Assembly: GCA_013265495.1 (NCBI GenBank)
Contig: MU057989.1
Coordinates: 248,001 to 312,000 of the forward strand
Origin: Vicugna vicugna
Taxonomy: Eukaryota
DNA: 64,000 nt
Direction of reading: 5' to 3'
Part shown: positions 1 through 64,000 of the stretch, in pieces
Layout of the letters: every line of letters starts with the position of its first letter
Numbering within the stretch: the first letter of the stretch is position 1
Made by a program: the position numbers and the translations under genes
Notes under the pieces: generated by a model
The model's input: the letters and a program-made list of their open reading frames with translations, nothing else
What the model was told of the DNA's origin: nothing
Databases searched by the model: none

Positions 1-806
1 GTGCTGGCCCTGAAATTTCAACGTTGTCTCTCAGGTGCTGGAGCAGCAGCTGAAACCTGCATTGGCCTCAGTGTCTATTCCTTCCCTCTGGGGTGCCCTC
101 CAGCCTCCCCCTGAGTACCACTCTCCCCACCTCAATGGTGAGGGTCACCAGAAGCTCCCGGGGGCTGTGGGCCACGTGAAAACAGGTCGGGGATTGAATG
201 TTGAGGGATGATCCAGGGCTCAGTGGCCCGGCCCCGTGAGGAGGGTGACGTGGTCAGCAGTTTGTCCCCAGGGGCAGCCCAGGTGTTTCTCTTGCCCCGT
301 TTCATGTGAAGTAGGGGTTGGCAGAGTGGAATCGGGATGACTTAAGGTGGGCCGACGGGTGCCCTGTACACTGTGACTGGCACTGACCGCACAGTCATCG
401 GAAGCTAAGGTTCACAGCCCCAGATTAGGGTCATAAAGTGCAGGGTCTCTGGGACACCTCCCCGACCTTGGGTCGGGCCAAGTGTCTGGGGGTGAGAAGG
501 AGGGGGGGCCAGGGGCCTGCAGGGTCAGCGGTTGTGGAGAGCAGCTGGCTGAGGACCCCTGTATCTCTGTCACCACCTCAGAGAAGAAAGGACAGTGCCA
601 ACTCCTCCCTCGGCCAGCTCTCACCTGGGAGCACAGAGGGTTAGGCGTCTGGGAATCAGGCTGACCCTGCACACTCCAGGGTGATGCTCCCACTTGTATG
701 TTTGCGTATCTGTGGTGATAAAGAGTGAGTGCGTGTGTGGGTCTGTATAACAGGTGTTGGGGTTCACAATGTAGCATAAACCTGTGCATCACTCTTACCT
801 CCACAG

Positions 807-2428
807 AATGTCTCAGAGCACATTGCTGTTTTGAGGGCCAATTTGGTAAGAAGCTCTTCCTTGTGTGTGTTGGGTGGATGAGGGAGGCTGGGTTCTGCTG
901 GGTGAAGCTGAGAATGTTCTGGGCCACTTGGGACCTGGAGGGAGAAAGACCACGCCTCTTTGTCCCAACTCTGTCTCTCTTCACAGCACAGTAAGGTAGA
1001 TGACTTTTGTGATAAAATGGAAAGTCTACCCAATGAAGATGCAAAGGTAGGTGTGTCTCCATGCTGCCACTCCCGTGCCCTCTCCACTTTGGGTGGGTGT
1101 GGCTGCTTCACAATGATGGTGATGATGAAGTGGGCAGGTCAGAGCTCATTCCTTACACTGGACAAAATTCACACCCGTGTGTCAGGACAGTACACAGGTG
1201 TGGGATATGGAGCTCCAGGGGTGCGGAGGGAGGTGCCCAAGTCCCAGGGCAATGATGGCAGAGCAGCGGTGACACATGCTTGGTCCCCAGGCACCTGGGC
1301 TGACCCCTCACCTGGGGGTGACAGGGCACAGATGAGAACAGACTGGGGTTTGGGGATAAGACTGCAAGTGAGAGAGGGTGGGGGGATTTTAAACCAAGCG
1401 ATGTTTTCTCTGCAGGTGCAACCAGCTCTAGAAGAGCTAGAGGTGAGTTTGGACCTTGCCCCTCCCCTAAGGTGGGTCCGCAGGGTTAGGATCAGCCAGG
1501 TTATTGGGCCTGGGCTGCTGGCTCCCTTCTGAGTCTCCTGGACCCATGGAGGCCACCGTGGGGACCACAGACCTCAGCAGACAGGGGCAGGAGTGCAGCC
1601 TGCACAATTCCTCTCCCCAGGACCAAATTAATGAGGACGTGCTTGAAGCTGTGGGTGCTACCATTGAGGACAATGTCTCGGTGAGTTTGAGCCACCATCT
1701 CTGCCCCTTGCTTCCCCTCCGCCCCTGCTCCCTCTTGACTTTGGTGCTGCCTTGTGTGTCCATAGCTCCCCTGAGCGGGGGATGGAAGGATGGCCCTTGA
1801 GAGGTCAATAGGTGTAGACTCCCTGGTACCAGCTTCCTGGGCAGCACACAGTGGCCAGAGCCCTGCCCTCCACTCAGTGCTTGAAGAGAGCATGTGTGCC
1901 AGGTGCTGGCCCATGGGCGTGTCTGCCAGCAGCCAGGTATTTCCAACTGTTTTTGCCCCGGAGGCGAATTGTGGGGCCAGGCCAAGGTCTGGGAAAGGTC
2001 CCCGTGTCTGCGGAGCTGTTGGGAGGAAAACACGCAGTTTCCACGTGTGGGCTTCCGTCTTCCAGACAGACTCTCCCAGAGGCTAAGAGACCTCGGCCCG
2101 GGTCACGACCTGAGGCTCCATCCGCCTCCTATCCCTGCAGGAATCTGCTCCCTTGCTTTCCGAGCTACGTCTCAGAACCCAAAGACCTGCTGATCCTGAG
2201 GTGATATTTGATGCCCCAGAGGTCCAGGAGCCTGAGAGCATTTGGGACAGGGTAGAGAGAACGTTTGATGTGCTGATGCAGAAATGGAAGGATGCACTGG
2301 CCTGGCTGCGGAAGAAGGTGGCTACCTGTCTACAGTCTTTGGGTAACGCGATTGAGACCATCTGGAGAGTGTTCAAAGGTTTCTGCCTCTCTCTGGGGCA
2401 GCTCTTCAAGAGCTGCATCACGGTCTAG
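807..2428 (+). CDS. IL32: Interleukin-32, coding exons 807-845, 987-1046, 1416-1442, 1621-1680, 2141-2428; start-codon exon not identified
   Basis: All exons are AG/GT flanked and phase 0. Peptides NVSEHIAVLRANL / HSKVDDFCDKMESLPNEDAK / VQPALEELE / DQINEDVLEAVGATIEDNVS / ESAPLL...WKDALAWLRKKV...FKGFCLSLGQLF match recalled human IL32 segments in length and sequence (e.g. HQAIERFYDKMQ, VMSSLAELE, FQSFCCSLSELF). Lies next to ZSCAN10 as in human. Confidence 0.85.
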
Positions 2429-2581
2429 GGGCCCCACGGGGTTCCGGAGGGTGTTGTTACCCTTGATCTTTCCTTGACAACCTCCTTCTCCTCCAACAAT
2501 TCGGGGGTGGATAAGACACCCCACTGCACAGTAAGCTATCTCTTACTGGATTTCCTGTTTTCATCCTGGTACTTTGATCTT

Positions 2582-2587
2582 AATAAA
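2582..2587 (+). terminator. AATAAA polyadenylation signal of IL32
   Basis: AATAAA about 150 nt after the stop codon. Confidence 0.7.
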
Positions 2588-4069
2588 AGATCAACCTATC
2601 CAAATCGAGTGCCTGTGGTGATGGGAGGTGCGGGCCCAGTGGTGACAGGGAGAGGTCATGAATCAGATGGATCCAGGCCCGGGGTCCTGACTCTAGGTGA
2701 GGAAGGAGAAGCCACCAGGCTCTCTAATCCATGACTGGGGACACTGGGCACACACACTGGTTATGGGCTGTCTGGTGGTGAGGGCTGGATGATTTTAGAC
2801 CAGTGTGTGACTTAGCACAGTCCCGGAGGCACAGCAGGTGCTCAGTAAGTGGCCACTGCCCGGACACAGGGAGGCAGTCAGGGGCTTGGGCACCCTCTTT
2901 TCCTCTCCTGACCTCTGTTATTGGGCCTTCAACCCTCCAGCTGGGGCCTCTGAAACTCCTTGGTCTTTCTCCCAAGATCAGAGGCCCAGGGTCTGAGGCA
3001 GAGGAGGGTGGGGAGTACACCCAACCCTAGACCAGGAGGGCAGACAGAGATGGGAGGGGCAGGAGTCGGCTCCCTGGGCCTGTGGCCTCCATCAGGCTTT
3101 ACTACCCCACCCCACCCAGCCCCGACCTCCTGCCTCCGGCAGGTCCATACACAGCAGCTTTGCAATCTCAGGTGTTTGGCTGTGAACAGCAGCTGCTCAG
3201 AGGAAGAGGAAAGGGTGGTGCTTGACCTGTTATCCGCAGGGGCCCGCCCTGGGTGCAGAACAAAAGGATGAAGGAGGAAATGAACCTGTGGAGGAAGAAA
3301 TACAATACCACATGGGGGCTCTCTGATCTGTGGTCCAGGAAGGGGGATGCTGTGTGGTCCTGAGGGACATGGGAGCAGATTGGGAGCCAAGAAAACTCAA
3401 GGACCAGGGACCGTTGTTTGGGTCAGTAACCCACTTGATTGTCTGCCAGTCACTTCAGACCCTTTTGGATGTAGCAATGAGCTTTGGATTCTTAGCAGGA
3501 GGGACCCCTGGGAGCCAGGTGTGCATCCAGCAGGAGGAGGTGATGGCTGGTCCATGACGCTGACATCAGCATCATGTCGCTGATCATCCTAAGGGACCCT
3601 GGTTGCTTTCAGCCCAGGCCCAGCAAGGGAGGGGACTAGGAGGAAGGGTCTTCCTGCCTCCTGGCCTGCACCTTCCTTCTTGAGGCAGAAGGCTGCCCGT
3701 TCTCGGTTTTCCTTTTGTCAGAGCCCCCATCTGGCCCACACCTTCTTCCTTCACTTCCAGGGAGGCCCTCTGACAGTCTTTAGCTTGGAAGGCCCACCTT
3801 TGGCCTGAGTTGCCTGACTCCAGGGTGCTGCCCACAGCCCCAGCCTTTACTTCTCCTTGGCCCAGTCTGGCCTTTACCCCCCAGTCAGCATTCAAGTTGT
3901 TTCAGAACTTCCCCTGCTTTCTCACATGACGCATGTCAAACCTGCACTTGACTCTTCTTACTGAGAAAACCTTCCTGTGTTGAAGCCATCAGGGCTTGGT
4001 GGCCCACCACTCCCTTGAGGTCACCATCTGTGAGCCTGGACAACTGTGATGCCCTCCTAGCTGACCTCC

Positions 4070-4430
4070 CTGGTCTCCCCTCATTCAAGTTACTGCCATG
4101 CCGCAGCCAAGGCCTAATGATGTCATTGTTAAAAAGGAAATAACTCCCTGTCTGGAAACCTCATGTTTTCCCATGGTGAGGAAGCCCTGACCTTGACCTG
4201 CAAGGCTCTGTGTGCCTCATCAGGCCCCGATGGAAGTCTCCCCTCAGGGTAATGTCCTCCAGCTGCCTGCCAAGTTCTGCCCTTCTCAGGGTCTTTGCAG
4301 ATGCTGTTCCCTCTGCCTGGGATGCACCTCTTTTTTGGGGGGAGGCAGCCTCCCCCTTCTATTTTAGGCCTTGTTCTCTTCAATACTCTCCCCACCCTCC
4401 ACATTCCCTGGCACATAGTAGGGGCTGGAG
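4070..4430. mobile_element. Ancient LINE2-like fragment
   Basis: L2-type phrases such as ctttgcagatgctgttccctctgcctgg and cctggcacatagtagg; boundaries approximate. Confidence 0.5.
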
Positions 4431-5678
4431 AAATAATAAAGCCTTTAAATGCTGTGGGTTCTCCCAGCTCCTCACTCTCAATCTCTTAGCTGACTAATCC
4501 TTTGTCTTTGACATTTTCTCCCTTCATGGAGTTTCCCATGCTTCTAATTTGTTCTGTGACATCTTGTGACTCTCTGTAACCCAGTCTTCCTCCCAAACCC
4601 TAAAGGCCTGGGCCCTCCTCAGGCTCGGAGCTTTCCCACCCAATTGTGCCCAAGAATCCCCTCTACATTGCCCGCATCTGGGGTCTCTTCTGCTTCAGTA
4701 CCTTGAGCTCTGGTTGATGAGTTCACTTCCTTTCCACAAACACTTTCTAAAGAGCAGCTATGTGTCAGGTTGGTGGAGGGGCAACCATTGAGATACAGGA
4801 TTTTTGTGGGTGAAAAAATCAGACCAAAGCAGGAAGTCAGTTTTTGTGCGTTCTGGAGCTGGGGTGGGTTGTTTTTCTCTCTTGTATTTTTACCAGAAGT
4901 CACATGATTTAAAATCTGCCTAACAGCGAGGCAGCCAATTCAAGTTGGCCTGATGGGCATGAAAAAAGGTGCAGGAAATCTACGAGAGTTTTCAGTTTGG
5001 AGCATTAGGAGTGGTTAGGGGTCTCGAACTGTCAACCTAACTTGGCCGCAGGCAGGTTTGGTCTGCCTGCTTGTGTTTTCAGTTTGCATTTGTTAGCAAT
5101 GTTCCAGAAGAATCTGTTTCCCATAGTAACCCAGAATATGAAATTTTAAATTTTATTTAATTTGAATTAATTTCAACAGCCACAAGTTGCTAGAGGATAC
5201 TGTGTTGGTTGAGATAAGACTGTAGAGGAGAAAAATTCCAGGGTGGGATTGCTTGGCCTCACCCAAGGTGGCTGCGACAGATGGCCACCCTCCCCTCACT
5301 CCACACCCAGTCGGAGACTTTGTATGGGAGAGGAACTTTCCCAGGACCTGCTCCCAACCAACCTGTTATTGAGGGGGTGGGGATAGGAGAAAGGCATCAC
5401 TGTGACACACTGGGGAGGGGAACAGGTGGCAATGATACACTCAACAAAATAAATGAAGAGGGACCACTTTCAAGAAGGCTGTTTTACTTTAGGCATTTCG
5501 AAATACATTCCTAAGGCCAGGAAGAGATGCCTCTGCGGAAGGGAAGACCTAACAGGCAGGGTCGGGGGAGCCAGAGGAAGGTGTCATGGAGTGTCGGGGC
5601 AGAGCCATCCACTGAAGCCTTGGCCAGGGACGCCAGGGAGAAGCGCACAGGGCAGACTTGGGGGAGCTCGGAGATAAG

Positions 5679-8600
5679 CTAGTACAGGGTCTCCCGCGCA
5701 TGCGTTCTCAGGTGGCGCAGGAGGTGGGAGTTGCGGCTAAAGCTCCGGCCACACTGCGTGCATGAGTAGGGCCTGGCTCCCGTGTGGACCAGCATGTGCC
5801 GCAGCAGATTGCAGCTGCGGCTGAAAATCTTGCCGCACTCCAGGCACTCCTGCGGGGGCTCAGCCTGCCCAGACCCGGACTCATCCCCTGCCCCTGCGTG
5901 GGTGGCCAGGTGTCGCTGCAGGTGGGCGTTGCGCCGGAAGCTCCGGCCGCACTTCTGGCAGCTGTATGGCCGCTCGCCAGTGTGGCTGCGGCGGTGGCGG
6001 GCCAGGTTGGAGCTGTTTCGGAAACGGTGGCCGCACGTGTCACAGATGTGGGGCTTCTCCCCGGTGTGGATGCGCTGGTGGCGCGCCAGGTGAGCGCTCT
6101 GGCTGAAGCCCTCGCCGCACTCGCTGCAGCGGCAGGGCTTCTCCCCTGTGTGACTGCGCCGGTGGCGGGCGAGGTCCTGGGTCTGGCTGAAGCTCTTGCC
6201 GCACTGGACGCAGTTGTGGGGCCTAGGGCCGCCGTGGGTCAGGAGGTGGCGGGCGAGGCCAGCCCGCCGCATGAAGCGCTTCCCGCAGTGCGGGCAGCTG
6301 TAGGGCCTCTCGCCCGTGTGCACCCGCTGGTGGCAGACCAGCTGGGAGCTCTGACTGAAGCTGCGGCCGCAGACCTGGCAGGAGAAGGGCCGCTCGCCGG
6401 TGTGCACGCGCCGGTGTGCCCCCAGGTGCTCGCTGCGCCGGAAAGCCTTGCCGCAGTCGCTGCACACATAGGGCCTGCGCTCAGGCCCCGGGTGCAGGCT
6501 GCCCGAGCACTCGGAGCACTGGTGGCCCTTGTCCTTGGCGTGGATTCGCAGGTGGCGCTTGAGGCTGGAGCGGCGCTGGAAGGTCTGGCCGCAGTGGGAG
6601 CACAGGACTACGGCCAGCTCCGGGGGCGCTTGAGTCTTGGTCTCCGGCGCGCACGAGGGCTTTTGGTCCTGGGCGTGCGCCAGGAGGTGCTGCATGAGGC
6701 TGGCCCGGCGCTGGAAGCCCTGGCCGCACTCGGCGCACAGGAAGGCAGGCTCAGAAGAGTGCGTCTGCAGGTGTTTGCTCAGATGCGAGCTCTGGCGGAA
6801 GCGGTGGCCACAGAGATGGCAGGTGTGCGGCCGCTCATCCGTGTGCGTGCGCATGTGCAGCTTGAGGATAGAGCTGCGGCCAAAGCTCTTCCCGCAACAC
6901 AAGCACAGGAAGGACCGCGCGCCGGGGTGAGACCGCAGCTGGTGCGCCTCCAGCCGGGAGAGCTGCGGGAAGCTCACCCCGCACTCTGTGCAGATGAACT
7001 TAATCTCCGGCTCTGACTTGGGGGTCCCTCCGGCCACTTTGACCTCGAGAACATCAGTCCTGCTCGGAGGGGACATTTCTCCACCCATGCGATCCACCTC
7101 AGGGCCCCGCCCAAGCGACTGGGTGTGGGGCTCTTCCGCCACCCTGGGACTGTCGGCCCAAGACTTTGCCGAGTTGGCAGTGGGCCAAGAAACCACTTTC
7201 TGCTCTTCTTCTTTAAACTCCTTGTCTGGGGTTCTGCTTCCAAATCCTGAGAAAGCAAAGAGTACCAGTCAGCCTTTTGGGGAGGGGCTTTTAAGAATCG
7301 CCAGAACCTCACTGCGTGGAGGCGGAAGAAACCCAGAATCCTGCAAAGTTGGTAGGAGGGCAGAGGGTGGGGGTAAAACCCAGTTATGTACAAGGTACTG
7401 TTTTAAGGTATGTAATTCAGGTCCATTAGGTATATTCATAATATTGTGCCACCATCACCACTATCTAGTGTCATCCTCCCAAACGGAAACATGCCTGTTA
7501 AGAGGCACTCCCGTTGACCACTTATTTTAAAAGCTCAGAGTTGTCAGGGTTGATGATTAAACTCAATGAACCTTAAAAATTGCATCTATATATCTATATA
7601 GATATAGGCATATCAATATATATCTGTATAGATATGTATCAATATTTGCCTCACCAAAATAGCCCATTTTTAGCCAAAGAGGCCGAAAAATCAGTTAGGG
7701 CCTGGAGTTTCAGGGACCACTCCAACAGGCAAAGGAAAAGTCTTCAGTGGTCATAAACCTGGGAAAAGGACCTCTTACCCAGAGGATGCACAGGCCAAGC
7801 CTTCTTTGCTGGAACATCTTCAAAGGTCAGGGACTCCTGTGACCAAAGGAGGGGAAGAGATTCTCAGTGAGTGAGGGACGAGGCCCTGGGATTTGAGGGG
7901 GATGAAGAACTTTCAAGGTTTAAATTAAGGAAGATGTGGATTTGCTAAAACTGCAGAGGCAGAGAACATTCCAGGCCATGAGATCTACCCTGAGTGAGGG
8001 GACCAGTCTGGCTCACCAGCACAGCTGCCAGCTCCTGATCTCCAGAGTTCTCCTCCGGCCACAGCTCAGGGCCCTGGGGGACTGACAGCACTGGGGGAGA
8101 AAGAAAGAGCTGTTAGAAGCCAGCCTTACCCACCATGCTGTTATGAGAATGTGCACACATGCACACCATCACCAGGGCCCCTCGACAGACATCTTGGCTC
8201 TCCCCCATTCCCGTCAGTTAGGGAGGATGCCCAATTCTCTCTGCACCCCCACGCACCTGGCCTCCCAGCTCCCACCAAACACCAGACCTGCACCTTCTGT
8301 AGGCACCAGCTCCTCACCGCTCTCCTGCAAGGCCTGCAACGTTCCCTTAGGACCTGGGCTCAATGGCTGCTTTGAACTTGGGGGACGTCTCCAGGCCCCC
8401 ATCTCTGCAGGCTTGGAGGGCCCTGACTGGGACAGCAGGAGTTCCTTTGCTGGTTCCAGGGCTGGAGGCCCTTCTGAAGGCACTTCCTTTTTGGGGCTGT
8501 GGCTGGAGACCTGGGAAGAGCCCCCCTGTTCCTCCAAGGTGATGTCTGCACGGGGATAGTTCTTGCCAGCATTAAAACTAAAATCCTGTCCAGAACACAT

Positions 8601-9341
8601 CCATGTTAGGTGACAGACAGGATGTTAATCCATGTCCTACTAACTCCCAAGGGAAATGGAACTGAGGAAAGTGGGAGTCAGACAGGGAAGGAGTTGGGAG
8701 GTTAAGGAGGAATTGGAGGAGGGAGGGAGGTGGAGTGCTCAGTGATTTCTTTTCTTTCTTTTTTTAATTTTGTGCAAATTTTGATGGAGATACTGGGGGT
8801 TGAACCCAGGACCTCTCACATGCTAAGCATGTGCTCTACCACTGAACTATACCCTCCACCTCCCTGTTCAGTGATTTCTTAATGGGGTGATAAAGTCCCT
8901 GTCTTTCTACCTGCTGTCCAGCCCACCTGGCTGCTACCCTCTTACCAATGGTCCCACGTTGCTGGACTCCCTCTGGACACCCTCCAGCAGCAGCACGACC
9001 TCTTCGCCATCCCTGAGCTGCTGGCCCTGTAGCCGGGCCAGGAGATGCGGAGGCAGCACGCTCAGGAACTGCTCCAGCACCAGCAGCTCCAGGATCTGCT
9101 TCTTGGTGTGCAGCGCCGGCCGCAGCCAGTGGCTACAGAGCTCCCGGAGCCGGCTCAGGGACGCCCTTGGCCCCATATCCTCCTGATACTGGAAGCATCT
9201 GAAGAGTTGGTGAGCCACCTCGGGCCGGGGCCTGGCCTCTGGCTGCCTGGGGTCTTCCTGGCCAGCAGCCTCCTCCTCCTCCAGTTTGACTGCTCCAAAC
9301 TGCTCTGGCTCCTGTGCAGCCGGGACAGATTCTGAAAGCAT
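5679..9341 (-). CDS. ZSCAN10: SCAN-domain C2H2 zinc finger protein ZSCAN10 (Zfp206), 784 aa; coding exons 9341-8946, 8585-8318, 8081-8017, 7836-7779, 7246-5679
   Basis: SCAN domain ([37 protein letters not shown]), about 14 C2H2 fingers, C-terminus [10 protein letters not shown] as in human ZSCAN10. Exons total 2355 nt with consistent phases. Confidence 0.96.
8752..8867 (-). mobile_element. Short tRNA-derived SINE with target-site duplication
   Basis: Reverse-strand A/B-box head and T-rich tail; flanking direct repeat tcagtgatttctt at 8739-8751 and 8868-8880. Confidence 0.8.
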
Positions 9342-9577
9342 CCTTCCCCTTGGTGATGCCTTACAGCGATTGCTTCCACTCTCGGGTCTGTCTCCCTCTC
9401 AGCTCCACAAGATGGCTAAAGATGTGGCCTCCAGAGGAATTGTTTCTCAAACTGGTCCTGGGTAATGGCTCGGCCTGGCCAACACACCAAAAGGCAAGAA
9501 AATGGGTTGTTTGGTACTATCATTCCCTCCTGCAGCACTTAGAACTTCACATCACTTTACCCTGGTGGAAAAGAAAG

Positions 9578-9700
9578 GAGGGGGGAGGGTGTAGCTCAGT
9601 GGTACAGTGCGTGCTTAGCATGCACGGGGGGCCTCGGTTCAATTCACAGTGCCTCCATTAAATAAATAAATAGACCAAATTGCCTCCCTCTGCAAAACAA
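9578..9700 (+). mobile_element. Short tRNA-derived SINE (camelid vic-1-like)
   Basis: gggagggtgtagctcagtggt...ggttcaattc...attaaataaataaata; flanked by a repeated cactttaccc. Confidence 0.8.
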
Positions 9701-9889
9701 ACACTTTACCCCAGTGGTTAAAGTTGGCATCCCAGAGAGGGCAGTCTGGCTTTCCCTGCCTCTTGATATTGTGCCACAGAGAGTACCTGGTACCACTGAA
9801 GATGGGTCCTTGCCAAAAATATCCCATCGCAATCCAATCCAGCCTTTAGACCCAATTTCCAGTTCCAGGAACATTGCAGGGAATAAGAA

Positions 9890-10400
9890 CAAGTTGGCAG
9901 GGAGGCTAAGAGTGACGCTGTTTAAGGGTACAAACTTGGAACGAGTGGTAAATAAGTCATAGAGATTCAATGCCTAGTGTAATAAATAGACAATGACATT
10001 GTACTATAATTATGTAATGTAAGTATCGCTACATCACAATCATATTATGATAGATGCTGTATATCTTAAACTTACTCAATGTTATATGTCTAACTTATTT
10101 TTTAAAAAAAGCTCTAAAAGATATTCTGGGGGTCACTTGGGGAAACCTGAACATGGCTGGGGCACTATTAATGGCTATTAATTTCTGAGGTGGGATTCCA
10201 GTGTGATGATATGTAGGAAGTGTCTTTATTCTTAGAAAATACTGGCGGGTTTGGAAGTGAAGGGGCAGGAGGGTTCAGCCACATTTATGAGTTGACTTGG
10301 CAAATGTGGCAAAATTACAGCAATTGTTGAAGCTGGAAGACGGGTTCATTGCATTGCTCTTCCAACTTCTCTGAAAGTTTGAGAATTTTCAAGATTAAAG
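9890..10400 (+). mobile_element. L1 3'-UTR fragments
   Basis: L1 3'-end-like text (aagggtacaaactt..., ttaaacttactcaatgttatatgtc, A-tract); approximate. Confidence 0.5.
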
Positions 10401-12643
10401 GCTAGGGTTGGGGTTAGTTCATGCATGTGATCTCTCCTTGACCAGACATCCCAACCTTCATTTTATGGCTCTGCAGGTGGCTCTGAGCAGTCAAGGCCAA
10501 GGCCACCCAGCTGACCATTGCAGGGCTAAGCTCCCACCTGATGCTCCGATCCCCTTACCTCCCTGAGTTCCATCCCTAGAGACAGGCCAAGATGAGCCAG
10601 GGAGCTGGGATGGGTGGATAGGTCTCCAGATGAGAGACTGAAGCTTACAGCTTGGAGTTTGTGACAGATGTGTCCCCAAGGTAGGCCAAAGCAGCCTTAC
10701 CCACTTCAGAGGCCTCTAGTGGGTTCACCCTTGCAAGCTGGGTGGTGGGTGGGAGAGGCAGTCATTCCTCTTTCTTTCCTATTTTTTTTTTTTAAGATTC
10801 TGGATTCTTTCTTGGTCTATCCGTCTGGGAGGTATTCACCCCAAACCTGTGAGTCTGGCCAACAATTTAAAAAAGTGTTTCTAACTGGCCTGGGAGCAAT
10901 GGTTCCATGGAACTATTCCTTCCTTTGCTGGGTAGCCCAGACCTACCTAGGGGGAGTTGACCCAAGTGCAGCCCCACCCACAGGAGGCTCAGTTCAGTCC
11001 TTCAGCACAACCCAGAGGCTTACTCTTTTCTGAACAGGGAATTTTATGTTTTAATTTGGGCAGGAATTATCTTACGGGTACAGAATCCCAAGTGCCAACA
11101 TCTCTCTGCCTTCTGTGCTTACCAGCCTCAGGGCTGCACATGAACTTCTCCCAAACCTGCCCCCCACCCCTACCCCGGCCCTATGAACATCTGAGGCAGA
11201 GGGATGGGAAGAAACCCTCCTGCATCACTTCCCACCACATAAAGGGTGTAAAGCAATGCCCGACTCCCAGCAGTCAGAGCACACTGGCTGCACATAAGTA
11301 GTAGCTATTGCAATTCTCATTACTGGGTAAAAATACAAAAGACCACAGCTAACAGTCTGTCCTATCACTGACCCATTTTACAGTCTCAGACACCCAGACT
11401 CAGGGGTACAGACATTTCCCCAAGAAAGTAGCCCAGCCTTGGCAATGGAGCCAGGAAGAAGTCAACCGGATCAAGTGCGTTGGATATTTTGAGCCCCCTT
11501 CATCTGGAGCTGAAGGATCTCTGAACCTCCTTTTCAGGTGGGGTGAGCGGGGTATGATGTGGGAGAACAGAAGAAACTTGTGTTTGAAGTCTAGCACTTT
11601 CCACCACTGAGGAGAGGGTCATGATGCTAAAACAAAGCCCCAGGCCTAAATCCTGACCACCTGACCAGGCTGGTCCCCATCTCTCCAGCCTTCCTCTACC
11701 TCCCTCCCTCTCCCTGACCTCCCCTCTCCTTCCTACTTCTCTCCAGTCTCTCCCCACTCCAGACTCTCCTTGGCTTTGCATGCCCCCACCCCATCCTCTC
11801 TGCCAGCAGCCTTGTCCAGCCTCTGTTCTTTTCTGCTCTTTGGCAAATGAAATTCCTACCCTCTCTTCTGGTACTCCACACCCCGCCCCGACCTGTCTCT
11901 GCTATCCAGTGTCACCACCATTGAAGATGAATATATCCACCCCACCACCCCCCGGGGCCTGCAAATGGGTACTGGGTCTTGTTTACCCACCACTTGAAGT
12001 GATTTCAGTGTTTGTTAGCAGAAAGAAATGATAATGGCTACCTCGCAGTTTTAATTCTTGAGGAATATATGCAAAAATATCTGGTGCAGAAAGGGCCTTT
12101 ACTAAATAAATGTTCAAGAAAATGGAGTTCTGTTCTATTGTGTTTTGGTAGCATGAGCAAAATCATTAGAGACCTAGTCGCATATGACCAGGAACCCTGT
12201 TATTAGCAGCTGGCAGGGACTGAGTGCTTCTCTGTATGGGCTCTCTGCTTAGGGTCGCTTAACCCCATCCAGCCTCCAAGGTAAATTATAATTTCTCCAT
12301 TTGACAAGTGCAAAGACCAAGGTCTGAGAGGATGGGTGACTTGCTTAGGGTCACACCAGGGGCAGCCAAGATTTGCTTTAAGGTTTAAGAATGTTGATCT
12401 GACGGTGCGAAAACTCAGGAACAGAAAAGGATTCAATTTCCCTCCCGCCCAGTGCAGTTTGCCTAGTCTTAACCAGAATATTACAGCATGAATCAGAGGG
12501 AAAAAAAGGATTCAAAATTGCAACCCTCAGGGCTAGACACGTGGGGCACTGGAATCTTCAGGTGAAGTCTCACCAAAAGCCGAAGAGATGGAATTCAAGG
12601 GAAGTTGGCCCTAGAGAGTCTTTCCCTCCCCCAAGTCTCCAGG

Positions 12644-12668
12644 ACAAAAGCTCTGTTAATATGCGCAT
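12644..12668. promoter_or_regulatory. Candidate composite Sox-Oct element in ZSCAN10 intron 1
   Basis: ACAAAAG (Sox-type), 10-nt spacer, ATGCGCAT (variant octamer). ZSCAN10/Zfp206 is an established Oct4/Sox2 target. Confidence 0.5.
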
Positions 12669-14319
12669 CTGTAGGGGGTGAGCTGGGTTGCAGAGGGAGC
12701 TTTTCAGCCATCCTTCAATATTTGACCAGCTTAATTTGGAGCCTAGAGAGGCAGAGAGGCGTAGGACAGACCAGCCCGGGTTGGAGGTGCTGCCACAAGA
12801 CCCACTCAGACAATGGGAGCGCCCGTAGCCGAGGTCCTCGGCCAGGAATTTTCCCTTTCTCCCTGGGCACAGTTAGCAAGTGCCTGATCACTTGTCTTCG
12901 GCGGTTGGCTTCCCCCCAGTCCTGGGCTGAGTCGACGGGTCCGGTCAGTCCACCTGGGGGAACGTGGCGCCTGCCTTCGGCTCCCCAGTGGGTACAGCCA
13001 GCCCACGTCACAGCAAGTCCTGCGACCCTCCGTAATGCCCCCATTGCCACAGATCTGCCTGTGCTCCCCGGCACTAGGCTCCCTGGCAAGGACCAACCAC
13101 ATCCACTGAAGACTTTCTTCCAGCACCCTAATCCCCCATCCCACATCCGAGGCCTGGACCTCCCCCTCTTTCTCCCTCTAAACTGAAATTAACCTCTTAA
13201 ATCTGTCCTGGCAGTCTGCACCCCATGCCTCCCTCCCTGCAACTCACCACTCGGGGTCCCCACTACAGAGGTGAAGATGCTGGGGGGATTCTCTGAGGGC
13301 CCCAGGACCAGAGTCAGCCTCCTCCAACCTGGGGAAGGACTCCGGGAAAATGGAACAGGAAGTTCCCTTCCCCAGTTTCATCCAGGTGGAGAGGGGGGTT
13401 TCCTAGAGTTAACCCTTAACCTCCCAGTTTGGGTTGGGGGTGGGGAGAGGGCGGGCCAGAGAAATTAAGACAAAGCGGCAGATCCAGACTCCTACCAGGC
13501 TTATATTTAAATAAGAGTCCAACTCTGCCTCCAAATAAGAGCTGCCCACCTCCTAATAGGGACTGGCCCTGTGTTCCTTGGGGGCCTGTCTGCCTGAATT
13601 TTTGGGAGGGACAAGAGCTGCCATTTAAAAATGCCTGCTGTGTGCCCAACTCCTTGCTAGGCATTTCGTTCATGTGGCAAATCTTTGCCAAGGGCCTGCT
13701 GTAAGCCAGGCAGGGTTGTAGGTGCTGAGAATGCTGAGGTACAGTCCCTGACCTCAGGGGGCTTACATGCTCCGGTTCAGGAGCAAACCACAGGAATGGT
13801 GGGTTTTAAGAAAACAAAACAGTACTGTGAGATGCGGGAAGAGAGGGCATTGGTCAACACTGCCGCCTAAAATCCTCCCAAGAATCCTTTGAAGTGGCTT
13901 TTGTCCCAGCTTTACCAAGGACGAAGCAGGGACTCCCAGGAGGGGAAGTGACCTCATCGCCAGCCTTCGGTCCAACTCTAACTCCAAAATCAAGCCTATC
14001 CCTTTGCTCTAAAGGGCCTTATTGGATCATGCCCTTGGCCCCAGAGGGAATGGCGCTCCCCACTGGGGAGTCCGCAGTGCGCCAATGAGCGTTAAGGGCA
14101 CCTCCTGTTTGAGGGACCCGGGGCCATATGCTTGGTGGCTGCCCCTCGGCCCACGCCCGTCGGTCCGTCAGGCCGGACCCTGCGCTTGCCCTGGCTCCTT
14201 GCCTGGGTCTTGTCACTTGCACTTAACAGCACCTGGGCTTATCTTGTCCCTTTATCTTAATTGTCTAGTATGCATCTCACTGGGGCAAGGCTCCCTGCGG
14301 ACAATGGTCCGTTTCCCTC

Positions 14320-14940
14320 TCCTACTCTGATCCTCCGCGCCTAGCCTGGCGCCTGGCAAGTGTCTGGACAGAAGAAATGACTGAGGAGCAGCTGGGCAGA
14401 GAGCACCTCCCTCCTAGGTTTGCTGGGAACCGCACACCTGGCGCTCCACCGCAGGGACTCTCTCCACCAAGGTCGCAGTCCGGGTCTGCTGGGCACCCTC
14501 CAACCCGGCGCTGGGCCAGGAAACCTACCTGGGGCAAGACTTTGATCCGCCCCCACCCTCCATGGACGTGGAGAGGAAACCCCGCCCCTGGGCGTGGCTG
14601 GGAGGCGGGGCCGAGGTTCTGCACCCCAGTACCTAGGCTGGACCGCCCCACCCCCACCCCTGCCACTGCCGCCCCTGCCCCTGCCTCCGGGAGTGACTCG
14701 CGCACCTATGGCTGTGGCCTTGGAAGCCGAGGCCGCCGTCTGAGCCCTGGGAGTGGGGGCAACTGGACCGGAAGCAGCGGGCACTGTATGGACTCGATGG
14801 GGTGAAATGCAGGAATATGGCCTCCTCAGGTAAGGATCCAACTTGGTGGTCTCGGCGCCTGGAGCGTCCGGGAATAGAGCCTGGACGGGGGGAGATGACT
14901 GGGACACTGACTTCAAGGCCTCCGACTCAGGTGCGCACTT
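14320..14940 (-). promoter_or_regulatory. CpG-rich region, probable ZSCAN10 promoter and non-coding exon 1
   Basis: GC boxes, CCGGAAG, and a minus-strand donor AG|GTGCG at about 14706; candidate exon-2 acceptor at about 9415. Confidence 0.5.
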
Positions 14941-16850
14941 TTCCTGGAATTATGTCAGAAAAGCAGAGACCAAGCCGACCCAAGAATCAGAAACAGCTTC
15001 CAGGCAGAAAGGTAGGTGCCTAGAGTGACACAAGACCAACACTAGCTTTTGGCCTCCTTCATCTCTAACCCTCCGCCGGGCATGGGCGTTGGCTAATATC
15101 CCTGCTCCTCGCCCATTCGTTCATTCATTAAGGAAATATTTGCATCCCCCATGTGTGTCAGGGCGCTGTCCCCGAGCCCAAGGACACAGTACTGATTAGA
15201 AAGGACAAGTGCTTCCCCCATGAGGCTTACAGTCTGGGCAGGACCAGATCACATTGGCAGGGATTCCTTTTAACTTTCATTAACTAAAATTGGAAAAAAA
15301 AAAGTTACTGAACATTTAAGCCCCTTCAAATTCTTCCTGATCTTTGAAAATACACTCCTGTCTCCCAGAATGTTATCCACGAATAGACAAAAATTCTTGC
15401 GAGGTCGTTGGATTGTTACTTTACTCCAATTAGTAAATAATAAACTTGTCCCCAAGGGACTTTCAATATAAATCTACCTGGCTTGGGGTGTATTTCAATA
15501 TCTCCTCGAATTATCTTGAAAAATGCACACTTCAACTATTATAGTTGTCACATAAATTTTTTTGTAAGTCATTGGTGTCCAAAAAACAAACCCCCAAACC
15601 ATAAACTATTTATGTAAAATCAATAAAACTTGATTATGACTGTAAAAAAACCAAACCCCAACTTACTGTTTGTTCAATAAATATGAAAATAAAAAATTAG
15701 GTCTAGTATTATCCAGATCAGCAAAAGCACCCGAAAATACTGACTGATGGGGTCTTCATCTTTTCTCTTATCTCTTCAGTGATTGCAACAGAAAAATGAA
15801 TTTCATTGTATTTTCAGTTTCCATAGGATTCCTCCACTTGGGATAATTCAGAGTAAAAGGCAAAATCCTTCTTCTGCTCTGGGAAGAATTACTATTAAAA
15901 ATGCTATGATTCCTTGATTAGCCTCTGGTTAACCCAGCAGCTTAAGTGCCTGTCTCTATACTGCATTGGTAACATCTTTTCCTGCAGCTGTAAGCCCAGC
16001 TTTTTCCTCTGGGTGGTTGCAATCTTGAAGGAGCAATTGCAGAGTGTTTATGGCACAGCCAGACCTCTTACTGAGGACCAGCCTTGGTTCAGAAGCACCG
16101 AGAATTTTGATGAGAACCAGAGTGAGCACTGCACCTGTCCGGGTCTTTCATCAATGTCTGTAACTAGCTGTCCCCCAGACTTTTCATCTTGTCCCTTTGG
16201 CAGGAGCCAGCCATTGGCTCTGCAAGCCCCAGATGCAGTCTTGGCTTTGCCATTTGCTGCTGTGCGACTTGGGCAAATCATTTAATTGCATCCCTTTGCT
16301 CTGTTGCTCCAAGCTCTTCTGTGGCTTCCTACTGCACTTAGAACTAAACCCAGACAGCTCAGCCTGGGGCTCATCCCACAGCCCTTTTCTACCATGGATC
16401 TTGTCTTCTGTCCTCTTTTTCCTTTGCCTTCTAATTCCTGAAAGCGCCAATCTGATGACACCTCCCTGGCCTGGCCTGGAATGGATGCTTTCACTCCCAC
16501 TCTTCTTTTGCCAGTTCCTCTTCACTATTTTTTTTCCCCCTCAAATGAGTTGGTTTAATTCCGGGTGATACAGGATTCAGGACAAAGAACAAAACCTTAA
16601 GAACACACTTTGACAGGATTCTGGGCTGGATTTACTCTGATCTCACAGCTAAGGCTAAAATGTCTGAGAACTGAAGAGAAGGTGAACTACCATTTTTTAT
16701 TTTTTTAACCTAAGTTTATCCTTAAATGTACAATAGGTCCCAAGACATTGTAGCTATAGTCACTGGGAATCCAGATGTTTAAACATGCATGGAATTAAGG
16801 ATCATCATTGCCTCAGGCACTAGGAATAGATTACTTTTTGCCAGATTTCT

Positions 16851-17530
16851 TTAAAAAAAAATTTTTATTGAAGTATTGTCAGTTTACAATGTTGTATCAA
16901 TTTCTGGTATACAGCATAATGTTTCAGTCATACATGTACATGCATATATTCCTTTTCATATTTTTCATGATAGGTTACTACAAGATATTGAATATAGTTC
17001 CCTGTTCTATACAGTAGAAACTTATTTATGTATTTTATATATAGTAGTTAGGATCTGCAAATCTCGAACTCCCAATTTATTCCTTCCCACCCCCTTCCCC
17101 CACTGGTAACCATAGATTGTTTACTATGTCTGTGAGTCTGTTTCTGTTTTGTAAATAAGTTCATTTGTGTCTTTTTCTTTTTTTTTTTTAGGTTCCACAT
17201 ATAAGTGATATCATATGGTATTTTTTTCTTTCTCTTTCTGGCTTCACTTAGAATGATGATCTCCAGGTCTATCCATGTTGCTGCAAATGGCATTATTTTA
17301 TTCTTTTTTATGGCTGAGTAGTATTCCATTGAAGAAATATACCACAGCTTCTTTATCCAGTCATCTTTGTGGATGGACATTTAGGCTGCTTCCATGTCTT
17401 GGCTATTGTAAACAGTGCTGCTATGAACTTTAGGGTGCCATATATTTTCGAATTAGAGTTTTCTCTAAATACATGTCCAGGAGTGGGACTGCTAGATCAT
17501 ATGGTAAGTCTATTTTTAGTTTTTTAAGGA
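16851..17530 (-). mobile_element. 5'-truncated LINE-1 (ORF2 C-terminus plus 3' UTR)
   Basis: ORF 17048-17380 encodes WIKKLWYISSMEYYSAIKKNKIMPFAATWIDLEIIILSE, the characteristic L1 ORF2 C-terminus. Confidence 0.92.
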
Positions 17531-17909
17531 GCTGTCCACTCTTTAAAATGTTCTCTCTGTGCACTCTTGTTTTCTTTATAGCACTTCTCACAGTCTGTGA
17601 TTCACTCACTGATTTTTTGTTTACTTTGCTTCCTTCTGTCTTCCCCTACTGGGCTGTAAGCCACCATGTCTCTGCAGTTCATTGGTCCCCAGCTTGACCT
17701 CTTAGTGGCTTTATTGTCACATTTATTTATTTGAACTCTATTAGCTTCTGGGACCCACAATCTTCAGTGTTTTTTGTTTTTTGTTTATTTTCTTTCTCTA
17801 CTTTTCCAGTTGTCTCCTCACAGTCTTCACCAAGTCCTCTTCCTCTACCAGACAGTTAAGTGTTGGGACCCTGCAAGGGCTCTGGCCTAGAGGGCCTCTT
17901 CTCACTCCA

Positions 17910-18315
17910 TTGCCATTGAGCCTAGGCTGGATTTAGTGATTGCTTCTAATAAACAGAATCCAGTAGTAGTGATGGGGTGTCACTTCCGAAATTAGGTGGT
18001 AACCAGGCTGTGGCTTTGTCCTGGGGGCCCTGTTATGTGCCCTCTCTCTCTTGCTTGCTTACCCTGGGCCAGACACATCTGTGGAGAGGCCCATGGGGTG
18101 AGGGGCCAAGGCCAACCAACTTGGATCCCCTGCCCCCCAGTTAAGCCTTAAGATGAGACCACAGCCCCAGCTAACAACTTGACTACAACACTTGACCTTG
18201 TGCTAGAGGCACTCAGGTAAGCCCTGTTGGGTACCGAAATTGTGAGATAATAAGAATTTATCGTAAGCTGCAATGTTTTGGGATTATTTGTTATGCAGCA
18301 ATAGATAACTAATAC
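17910..18315 (+). mobile_element. MaLR (MLT1-like) LTR
   Basis: Typical MLT1 3' end tgtgagataataa...ttgttatgcagcaatagataactaataca. Confidence 0.7.
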
Positions 18316-20419
18316 ACCTCCCTCAGTGGTTTTGTAGCTGCTGTGGCCTCAATAATATTCTCAGTGCCAATAGCCTTGTGTTTGTATTTTGCTTCTCAAC
18401 TCTTTATCTACTTGACATTACTACTTAGATTTCTCATAAATACCTCAATGTCTTCATGTTCAAAACCAAATGCACCTAGCCACTTAAACACTGGCTTTGC
18501 TGCCATTCATTGCAGTATCCCCACTGCCCAGCACATAACAAACACTCATTAAATGTGGATTGACTGAATATTCCATGTCAAACCCGAGTCTTTCTTGGTA
18601 TTCTTTATTTCAGTAAATGTAATACAATCCAGTCTGTTGCTCAAGCCAGATACTTGGATTTATCCTTGACCCTCTTGCTTTACTTCATCCTTACATCTCA
18701 TCAGTCTCCCAGTTCCATAGGTCTGGTAGCCTAAATATTTTTCAAATCTGTTTCTCGGACCCTCACTGCCACTACCAAGTCGAGATCACCATCATCTCTT
18801 TCCTGGATCATAGAAATAACCTAACTGGTATCTCTTCTTTCACTCTCTTTTTTTTTTAAGTAAACTTTTAGGTGTAACATACAGAATTGTGCACAAACCA
18901 AAAATGAAGAGCCTGATGTATTTTAACCAAGGGAAAACAGCCCTTTAGCTTCCTAATTAACATTCCAAAGAAATCAGAATTTACTGTTGCTCTCGGGACT
19001 ACTCTGGTGCCCTCTTCTGGTCACTTCTTCTCCCCCATAATCTCTATCCTGACTTGCAACTGTAACAGATTTGTTTTTGAACTTCGTGTAAGTGAAGTCA
19101 CACAATAAAAACTCTCATCTGACCTTACTCACTCTACAGTGGGGGACTCAACCACACGTTGCTTATTCCCTGAATGGTATTCACTGTTGTGATATTTACT
19201 TGTACTGTGGCTAGTTTTCAGTTTGGGGCCACATTTAGTAGTTCTTGTATGTCTCTGGTGACCATATATGTGCATTGCTGTGGGGTTCATGCCCAGCAGT
19301 GAATCGCTGTGTCAGAGGGTAGGTGATGCCCAGCTTCAGAAGATTCTGCCACACTTGTCTAGAGAGCTTGTACCATTTCCCTTCCCACCATCTGCTGACT
19401 CATCTTATGCATTTCTTGCCCCAGTCCTAAGATCAGTCCTTTCTCCATGGAGCCCTGATTCCTGCCATTATCTGATTCTTTTTCACATTATAAAGCATTC
19501 ACAAAAATAGAATTTTTAAAAGGATGAGAGAAAGTGAAACTAAAGGAAGTTCTACAGTTTTTTTTTTCCACATCCAATGGAGTAAAAAGAATAGAAAAGA
19601 TATCTGTGAAAGCCCACACGACGTGTAAAGGAGGGAGTTGGAGAGCTGATGGCAGGGGACAGAGACTGCAACAGGAGGAAGGAGGGGAAAACGTTAGCTG
19701 AAAAGGACATCAAGGGGGGGTGCCTGAGTGCCACTGTCATCTGCTCCCAGGAGGGGCCTCCAGTAGGGGTCCTCTGATGCTGAGCCAGTCCGGATGCCTC
19801 CTGAGTACCCCAGTTCCCACCTGCTTCAGTGTCGTTAGCTTTTGTAAGTGATTGTAGCCTGAAACTCTACCCAAGACTAGGGGACACTTCAGGTATCAGA
19901 TAGCAGGAAGTGGCAGCAGCAACAGCGAAGGGTATTTTAGGTTGATGACAGTGTCCTTGTTTCATAAAAATGCAGCAACTTCTAAACGGAATGTAACTTA
20001 ATTTACTCTAATATCTACCCACAAAGAGCCAGATGGAGTTGACTCTTGAGCTTGGTTTCAATAGAGAGTCCCCTCTCTGCCTGTACTGTAAGCTGTCTTT
20101 AGCTCCCAGGTGGAGACAATGTTCTGATAGTTGGGATGTGGGTGTTTGGGGAATATATCCAGTCAACCCTACAAAGTTTCAGGGCTTTTCTGGCCTTGGT
20201 GATCACGGCTTGCCTGGTTGAGGCTGAAGCTGCCAGCCTTGACATTCACGGTAAGAAGCGCTTGGAGTTGCTGCCTAGGGAGGAGACTCCTGTCCTGGAG
20301 CTCACCCAGGGCAGGAGAGGGCCATTTCTGCCAATTTTGATGGGCAGGCTTCTGGGCCAGCATCATAGCTGAGATCCAGGAACCGGGTTTTGGGTTGGCA
20401 ACCTCTCTGGCTGCCCTGT

Positions 20420-21208
20420 GTGCAAGATCAGATGTTAGTCTTGTTCACCCACTGGAAAGGAGCAAAGGGTCCAGCTGCTGGGTAGTTCCAGTTGCCACTA
20501 GGCAAGGGCATCAAGAATTGGATGGTGAGCAGGCTCCTCGTTAGAGACTGTGATACAGCCATACAATAAAATATGCCATAGCTGAAAAACAGCAAGGCAC
20601 TGCTTGAGAATTGCAGGATGCTTGGCACATAACCATCCATCCAAACCTGCCCCAAGAGACTTGACCAAACTCTAGCATGGCTTCTAGAAGCATAAGGCTA
20701 TTAGGTTGACCCCTAAAACGCCTGCCTGGGGATGTACTCAACGCTGCCAGTAGGATGTACTATTCTAGCTAATACCTGATGCTAGGTCCCTGACCTCCCT
20801 TTCTTAGAGCATTTACTGAAAAGCTCTTATAATTGTGAATACGTGTCTCTTACAACCCAGAAGCATCTCTCACAGACCTGAGAGCCATTCCTCTGAAATG
20901 TACTCATCAGGATTGTCAAGGCCTCTATCTCCATTCTCCGTGGGAGGATAGGCTCCTGACTTCCACACCTGCCAGCCAGCAGACACACCTGATCTAATCG
21001 CTTCTTCACTGCCCAGCTCTTTGTGATTTTTCATTTTCACTTTTCTGACTCTACTGAGAGACCCCACCTCCTTATTCTCCCTTTGAAACACCCAGTCGCC
21101 TCTACACAGATCAAACGGAGCACAGCTCTTTCTCCTGCTATCTGTAGTTACAGAATAAAATCTGTTTCCACTGCTTTATAATCTCTGGCTGTATTTTGGT
21201 CTTAGACA
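20420..21208 (+). mobile_element. Solo ERV LTR-like sequence
   Basis: LTR-like composition with AATAAA near 21154 and an end at ...gaca; 5' boundary uncertain. Confidence 0.45.
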
Positions 21209-21339
21209 AGCTCCATGTTTTGTTTTGTTTTTCTCTATATGTTTTCTATACTGAAAGTCTCTAAGATGTGTGTCACACACACAGTGGGCAGGTCAGCAGC
21301 ATATAATACACTCCTATTTTTGAAACAAAACAAAACTCA

Positions 21340-22020
21340 GAATAGTTGTGTGCGGGGAGACCCTTGACCTGGGAGGCTGGACGGGTCGCTGGGCGGCAAT
21401 TCGTGCTCCCGGGTCCCCCGGCACCAGTGCTCTAGGGCGGAGGGCCATCGTGCAGACAGCCTCAGTTTCCCCACGGGAACGCCGACTCGAGGGCTCCCGG
21501 GGCTCTTCCCCGCAGTCCTCACCGCCCCCGTTGCCCCCAGTGTCCGGGCGCCACGAAAAGGCGGGAAAACCGGAAGTTGGAATGAGGCAGCCGGACGAGA
21601 AATGCGGGCGCACTGGCAGGGTCAGGCTGCACCGGTGTGACCCTCCCACCTCGAAGGGGCTGCCTCTCAGGGGCGCGGACGGGAGCGCGCAGGTAAGGGC
21701 GGCAGAGCGGTACCCTGGTGGGGCGGGGCCATCGAGGCGACAGCCAATCACCAGCGTCTCCAGTGGGTGCGCTGACGGGCCGGGGCGGGGCAGAGTCGTT
21801 GCCTGGGCGACGCACTCCCAGCGTCGGAGTTCTGTGGGCGGCGGATCTGGGCGGCACCGACGACCGTACGCTGGGCTCCTGGGCCTCCAGTGGCTCCGAA
21901 CGCGTCCCGGCTGCCGCCGCCTCGCATCAGGGAACGGGGCCGCGGGGTTTCCTCCACGGCCCCGGGGGTGAGAGGGCCGCCGCCCGCGTGAGCTCTCACG
22001 ACTTGGTCTCCAGCGGCCCT
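21340..22020. promoter_or_regulatory. CpG island promoter upstream of ZNF205
   Basis: High CpG density; ETS CCGGAAGT 21570-21577, CCAAT 21744-21748, GC boxes, strong donor AG|GTAAGG at 21693. Confidence 0.7.
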
Positions 22021-24239
22021 GAGAGTTCTTAGTTATTTTTCCTTCTTTAAAAATTTTCTATTTCTGGGGCCCCAACTACCTAACACACTGGCTTCCTTTT
22101 CTTCTTTTTCAATGGTTACCATCTGCTCTGCGGTTTACTCGATTATTCTATTTTTCTTGGCTTCTCATTCCTTTATTTGCCCCTGATCATCTCTCCTTCC
22201 TAAGGTTAAATCTCTGCATTGTCCTGTCTCCAGCCTGGCTTAACCGTCTTATTTAGTACACGTTTGTTTTTGTTTTTCTTACTTCAGATGATTCTTTCTA
22301 GTTTTTATTATTCTGGGTGTTTTGGTGAGGTCCTCTTTAAGACCCGAGTCAGCTTGCAGGCCAGTCTGAGGATACATCATGATTTATTTACTAAAGGTGG
22401 CATATTCTTACTCAAACTCACGGAAGCCGCGGGAGACCAGAGTTGACATTTGTTGAGTGTTTCCTGTGCCTAAAGCTCGTAAGTGCCTTCTTCCACGATA
22501 GTTATCTTGTGACCAGGCTCCTGAGGTAAGTACATCCCTAACCTGGTGGCCTGTGAGTGCAACATCAGATGTTTTCTGCTGGAGTTGTATGCAGTTCTTA
22601 AAATGTTTTTTTGTTTGTTTTGGTCATCAACATTCAAAAGTTAGGATATTTCACATAGAAATTGAATTTTGGGGCTTCTCTTGAAAAATCCCCAAGCTTT
22701 GGCAATACTGAGCCCCCAGCTGCCTCCTTTAAACAAAATATGGTTTCTTGAGGCCTCCAATGTCCCTCCCACTTCGGTCTTATACCCAAGACACTGGTCA
22801 TTTATTGTACTGCCTGGTTATTGAAGGCACTTAGGTTTTTGATCTCTTCTTTACTTATTGACTGTTTACGATTCTCTCTGAGTGGAAAACAGTATTGACT
22901 TGACACAACTTTGTTCATCTCTCTTTACCTTAAAGTTTAAAAGACCTGGAAATATTGACCAGAGACAAACCCCAGGGGCAGTTTTTCTTTCATCAAAGCA
23001 ATAACAGAATCAATCAGAATCCTATGACTCCTAAAACAAATTGGCCTCCAAAAGCTGAATTGCAAACTCAAAATGATGTAAGGTCCAAGTGGCAATCTGA
23101 GAGCAGGCCCTGAATGTGAGAAATATGGGTCTGGGGTTGCTAGATGTTCTGGTTTCTCAAGAAAATTGATTTTATAGGAACTCTCCTAATTTTTAAGTGT
23201 TAAAAACTAAGTTTTAAAAAAATTAAACCCTTGTGAGCACACACAGCACACCCATGGGGTGAGACAGGGGCCAGTTGTACCTGTCTTGCTGAGTGAAGTG
23301 GGTGCACCCCAGAGGACTCTAATGGGCCAAAGGTGGGGGACATGGGAATGTTTCCAGGAGGAATCTTTCCAGAATCTGACTACAGGGCTGGCCTTCACCC
23401 CTTTCCTGACATCCATCTCCTGTGCCCTGCCCAGCCCAGGAGAAATGGGTTCCCTGCCCCAGAAAGTGAAACACAGTCTCTATTCTTCCATTTGGGGTGC
23501 CTTAGTTCTCTGGGTCTGAGGGGGAAGACAGAGATTACGTGGTGGAGTATGAAGCCACCATGGAAGTCTGAGAGTTTGAGACCCAATGGGTAGCTGGGTC
23601 AGACCCCTTTGTACCTCTATCCCTAGCCTTGAGAAGGAGTTGAGGGGAGGGTGTCTGGAAAAATCAGATAAGCCCATCCATATCTTTCCAAGGTGTGAGG
23701 CATGAGGGGTAGAGGTGGATAGAAAGGAGTTCCCAGGACTCTCTGGTTCCTAAGTTTGCCCTTAAGGAGGGAGAACTCCATGCCAGTCTTGAAAGGTGGG
23801 GGGGAGGTGGGAAACAGGGGGACCTGCTGACCAGTCTGGGAGCCTTAAGTCAAATCCAAGGAGATCTCCACGGAGACACCTATAAAACCTTCAGAAGCTC
23901 TGTGTGCTGAAAAAGACCATCGTGTTCCTTCACTCAGCAAAGTGCCCTTCATTTTGTGAGGACAGCTGCAATGCTGTCTTTGAAATGTCCAATATCAAAA
24001 TCCTTCCACAAGGTGCATTTTCCCATTTTGGCGCCCTTGCTTGGCGTGTGTCACGAGTACGTATTGGGTAAAGCGATCCTGAGCCGGCAGTGCATATCTG
24101 AGAGTTACCTCCTGGCCAAGAACAGGTGCAGCCTGGCTTGGGACCCCAGACCCGGAACCCTCCAAGCTGGGAACCCTGTAGGGCAGCAGCTGCGAGGGGA
24201 ACGGGATCTGGGAGGGACTTCCTGTTGTCCCTAATCCCA

Positions 24240-24700
24240 GTCTCCACCCGGCTCCCCGCGCCCAGTGTAGGCTGCGGAGACTCCCTTCCCCGGGGGAGGG
24301 GGCCCCGCTGCCCGAGGTGTCCCCTCCACCTCCGCCTCCGCCTCCACCTCGGTGAGAGAGGGGCTGGGAGGGCACCTGGATCCCGACACCCTCGCGGGTG
24401 GCCAGCTGGCAGGAGGGGACGGGGTCAAAGGTGGAAGGCTACGGGCTGGCGGGGAGAAGGAGGCCTGGACCCGGGTTCGGGAAGAGGAAGGACATCATCT
24501 GTCCAGGACCGTGAGCAGGATGGACACCCGGCGCGGGCGGGTGGTTGCAACCGCAGGGAGGGCTGCTGAGAGCGGGCAGCTCAATTTCTGGATCCCAGGC
24601 GGGACCGAGTCAGGTCGAGCGCAGGGTGTGTGTGTGTCCTGGGCCCGGGAGACAGCGGGGCCTGGATTCTTCTGCGGAGCTGACTGTGGTGGGCGGGGCC
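24240..24700 (+). promoter_or_regulatory. CpG-rich proximal promoter / non-coding exon of ZNF205
   Basis: CpG-rich, (CCTCCR)n run and G|GTGAGA donor near 24351, under 1 kb before the ATG exon. Confidence 0.5.
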
Positions 24701-25103
24701 CCACCCAGCATCTGTTTTGTAGGATCACTGCAGATCTTCCGGCTCCTGATGACAGGAAATACAGCTTCCAACTCTCCCTGGCTTTCCCTAACCCAGTTGC
24801 TCTGAAATTCAGAGTTCTTGCTTCAGCGATAAAGGGGATAATACAAAATAGCATTCTGTCAAAGTGAGGGACCAAAAAGCAGCATAGAGAATGAGGCCGT
24901 TGGAGCGCATCTGGGAGGCTTTATTTCTGATTGGGACCAGGAATGGGTCTGGTCCTGCATGGAAATTTGGGGAGCTTGAAATGTCCAAGAGATGCTGGCT
25001 GATTTCCTCCTGTTCTTCCAGACTCCTGGCCAGAAGCTAGCGGGGGCTTGGGCAACAAGAGCAAGAAACAACTCAGCTGTGCTTTCTAGCTCTGGGATAG
25101 AAA

Positions 25104-28100
25104 ATGTCTACAGGCGGAGGAGGCATCTGGGCTACCCAGGACAAGGAGAGAGCCCGAGAGGTATGGTTGGGGTGCTGGGTAAGGGGGGCATGCACTGGAA
25201 GGAACTGGAGTGGGAGGGGATTTTCAAGGCAGGCCATTTAGACCAATGGAAGAGTTAGACTCACTGGGAGAGTAGAGGCGGTAGATGGGGTGGGGGGTGT
25301 AGAAGAGAAGATGGTTCTGATGGGAAATACCTTCCACCTGGGGACTGACTTCTATGGGATTGCTTTGCTTTGCCTGATGAATTCGGTAGTCCGCAGACCA
25401 AAGGCTACAGGGATAGTAAGGAGGCTGCATGGGTGTCAAACCAGAGAGTTTTGCTCTCTGAACAGCACTTACAGCACATGCACAGGCCTCTGTCTACTCT
25501 CCACTCTCCTCCGCCTGGGACCCCATCTCCTCCCTCTCTGGATCTAAGCACATAGTCTTCCCTGTACCTGTTGCCCGTGTGTGTAATATAACCTGCGGGG
25601 GAACCAGGGTCCCTAGGCTTAGGACCGGAGCTGGGTGTGTGACCTTGAGCAAGTTCCTTGGGCTTCAGGGACCAGGTGTGTCATCTATAAAGTGTGGATC
25701 ACGTGCTTGCTGTTCCCACCTGTCACGCCAGGTGTTTGGGAGGCTTGGGAATTATGGGTATGAAAGTCTTCTGTAAGCAGTTCATCAGCCCGTAGGAGAT
25801 CATTATTGTAATGTACACAGCGAGAACTCCCACAGCAGCTAGAACGTAGGTCAGAGGAACCTGGATACCCTCGACTAGTATTTCTGGTGGTTGTAAATAC
25901 AAATACAAATCAAGTATTCTATTTTCACACCATAGAAGCACAAAGAATTTTTAACTCTATTCAGTTTCCCTTCCATAATGCTTTTGTAACCCCCAGTGGG
26001 CCTCACACATCTGCAGCATTCTCTGCTGATGTTGGATTCTGTCAGCTCACACAGCAGAGTAATAATAATAATTACTGACGCCACTCTGTTCAGAATATTC
26101 GGGAGCAGGAAGCTCATTCTCACAGATTATCTGTGCACGAGGCAGAGCAGCTGAGTCTCAGAGGCCACCTGGCCTGTGCAGCTCCCAGGCTCTCTGACTC
26201 CTGGCCTGAGGGTCTTTCTCTTTCAGACCTTAATGGAGACTGAGGTGAGTGGGAAGGTGGAGGGCTAGGTTTGAGTTCCCAGCAGAAAGCAGAAAGTCCC
26301 AGCAGTGCCCAGTGCTATGGATGAGAATGAGGCCTCAACAGAGGTGTGCAAGGAGGAGAGACTTTCCCAAGGCTCTTGGGGTCTGCGGGAAGGTGATGTC
26401 TGCTCAGAGTTGAAAGGCTAGTGAGGGCTGATTCTGGATTCGAGCCCTGGTAGCCTGACTCCAGAGCCTGCTCCTCACCCTCCCAGAGGGCTGGGCTGGT
26501 GTGAAGAGGGGAGGGAGGGCCCTGGACTCCCATTGTGGGGGCAGTGTGAGGTGGGTGAGCCTGAGAGTTTTCTTTCCATCAGACTGAAGTGGGCACGAAG
26601 CCTCGGCACAGCTAGAGGTACGCTGGGCTTTTTTTCCCTCATGAAAAAATTCACAACTGCTATGACCAACTGAGTCAGGCCTGAAATGGCCCAAGGCCAC
26701 ATGCCTTCCTGTCACTTTCAGGAAATGATGGCCCTGGGGTGACTTGTAAGTCAGATGCACTTGCATTCAAGTCCTGGCCGAGTCACTCCAAGCTCCATGA
26801 TCTTGACCACTGTCTGATCTTGGAGCCTGGGTGTGTGAGTTTCCTGTATCTGCTGTAACAAAGGACCACAAACTGGGTGGCTTATAACAACCAGAATTTA
26901 TTCTTTCACACTTTTGGAGGTGTCGGCAGGGCCCCTCCCAAGGTCCTAGTGGAGGCTTCTTCCTGCCTCTCAGCTTCTGGCCACTCCAGGTGTCCCTTGG
27001 CTTGTGACAGCACCACTCCAGTCTCTGCCTCCATCTTCATGTGGCTTTCCCTCTGTGCTTTTGTGTCCTCTTCTCTTATAGGGACATCAGTCATTGGCTT
27101 TAGGATCCAATTTTGATGACTTCATCTCAAGATCCATAATTAATTACACCTGCAAAGATCTTTTTTTTCCAAATAAGGCTACATTTTGAGGTTCTGAGGA
27201 GACATGCATTTTGAGGGTACACAATTCAGCCCAACCAACTGTATTAGGTGTCCTCATATATTAAAGACTAACTGTCCACACTGCTATGGGAGGTGTGAGC
27301 ATTGAATTAGGAAGAGACACCTGCCCTGTGGGCACCTGGCAGGGCCTTGATGAGCCTTCCTTCCTCCCCTCACTGTCCTGCCTCATGGGGGTGAGCCAGG
27401 CATGTGTGGGTCTCTGGGGATGGAGTTGGAAGCAAGGCCAGCCTTGCATTTGGTGGGTGTTCTGCCACCCTGGGTGTCTGCCTCTGTGGGTCCCCCAAGC
27501 GTGGAGTTCGGCTGCATCTCCCATCCTCCATCCCAGTGCTGATGGGGTTGTTGCTCCTAGATTTCAGGTCATGGGCATTCTTGTCAAGAAGTGCTTTCCA
27601 AGTCGGAGGAGACAGTGCCTTTGGGAGCCGCTCAGGAGTCACCCCACATCAAGATGGAGCCAGAAGAGTCACACCCTGATGGGGCGTCACAGGAGGCCAG
27701 AGCTCAAGGAGTGCAGGGCTGGATGCCCCTAAGCCAGGGCTCTAAAGAGAAAGTGCATTTCCTGCCTGGTGGAGGTGAGGAGGGGGATGTGGGGAGAGGC
27801 GCTTGCCCAGGCAGCAGAGGCAGGGAGGGGCTGGGAGGGGAGGAGCTCTCCTGCCCTGGAGATGGCCCAGATGTCTGCCCTACCTGCCTCTCAGGGGATG
27901 CCCCCACTCACCCTCAAAGCCTCCTGACCCTCTTTTTGGGTCAGGTCATGGGTAGAGTTGGAAACAGCCGTGGGTGTCCCTGGTAAGCCAGGCATGAGCT
28001 CGCTCAGGGGGAGCAGGAGGGCCAGGCAGGACAAGGTGGCCACCTAAGGACCTGTCTCCTCTCTCAGCCCTCCCCTCCCCCCAGATCCCTGTACTTTCGC

Positions 28101-31100
28101 AGGAGGGGAGGACCAGAGACCGGCAGATGGCTGCGGCACTCCTCACTGCCTGGTCCCAGGTGAGTGTCCCCATCCAAGGCTGGAGGAAATGCCAAAGGAC
28201 AGGGAGGGACAGCGTCTCTGACTGAATTGTCCTTTGGATCCGAGCTCTGAACTTGAGGGAGGGGGCCAGAGGTCCTGAGCTCTGACCATGCTGCCCGAAA
28301 AGAACTCTTGTTTTTGTCTCTTGTCTTCTGCTGCACACAGTCGCTTTGCTTTTGCCCCTAAAAGAGCCTTCCTTGGGCAGCTGCCCTGCTTCACCATCAG
28401 ACCCGAGGACAGGCCTCACTCGAGTCAGCACGATGGGAGTCTGGGGTCTCGCCCATGTCTTGTCACCACCAGGCTCCTCCACCATGTCCTGGAGAGTGGG
28501 CATTTCATGTTGTTTCAGATGCCTGTGACCTTTGAGGACGTGGCTCTGTACCTCTCCCGTGAGGAGTGGGGACAGCTGGACCACACACAGCAGAGCTTCT
28601 ACAGGGATGTCCTGCAGAAGAGGAACGGGCTGTCCTTTGGTAAAGGCTCGCTTGTACTGGGGTGCTGCTGCCTGAGGTCCTGGGAAGTCAGAGGTGGACC
28701 CATCCTGCTGTCGCCTCTGCCTCCGTTTCCAGGGCTTACACCCCTTCTTGCTGTTCATCCAGACCTGGCTGTTGTAGAGAACCTTCCCAGTGATGGACAT
28801 GTTCTGTCCATGGATATGGTAGCCACCGGCCAGATGTGGCTACTGAGCCCTTGAAATGTATCTAGAGCAACTGAGTTTTTGTTTCATCTCATTTTAATCA
28901 GCTCAGACTTGAGCTGAAAATAGCCTCATGTGGCTAGTGGCCACTGTGTTGGACAGTGCGGACCTAGGGACCCTAATTCTCTTCAGTTCTCCCCTAGTGC
29001 TTATTCCTGGAGTTTCACCCCAGCCTCCTTCAAGCCCAGCTTCTGAAGTGTCTGAGCAGAAAGCTTGGCTCTGGAGTCAGGCTGCTAGCCTAGGGAGTCA
29101 GGAATGGTGCCAGCTAATCTCTCCTGGCCTTTGACTCTGAGATGTCCCATCTGCCCCAGGGCTGTGTCCTCTTCTCAGAGGGGCCCTGGCTCCCTCTATT
29201 TCTCTCATGGTAAGTAGTTTAGTCCCAGGGCTTTGACTTTGCAGTTCCAGGCTCTAGTTTCCATGGCAGAATTTTATGAGGGTGTATGGAAAAATCAGAG
29301 CGTTCATTCATTCATTGTCATTCTTTCAGTTAGTCAGTCTGTCGGTCAATGCACTTCTGTTGCCTACCTGCTAGTCCAGGCAGAGCCAGGGGCTTGGTCA
29401 GTCTACCCTTTGACTTTGATAGTGGGCCGAGACCCCTCACTGTCCCTGGTGGGCCCCAGGGTCACAGCAGCCGCCCTGCTTATGCCTTTAATTATCTCAG
29501 GTTGCTCACAACCCATTGTTAACACTCTCTGGGCCCCAGACCAGCAGGTCCAGGCAGGTCCTGGGAGATCAGAGGGAACTAGCACCCACTTGCAGCCCCA
29601 TGGCGGGCCTCATGAAAGCCCTAGACCGCCCAGTTGGTCCAAACATTCCTTCCCTCCCATGGGGGTTAGATCAGGGCATGGAGGCCAGGGCCCCTCTACT
29701 CTCTTCCTGACCTAGCCAGAATTTCTAGGCCTTCACTGTGGGGGACTTGGCAAACAGACCTTTGGTCTCTGACTTCTAGGCAGTCAGTGTCCCTAGCTGT
29801 CTTAGCCCAGGCCTTCCACTTGGCCTCTTTTTGCCCACTGTCCCTCCCCCAGTCCTTTCTGTCTGTGGTCTTGGAAAGGTGCAGGTACAGGAGAGGAAGA
29901 CAGTGTTTTGTTTCTGTCATTGCTGGGCCCACTCCTTGGGGCTGTGTGACATAAGGTGGTGGCCAGCAGCTGACCTGGCCCAGCCCCTCTCCCTTCAGTT
30001 CTCTTGCTTGTTCAGGGAAACAAGAGATTCCAGATGCAGCCCAGGAAGAGTGCATGTGGCAGTTACCCTGGAATGTGCATCCTAGAGAGGGGGTGGCCAC
30101 CTCTGCACCCCTTCTCCTTGTGCTCTATCACCTCTGGAGAGGGGGTGGGGGCATGGGGGAATCTCCTGCTTGCAGCCCAGAAGGGCCCTGACTGAGTGCA
30201 GCATCTCTTTCCAAGCAGGGTTTCCCTTCAGCAGACCTTTCTGGGCCTCTCAAGTGCAGGGCAAGGGCGAGGCCTCAAGCTCCAGCCGACAGACGGGAGA
30301 TGAGGAGAGGAGAGGTGTGTGCAGCAGTGACAGGTGGGCGGGCCCCGGGGCAGTGTGGTCATGGTTGTCACTCCCTTTGGTGCTCTTTGTCAGAGTGCTC
30401 TTTGTCAGAGTGCTCTCTGTTTCCCATGGTGCTCTTTGTCAGAGTGCTCTTTGTCAGAGTGCTCTCTGTTTCCCATGGGGTGCAGACACAGCCCTTCCTG
30501 GGGCAAGGCCACAGCCTCCCCTCCCCTGTAGAGGGTGGCTCTTCCGGGGTTCCCCACAGGTCCTGGCCCTTATCTCCACCTCCCAAATTCCCCTGAGTCC
30601 CTTGTGAAAGCCTTTCTCTTGCTGGAAACCCTCTTTATCCAGGAGCCATGGAGGTGGGGAAGGAGGAGCTGGCCCCATCTCTGGCAGCCCTCAGGGATGT
30701 GAAGTCCTTCAGAGGCAGGGTGGAGAGAGCCCAGGGGGACGCCCTGCAGTGCGGGCAGCCAGTGGCCAGCAGGCAGAGCCCAGGGCCAGCCAAAGACGGT
30801 GTGCAGCCCGCTCCCTTGGAGGAGGGACAGCCCAAACCAGCCCCGCCTGACAATGGCCTCCCAAAGGCCCAGGAGGGTGGCTTCCCAGAGCGACCCAGAA
30901 ACCAGGAGACCACCGCCCCTGAGAGCAGCGAGGAGGGCCTGGCTGTCGACGGCGACGCGGACAAGAAGACCTACACGTGCGAGCAGTGTGGCAAGGGCTT
31001 CAGCTGGCACTCCCACCTGGTGACACACCGGCGCACACACACGGGGGAGAAGCCCTACGCCTGCACGGACTGCGGCAAGCGCTTCGGCCGCAGCTCGCAC

Positions 31101-31709
31101 CTCATCCAGCACCAGATCATCCACACCGGCGAGAAGCCCTACACCTGCCCCTCCTGCTGGAAGAGCTTTAGCCACCACTCGACGCTGATCCAGCACCAGC
31201 GCATCCACACGGGCGAAAAGCCCTACGTGTGCGACCGCTGCGCCAAGCGCTTCACCCGCCGCTCGGACCTGGTCACCCATCAGGGCACCCACACGGGTGC
31301 CAAGCCACACAAGTGCCCCATCTGCGGCAAGTGCTTCACGCAGAGCTCGGCCCTCGTCACCCACCAGCGCACCCACACTGGGGTCAAGCCCTACCCATGC
31401 CCCGAGTGCGGCAAGTGCTTCAGCCAGCGCTCCAACCTCATCGCCCACAACCGCACGCACACCGGCGAGAAGCCCTACCACTGCCTCGACTGTGGCAAGA
31501 GCTTCAGCCACAGCTCGCACCTGACCGCCCACCAGCGCACCCACCGCGGGGTCCGGCCCTACTCCTGCCCGCTGTGCGGCAAGAGCTTCAGCCGCCGCTC
31601 CAACCTGCACCGGCACGAGAAGATTCACACGGCGGGGCCCAAGGCCCTGGCCATGCTGATGCTGGGGGCGGCCGGGGCGCTGGCCTCACCCCCACCAGCT
31701 CCCACCTAG
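25104..31709 (+). CDS. ZNF205: KRAB C2H2 zinc finger protein ZNF205; coding exons 25104-25160, 27561-27774, 28068-28159, 28519-28639, 30219-~30314, 30643-31709
   Basis: KRAB-A ([31 protein letters not shown]), 8 C2H2 fingers, C-terminus [24 protein letters not shown] matching human ZNF205; ATTAAA at 31881-31886. Exon 5 donor ambiguous. Confidence 0.95.
26830..27245 (-). mobile_element. MaLR (MLT1-like) LTR in ZNF205 intron
   Basis: ctgctgtaacaaa...accacaaactgggtggcttataacaaccagaatttatt...ttccaaataagg, a typical reverse MLT1. Confidence 0.75.
30380..30477. repeat. Nested tandem repeat: 49-bp unit x2, each with two 15-bp subunits
   Basis: (gtgctctttgtcaga)2 gtgctctctgtttcccatg repeated exactly twice. 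Confidence 0.95.
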
Positions 31710-34119
31710 GAGGCTAGGAGGGAGGGGCCAGGTGATGGGAGCAGAGGAGGGAGGGAGAGGAGCAGCTGGGGGGGTGTGGCCTGGTGAGGCCCAGGAAGGG
31801 AGCCGGGAGGTGCTGGCATGGGGGTGGGGCGCGGCAAACACAGGAGGATCTAGGGTGAGGAGCAGGCATGCTGGCCACAAATTAAAGGCCTTGGAATTCA
31901 AGCCACAGCCTATAGCTCTGTCTCCTGGGGCCCTAGAGGCTGACCCTGGACTTGAGGGTGGAGGGTGAGGGGAACTCCTGGGTCAACCATGCATCTTCAC
32001 TCAGCCATCACTGAGTCATCCCTCTGGGGTCTTGGACAGCTTCCTACCTTGCCTTGACCTACCTAGGGACCCATTCCAGATTCTACAGGCCAAGGCTTCT
32101 GAGCACAGAGGTTTCCAAACCTGAAGCCCACTAGCCACGTCTGAAATCGTGAACTCCAGGTGGGGTGGTCTGCTGGTGTTGTCACTCTCCTCCCAGAGGC
32201 GTTGCCCACTGAGCTCTGGACCCTCCCTTGGCTCTTCTCTTTGGGAGCCAGAAGCAGGGCAGAGCCAGCATGAGAATTCATGTTGAGTGTCTCCTGCCTA
32301 CCCTGTCTCCTGTCTCAGGCACCAGGGCCTGCATTTTGTGACTGGTCATTTTCATCTGCGTCCACTGGGGCTCAGCTGTAAGCCAGCAAGGCCTTCTCAC
32401 TTACTCGGAACCACGGCCCCTCCTGGTCCTTTCTCAGGCCGCTGCCAGCTCCCTCTGCTACTTTTCATCTTCTTGGCCTCTGTCCTTTAAATTTGCCCTA
32501 CCCACCCCTGCCTATCTGTCTCACTCCTGGCTTTCTGTATTTTTACCTCTGTAGCTTCCCATTCTCTCATGTTTCTTGGGGAGGGGTGGGCTCAGCCTGC
32601 TTATTATTCTAGATTTGCTGGTCAGCTCTTAAGATTACATTCAGTTCTGATGCCAGCTGGCTATGAGGATGTCTGCATCCGGGAGGCTGCTAGGACCCCA
32701 CCTGTCTCTGCGGATCACAGGGCCTGCAGGGCGTTCGCAGTCCTGGTTGGCTCCCAGCCCCTAAGGGATGAAATGGCTTGAGCAGGACTGAGACAGTAAT
32801 AACAGCTGCCAGTCATGGAGCAGCTGCCCTGCCAGGCATGGGGCCAAGAACCATATATATATACGTCACCTTAACTCTGCACCTCTGAGCAGTGGGTTTT
32901 ATCTGTTTTATGCATGAGGAAGCAAGTTGAGAAGTCCAATAACTTGCCCAAAGTCATTCAACCAGACAGCTGGAAGCTAGGATTCAGGTCCGGGACTTTT
33001 ATCCTGTAAAGAATACCTCTGTTTCCATGCACCCCAACAGCTATTGACTGTCTAATTAGTGCATGACATTATGAAGCAGGGCTGTCTATAAAGAGTAAGG
33101 TGAACAGTAGAGTTGACCTTCAGGGGCATTGGGCTCAGCTGGAGATTGAGGAGTGATGTAATCAGCTGGTCGCCAGGAAGCTGCTGACTAGTGGGGGCCC
33201 AGGCAGGACTCGGTAATGTCTAGGGCTGGGCTGCTGGCAGGAGTGGTTGAACTAGTTGGCTCTTTCTTGAAGAGGTGAGAAAAAAAGCAGTTTCTTCCCT
33301 CCAGCTTGTCTTCATGGCAAGGGTCACTCATCCAGAAATGGGGTTTCTCTACTTGGTTCAGTGTGAGGGCCTGAGGGGGTCTTGTTCACATAAAGCAGGC
33401 TCACTGCTTCCAGGAGCTTGTCTTCTGATGCAGAGACAGAGTGAGAAAGGCTTGTTAAAACCAACTAGGAACTGTCATCACTTGGCTGAGTGGAGCACAG
33501 AGTACTCATTAGCACAGTGGGTATTCACCTGCCTTGATTTCAGTTCCTTGGGCCACGTGGCCCTTGTGTTAGAACTCGAACTGCTTGGAGGTCTGTCGAG
33601 TGGGCCAGGGAGCCATTTAAAGTCTTTGCTCTGGCCTCTGAGGAGCTGAGAGACCACAACATCCAGGAGAAACTGTGTCCCCCTTTCCATAGCACAGTGC
33701 AGAGGAGCCTGATTCCAAGGGTGCCATGAGTCTCTGTCCTCTTCTCCCTAGAGATCCATCCAGAGGCCACCATTCTGAGATAGACCTGGCTAGAGAGTTT
33801 TAAGAGTGGCACTTGGCAGTTTGGGAAATATTTGACAAAAACAGTTAAGACTGAGGAGGTAGCTGGAGCATTGTGGAAGAACCTAGACGGGCAGGCTGGA
33901 TGGTGTTCATGATTTGGTGGGGTGATGGAACATCACTGAGCTGGGCTAGGGGTGGGCAGGACTCTAGAGAAAGGTTTTGGTGGCCCTGGGGAGCTGGTGA
34001 GGAGGCTTAGAGGTGGCCTGCTTCCTCCTGGCTTCTGCTTACATCTGACAGCTTCTTGGCACAGGAGAACTGATTGCCACGGTTAACCTGCACACCTGGG
34101 CCTCATGGAATAGGACTAG

Positions 34120-35050
34120 GGAAAGGCCGGCGGGGTTGGGGTTTGGGGCGATATTTCCTCGGGGCTTCCTACCCTCTCTCTGCGGCGCCAGCCCAGGACC
34201 TTACTGAAGGTGCGCAACCTTCCCCGGGACAGGCCGGGTCGTAAGTCTCAGCACAGCGCTAGGCTGGGAAGTCCTTCCTGAGCTCGTGTGACCCGCGGGT
34301 GGTGAGGTCTGGAGACCCACCAGGATCTGTCGGCGGGTTCGCCTCTTAGTCGGGAAGATGGGTTCCAGAAGGTCCAGTCCCTTCCACTCTGCGCCTTGCC
34401 AATCAAGTGCCGGGGTGGGTGGGGGTGGGCTCTAGCAAAACTGGCCAATTACGGCTGACGTTTTTTGCCGAAGAACCCCTTTTTTTCCCTCCACGCCCCA
34501 AACCCGCACGGTTGCCTGGCAACTTTTCGAAGCTCTGAGCTTGAAACTGGCTTTTTCCTTCCGCCCAGTGTGCGTTGCGAAAGGAACCAACTACCCCAGC
34601 TGGATTCCTGGCTTTATCGCCAACCGCCGAGAATTCGGAGTCCACGCCGGGCCCACCACCGAGATGCCGACCCTCCTGCGGTCCTAGGGAGGGAGCGGCC
34701 AGAGGGCGGGGGCCCGGGCCAGAGCCACTTCTGGCTTCGCGAGCGGAGCTGAGTCTTGTTGCTGCCCAGAGATCTGGGGAGCCCGAGCCCCGCGGCCACA
34801 TCAGGCGGTGACAGTGGCCGGCATGTCTGCGGCGCCGGGGGAGCTTGGACACCGCCTGCCGGCGCTCTGGCACCTTGTGAGGCCTAGAGCAGGGCCTAAC
34901 AGTGCCGCCTGGAAGAGGACGCCGGTGCGGAAACGACCTAGAAGACCTTGGTGCTTTTGCTGAGAGCCAGGAAAGCTGAGGCAGTCAGCGAGGGGGTGGG
35001 GGGCGCGTGGTTCTGGGTGGTGCGGGGGTGGTAGCAAAGGGCGGGGAAAC
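34120..35050. promoter_or_regulatory. Intergenic CpG island
   Basis: CpG-rich with CCAAT boxes and GGGCGGGG; no adjacent coding exon found. Confidence 0.55.
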
Positions 35051-37073
35051 GTTAAATAAGGGCTTTGCTGCATTCACTCATTCATTTTTCAAATACGAAA
35101 CGAATGCCCGAGTTCCAGGTCCTTTACTAAATATTAACGAATAAGCGATGAAAAACTGAGACAAGAACCATGCCCTCACAGGGTTCTGCTCTACTGAGGG
35201 AGGCTAAGTACATAAATGACACATACATCAATTTCAAGTAGTAACAGATGCCAGAAAGAAACAAGTGGGGTGAAGCAATAGAGGCTGTTAGGAACTGGTT
35301 GTCAGAGAAGGCCCCTCCAAGGAGGGGATGTTTAAACTGAGACGTGAAGAATAACAAAAAGCCCTTTTACAAGGATTTCAGGGCAGAACCTTCTAGGCAA
35401 GGGGAACAGAATGAATAAAAGCCCAGCCATGAGGAAGAGGTTGGTGTTCCAGGAAGTGAAATGACACTGTTTGGGGCGGGGGCGGGGGTGGGGGGATAGG
35501 AAGGAGAGAAGGCTGGAGAGGTGAGACTTATGAGAGGCTGTGGCCTGATGTTTCTCCCTAGTGTCCCATGGAGGGTGAAGAACAGGAGGTTATGAGGATG
35601 GTTCAGCCTTCCTCATGTGCATGCTCTTTGGCCATCCTGTGATCAGACAGGCTTTCTGCCTGGGTTGCAAAGGCAGCACTCTGGCCTATGCCTCAGTGAC
35701 CTAGAGCAAACACCAGTTTTTCTGTTCTCAACTAACAAAGCTCCAGGGTAGCCCTGAAGATGAATACAATCCAACAGGGCGCTGATCAGAACAAGTTGGG
35801 CTCAATAGACAGTTAATCATAAATCATTTTTAAAAATCTTAACATTGTTTAGAGAGTTCTGTACAATGAAAAAGGCTAAGAAAATAATGAGTGTAAATTC
35901 TGGAAATGAATAAAAATTTTCTGGAATTTTTTTTTTCATTATAGAGTGTATTTTCTAGCTACAAAATAAACACTATCAGGAGGAAAAGAAAGTGCAATAA
36001 GGTGGTCAATTTCAATATAATTATATACAAATAATTTATCATCTACAAGCAATCCCCAATAATATATACAGTAGGTGTCCTAGTTATGAATTGTCTCTCA
36101 GCCCCCAATACATCCTTTTTGTCCTGCTTTGTGATAATGGAGCCGGATCTGTAGAAGTTTCCCCTTTGCAAGCCAACTTGATGTTAGTCTTTGTCGGTAG
36201 AGGGCATTGGAAGAACACTGTAAGGCCACAGTGGAAAATGATTTTTCAAGTTCCTTTCTTGCTCGGTTTTCCACTGGGGCCAGTAGGGGGAGGAGAGGGA
36301 GCCTAGTAGCATCTTCATAGAACAGTCTTGGCTCATCCCCTCCAGCAAGTTGTTCAAGAAAATGCAATAAAGTGTATGTAGTAAGCATCCCCAAATACAG
36401 AAATAGGGAAACAGTCCAAATGTCCAAGAGTAAGGGAGTTTAAATGGACTATGGAAATTTCATGGTATGGAATACTGTGGAACTTGCAAAACGGATGATT
36501 TTATTTATAAATGCTGACTTAGAAATATATCTTTTTGAGCCAACAAAACCTTATATAGAATGATTCCAGATTTATATTGGAAATATTCATAGATGTAGAA
36601 CTGTAAGAACAGACTAAAATATTAGTGCTTATTTCTGAATAGCCTTATTAGAGATATTTTAAACTTTCAGTTATTTTTACCTTAAGTTACTTAACAAATA
36701 ATGTGCCAGGCACACTATTTTAGGTGCTAGAAGTAGCGCAGTGAAAACATCCTCATGGAAATTATAGTCGAGTAGTTGCGGGGGGGATATCATACAAATA
36801 CGTCAGGTAGTGATAAAAGTTAGGGGGAAAAATAAGGCAGGGCAGAGGTATGGCCAGGGGTGGGGGGGGTACGGAGGTGCTGTTTACATAAGGTTAGAGA
36901 AAAACTGCTTTGAGGGAGTGCCATGTGAGCAGAGTGAGGAAGCTAGCCTTGTGGATATGGGTACTTTTATTATAATTTCCATACTTTCTTAAGTTTCTTT
37001 CCTACACTAAGGACGCAATACTTGCATAATCAAACAACCACCACCACCACAAGAAATGGTTCTATTTCAGAAA

Positions 37074-37695
37074 AAGATTTGGAGCCTAAGATTTCCAAGA
37101 GGAGTTAAGAAAAGGGTGGGAGCAGGTCCAAACGCATGGAAAGGAGAACCCAGAGCTTCCCCGACGCGGCCTGCCTGCTTTAGATTCTCCCCAGCCCGGA
37201 GACCCCCGCCATCCTTCAGTCCAACATGCTGGTGGGAGAGCGCGGGACTCCTCGGGGGTCAGAGTCCGCAACTGCCGCGTCCTGCTTACAGACCCTGGCC
37301 GACCTTCGGGAGCAAAGAATCGCCGCAGGAAGTTCCGTGCCCTTCACTGGACTGCATTTCCCAGGAAGCTTCCAAGGCCCGATTTCAAGATTTGGAGCCG
37401 AGCCTAAGATTTCCAAGAGGAGTTAAGGGTGGGAGCAGGTCCAAACGCATGGAAAGGAGAACCCAGAGCTTCCCCGACGCGGCCTGCCTGCTTTAGATTC
37501 TCCCCAGCCCGGAGACCCCCGCCATCCTTCAGTCCAACATGCTGGTGGGAGAGCGCGGGACTCCTCGGGGGTCAGAGTCCCCAACTGCCGCGTCCTGCTT
37601 ACAGACCCTGGCCGACCTTCGGGAGCAAAGAATCGCCGCAGGAAGTTCCGTGCCCTTCACTGGACTGCATTTCCCAGGAAGCTTCCAAGGCCCGA
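37074..37695. repeat. Near-perfect tandem duplication, period about 313 bp
   Basis: 37074-37382 repeated at 37387-37695 with one substitution and two 5-nt indels. Confidence 0.95.
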
Positions 37696-37699
37696 GAGG

Positions 37700-38600
37700 A
37701 GCGGCTAAAGACTTGGGCGGGGGCGGGACCCAAAAAGCTATAAATGAGTCTCTCAGGGCCGAGCTCCAGCTCCTGGCCCACGGCGCCTCCAGCCCTCCAC
37801 CCACGCTGGAGCGGAGTCAGGGGCGGAAGGCAGCGTCCGCGCTAGAGCATCCTTTCCGGCGGAGCGGGCGCTCCATTCGTAGCTGGGCCAGGCGACGTCT
37901 CTGCCCACCAGGCCAGCCTTGGCCTCCTCTTTTCACCCCTTACAGGTCAAAGCAGCACAGAAAACTGAACGATAAACGGAGAGGGAGGAGGACCGCGAGG
38001 GTATTGTCGCACATCCCAGCTGGGGGCATAGGTGCTGATGCGCATGGCGTCGCTGCCTTCTGATTGGCCACCCTTGGGCATTCTCCTCGTTCATTGGTCG
38101 TCCATCAAGGAGGAGGCAAGTTTGATTGACGAACAGCCTCCTGGGCGGTGTAGTTCGTAGAGCTTGCCTTGACGCATGCGCAGTGTCGTTCCCCCTCGAG
38201 CCCACACGAACTTCCGGTCTGGGACTTGGCGGCGGAACTGGGAACGCCTGGGAGACTGTGGGAGGTGTGTGTCCTGGGGGCGGGACCGGCGACGCGGGCC
38301 GCGGAGCTCAGAGGTCGAGAGCGGGGCTCCGGGCTACCAGGATCGGCGCCCGGAGGCAAAGATCGTAGAGGGTGCGCACCACTGGGAAGTGCCGGGGGAA
38401 GCCCGGGGCGCCGAACCCACTGTCCAACCCTCCTCCTCTCATCTCCGCGGAGGCAAGGCGGCTGGGACCCAGCGCGGGGCTCTGGCCCGGCCCGCCTTCC
38501 CGCCTGCCTGCAGAGCGACCCTGGTGAGTCCCTGGCTCTCTGCGAGCGGAGCCTCCTCCTCGGTCACTGGAGAAGGAGAATGGAGCGCGTACCTTTCAGG
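37700..38600 (+). promoter_or_regulatory. ZNF213 CpG island promoter
   Basis: ZNF143/SBS-like motif 38141-38155 (reverse), NRF1-like GCATGCGCA 38174-38182, ETS ACTTCCGG 38210-38217, inverted CCAAT boxes. Confidence 0.75.
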
Positions 38601-39768
38601 GGTGTTATGAGGAGTAGAAGAATGAAGTAAATAAAGTGCTTAGCGTGTAGTAAAGAATTGGAAACAACCTGAATGCCTCACTCGGGTGTTCAATAAGAAA
38701 CGAGTACATCTTTGCCACGGAATCTCCTAGACTGGTAAATGAAGAAGCATTATTAGGTAGAAAAGCAAATTACAAGACTGTGTGTGCAGTAAGACCTCGT
38801 TTGTGTAAAAACACACACAAAGCACTTATTTTCCCTCTCCGTTTCTATGGATACATTTCCAGTAGATGCACAGAGAAAGGTTTGGAAGGTCATATGTCAG
38901 GCTGTTAATGGGGGTGCAGCTGCAATGTGGAAGGGAGAGTTTCTCTTCTATGTATATTTAAGTCTCCCCGCTTTATTTCAATGGTTTGTATCACTTTTTT
39001 TGTTGAAACAAAAAGCAATTAAAGAAAACTTCAAAGTACATGCCTTTCAGGACTGTTGTAAAGAGTAGCAATAAGATATAACTGTGTGTCATGTTCATGT
39101 GGATAAATGGCTCAGGATGGTGTCTTTGGGCCCTTTGCTGACACACTAGGGGCCAAATGTCTTTTGGAATTATGAAGTTTTCAAATTTGAGAACAATAGT
39201 ACAGTACATATATTGTATATCAAATAGCACCGCCAGAATCTGAGGCAACAGTCAATCAGATACATTAAGCTTTTTAAAAATTGAATTGTAACATACACAC
39301 AAAAATATACGTCAGAAGTACAGCTTGATGAATTTTTACAGACTGAATAAATACATTAATATTTCTGCCATAAAACATGAACATTTACATTGTGAGGTAA
39401 ATGGAGATTATTAATGCTTTCATTTCATATCAGTAGGCCAGGTGGTGAAAACCTGAGAGTTTTGGATTTTGGAGCTGAGGATAAGGGGCTGTGGACCTGT
39501 ATTGGTAGGAGAGTCATGTGAACAAGGCATTACAGGAGAGCCTGAAAAAGACTCCCGGGTCACAAAGAATGGGAGCTGGAGCCCCTGGATGTCCCTCCAG
39601 GCTGGTTTTTGCTCATGTACTGCCCCCTTTCCTGCTATTTTGTTCTTTCTCCAGGAATGTGTGTCCAGATGCCAACCCAGCTGCCACTGGGAATCCCTCT
39701 GGGAGACTGAAGGGCAGGCTTTCAGGCCCAGATTGAGGCTGACTAGCCCTGAGCCTTAGGCCAGGGGA

Positions 39769-42700
39769 ATGGCAGCCCCCCCAGAGCCTCAGGACCAGGC
39801 CCCTGGGGAGGGAGAAGGGCTTCTGATCGTGAAGGTAGAAGATTCCTCCTGGGAGCAGGACTCAGCCCAGCAAGAGGACAGCAGGGATTCAGAGGCCTGC
39901 CGCCAGCGCTTCCGGCAGTTCTGCTACGGCGATGCAGGCGGGCCCCATGAAGCCTTCAGCCAGCTCTGGGAGCTCTGCTGCCGCTGGCTGCGGCCCGAGC
40001 TGCACACCAAGGAGCAGATCCTGGAGTTGCTGGTGCTGGAGCAGTTCCTGAACGTGCTGCCTGTGGGCGTCCAGAGCTGGGTTTGCGAACGCTGCCCTGG
40101 GAGTGGCGAGGAAGCTGTTGCCTTGGTGGAGGACCTGCAAAAACAGCCAGAAGCTTGGCCACAGGTGAGGGGCTCCTTCCATATCCAGGGGCACCTGGAT
40201 GGCACCTGGACTGAGGAGAGGTGGCCATCTCTGTAGAGATTAGTCCTCCAGGGGTTGGGGGGATATGCAGAGCCAGAGGGAGCATCCACAGGAGCAGGTC
40301 ATAACGTGTTGCTTTTCTGAAAGACACTATCCAAGTGAATCTGGTTTCTTTTTGGTGGCTTTGGAGGGAAGCAGCAGGACCAAAGTGGGCATGTTCCAGG
40401 AAGGCAGGTTTTAGCTCCACCCAGGTTCTACAAAGTTTCATTTGTGTTCTGCTCTAGGCCAGACCCTGGGGATACAGTGATGTGTGTAGTGAGTGCACCA
40501 GAGGGGGTATCAGAAGGTAGAGCTGTCCCTGTGAACCCTGCTGTCTTATGGGGTGTGGGGTCCTCGACACTGGAGGCATCTGGGGAGATGCTAATGAGTG
40601 GCGGGTGAGTATAGGATTATACCCTTGACAGGAAGGTCTCCACCCACTGCCCCTCGCTAAGTGGCTCTTTGATTCTGAGCTTTGGGGGCTGGAGCTTGCT
40701 CATGCTTGGTTGGGGAGTGTCCCTGGGCACATAGCATCGCCTGGTGTCCCATTTTCTCTGGACTTTCCTTGGGCCCCATATTGATCTCCCCCACACCCCA
40801 ACATCCTGAGGGACGTGTCCTGTGTCTCCTTCCCAGGGATTAAACTCTGTCTCCCCCGTCTGGTCTCGGTGCTGATGAGCATGTTGTGGTTCCTGCACAG
40901 GACGTGCCCTCAGAGGAGGCGGAACCTGTGGCTACAGTCCAGGGATCCCAGGCCAAGGGACCTCCCCGGAAGGTAGGGGCACGGAGCCAGCCACCTGGAC
41001 CCTGGGAGCAGCACAGCCATGGTGGTGAGTAAGCTTGTAGGTCGCAGAGTAGCTGGTCAGGGGCCTGGCTCCTTTCCAGGCATTGCACTAAGGGTAGCAG
41101 GGTATTTCTGCTCCATGGAGGCGAAGTGTGCATGTGTGTGTGAAGCAGAGTGTGTGTGAGATCTCACTCCTGGCCTGGGCCTGCCTCTCTGAGGCTCCAT
41201 TCTTTTTTTTCAGCCCAACTACCTGCTCTTAAAAAGGGGAATGCCAGAGAGACAGCAGATACCTGCTTTGCCTCTGGGGTGAGTCACCAGTCCCTTTGTC
41301 CGTCGGATGCTGATGAGTCCCTAAAATGGGTCTTGCCTTCTCACTAAAGCTGCTTCTATCCATCATCCTGCCCAGATGCATCCCATTTCCCATCCCAGCC
41401 CCCTTCCTGTCTCCACCCATGACCGCCCGGGGAGTCCTGAGCAAGGCAGCCCTGAGCTGAGTTTTCTCACCTCATTCCAGGGACCTGTGACATTTGGAGA
41501 CATTCCCTTCTATTTCTCCCGGGAAGAATGGGGGTCCCTGGACCCTGCTCAGAGGGATCTCTTCTGGGACATAAAAAGGGAGAACTCCCGGAACCTTGCC
41601 CTGGGTAAGCAGTGGGCACAGCCAGGATCCTAGGGGTCCATGGCTCATCTGAGCTGGAGGCTGTTGCCTCCTTGGAGTCCCAGCAGCAGAGGGTGGGCCC
41701 AGGCACATCCTGCTGGAAACCTGTCTTCCTTCCTGCTTCTTCCTTAGCTGGCTCCAAAGAGGGCTTTCTCTGCCTCTCTTTGAGAGCCCCTAGAGGCTTC
41801 CTTTGTGCTGGCGTTCACTTCTCCCTGCCTGTGATCATGTATTAATATACGAGGAGTGCGTGCCACATGGCAGTGCCGTGCTCAGCTCTAGTACAGGCAT
41901 CTTCTCATGTGATTCTCACAACCTGGTGCATAGAAATGTGTGCACGTTTATAGATGAGGGACCCGAGACTCAGAGAGGTCAAAGGACACTGAAGGGCCAG
42001 AGCTGGGACTTAGTGCAAACAGTGCTTGTGAGGCCCCCTCAGCCAGCCCCTTGAAGATGCACTGACACACACCTGCCATGTGTTCATGGGCCCTGCTCAC
42101 TAGAGGCCACACTCCAGGGTCCCTCTCCAAGCCAGGGCCTTCCTAAGCACTGTTCGGGGATTATCTCATTTAATCCGCACAACCCAGTGGGATGGGTGGG
42201 ATCCCTCCCGATCCATCCTTGTGTGTTTTTGAGTTTAGAGGACAAGAGCTTGTATAATGAGAGAGACCATGTCAGCTGAGCCCGTGTGGTTCCTCAGTGT
42301 CTGATCATGAATGGTGAGAGTTTGGGTAATTTAGCGACTCCTCAAATCAATTCAGCTTTGAAGTTTGAACAGCCAGGGTTTGAAGTGGAACGTTGGATCC
42401 CAGTGTGGGAAGGAGGCATAGTTTGGGTAGACGTATAATTAGTGTCTCTGCTAAATAAGCCAAGCCCAACCCCTTGCCGCTTACTCTGAATGGTTTCTCT
42501 GTGGTCATTTTATCCTGTCCCCATTTTACAGAGCAGGAAGCTAAGGCTGGGGTCTGCAGGAGCTCAGGGCTGTGGGAACCTGAGCGCCAAGGCACTTTCC
42601 CCCAGCCCTGCTTTGGCCTCCCCTCAGCTCTGGCCCCAGAACCAAGCCCGACTGAAGAGGCCGCCTCTCCTCCGCTTGCAGGTTTGGGGCTCAAGGACCA

Positions 42701-43340
42701 AAGTGAGAGATCCCGGCTGCACGAGGTGGTGACAACGCTCCCGGGCCAGGTTGTTGGTGATGGGACTGTGTCCTGGAGACCCGAAGAAGCAGAGGCCTGG
42801 GAGGGCGAGGCCCGGCCGGGAGCGCCCCTAGGACGGGCGGCGGGGGCGCGGCGCGGGCGGCCACCCACCCGCCGGCGGCAGTTCCGGGACCTGGCGTCGG
42901 AAAAGCCGCACAGCTGCGGCCAGTGCGGCAAGCGCTTCCGCTGGGGCTCCGACCTGGCGCGCCACCAGCGCACACACACGGGCGAGAAGCCGCACAAGTG
43001 CCAGGAGTGTGACAAGAGCTTCCGCAGCTCCTCGGACCTGGTGCGCCACCAGGGCGTGCACACGGGCCAGAAGCCCTTCTCCTGCTCCGAATGCGGCAAG
43101 AGCTTCAGCCGCAGCGCCTACCTGGCGGACCACCAGCGCATCCACACGGGCGAGAAGCCCTTCGGCTGCAGTGACTGCGGCAAGAGCTTCTCGCTGCGCT
43201 CCTACCTGCTGGACCACCGGCGCGTGCACACGGGTGAGCGGCCCTTCGGCTGTGGCGAGTGTGACAAGAGCTTCAAGCAGCGCGCCCACCTCATTGCCCA
43301 CCAGAGCCTGCACGCCAAGATGGCCCAGCCCGTGGGGTGA
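39769..43340 (+). CDS. ZNF213: SCAN-KRAB C2H2 zinc finger protein ZNF213, 455 aa; coding exons 39769-40164, 40901-41024, 41214-41278, 41481-41604, 42682-43340
   Basis: SCAN domain, degenerate KRAB ([30 protein letters not shown]), 5 C2H2 fingers ending HAKMAQPVG as in human ZNF213. Exons total 1368 nt in frame. Confidence 0.96.
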
Positions 43341-44261
43341 GGGCTGGTGGGGCCTGGCTGCAGTGGGGCATCTGTCTGAATCCACCATCCCGCTGCTGGT
43401 GGGACTGCAGGGCACTTCATACTCCTCAGAACTGCCTGCCCTGCCCACTCGGAACCTGGCTCACACCCCCAAGGAAGAGAAATCCCCTGTGGCCTGGTCA
43501 CCGTGCCCCTTTCTGCTCCAGGATTTTTCCTCTTCCATGGTTTCCTGGAGCCCCAGCACATTCCAGGACGGTGGATAGAGCGTGGGGGAGAGTCTGGAGC
43601 ATCAGGAAAGTATGAGGACTTGGGCAGGGCCCAGGGTCCCCATCCCAGAACCCCCCTCAGCCTTGCTTGGCCCTGGAGCTCTGTTCCCTGCCTTCTCAGC
43701 TGGGTCCATGGGCTGGGCCTTTTGTCTGGCCAACATGTGCCTTCCTGCGGGGCTGGAGCCTAAGCCTCAGGGTGCTGCTGGGCTCTGGGAGGGACAGTCA
43801 GCCCACACCTGTGAGGATTTGGGTCTTGGGTGTGGCCACAGGGGCTTTCTGGCCTCCACCCCTTCCCATTTCCAGGCATTGACCACTCTGCCCTGTCCCA
43901 GTGGCATGGAAGCTGTCTGCCTCTGCTCTTAGGTGACTTGCCCCTCCCTTCCTGCTATAAGTTCCTGAGAGTCACCCCCGACCTGTCTGGGGAGGGTGGT
44001 GTTGGCTCCAGGGACAGAAGACCAACAGTGCAGACCCAGAACAGGGCCGGGTGGGGGCCTGCTGCTTCCTGATGCTCCCCTCTTCCCCAGAGTCATGGGG
44101 TTCATGGTACTTAACACTAGCACTCTTATCAGCCTGACATTGTCACTGTCACTGACTGCCGTCATGCTGCATTCCATGCAGATGGGCATTCACAGGGACA
44201 GACCACAGGCCCTCCCAAGGAGCTGGCCCAGCTGGCCTCAAATGGGCAGCAGAAAGGTTTG

Positions 44262-44267
44262 AATAAA
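44262..44267 (+). terminator. AATAAA polyadenylation signal of ZNF213
   Basis: AATAAA about 920 nt after the stop codon. Confidence 0.65.
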
Positions 44268-45453
44268 GATGAAAACTTCCTCCAGGCTGTTCTTGCTCTT
44301 TAGGTGGCTGCTGGGGGTGGGGGAGTGGAGGACCTGGAATTCATACCCCTGGGCCTCCTGACCTGGTAGTCCTGGTGGCATGTGAGCTACATCCGTGGCT
44401 TCCAGGTCAGCTGGGACCCAGGGGCTACCATGAACCTTGGGACCAGTGCCTGTCCTGGTCTGAGGACAGCTGAGGATGGACAGCTGGTGGCACCCCTCCC
44501 GACCCCAGCAGGAGACTGGAGGAGCTGAGTGGGACTTGGGGTCATCACCAGGCCACTCCTCTCCCTTTGGTGAAATAAGGAAACAGGCTCGAAGGCAGTG
44601 ACTGGTCAGGCGATGGTACACTCGTGCTACCCGTAGGGGATCTGGAACTCTAAGCTGGACCCCCTGTGCTCATATCCCTTGGAGAGACAGTCAAAATGGG
44701 CCATGCCCCATCCCCACCCAGCCCTTGACATCTGACCCTCCTGTGCCTGGCCACAGGCTGGGGCCCCTGCAGAGAAGGTGCTTGGAGCACCTTGTACTCA
44801 GCAGGCCACCTGAGAGGCGGTGGGGGAGGGCTGAGACAAGATCTTTTGTCCCTTAGTCTATGTGCCAGCCTGTCTGCCCTCCCATTTAACCTGGCTTCAT
44901 CCTGAGGTTATCGGATGGACCTCATTTCCAAAATGAAGCAACAAGGGTCTCACTGGACAGCTGAGTCCAGCTGGGGGTTTCTGTCCATGGGGTGGCGCTC
45001 TCCACCGCTGCCCATGCCCTTGGGCTCGCAGTTGCTGTGCGCATGTGTGTGGGCACCCTGAATGAGTGAGTAAGGGTGATAGGTCCGGAGCAGTACGTGG
45101 AATGTTTGGTGCTGGTGGCCGGCTCAGAAGGGAGACACTCGGGTGTAACGAGATCAGATAGGAGAAGGGCCAGGAGCTAAGAATAGGACTGGACACAGAC
45201 AGGCTCCTGGCTCAGGTGGGGGCATGTTAGTGCCAGCCAGAAAGGATCCTGCTGGAGCCAAGGAACAGAGCAGGGCCTCGGGGCATAGAGCCCCGGACCC
45301 AGGGTTCCAGCACAGGGGGCAGAGTCCAGCTCAACCCATAAACAGAACTGATAGAACAGGACTCAGGGAGAGGGCAAGGATTGGGGCCCAGAGCATTGGC
45401 ACTGGGGCCAGAAGAGGAAGTCTGTGCCTGGAGGAGATCCCCGTCTCACCACC

Positions 45454-48400
45454 ATGGCATTCCTGGTGGCTGGGACCCTGCGGGTGGCCTCACAGATGGC
45501 AGATACTTGGGAGAGCCTGGGAAGAAAGGTAGTTGGGGGCACTGCCTGACCCAGCCCATCCCTGGCTCCCAGCGGAGACCCACCCTAGCCCAACTCTGGC
45601 CTTATCTCCCCAGGGCAAGTACAGCATGCAGGGTCCAAGGGTAGCCCTGCTGCTCAGCAGCCCTGAAGTATCGGCCTCTACAGTCACCGTCCTGGAGGGT
45701 GTGTTCCAGACCCTGGGCTTTGAAAGCTGCCAGAGGAGGGAGGCCTCAGTCCAGGTGAGCCCACTCCGGCCTCCCCTCTCCACTCCCAGCCCCACGTGGG
45801 GCCTCCCTGGACTCAGGCCCAGCACTCGCTCTTGCCCTAGGGCTTCCAGTGGGAGCTGGTGAGGTTCCGGGAGCAGCTGGATGCCCATGGGGGCCCTGTG
45901 GGCTGTGCTTTTGTGGCCTTGGTGGCCCCCAGCCAGCAGCTGAGACAGCCACAGCAGCTAGTCCAGGAGCTGAGCCGCTGTGGGGCCCTGTATGGCTGCC
46001 CCAAAGTCTTCCTGCTGCTCTCCAGCGCTCCTGGGGGTGAGTGGGCTGGGCAGGGACCCTGCCTGTGGGGCGCGGCAAAGCCAGGGCGGAGATGGGCAGG
46101 AGGGCCAAGACCCTCCCTCCAGACCAATGCACTGCTTCTCCACCCAGCTGCCTCTGAGCCCGGAGCCTTCCTCACCAGCCTGGGTGAGCTCTGTGGCCGC
46201 TGTCCTCACTGGTCCCTGATGCAGCTGCTGACGGAGGTGAAGTTTCCAGAAAGGGAGTCCCAGGGAGGGGGGCTGCACCGGTCACTTCCCCTGGCTCTGC
46301 TGTGTGGTCCTGAACCCGTTGCTCCCCACCCATCCACTCCATGACGTAAGCCTTTATTGTCCACACGTGGGTGTCAGCTTCAAAGCCTCACCTCCTACCC
46401 CCACCCCTGCCCCTCCTCACAACCCACTCAGGATCCCCCGGACATTCCAGTATCTTCTCAGCTCCATGCCTTTACCCAAGCTGCTCCTTTGGTTTTCGTG
46501 CCCTCCCTGTCGTCCCATCTCCACTCAGTCCCTTCCAGGCTGGCAGCAATGCTGTTCCTCGCCATGCTTGAGTCAACACTTGTCTTCCCATCCACCCTTG
46601 TTCACACTCACCCAGCAGTGACTGGCCCATCAGACTTGGGGCCCCTGGGGGCCAGGGTTGGGGGTCATTGAGGCTTGGTCCCAAGGCCCAAAGGTCTCAC
46701 TGGGAAGTGGGGTGGTCACTGGGTGACCTTGAGGTGAGGAGTGGGCCCAGCCTGGTGCCCTCCCCCGGCGATGCCCTCCTGTGAGACTTCCTGGACAGGT
46801 CCACCTCTGTGGGCCGGGGAGCAGTGTGGTCAATGGTATGGCCACAGTCCTCCAAAGCTGTTTATGTCCTAAGAATCCAATGATGAGTTGAGCCTGGACT
46901 AGGACACCCTCAGGCCCTACCTTTCCTTCATCTGTGTCCTCCTCCCTTCATTCTGGCAGGGGACCCCAGAAAGAATGTGGTAGTCATGAGCATATGACGA
47001 CCACTCGGGGAGCCAGGGTCCTGCTCCCCCACGCCCCCATAACCATACCCCATGGAGCAGCTGCCTGAGGAGTCCTCTGGCCCATCCTCCCCAGGTCTTC
47101 TGCAGGACTGCTGAAGAGTCCTCAGGGGCTGCCTACTGCCCGGTCCTTCGGAGCTCCTTGCGGGGGGCCCTGTGCCTAGGGGATGTGGAGCCCTGGGGGC
47201 CAGAGGTGAGGGGGCAAGACAGGGGACCAACCACATGACAGTAGTTTTGAGTGGGATAGAGGCTCGGGGAGACTTGAGGTGGGGAGGTGAGGAGCTGGGA
47301 GGGCCTCAGATCACTCTGAATCAACCTTAACCCTGTCTGTAGCCAGAACCCAGCCCCAGTGCTCAGTATGACCTGTCCGGGGCCCGGGCTGCCCTCCTCC
47401 TGGCTGTGATCCAGGGCCGGCCTGGAGCCCAGCATGATGTGGAGGCACTGAGGGGCCTGTGCCAAGCCCTGGGCTTCGAGACCACCCTGAAGATGGACCC
47501 TCTAGCCCAGGTGAGGGGATATCCAGTACTTCTGGTGGTGCCCTGAATGATGGGCGCCCCCCACCAGGACCCGCTCCTGGGCCTCTTGCCAATCATAGGC
47601 AGGAAGTGCACCCCGAAGTCTAGCCTCCACTCTCCCTGCTGTGTGCTTTGGGAACCCACTTCCCTGCCTCTGGAAGCACAGAGGCCTCCCATGCTTGCCG
47701 TTTCTCTGCACCCCTGCTCCCAGCCCTCACTGGACCCTCAGGCTTTTCTGGGAGGGTCTCAGGTTCCTTCCCAGACATCTGTCAGCTCACTGCCTCCCTT
47801 CACACCTCTTTACTTTTTGGTGCAGCTTCTCCTCCGGGGCCAGAGAACCAGCTGCAGGAGGCTGGAGCCACATGTCACCTCCTATGAGGCCATGCCAGGC
47901 CTTGCAGCAGGGAGGTTAGAAAAAAGACTTGCTCCCTGGGCCTGAGGCTGGCAGGAGGTGGAAGGCAGTGTGGGCAGTGGGCTAGAAAAACCACCTGGAG
48001 GGAGGACCACCAGGCACCAGGGAGGCAGTGGCCCTGGCCCAGGCCTCCATCTCTCCCCCAGGCTTTCCAGGAGGAGATGGCCAAGTTCCGGGAGCAGCTG
48101 GACGCTCGCAAGGTCCCTGTGAGCTGTGCGCTTGTGGCCCTGATGGCCCATGGTGGGCCTCAGGGACAGCTACTGGGGGCTGATGGGCAAGAGGTGCAGC
48201 CAGAGGTGCTGGTGCAGGAGCTGAGCCGCTGTGGGGCCCTGGTTGGCTGCCCCAAGATCTTTCTGCTTCAGGCTTGCCGTGGAGGTGAGCAGGGTCTGGG
48301 GCCTGGCGGGGTCCAGCTGCTCTCATTCTCCTCATCCAGCCTCAGTCTCCTCCAGGAAGCCTGAGCACCACCCTCTCCCTGCCCCCTCTGCCAGCTTCTC

Positions 48401-50558
48401 CCAGAGGTCAAGTCTGTGAACTAGAGCACTTCACCCTCTGCGCTTGTCCTTCAGTGCTCTGAATGTTTCCAGCCTGGCAGGGCTGCCCAGGAACTCTGGG
48501 GCCTAGGGGTGAGAGACCTGGGAGCACCCCAGGTGTCTTCTGAGTGAAAAGACCTGACTGTCCCTTCCTGCCCCAGGGCACAGGGATGCAGGCATGGGGC
48601 CCACTGCTCTCCCTTGGTTCTGGCGCTGGCTGCGGGCTCCACCAGCCACCCCTTCACAAGCCGATATCCTCCAGATCTATGCTGATGTGCAAGGTGGGTC
48701 TGCCTTCCTCCCAGAGCCTGAGCTTGGGCAGGGCTGGCGCAGGCAGCCATCTGGAGAGCATCTCCAAGGCTCTGAGCTGAGATTCTGCCACCACCTCCTT
48801 CCTCTCTTCGCCAAGAGGATAGGAAGGAAAACCTTTCTAAATGGCAAAGGCTTTTGAAAATTGAGGATTTCTTCCCCTGCATGAGCCCCCAAACAACCCT
48901 GGAGACAGGAAGGTGAAATAGCTTTTCTGAGATCACATGGCTGATAAGCATCAGGGCTGAGATTGGAAACTTGATCCGTCTTTCCTGCCCTGCTCTCTTT
49001 CTCCTGCCTTGTGTGTCCTTGAGTCAGACCCGAGGAGACCCTTGGGGCTAGCAGAGTCCCAGGATGCTGCGTAAATGGAGTTGGTCCCTCTTGCAGGCAG
49101 CTTCCCCAGGGGCCCCATTCCAGGGAGCTCTGACCAAGCAGACATCCTGATGGTCTACGCAGCAGCTGAAGGTAAGGGGACAGGTCAGCAAGAAGTCTTG
49201 TTACATGGGGCCCAGCCTCCTGGTCAGAGATCGAAAGTGGGCTTTAGGGGCATCTGGGGCTTGGCTGTTGGGGTGGAGGGGCCCCAGCCTAGATGCAGTT
49301 AAGCCATCTTCCCTTTGTGTTTATTATTTATGGTAAAAGAAATGATGGTGAGCACTAAGGGCTGACTCTGCTAAGCACTATACCTGCATCCTTCCCTCTA
49401 GACTGTAAATTCCATGCGAGCAGGACAGTTCTGTGTGTCTCAGGGCACCGTCCAGGGCCCGGCACATAGTAGGTTCACAGTGAATGTTTCTTCAATACTG
49501 AATCCATTGTATATTCACTCCACAAATATTGAGCAACTACTTGTTCCAGAAGCAAGAAGTTTCAACTCCCTGCCCCATTCCCTGGCCTGATTCCCAGGGT
49601 CCTGTGGGCTTGACCCCACTTCCACCAACAATAGGCCCCTGGGAGTTGGAAGGCAGCTGGGAGGGGCCCAAGTCTGATGCTCTGGCCCTGGTCCTCTGGC
49701 CTAGGCTGTGTAGCCTATCGGGATGAAAAGGGCTCAGACTTTATCCAGACGCTGGTGGAGGTCCTCAGAGCTGACCCCAGGGGAGACCTCCTGGAGCTGA
49801 TGACTGAGGTGAGTTGGGGGTGGGGGGTGACAACCTGAGGAGAGGAGCTAGATTCATCCTTCTCCCCAGCCCTGGCGTTCTAATCACCTATTCACTTCAT
49901 CACTGAGGGAGGGATCCTCCACCCTCAGTAGCATGAGATGGTTGGGCACAGGACACCCGGCACTGGACAGGTGAGATTGACAGCAGTTATTAGCCATATA
50001 TACTCACAGCCGGAAGAGGAGGACACCTCAGGCCATGCAGAGCCAGTAGGGGTTGCTCTGGAGAGCAGAGTGAACCTGCAGGGGCTTCCTTTTAGGCTTT
50101 GTAGTAACTAGGAATGAGGTGCCCCTGGTTCCTGCAGGAGGATGTGATGCACTTGTTTGAATAATTTCACAGGCTGACAGGGAACTGAAGACCCTCAGGC
50201 TGAGGACTGAGTGGAGTGCAGCTGGTCTGTCTGGTGGGGGAAATAGCGCAGTGGGGTGCCCTTCCTGCTTGGGGTAGGGAGCACATCTGACAAGAGGAGG
50301 GGAAACCAAGGGGGGGCCTATGAAACTCAAAGTTGTCAAGGAAGCACTTCAAATTTTAGGCCTTACAATACACTGGGTGCCAGGCTGGGCTGGGCGCCGG
50401 GGGATCTGGCAGGCCTGCGTACAGGCTAAGTGTGGTCCGCACAGGTCAATCGGCAGGTGTGTGAGCTGGAGGTGCTGGGTCCCGACTCTGACGAGCGCCG
50501 CAAGGCCTGTCTGGAGATCCGCAGCTCCCTGAGGCGCCGGCTCTGTCTGCAGTCCTGA
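45454..50558 (+). CDS. CASP16: Caspase-16, intact 470 aa; exons 45454-45528, 45614-45754, 45841-46036, 46148-46236, 47095-47205, 47343-47510, 48062-48284, 48577-48693, 49097-49171, 49705-49808, 50445-50558
   Basis: Kozak accaccATGG; all GT-AG introns with compatible phases, 1413 nt. Catalytic His (AHG, 48149-48151) and QACRG (48269-48283); caspase-14-like VAYRDEKGSDFIQTL. Syntenic with human CASP16P; AATAAA at 50690-50695. Confidence 0.9.
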
Positions 50559-51381
50559 CTGCGCCTGCCGCCACCCAGGAAGTGCTGACAGTGAGTGGCC
50601 ACAGACCAACGCCACTACTGACCCCATCCACTCCTTGGTTTCCTCATCTAAAAATGGGCGCGATAGCACAGGTGACTCAGCTGGTATGAAATAAACATGA
50701 TGATCGCTGTATACGTGAATAGTGCCTGTTCTCTGGGAGGTGCGACAGTAAGTGAGATAATGTATGCAAAGTGCCTGGCACTTCGGAGGCTGGGCCCACC
50801 GGGTGTGGACTGGGGAGGAAGCGAGGAGGAGCGCGGGCAGCATCCGCGCCTCAGAAACCCATCATGGGCTGCTAGGCTGAGCTGGATGTCCTGGGAAGGG
50901 GCAGCCTGGGGTCCATATTGTCCTTCCCGCACACGCACCCCACCTGCACCCCACGCTGGGGCCACGCGACACTCTGGCCTCTGCCTACATGGTAGTCAGA
51001 ATCCAGTCTGGGGCCACAAGACTGGAACAGATCATGGAAGATTTAGCAGTGCTGTGATGGGGCAGCAAAGGGGCTAGGGGAGCAGTGGGGAGCACCTGAT
51101 CCAGCGCGGCCCTGGAGCAGGTCGGGGAAGATATCTGGAGCTTCTCGGGACAGGAGTGGCTTGGGTAGCCTCACCCAGGCTCGAACTCCCAGAAACAGAC
51201 CACTTACGCATCCTTCACTAGCAGCGGGCGCTCTGTCCAGCTCGGCAGCCCAGCGCGGAGTCCAGCCCACACAGAACTCGAGGGGCAGGGCGCCTGGTTA
51301 CCAGGAGCATGCGCATTAGGGCATGTCTAGCGGGTGCCAGAGTATGCTTTATGAGAAAAGCCATAACGCTGTTTGCCGCAG

Positions 51382-51454
51382 GGCCGCGTGGCCTAATGGA
51401 TAAGGCGTCTGATTCCGGATCAGAAGATTGAGGGTTCGAGTCCCTTCGTGGTCG
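51382..51454 (+). tRNA. tRNA-Arg(CCG)
   Basis: 73 nt canonical GGCCGCGTGGCCTAATGGATAAGGCG...TTCCGGA...GTTCGAGTCCCTTCGTGGTCG followed by a T-run. Confidence 0.97.
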
Positions 51455-53333
51455 TTGCAAAGCAACCTTTTTTCTCCCTCTGCATAAAATTTTCCCTTTC
51501 TCCAGAAATGCTCACTACAAGGGCCTAGGACACTCGGGCAGGGTCAGTCACTTGCCCTCCAGTCCCATGGACGCATCCCTGCAGCTGCAGCGGAGGAGCT
51601 CGGGACCCCGGGGTGACCCCAAGGGCAATGTGAGCACCTGGTTAGACCCCGAGGGACTGAGGACACTGAAGCCACTGGCCGTGAGCCCTGGAAGCCCAAG
51701 GGCACTGGCTGCATGCATATAGTTCAGATGACAAAATCTGTACAGACGAGGGGTTGGTCTTCTGCGGGCGTGGGTCTCCCGCAAGGGGTCAGTGGTCAGA
51801 TTCGTTAAAAAATATAATAGATTATCATGATGGAAAAGTTTTGGGAATAAACAAGGTTGCACAATATTGCAAATGTAACTGATGCCACTAACTTGTACAC
51901 TCACAAATGGTTAAAATGTCAAATTTAACTATATATATTTTTTACCGCAATAAAAATGTTTTAAAAAGATCTAATGGATTACTTCGATTTCTTGCAATGA
52001 GATTATACCCTTACATGACTAGTGCGAATGTATATTTAACAATTTAAGTATAAGGAATATACCCAGGATTGAGTCACCATTTTATTGGGAAAAAAAATGA
52101 TTCTACCTGCGTAACGGAGTTCTCTGCAAGGGATTTTGGCTAAGTAGAATGCCTAGGTGACTGGACCTTCTTCCCAGGGAAAACGCTGAGGGAATGGCAG
52201 CTGAGACGGTACACCTACAGTAGGCTCAGGTGACCTTGGGGTCATGAGGAGTGTTATTGTTTCCTTTATCGTTTTTATGATGTTTCAGTAGTTTACTAAG
52301 GGCTCATAAATATAAAGAAGAGAAAATTCATTAAGATAAACATTTAAAAAATTTCCCCCACTTTTACTGAGAGATAATTCACATACAGCACTGTGTATGT
52401 TTATTCGACTTACATACATCTTGAAATGATTACCGCAACCGGTTTAGTGACCACCTCTCATCTTATCTAGATACATTTTAAAAATGAGGGAAAAATTTTT
52501 TTCCTTGCGACGAGAACTCAGGATTTACTCTCTTAACAACTTTCTTATACCGTACAGCAGTGTTAATTACCTTTCATTATATCTTTTTATATTTACATCT
52601 TTAGTAGTTCCTTGTAAGTGGAAGTTTGTACCTATTGACTACCCTCATCTAATTCCCCCCGCGCCTTCCCTCACCTCGCCTCTGGTGGCCACAAGACAAA
52701 TGTTTTGAGATGGGAAAGAATACCCATTTTCTGGTAGGAAAGTAAACACTGAATTCTCTATTACAAATGCCAGCTGAGCTAGCCGGGCAGATACAGAGCC
52801 ATTGCGGAAGGTCCTTGGGACAAATACCTAAGGCCATTGGGTTCTGCTAAAAACCGCATAGACTTGGGGACAGGGAATACTTCCAGTCTCTGAGGCAACG
52901 TAGAGAGGAGGATAGGGATCGACACTTTTCCCGAGCGCCCGTCTGTTCCCTCTCTCCCTTCCGCTCCCACATTTTGCATAGTAACTGCCTCCTTGTTAGT
53001 TACCTCAGGACCGGGATTCTCCTAAAAGGAGAGAAGAAAGGCTCGTGCGGGACTTGATCTCCTGATTTCCTGCACCCTAAGCGAGGATCATACCCTAGTG
53101 CAAACAGTAGAGCTAACAACTGCTTTGAGCTCCATCCGCGTGTGCGCTGTCTTTCCCCGCTCCGAGGATGCTTGGGAGCCTGAGAAATCTGAGAGGATTC
53201 GCCGGTTGAATATGGATGTCAAGGAGCCCAGAGAAGGGCAAGCTGGGACCAGGAGGCTGTGTATTAACCTGCAGGAACCGCGAGGAGGTGACAGAGTAAC
53301 TGGTCTAAAACTGCCATCAACAAGTTCACACGT

Positions 53334-53406
53334 GCCCCGGTGGCCTAATGGATAAGGCATTGGCCTCCTAAGCCAGGGATTGTGGGTTCGAGTCCCACCC
53401 GGGGTA
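53334..53406 (+). tRNA. tRNA-Arg(CCT)
   Basis: 73 nt GCCCCGGTGGCCTAATGGATAAGGCATTGGCCTCCTAAGCC...CCCACCCGGGGTA with downstream TTTT. Confidence 0.97.
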
Positions 53407-53779
53407 GAAGGGGTTACTTTTAAAAACTCGGAGAGAGGAGAAAAATGAAAAGAAGCTGTATAATTCACTTCTGCAAGTGGAAGAAACAAATTAAGGGCCC
53501 CTGGAGGCTATCCAGACACCATCCTAAACTGAAGTTCTTTATTCTGGTTTCATTTTCGCACAAAGATGTGCACGTTTCCAGTTTTCAGAAGAGTGCTTTC
53601 ATTCTTTACATTATTTTAATAACCATTCATTCTACTTGATATAAGAATAATTGTTCATTTTTCAGGTGTGTTAATTGTTTTGTGGTTACTTATATTTTTT
53701 TGAAGTCCTTATTTTTTATAAACACACCCGATTATTTACAGATTACATTATATGACAACTTGTGTGCTTTAAAACAAAT

Positions 53780-54020
53780 GGGCTGGGTGGTGACTACAGT
53801 TAATAATACTGTATCGTATACTTGAATTTTCTAAGACAGTAGACCTTAAGCATTCTTACCACACACACAAAAGGTACCTATGTGAGCTAATGGAAGTGTT
53901 ACTTGAGTGTGGTGAATATTTTACAATGTAAACATATATCAAATCATCCTGTTGTACACCTTCAATATGATCATTTTTATTTTTTGATTATACCTCAATA
54001 AAGCTGGGGAAAAAATAATG
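53780..54020 (+). mobile_element. Old L1 3'-end fragment
   Basis: ggtgactacagttaataatactgtat...tacctcaataaagctggggaaaaaa; a related copy lies at about 55700-56025. Confidence 0.65.
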
Positions 54021-54667
54021 GGTTGGATGGAGGTATAAACAAAACAAGCTTTTCCATGAGTTGATCATGGCTTAGCTGGGCACGTTACACTATTTTCTCT
54101 GCTTTAGTGCATGTTTGAAATAGTCCATAATATAATGATATCTCTCTCTCTTTTTTAAAATCCGTGCAATCCACATCTTCATCATCAAGGTAAAAATTTC
54201 CGCAACTGCAGGATATGGTGTAGACTAAAATCAGAAGCCTCCTATACCACATGCCCATAGAGGAGATGACCCCTAGAGCTTTGTTATATATACATATAAG
54301 AACATAGTTCTCTTTTACTTTTAAAAACCATGAATGAGACTCTTCTATTCCTCCAGCCCTGGCCTTACCTCTCCTACTTTCCCAAGCACCTGAGGTCCCA
54401 ACATCCCCACTGAAATCAGGGATCTCATTTCAATGCAGCATCTCCCACTATCATATGCAGAGAATGGTGGCCATTCAGCTGTCCAAGGCTGCCAGTACTT
54501 CCCTCACCAATGTTTCTCAATGCCTTATTGGAGGGAATGTTCTTGGGGCTCTCTCAGTGGGGTGGTGGGCATGCTCATCATGTATGATACATCTGCTCCA
54601 GCCAACCAAGAAACCTGGCAGAGCCACATTCAGCTGTACAAGATAACATATTAAATAGAGGGCTCCT

Positions 54668-54765
54668 GAGGGTGTGGGTGCAGCTCAGTGGTAGACTACA
54701 TGCTCCTCACACATGAGGCCCTGTTTCAATCCCCAGTTCCTCCACTCAAAGACAAAAGAAGTAAA
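54668..54765 (+). mobile_element. Short tRNA-derived SINE
   Basis: gcagctcagtggtag...gaggccctgtttcaatccccag, A-rich end. Confidence 0.65.
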
Positions 54766-55699
54766 TGCAAGCTCCTTGAGAAGTGCACCCTGATCATATC
54801 CTATCCTCCGCATTCTTGTATCTATCACTGAGGTTTACTGCTGGCATAAACGGACAAAATTTGCAACACTTTTGGCATATGAAATATTTCTTCCTGGACC
54901 AGCCATTGTACTTGCTTCTGCAGCTGCTGATCTGACTGTAGTTATACAGCAACGAGTGTTAGGGGGTGACAAAGCTCATTGGTGTGGGCTTTGAGAACTG
55001 TTATCCCCTTGCAAGACAACTGCTCCAGGTGAGATTATTATAGGCTATTCAACCCCCAGGAAGGCTACTCTCTTCAGATATCAGAGGACAGGCTGCTTTC
55101 ACTGGCAAGGAAGGCTCCAAGTGACCCAAAGTTTCAAGAGTCTCAACTTTGTTGGAGCCCACCTAGACCTCCCCAAGCTTTGGCTCCACTCATTCATAAT
55201 CAACGTCATTTCTTCCACATGAAAGAGTTCCTGAGACTGTGAATTCCACTTACATTGTCATTCTGCAACATGCAGAATTCAATGATGTATTTGCTTTTCA
55301 GCAATTTCAGCCCTGCAGCTATGAGTTTATGGCTGCCATAAAATGTCCCTGAATCTCTGAACATTACTTAGGCTGAAAGTTTAAATGCCTAATCTTTTTA
55401 TTTTCTTGCTTTAAGCCAACTGGTGCACCCAGGAGAGTTCTTTCCCTGCCATGATCCTTGTAGTCACCTTTATTGCCCTAATAGTCAAGTGCAGCAGCCA
55501 CGTGGTCCCGCAGGGCACTTGCTTCAGTTGGCACTTCATCATCATCAACCAGGTGTTGCGTGGCTTGATCACAATGCTGCCTCAGGCTGTGAATTACCTG
55601 TATCCCATTTCCCACTAGCAAGGAGCTCGGGACAGCCTTCAGGTCTAAATTCATTACCAAACCAGAGTCCAGCAGTAGGCAAAAAACTCATCTGTTGTG

Positions 55700-56025
55700 G
55701 GGTGGGGAGGAACACAGAGAGGTTGGTAGAAGGGTACAAACCTTTAATTATAAGATGTTGGGATCTAGTGGTTCCCTGGTGTCCTGGTGACTATAGTTAA
55801 TCATACCATATTGTGTATTTGAAATTTGGTAAGAGAGTGGATCTTAAGTGTGTTCTCAACACACACACATGCATCCACAATAGGTAACTCTGTGAGGTGG
55901 TGGTTGTGTTAATTGGCTTGATTGTGTTAATCACTTTGCAGTGTATGGGTCTATCAAAGTATCACATTATACACCTTCAGTATATATGACTTTTTTTTGT
56001 CAGTCATACCTCAGTAAAGCTGGGG
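55700..56025 (+). mobile_element. Old L1 3'-end fragment
   Basis: gggtacaaacctt...ggtgactatagttaa...tacctcagtaaagctgg. Confidence 0.65.
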
Positions 56026-57340
56026 GTGAGGGAGGAAACCCATTTGTTATTGTAACAGATGATTTAATGGAAACTGATTAACATAAAAAAGGTTGTTAAG
56101 GAGGTAGTTAAGAAGGCAGAAAGGAAACAATGAGAAAGCAGCCATCACCCGTGGGACTGGAGGACCAAGAGAAGAGATTGGGACTATTAAAATTTAGAAG
56201 TTTGGAGAGGGCCTTATGGGGCTTAAAAGTAGATCTCTGAAGAGATGTGGCTCAGATGGCTTGGGTGTCTCTGAGCTCAGAGTCCCAAGAGGCTGGACCG
56301 CAGTTCCTGAGGAGGGGACCTCAGTCAGCTTGCACTGATGTCTCTAATGAGCCATGATGAGGCTGGTTCTGTGAGTGCCGGGAAAACTTCAAACTGCGTT
56401 CAGCTGTTACTTCTGGAATGAACTACTGCACGAATAAAAAAAGTGAGGCTGGGTCGGGTGGGTGGCAGTCGGAACAGGAAACACGCAGGAAATAGTTTAT
56501 CCCTTCTTCCTCCTCCAGCCTTTCAGTTTCTCTAGTGCCTCCTATCGGCAAACCGGACACGGATCCTCTGGCGAAGTGGAGCATCATAAGTAGGGTCTGG
56601 AAGGGTGAGTTTGAAGCCAAGTGATAGTTTAAGGACTGGTCCCATCTGTCCTATCCCGCTTCCCCCGGGTCCTTTCAGATGCCTCCTGAGCGTTCCCAAC
56701 ATGAACTCATTACACAAAAATCTCTGCCTCAGGGTTGCTTCTACGAAACTTGCCCTAAAATACTTGAAAACAGACTCTAAGAATGAGATTGTTACCGAGC
56801 CAAATTTGGGTGCCTGGCCCTCTGCCCCCGTGTGCGCAGTAAAGCCAATCCACTGACACTGGGTCGTGGTAAAAGTGCAGCGTTTCTTGCTGGCGCCAAG
56901 CAAGGAGTCCAGGCAGCTAGTGCTCAAAAGGCCGAACTCCCCGAAGGCTTCCAGGGGGAGGTTTTTAAAGACAGGGAGAGGAAGGGAGGTTATGGGAGGT
57001 AATCAGGAGTCAACATCATCAACCTTCTGGTTCCAACCGGCCTGGGGTCTCCGTGCTTGTGGACAGCATATAGTTAACTCCTCCCACCTGGGAGGGTTTC
57101 AGCATCTGCAAAACAGCTCAAAGGACTTGGCTCAGAATATGATCTACAGCCCTTGAGGAGGAACTGAAGGTCCTTGAGTTTGTTTAATGGCTAAACTATC
57201 ATTATTTTGAGTTGCATGACTGTTTTTCTTTCTTTCTGCATTTTCTCACTTATCTGATTAAATTTATACTTAAATAAACTTGGGGAACTTGGGGAAGGCC
57301 TAGGGAGCTAAAGTTTTCTATGGACTAGAGGCAGGCAAAG

Positions 57341-57610
57341 AGGGAGGGTATAGTTCAGTAGTAGAGTGCCTGTTTACACAAGGTCCTAGGTTCAATTCTC
57401 CAGGACCTCCATTAAAAAATAATAATAAAATAAAATAACAATCATAAATAATAATAAATCTTATGATATTTATTTAATATATTATATAATATAATTTAAC
57501 TATTGTTTTATATTACATTATATATGATGTATCATATGTGATATATTAATATAATTTAATATATTATTATAACAAATACAAATAATAAAAAATAATAATG
57601 ATAAAAATAG
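57341..57610 (+). mobile_element. tRNA-derived SINE with expanded AT-rich tail
   Basis: gggagggtatagttcagtagtagagtg...ggttcaattc followed by about 190 nt of nearly pure A/T. Confidence 0.7.
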
Positions 57611-57699
57611 AGGCAGTTGGAGGACAAGGAGGGATCTGCTTCATTACAAGATGCCAAAGTTGAATCATGTGCTGGCACCAAGGACCACATCACTGAAGG

Positions 57700-58950
57700 T
57701 TGGTAGAGTTCTCAGACACCTGGGTAAGCTGGAGCTACACAATTATTAAGACTTTTGCCCGTGTTGAACTGGGATGGCTATACAAGAGGGACATGAGCTG
57801 TTCTGGTCCCATCCATGTCTCTGGCATTTGGGACATACAGTGGAAATGGTCATGGTAAGGACTGCGGGATTACATGGCTGTCGTCAACATACTGAAACAA
57901 AAGAATGACAGGCTAGGGTAGACTCATCACCAATTCAAAGCCATGAGAAAACCAGAGGCTGCTTTGGCAGCACTGAAAACAACCCACATCTCCTACAGCT
58001 GAGGGGCCAAAGAAGCTCAAGGTCCGGGTCAGGGCCTCTGTGGGAAAGTAGCAGAACTTGAGGAAGAGTTGAATTCTCAATCGTGGTCGATTTCCTGTGC
58101 CAATGCCAGGGTGCTGATAGGGAAGAACTGGGACCCTGAAACTTGGAATGGGGCTATCTGGGGAGATGCGCTGAGAACCTTAAACTTGCTGGGCCCGCTG
58201 GAGTGGCCCAGGCCTCAATCCCCTCACCTGACGACTAGGAAGAACCTCACACGAGGCAGGCAGCTTACTAGACAACATTTGGTCACCTCAGCACTCGCTC
58301 CTCCTTCCCCTCCAGGCCACCATACCAAATACTAGGGGCTCCTCTCAGCAGGACTCAACTGGAAAAGCACTGGGACTGCTTCAGGGAAGAGAGGAATTAT
58401 TATAAACCAAGAGAGCTGTAAGATCTGGATAACATGTGTCAGCAGTAACCCAGAGAGTCTTCCCAGAGTGGATCCTGAGGGTCCTGGATATGCGTGAAGA
58501 GAAGAAAAACCTGGAAAGGGGATGGCTGCTCAGTATGGGACACTCTTCCATGACACAGGACTTCACACCCTGGCAGGATTCCTCACACTGGTTATAATAC
58601 AGAGCTGGCATGGCTCTTGGACATCTGGAAAAAGCAATAGACTACATTAAATGAAATAGAGTTGCCTGAAATGCCCTGGCAAACTGTGAAGGAAGGAATT
58701 GGAAGGGACAGAGATATCAGCACGCCAGAACGGTTCTGCAGTATCAGAGCCAAACCCACTGGCTGACCGTGGATCTTGGGAGCGCCTGGAGAAGATGCCA
58801 TTCACCCAGGCACTAAGACATGCACAGCTGAGGGGACACACCAGCATCCTTGAGAAGCATGGGAATGACTGTTTTCTGGTCTGCTGCATACTGGGACATA
58901 CCGAAGTGGAAGGGGGGCTTTGTACCTTGTGTCTCCTATTATTAAGAAAG
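57700..58950 (+). mobile_element. Degenerate ERV-L gag remnant
   Basis: Peptides RVLIGKNWDPETWNGAIWGD, EWILRVLD and LNEIELPEMPWQTVKEG resemble ERV-L gag; broken by stops and frameshifts. Confidence 0.7.
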
Positions 58951-58973
58951 AAGCCCAGCACATGAGAAGACCC

Positions 58974-59441
58974 TGTGATGTTTAATTTGATGTGTCCATT
59001 TGGCCAGGCTAGGGCACCCAGATGTTTTGGTAAAACACCAGTCTAGATGTTGCTGTGAAGGTGTTTTTCTCCATATGACTAACATTTAAATTAGGAGACG
59101 TGGGGAAAGCAAATTACCTTTCCAAAAAGTGGGTAGGCCTCATCCAGTCCATTGAAAGTCTTAAAAGACTCAGATTATCCCCAAGAGGAAGGAATTCTGC
59201 CCTTGACTGCCTTCTGACTCAAGATGGCAACATGAAGTCTTGCTGGAATTGCCAGCCTGCTGACTCTGGGATCCCCACAACTGTGTGAGAGAATTCTAAA
59301 AAAGCAATCAAAATCTCTCCCTCACCTCTCTGTCTCTGTCTTTGTCTCTCTTTCTCTCTCTAAATATATATATATACACAGAGAGAGAGGGAGATCTATT
59401 TATCAAATTTATTTTGTTTCTCTGGAAAACTAATGAATACA
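58974..59441 (+). mobile_element. MLT2 (ERV-L) LTR with internal (TC)n(TA)n(GA)n tract
   Basis: Starts tgtgatgtttaatttgatgtgtc and ends ttctctggaaaactaatgaataca, as typical for MLT2. Confidence 0.75.
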
Positions 59442-60342
59442 GTCTCCTTCAGACAAGTAGGGTGCCCAGATTCAGGCACCAAGAAGGACACGACCTGGCA
59501 GACTCCTCCCCACTCCCCAGTCCTCTCCTGCCCACTCCCCGCCCTGACCCTGGAAACTTGGGTACCCAGACGACTTAAAATCATGGCATCGACCTGAGGC
59601 CACCCTCACTAAACCTTCTGGCTCTCCCCAGAAAGGAACGCACATTTCCCTCACTGCCGCTTCTTCTCACGGGAGAGGAACATCTCAATTCTACTTCGAG
59701 TATCTCACGATTTCCAATTTTCTTTCTACTTTAGAAACGGGAGATGGGCTGGGACAGGAATGGATGACCAGATGAGGGGCTCCCTTCTCTGCCGCATCTC
59801 TGCTCCATGAGGGAGGAAAGCTGCAACGGATGCAGGTGGGGACACAGTGTTGGAGGAGGCAAGGGTCCTGGGTGGGGAGCACCCTTGAATACAGATGGAG
59901 CTCCATCTAGGTCCCCACTTAAGGCCAGAGTTGGTAAGGTTCCACCTTTAGAGGGAAATCCACCTCCAAGTCTCCAATTGTCATTCTACTTCAGCCTGTA
60001 GAGCTGAGACACAGTCTCATAAGTACTGGGTTCGAGTTCTGATTTAGGCAATAATTCTTTGCCTGGGGAGCGCTTGCCTGGATCGAGGGAATTTCAAGGA
60101 ACTGCCTAGAAAAGGAACCTCTCAGAGCGGCTCCTGACGGCTCTGTGTACTGTATCTAGAACCATTGTGTAAATTTCAACTTTTTAATTCCAAAATATAT
60201 ATATAATAAAACATTAATGAGACAGAAATAAGTTGCTTTGGTGAGATTTGACACTAGCAACAAATTCCTCTTTTGGAAGAAGTTTAGTTATATTTGCACC
60301 AAGTCACCTCTGTTTGGTGTGATGTCATCAGGACAAAAGTTA

Positions 60343-60415
60343 CGCCCAACGTGGGGCTCGAACCCGCGACCCTGAGATTAAGAGTCTCGTGCTCTACCGA
60401 CTGAGCTAGCCAGAC
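60343..60415 (-). tRNA. tRNA-Lys(CTT), variant and possibly a pseudogene
   Basis: GTCTGGCTAGCTCAGTCGGTAGAGCACGAGACTCTTAATCTCAGGGTCGCGGGTTCGAGCCCCACGTTGGGCG; 4 stem substitutions versus the canonical sequence. Confidence 0.85.
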
Positions 60416-61405
60416 AACTGTAGGTTATGGTTGTCTCCCCCCTAAAATTAGTTGAAGTTCTCTAGAACTTGTCAGCCACCACGTCCGTGGTACTAGAGCA
60501 CTGATTTCGCAGGGCTTTTCAGGAGGGAGTGAGGGAGCCCAGATCCCTGTTTGCTGTTCACCATGGATCTGAGTGGCCCCAGCAGCTCGGGGGGAGGCGG
60601 GAAGTCGGGGTCAAGTGTACAAGGATGAGTGTCACTAGAGGCTAGGAAGGAATGCGATGTGTTCTTCGCTCAGGGTGTGGAAGGTGTTGAGGTTCCAATC
60701 ATGGACGATTTCTCATTATCAAACTCTCAGCCTTGTTTGGGGTGGGTAGCCTCAAGCAAATCAGGAAGGCTCCATGCCCTCGTCGCCGGGACAAGCCAGG
60801 GAGACCTTCCTTCCCAGATGGACACTAGATCCCTTACTAGTGCAACAAGGGAAGAAAAGCTTGTAGCAGCTGCCGTTTGGGAAGAAGTGAGCGCCAACCC
60901 CAGTTCTGACCCCTGCACCAGGATTTCAGAACTGCGAGGGTCTTCTGGGCCGATCCCAGGTCAAGAGGGACCCTGAGATGCTCGAGGAACGCCCGGGTTG
61001 GCCAGTTGACAGGTGGCAGATCCTTATTTTCAGGGTCCTGGACTTATTCCCCATCTTGGGTGAAATTTCTGGCCTGGAGTCCACTATGAGAGACCTCCAT
61101 ACTCTCCCAGGCCACACGGACTCCCTCCTCCTTGCCATCTGGCTGCTCTTCTAGCTGCTGGGGCTGAGTGGCCCTCGTGCCCTGGGGGAATCTGGCTCTG
61201 TGGGCCTGGGGATGGGTGTGCGGGAGCCCCCTTTCCGGAAGGTTCCGGCCATGCTGCACCTCCCCTTTCCCTTCTGGAATCGAAACCGAAACCTGTCCCT
61301 GTGCACCTCCCAGAGAGACCGGGAAACCGGGACTGGGACCGGGGAGGGGCCGGAGCCAAGGTCTCAGGCCTCCAAAGACAGCCGTCCACAGACTCGGCCA
61401 GGCGT

Positions 61406-61477
61406 GGCTCGTTGGTCTAGGGGTATGATTCTCGCTTTGGGTGCGAGAGGTCCCGGGTTCAAATCCCGGACGAGCCC
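61406..61477 (+). tRNA. tRNA-Pro(TGG)
   Basis: 72 nt canonical GGCTCGTTGGTCTAGGGGTATGATTCTCGCTTTGGGTGCGAGAGG...GAGCCC then TTTT. Confidence 0.97.
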
Positions 61478-62039
61478 GGATTTTGCAGCCACCGCACTGC
61501 TACTCTGTGGGTGAAGGCTCCAGAGCTATGAGTCCTGGGCGATAAGATCCTGGTCTCCGCAGGCTGTATAGCCGATAAGGCTGCGCTCATTTCCTTGCTG
61601 CAGAATAACCGTCGCTCCCCGTGTGGATCGGATGCTGGAGCGGCGGGTGCATCCAGGCCCGAGGCCTCCTCTTCCGAGCTCTGGGAGCGGCCTGGCGCAA
61701 GGGAAGGAACCTGAGAGGGGGAAAATCGCTTCCCGGGCGGTTGTCTCAACCATGAGCGGGAGACCGGATCGTGTGTGTTCCAGACAGTCACAGACCCTGG
61801 GGTGACGATCCAACTTGGTCTGAACATGTACTTTTGCTTTGGGTCATAAATGTCTCTATCCTCCCAGAAGGGCCTTCCACAACCAAGGGAAGGAAGGAAA
61901 CCACAGCAGAGAATGAACATGGGGAGGGGCTGCGCCTCACCTTTGGGACCCCCGAAAGGCATGGGGTCTCCACAGGCGTCCAGAGGGCTGTGCTCCAGAC
62001 ACAGAGTCTCTTTTCTCCATGCTGGAAGAATGGCAGTGT

Positions 62040-62560
62040 TTTAATAGGTTTTATTGTTATTTTCTGAGGCCAACAGATCCAGCTACTGAGATGATGGCTT
62101 GTTACTGTTTCCAAGAGGTGGGGGCACGCCTCCACATGGGGGTTGGGGGGGCACAGGAGATGCACCAGGATCAGTCAGGAGGCAGAGGAGCGGAGAAGAA
62201 AACGTGGGCAAGGGACTTTGTTGTGGTTTCACGGAAGGTGAAACAGGTCAGTCAGGGAAGACAGGTTTAGGTGAGTTCGTTTGAATAATTTAGCTGGCTC
62301 TGGGGCCTAGGTGCTGTCCTTAGCTGTCTGTTTCCTAGCCTTGGGGTGGTTCTGGCAGGCGGATTATGGCTCAGAGTGTGAAATCCTGATAAAACAGAGG
62401 GTTGTGGGCTGCAGACTCTGGTTTGGTTGGTTTGCATTTGAGACACTGGCTGGCAGAGGAATTGGTTATTATCTCTAAGAACTGGTTGGCCTCAGGGAAA
62501 GCATTCCCTCCAGAGTTATCAAGACTCTAGATGTCAAAGGGTCAGAATACAGAAAATAAA
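62040..62560. mobile_element. LTR-like element (MER21-like)
   Basis: Shares the motif gtttgaataattt with the LTR-like segment in CASP16 intron 10 (about 49890-50360); family assignment tentative. Confidence 0.35.
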
Positions 62561-64000
62561 AGACATGGTTGATACAGGCAGGGACTGAGGCTTTGGTTGA
62601 AATTTGGGGGGCCCCAATCTGGGAAGAGCTTCCTGATCCCAGTCCCAGAGCTGTGCCTGGCCCAGGGGATGGTGGGAGGCTCAGAGCACCCACCAGGCGA
62701 GCTGTATCAGGGCCAAAGCTCCCCAGTGCATGCAGAGGGGGCAGGTGGCTGGTGGGCCTCTTCTCTGATCTAAATCCCAATTTTCTCCACTTTAAGCCCA
62801 GGATCGTGAGTGCTGGGTACCCATTTCATGCTTCCTGACTCTCAAGTCCCTGAGCAAGAGGGTTTCCTGCCCAGAACCCCAGGCCCCAATTGGATGTCCA
62901 GGGAGACCTGGTAAGGGTCAATCAGGTAGCCAGCCTCCCTGGCCAGCCCTTTCTTCTCCTACAGCCAGAACCTTTCAAGACTTCTGTTCCTTGAGGGGAA
63001 ATCACTACCACCTCTACCAGCAGGTCAGTTCTGCTGCGAAGCCCTCTTTTGTGTCAGTGATGTCCCTCCCTCAGGCCTGCCTTAACCCCTCCCCACTTTT
63101 GCACCTGGGGTCTGCTCCTCTCTACAAGCCCTCAGTCCATGGCCTGTCTCGAGCTGGGGCCCCACTGTCTCTTGTCCAGTGAAAGAGAAGTGGACAGTCA
63201 GGGCAGGAAGTACAGAGGAAGGTCTCTGTGGAGGAGGTCTTGTCCTCATTTTGGCTTCAAATCCCTGAGGAGCCCAGTTTGCTTTTTCTGGTCATTTAAA
63301 GGCAGAAACAGAATCTCTTGCAGAGCTGGTATGGAGTCTGGGCCTCTGACGATGGAGCAGAGGCAGGCTCAGCAGGTCGTGCACCCAGATCCCAGCTGGA
63401 TGGGAGTGGCCAGATTGGTCGGGGCACCAAGGTTGGGTGTCCAGGTGTGCTCATTGGACAGGGAGACAGCGGAGGGCAGTGGCAATGAGAGGCATCTCCC
63501 CTGAGGGCTCTTGTGAGTTTCCTCAATTTCCTCCCTGATCCTTTATTTCCCCACTTAAACCCCCACCCCTGTCAGGGACCCTTCCCAGCTGTGGCCTGCA
63601 CTGGGATCGCCTCTGGGAGGCGATTCTCAGGGCTGGACGGGGTATGAGACTTGGGACCCCATGGCCGGTCTTTCCAGTATGTGGCATGAGAGACGGTGCG
63701 GTCCGGAAACCAGCGACTCTGTGGGCAGGGTCCAAGTCCTGTTCCCAGCTTCACTCCACAGCCCAGCCCTTAGCCCGGTGCCGGAGGGAGGACCTGAGGA
63801 TGCTCTCCTGAGCTGATGGTCTTAGTTTCTCGTGGGCGAAGGGGAGGGCAGCGGAGTGGGACACTCCAAAATCCAGATTGGGACTTACCAACTTGGAGTC
63901 TTGGCATGTGGCAATGCTGGACCTCCCCCGTTCCCCTCCTGTCCATGGAATCAAATCCTTCCCTTGACTCACAGGGAAAGGGGGAAATTCATAGTGGAGA

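What the first reader, a model, noticed from the sequence alone, without database searches (positions are those of the whole stretch)
45614..50558. Single-chain pseudo-caspase plus active caspase: the N-terminal half of CASP16 is a dead copy of the entire caspase fold
Seen: exons 2-5 mirror exons 6, 7, 10 and 11 in sequence and intron phase (0-0, 0-1, 1-0, 0). The pairs are KYSMQGPRVALLL/QYDLSGARAALLL, FREQLDAHGGPVGCAFVALVAPS/FREQLDARKVPVSCALVALMAHG, KVFLLLSSAPG/KIFLLQACRGG, GAFLTSL..LMQLLTE/GSDFIQTL..LLELMTE and LRSSLRGALCL/IRSSLRRRLCL. The N-terminal copy lacks the catalytic His and Cys, both S1 arginines and the intersubunit linker exon(s), yet keeps large- and small-subunit parts including the final strand that forms the caspase dimer interface. 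Known: caspases activate by dimerisation, cFLIP-L is a pseudo-caspase partner of caspase-8, and caspase-16 has been described with a caspase-like prodomain. Inference: one chain could fold as a built-in pseudo-heterodimer that activates or restrains the protease without a CARD/DED platform.
Basis: partly seen in the sequence, partly recalled or inferred. Interest (0 to 1): 0.85.

Follow-up and report, generated by a model that had tools for sequence, protein, structure and literature searches.

The report
Camelid caspase-16 with dead twin domain
This is an intact camelid copy of the caspase-16 gene, whose front half is a dead duplicate of its own protease domain, an architecture already published in 2025, so the main finding is real but not new.

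Summary
Window 45454-50558 (+) holds an 11-exon, 470-codon open gene with GT-AG at all 10 introns. Its residues 255-470 are identical to the alpaca protein named 'putative caspase-16'. Exons 2-5 mirror exons 6, 7, 10 and 11 in sequence and phase. The N half lacks the catalytic His and Cys and both S1 arginines.

It is already known. Eckhart et al. 2025 (PMC12198278; Results, Discussion and one supplement search read) report the same exon homologies, the loss of the dyad, the exon 8/9 duplication, a caspase-14-dimer-like model and the caspase-8/FLIP(L) comparison.

One correction: the N half is not an entire caspase fold. It has no counterpart of exon 9, which encodes core strand beta5.

One possibly new point: the exon-8 copy of beta5 is predicted to fill that empty slot. 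ESMFold2 gave ipSAE 0.92 against 0.00 for the best of 3 controls, and the peptide touches beta4' and beta6'. A natural exon-8-less isoform drops AF2 pTM from 0.79 to 0.56.

Function is untested. No dN/dS or RNA evidence was obtained.

The parts
45454..45528 (+). Exon 1 (residues 1-25): start codon in ACCACCATGG context; short leader that is nearly invariant in placentals and has no counterpart in the C half
   Evidence: In A1, 16 of its 25 positions are at least 90% conserved. AF2 pLDDT is 32-35. There is no similarity to exon 8 or 9 (z -1.4 and 1.2).
45614..45754 (+). Exon 2 (residues 26-72), phase 0-0: N-domain beta1, alpha1 and beta2; copy of exon 6; the S1 arginine segment is missing
   Evidence: z 9.1; E34-40, H46-58, E63-68.
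45841..46036 (+). Exon 3 (residues 73-138), phase 0-1: N-domain alpha2, beta3, alpha3 and beta4; copy of exon 7. The 10-residue His loop is deleted and Ser stands at the Cys position
   Evidence: (z 29.5). The koala still keeps the His loop.
46148..46236 (+). Exon 4 (residues 139-167), phase 1-0: N-domain alpha4; copy of the helix part of exon 10; lacks the '...AYRD...' segment that carries the second S1 arginine
   Evidence: z 6.5; H142-155.
47095..47205 (+). Exon 5 (residues 168-204), phase 0-0: N-domain alpha5 and final strand beta6' (residues 185-195 at 47146-47178), followed by the Pro/Glu-rich link to the C half; copy of exon 11
   Evidence: 1 of 2000 shuffles. S188, L189, R190, G191 and L193 are invariant in 33 of 33 sequences.
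47343..47510 (+). Exon 6 (residues 205-260), phase 0-0: catalytic-domain beta1, alpha1 and beta2, with S1 arginine R230
   Evidence: PF00656 sub-threshold at 12 bits; R in 32 of 32.
48062..48284 (+). Exon 7 (residues 261-335), phase 0-1: catalytic-domain alpha2 to beta4, with His290 (48149-48151) and the QACRG cysteine Cys332 (48275-48277)
   Evidence: PF00656 at 29.8 bits against a cut-off of 21.4; H, Q and C in 32 of 32. It is 100% identical to the alpaca 'putative caspase-16'.
48577..48693 (+). Exon 8 (residues 336-374), phase 1-1: invariant Arg-Asp-x-Gly after the active site, a conserved Trp-rich motif, and then a duplicate of beta5
   Evidence: e8/e9 z 8.9; R337, D338, G340, W348 and L353 invariant.
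48657..48683 (+). The beta5' strand within exon 8 (residues 362-370), predicted to insert between beta4' and beta6' of the N half
   Evidence: E364-369; block pLDDT 70, flanked by stretches below 50. (lowest-error contacts 128:366, 129:366, 187:366, 188:365). (entropy 0.58 against 1.00 and 1.24 in the flanks). (pTM 0.56 without exon 8).
49097..49171 (+). Exon 9 (residues 375-399), phase 1-1: variable linker and then the catalytic domain's own beta5
   Evidence: aligns to the caspase-8 '...ADFLLG...' strand; E389-394; D389, L391 and Y394 invariant.
49705..49808 (+). Exon 10 (residues 400-433), phase 1-0: L3 segment with S1 arginine R404, then alpha4 and the start of alpha5
   Evidence: R in 32 of 32.
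50445..50558 (+). Exon 11 (residues 434-470 plus TGA): alpha5, a hairpin and the final strand beta6
   Evidence: (E457-460).
50690..50695 (+). AATAAA, the first polyadenylation-signal hexamer, 132 nt after the stop codon
   Evidence: Sequence only; its use was not tested.

Best explanation
This is the intact CASP16 orthologue of a camelid.

SHOWN:
- The gene has 11 exons and 470 codons.
- The C half (residues 205-470) is a complete caspase domain with the His-Cys dyad and the S1 Arg/Gln/Arg residues.
- The N half (residues 26-196) is an internal duplicate of that domain. It has lost the His loop, the Cys and both S1 arginines, and it has no beta5.
- Exon 8 is a tandem duplicate of exon 9, which encodes beta5.
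- The N copies of placentals and the koala form one clade, separate from all C copies.

PREDICTED:
- Both halves pack as one rigid body, a single-chain pseudo-dimer.
- The chain is interlocked. It runs through the N half, then the large-subunit part of the C half, then back into the N half as strand beta5' (exon 8, residues 362-370, between beta4' and beta6'), and finally through the small-subunit part of the C half.

INFERRED:
- Caspase active sites are ordered by dimerisation (established knowledge of the family). A built-in dead partner would therefore give a one-site enzyme that needs no CARD, DED or PYD platform.
- Control would then come from expression, exon-skipping isoforms, or cleavage in the linker, for example after the invariant Asp338.
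For: Identity:
- Exon 7 is 100% identical to the alpaca 'putative caspase-16' P0097 and 97% to Camelus proteins.
- P0097 equals model residues 255-470 letter for letter.
- The model aligns end to end, 1-470, with 470-residue orthologues including chimpanzee CASP16 P0063.

Catalytic half:
- PF00656 is found in 6 of 6 orthologues or isoforms scanned (E 1e-28 to 1e-39).
- VIA-align gives Z 26-28, rmsd 1.7-2.9 A, to caspase-7, -9, -8 and -3 over residues 202-470.
- The catalytic and S1 residues are present in 32 of 32 orthologues.

Duplication:
- The N|C split in the tree has support 1.0, with the koala included.

Constraint on the N half:
- Per-site entropy correlates with that of the homologous C positions (Spearman 0.34, p 6e-6; the best of 162 circular shifts reaches 0.21).
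- Predicted strands are more conserved than coil (entropy 0.55 against 0.86).
- The N half's relative rate is 1.26, against 0.85 and 0.60 for the two parts of the C half.

One rigid body:
- AF2 pTM is 0.79 with 96 of 470 residues below pLDDT 50.

Beta5' complementation:
- ESMFold2 was run on four chains (N half, p20-like part, p10-like part, exon-8 peptide). ipSAE was 0.92 in 3 of 3 runs, and the best of 3 controls was 0.00, including the control in which the N half was replaced.
- This mark was reached by 51 of 78 solved complexes and 2 of 108 mismatched pairs.
- The runs agree in at least 61% of contacts, and the partner's pLDDT is 49-50.
- Peptide residues 360-371 touch N-half residues 124-133 and 183-190.
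- The exon-8 strand is an island of conservation within a variable linker.
- AF2 of the natural exon-8-less pangolin isoform P0099 gives pTM 0.56, and pLDDT for residues 181-190 falls from 76 to 51.
Against: - Everything structural is prediction. No coordinates could be inspected, and the beta6-beta6' contact was not scored.
- The tool states that its calibration does not cover peptides or four-chain jobs, that the partner's own fold is uncertain (pLDDT under 50), and that likeness to solved caspase folds can produce a pass.
- The two AF2 models compared are of different species (cattle and pangolin), each from one run on a shallow alignment. The five models' mean pLDDT ranged from 56.5 to 73.2.
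- Pfam does not recognise the N half on its own. 0 of 3 N-half exons scanned give a hit. Only 1 of 6 whole proteins, the koala, shows a second stretch.
- The N half evolves about 1.5 to 2 times faster than the catalytic parts.
- Annotation pipelines predict isoforms without exon 5 (12 of 120 listed proteins), exon 6 (13), both (5) or exon 8 (3 lacking exon 8 alone, plus 1 that also lacks exon 1). This would be odd for an obligatory interlocked fold.
- No RNA or protein evidence from this species was obtained, and no dN/dS.
Confidence: 0.6

Rival explanations
1. The fold is the same, but the sign is opposite. The dead N half occupies the dimer interface and holds the catalytic half in a latent, zymogen-like state until the linker is cut or a partner displaces it.
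For: - The 334-361 loop after the active-site Cys is long and of low confidence in both predictions.
- R337, D338 and G340 directly after QACRGG are invariant in 33 of 33 sequences, as expected of a processing site.
- The review states that the mechanism of activation is unknown and that no experiments exist (passages).
- From recalled knowledge, FLIP(L) can inhibit as well as activate caspase-8.
Against: - No conserved Asp lies between the N and C halves. Only W201 and P203 are at least 90% conserved in residues 196-212, so removal as a prodomain by a caspase is unlikely.
- In the one solved analogue that appeared in the fold search (3h11, zymogen caspase-8 with the c-FLIP(L) protease domain), the heterodimer is described in the literature as activating (paper's Discussion).
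Confidence: 0.2
2. The halves pair between molecules rather than within one. Either the C halves homodimerise as in ordinary caspases, or N of one chain pairs with C of another, giving dimers or chains.
For: - Eckhart et al. name intermolecular homodimerisation as their alternative scenario.
- Only about 15 residues link beta6' to the start of the C half.
- Three of the five AF2 models were clearly less confident (mean pLDDT 66.1, 59.7 and 56.5).
Against: - AF2 places both halves of one chain in one rigid body (pTM 0.79).
- The exon-8 strand, tethered by roughly 20-30 residues on either side within the C half, is predicted to sit inside the N half. This favours pairing in cis.
Confidence: 0.12
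3. The N half is a decaying relic of an old duplication with no role. It is kept in frame only because it lies upstream of a useful protease domain.
For: - It is the fastest-evolving large partition (relative rate 1.26).
- Pfam does not detect it.
- Predicted isoforms often skip exon 5 or exon 6.
- CASP16 is a pseudogene in human, mouse, platypus, guinea pig and cetaceans.
Against: - The N half is open and gap-free in 29 of 41 database proteins of 455-481 residues, with no deletion over 6 or insertion over 8 residues against the model.
- 32 of its 179 columns are invariant across 32 mammals.
- Conservation tracks predicted strands and the homologous C-half positions.
- Positions where N and C are still identical are much more conserved than the rest (entropy 0.40 against 0.97).
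- It has been retained since before the marsupial-placental split.
Confidence: 0.05

Closest known systems
Caspase-16 (CASP16) as described by Eckhart, Sachslehner, Steinbinder & Fischer, J Mol Evol 2025 (PMC12198278), and in the review PMC12292325
   Same: - Same gene and same 11-exon plan and phases.
- Same homologies: exons 2 and 3 to exons 6 and 7, and exons 4 and 5 to exons 10 and 11.
- Same loss of the dyad in the N half and same exon 8/9 duplication.
- Same proposed intramolecular pseudo-dimer and same comparison with FLIP(L).
   Different: - This is a camelid orthologue. Whether that paper's species table lists one was not checked.
- In the database the alpaca protein is annotated only as a 216-residue C-terminal piece.
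- The papers call exons 8 and 9 'intersubunit linker' exons. Their main texts do not contain the word 'strand' (0 occurrences each).
- Here exon 9 is read as beta5, the N half as lacking beta5, and exon 8 as its predicted replacement.
- The review dates the exon 8/9 duplication to placental mammals. The koala P0080 and the echidna sequence printed in the paper's supplement both carry two copies.
Caspase-8 with c-FLIP(L), a pseudo-caspase heterodimer (PDB 3h11)
   Same: A catalytically dead caspase-fold paralogue pairs with a live one and gives a dimer with a single active site. The 3h11 caspase-8 chain matches the C half at Z 27.0, rmsd 2.1 A, over 200 residues.
   Different: - Those are two separate polypeptides brought together by death-effector domains.
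- Here there is one chain. Pfam finds no DED, CARD or PYD in the 6 proteins scanned.
- The dead half here lacks a core strand.
- The beta6-type interface was not scored here.
Caspase-14, the closest paralogue according to the paper
   Same: The catalytic domain is of the caspase-14-like clade. Many database orthologues carry the automatic name 'caspase-14-like'.
   Different: Caspase-14 has no prodomain and only one linker/beta5 exon. No caspase-14 sequence was compared here.
Separase, with a pseudo-protease domain next to an active caspase-like protease domain in one chain (recalled knowledge; only a search listing was seen)
   Same: It is a single polypeptide in which a dead caspase-like domain packs against the live one.
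   Different: It is a different clan member in a giant regulatory protein. It is not a recent internal duplication, and no comparison was run here.

Membership tests
Caspase, peptidase family C14A (C half, residues 205-470) | Match to Pfam PF00656 above the gathering score | tested here: met
   The window's exon 7 alone scores 29.8 bits against a cut-off of 21.4. 6 of 6 orthologues or isoforms score 99.6-133.9 bits.
Caspase, peptidase family C14A (C half, residues 205-470) | His-Gly and Gln-Ala-Cys-x-Gly catalytic motifs | tested here: met
   The window translation has '...MAHGG...' and '...QACRGG...'. H290, G291, Q330 and C332 are present in 32 of 32 orthologues.
Caspase, peptidase family C14A (C half, residues 205-470) | S1 pocket arginines (Arg179 and Arg341 in caspase-1 numbering; the numbering is recalled) | tested here: met
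   R230 and R404 are present in 32 of 32 orthologues. They align to the corresponding caspase-8 segments.
Caspase, peptidase family C14A (C half, residues 205-470) | Caspase alpha/beta fold | tested here: met
   Foldseek E 1e-14. VIA-align Z 26-28 to caspase-7, -9, -8 and -3 over residues 202-470 of the bovine orthologue's model.
Caspase, peptidase family C14A (C half, residues 205-470) | Cleavage after aspartate | not testable with these tools
   The review states that no experimental study of any caspase-16 exists.
CASP16 orthologue group | Best similarity to named caspase-16 proteins over the full length | tested here: met
   Model residues 255-470 equal the alpaca 'putative caspase-16'. 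The model aligns 1-470 with chimpanzee CASP16 at 78.5% and cattle at 84%.
CASP16 orthologue group | Eleven exons with duplicated-domain phases, as published | tested here: met
   compared with the description.
CASP16 orthologue group | ZNF213 on the 5' side (the paper's synteny criterion) | tested here: inconclusive
   A C2H2 zinc-finger ORF lies at 42459-43340 (+), 2.1 kb upstream. The search meant to name it was run on longer proteins only and returned many-finger proteins, so its identity is not shown.
Caspase fold (N half, residues 26-196) | Homology to a bona fide caspase domain | tested here: met
   hhalign of N profile against C profile gives 99.9%, E 5e-35. BLASTP gives E 1e-27.
Caspase fold (N half, residues 26-196) | Recognised by Pfam PF00656 on its own | tested here: not met
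   Exons 2, 3 and 5 give 0 families at E up to 1. In 5 of 6 whole proteins only the C half matches.
Caspase fold (N half, residues 26-196) | Complete six-stranded core sheet encoded in the domain itself | tested here: not met
   There is no counterpart of exon 9 (beta5). AF2 shows five strands: 34-40, 63-68, 94-101, 126-133 and 184-187. The slot is predicted to be filled by exon 8 from elsewhere in the chain.
Caspase fold (N half, residues 26-196) | Structural match of the N half alone to solved caspases | not tested
   All 50 listed VIA-align rows cover residues 201-470 only. The N half was not folded by itself.
FLIP(L)-type pseudo-caspase partner | Dead caspase domain that pairs with a live one through the beta6 interface | tested here: inconclusive
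   AF2 pTM of 0.79 implies one rigid body. The exon-8 peptide lying in the N half also touches C-half residues 435, 439 and 455 near alpha5 and beta6. The N-C interface itself was not scored.
FLIP(L)-type pseudo-caspase partner | Separate protein recruited by tandem death-effector domains | tested here: not met
   It is a single chain, and no DED, CARD or PYD family was found in the 6 proteins scanned.

The most novel reading that the evidence does not exclude
Caspase-16 is not simply a pseudo-caspase followed by a caspase. It is an interlocked single-chain pseudo-dimer. The dead N half is an incomplete five-stranded domain. The tandem duplicate of the beta5 exon (exon 8), which lies inside the catalytic half's intersubunit linker, threads back to supply the missing strand. 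The two exon duplications would then be functionally coupled. The N half could not be shed as a prodomain. Cutting the linker would leave the two halves held together non-covalently. I found no mention of this in the main texts of the two caspase-16 papers ('strand' occurs 0 times in each). Of the 13 library papers that hold both 'caspase-16' and 'strand', the 10 listed do not include either caspase-16 paper.
Probability: 0.55. Interest if true: 0.55.

Novelty: already known. Interest (0 to 1): 0.3.

Why it matters
Caspase-16 is the only vertebrate caspase reported with a second caspase domain. It is intact in most mammals but dead in human and mouse, so almost nothing is known about it.

The finding itself adds a camelid orthologue to a published picture. 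It also shows that the alpaca annotation (216 residues) misses more than half of the protein.

If the strand-complementation reading holds, it explains why two separate exon duplications coexist in this gene. It also predicts how constructs must be designed, because a 'prodomain-deleted' enzyme would carry an orphan strand. Finally, it gives a natural model of a single-chain, one-site caspase dimer, something that is otherwise engineered.

Tried and rejected
- Reads on the gene: nothing was laid, so the exon model has no RNA support from this species. The run listing showed only small shares (0.05-0.17) in runs on record or guessed as RNA. Unlaid, these are no evidence of expression.
- ESM Atlas search with residues 26-204 of P0098: the best hits were the protein's own CASP16 clusters, which carry PF00656 because of their C halves. 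This says nothing about the N half.
- Foldseek and VIA-align on the whole model: only the C half is covered, so the N half's fold was not compared with solved structures.
- My first idea was that the conserved exon 1 supplies the missing strand. It has no similarity to exon 8 or 9, and AF2 gives it a low-confidence helix in the full-length model. It forms a low-confidence strand (residues 9-15, pLDDT 25-39) only when exon 8 is absent. I dropped the idea.
- Naming the upstream zinc-finger ORF: the search covered only proteins longer than 514 residues and was swamped by many-finger proteins. No conclusion.
- dN/dS: no orthologous coding DNA is reachable with these tools. Protein-level rates and entropy were used instead.
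- Earlier notes of this scan: nothing on this place. The two notes returned concern bacterial dead caspase-like proteins and did not affect the reading.
- Paper search for 'CASP16': it returned the structure-prediction contest of that name.

Full report
WHAT IS THERE

The window is mammalian DNA (GC 40-64%). On the + strand between 45454 and 50558 I could splice 11 exons, with GT at all 10 donors and AG at all 10 acceptors. They give a 1413-nt reading frame of 470 codons. The start codon sits in an ACCACCATGG context. The first AATAAA lies 132 nt after the stop. The introns measure 85 to 858 nt.

Exon 7 translated alone finds 182 proteins at E 0.001 or better among 210 candidates. It is 100% identical to the alpaca protein named 'putative caspase-16' and 97% identical to two Camelus ferus proteins. 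The alpaca record (216 residues) equals residues 255-470 of my model letter for letter. The model aligns from residue 1 to 470, without gaps, to 470-residue orthologues such as cattle (394 of 470 identical) and chimpanzee CASP16. The gene is therefore the CASP16 orthologue of a camelid, and it is intact.

I could not obtain read-level RNA support for the exon model. It rests on the splice sites and on the orthologues.

THE OBSERVATION

- Residues 1-204 against 205-470 give 48% identity over 118 residues (E 1e-27), plus a second segment of 33% over 58 residues (E 2e-4).
- Each claimed exon pair beats its shuffles: at most 1 of 2000 shuffles reaches the observed score, whereas six mismatched pairs are reached by 114 to 1963 of 2000.
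- With 33 orthologues aligned (A1), the N-half profile matches the C-half profile at hhalign probability 99.9%, E 5e-35, over 172 columns.
- In 32 orthologues (P0073 dropped for a different C-terminus), R230, H290, Q330, C332 and R404 are present in 32 of 32 C halves. The N half has gaps at R230, H290 and R404, Leu in 30 of 32 at the Gln position, and Ser in 28 of 32 at the Cys position.

ONE CORRECTION

The N half is not a copy of the entire fold. In the HMMER alignment to caspase-8, the segment encoded by exon 9 aligns to the '...ADFLLG...' strand that opens the small subunit. AF2 makes it a strand at 389-394. The N half has no counterpart of exon 8, exon 9 or the first eight or so residues of exon 10. 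AF2 gives the N half five strands (34-40, 63-68, 94-101, 126-133, 184-187), in caspase order but with beta5 missing.

IT IS ALREADY PUBLISHED

Eckhart et al., J Mol Evol 2025 (PMC12198278), is the key paper. I read its abstract, Results and Discussion and searched its supplement. It describes:
- the 11-exon gene;
- the homology of exons 2 and 3 with exons 6 and 7, and of exons 4 and 5 with exons 10 and 11;
- the loss of the dyad in the prodomain;
- the duplication of the linker exon;
- a model resembling a caspase-14 homodimer;
- the comparison with the caspase-8/FLIP(L) heterodimer;
- intermolecular dimerisation as the alternative.

The review PMC12292325 (passages) repeats this. It also says that no experiment on caspase-16 exists.

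WHAT THE TOOLS ADD: THE FOLD

AF2 of the bovine orthologue with A1 gives mean pLDDT 73.2 and pTM 0.79. Residues 30-195 are at about 80-89 and residues 211-330 at about 90. 96 of the 470 residues are below pLDDT 50, so a pTM of 0.79 is about what one rigid body of all the ordered residues would give. AF2 therefore places the two halves confidently against each other. The C half matches caspase-7, -9, -8 and -3 at Z 26-28 (Foldseek E 1e-14). The N half alone was not compared with solved structures.

WHAT THE TOOLS ADD: CONSTRAINT

I had no orthologous DNA, so there is no dN/dS. The protein-level evidence is as follows.
- The N half is the fastest large partition (relative rate 1.26, against 0.85 for the p20-like part and 0.60 for the p10-like part).
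- Its site-by-site conservation follows that of the homologous C-half positions (Spearman 0.34, p 6e-6; the best of 162 circular shifts reaches 0.21).
- Its predicted strands are more conserved than its coil (entropy 0.55 against 0.86).
- Positions still identical between N and C are far more conserved than the rest (0.40 against 0.97). This and the two points above come from one search, which left out the koala and P0087.
- All 32 N halves, koala included, form one clade apart from all C halves (support 1.0). The duplication therefore predates the marsupial-placental split.

This is the pattern of a folded domain under constraint, not of a neutral relic.

WHAT THE TOOLS ADD: THE MISSING STRAND

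Exon 8 is a tandem copy of exon 9 (z 8.9). AF2 turns its copy of beta5 into a strand at 364-369, with block pLDDT 70 between two stretches below 50. I asked whether this strand fills the empty slot of the N half.

The test was an ESMFold2 job on four chains cut from P0098: N half 26-204, p20-like 205-335, p10-like 375-470, and the exon-8 peptide 336-374 as the scored partner.
- ipSAE was 0.92 in 3 of 3 runs, and the best of 3 controls was 0.00.
- One of those controls kept the peptide and replaced the N half.
- The tool's mark was reached by 51 of 78 solved complexes and 2 of 108 mismatched pairs.
- The runs agree in at least 61% of contacts, and the partner's pLDDT is 49-50.
- Peptide residues 360-371 touch N-half residues 124-133 (beta4') and 183-190 (beta6'), as well as helices on both faces. 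The lowest-error pairs are 128:366, 129:366, 187:366 and 188:365.
- A few contacts go to 435, 439 and 455 of the p10-like chain, and none is listed to the p20-like chain.

This places the strand in the beta5 position.

Two further observations agree.
- The strand (362-370) is an island of conservation, with entropy 0.58 against 1.00 and 1.24 in its flanks (four rows were dropped).
- AF2 of a natural pangolin isoform without exon 8 (P0099, 431 residues) keeps mean pLDDT at 72.2, but pTM falls to 0.56 and pLDDT of residues 181-190 falls from 76 to 51.

Caveats:
- The tool says that peptides and four-chain jobs lie outside its calibration, and that likeness to solved folds can produce a pass.
- The two AF2 models are of different species, and each is from a single run.
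- I could not see coordinates.

I rate this reading at about 0.55.

TOPOLOGY AND MECHANISM (INFERRED)

The chain would run through the N half, then the large-subunit part of the C half, then back into the N half as beta5', then through the small-subunit part of the C half. Because the two halves of a caspase dimer are related by a two-fold axis (established knowledge), a strand running 'down' through the partner is a natural return path from the end of beta4 to the start of beta5.

The result would be a single-chain, one-site pseudo-dimer that needs no recruitment domain. Pfam finds none in the 6 proteins scanned. R337, D338 and G340, directly after the active-site motif, are invariant in 33 of 33 sequences and are a candidate processing site. 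No Asp is conserved between the halves, so the N half is unlikely to be removed like a prodomain. Whether the dead half activates or restrains the enzyme is open.

POINTS THAT DIFFER FROM THE PAPERS

The review dates the exon 8/9 duplication to placental mammals. However, the koala protein P0080 has both copies, and the echidna sequence printed in the paper's supplement also shows two. That echidna protein begins with a segment resembling exon 5 ('...FRSSLRGMLCLG...'), although the paper says the prodomain is not conserved in the echidna. The N half may therefore be older than the therian ancestor, or the echidna gene model may be incomplete. The koala and opossum N halves still keep the His-bearing loop that placentals have deleted.

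VERDICT

The finding is real, well above chance, correctly interpreted in outline, and already known. The window adds a camelid orthologue whose public annotation covers less than half of the protein. The only possibly new element is the predicted strand complementation by exon 8, which needs coordinates or an experiment to confirm.

Noticed in passing
window 45454-45528 (exon 1): The 25-residue leader is among the best-conserved parts of the protein: 16 of its 25 positions are at least 90% conserved in 33 orthologues. It has no counterpart in the C half. AF2 gives it pLDDT 32-35. An exon-1-like start is also printed for the opossum. Its role is unknown.
   Followed up: partly
window 48577-48656 (first part of exon 8, residues 336-361): A Trp-rich motif ('...LPWFWRWL...'; W348 and L353 invariant) and an invariant Arg-Asp-x-Gly directly after QACRGG sit in a loop that both predictors leave at low confidence. 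They are candidates for a processing site and a loop-bundle element.
   Followed up: no
database proteins P0001-P0120: Of the 120 listed relatives, 39 hold all 11 exons. 13 lack exon 6, 12 lack exon 5 (including Camelus ferus isoform X2, P0002), 5 lack both, 3 lack exon 8 only and 2 lack exon 9 only. These are annotation-pipeline isoforms, and their reality and abundance are unknown.
   Followed up: partly
P0097 against window 47493-50558: The alpaca record named 'putative caspase-16' has 216 residues and starts at the Met of residue 255 inside exon 6. The public annotation therefore misses the whole N half and the first strand of the catalytic domain.
   Followed up: yes
P0080 (koala) residues 70-90; opossum sequence in the supplement of PMC12198278: Marsupial N halves keep the His-bearing loop ('...LLAHSE...LLGPDG...') that placental N halves have lost through a 10-residue deletion. 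The Cys is already gone. The dead domain therefore decayed stepwise.
   Followed up: partly
echidna CASP16 as printed in the supplement of PMC12198278: The printed protein starts with an exon-5-like final-strand segment and carries both beta5 copies. Both duplications therefore seem to predate the monotreme split. This is earlier than the review's 'placental mammals', and it is at odds with the statement that the prodomain is not conserved in the echidna.
   Followed up: partly
window 5679-7268 (-), 30597-31709 (+), 42459-43340 (+): Three long C2H2 zinc-finger ORFs, with 10, 7 and 4 finger matches. The last lies 2.1 kb upstream of CASP16, where the paper places ZNF213. Its identity was not established.
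   Followed up: partly
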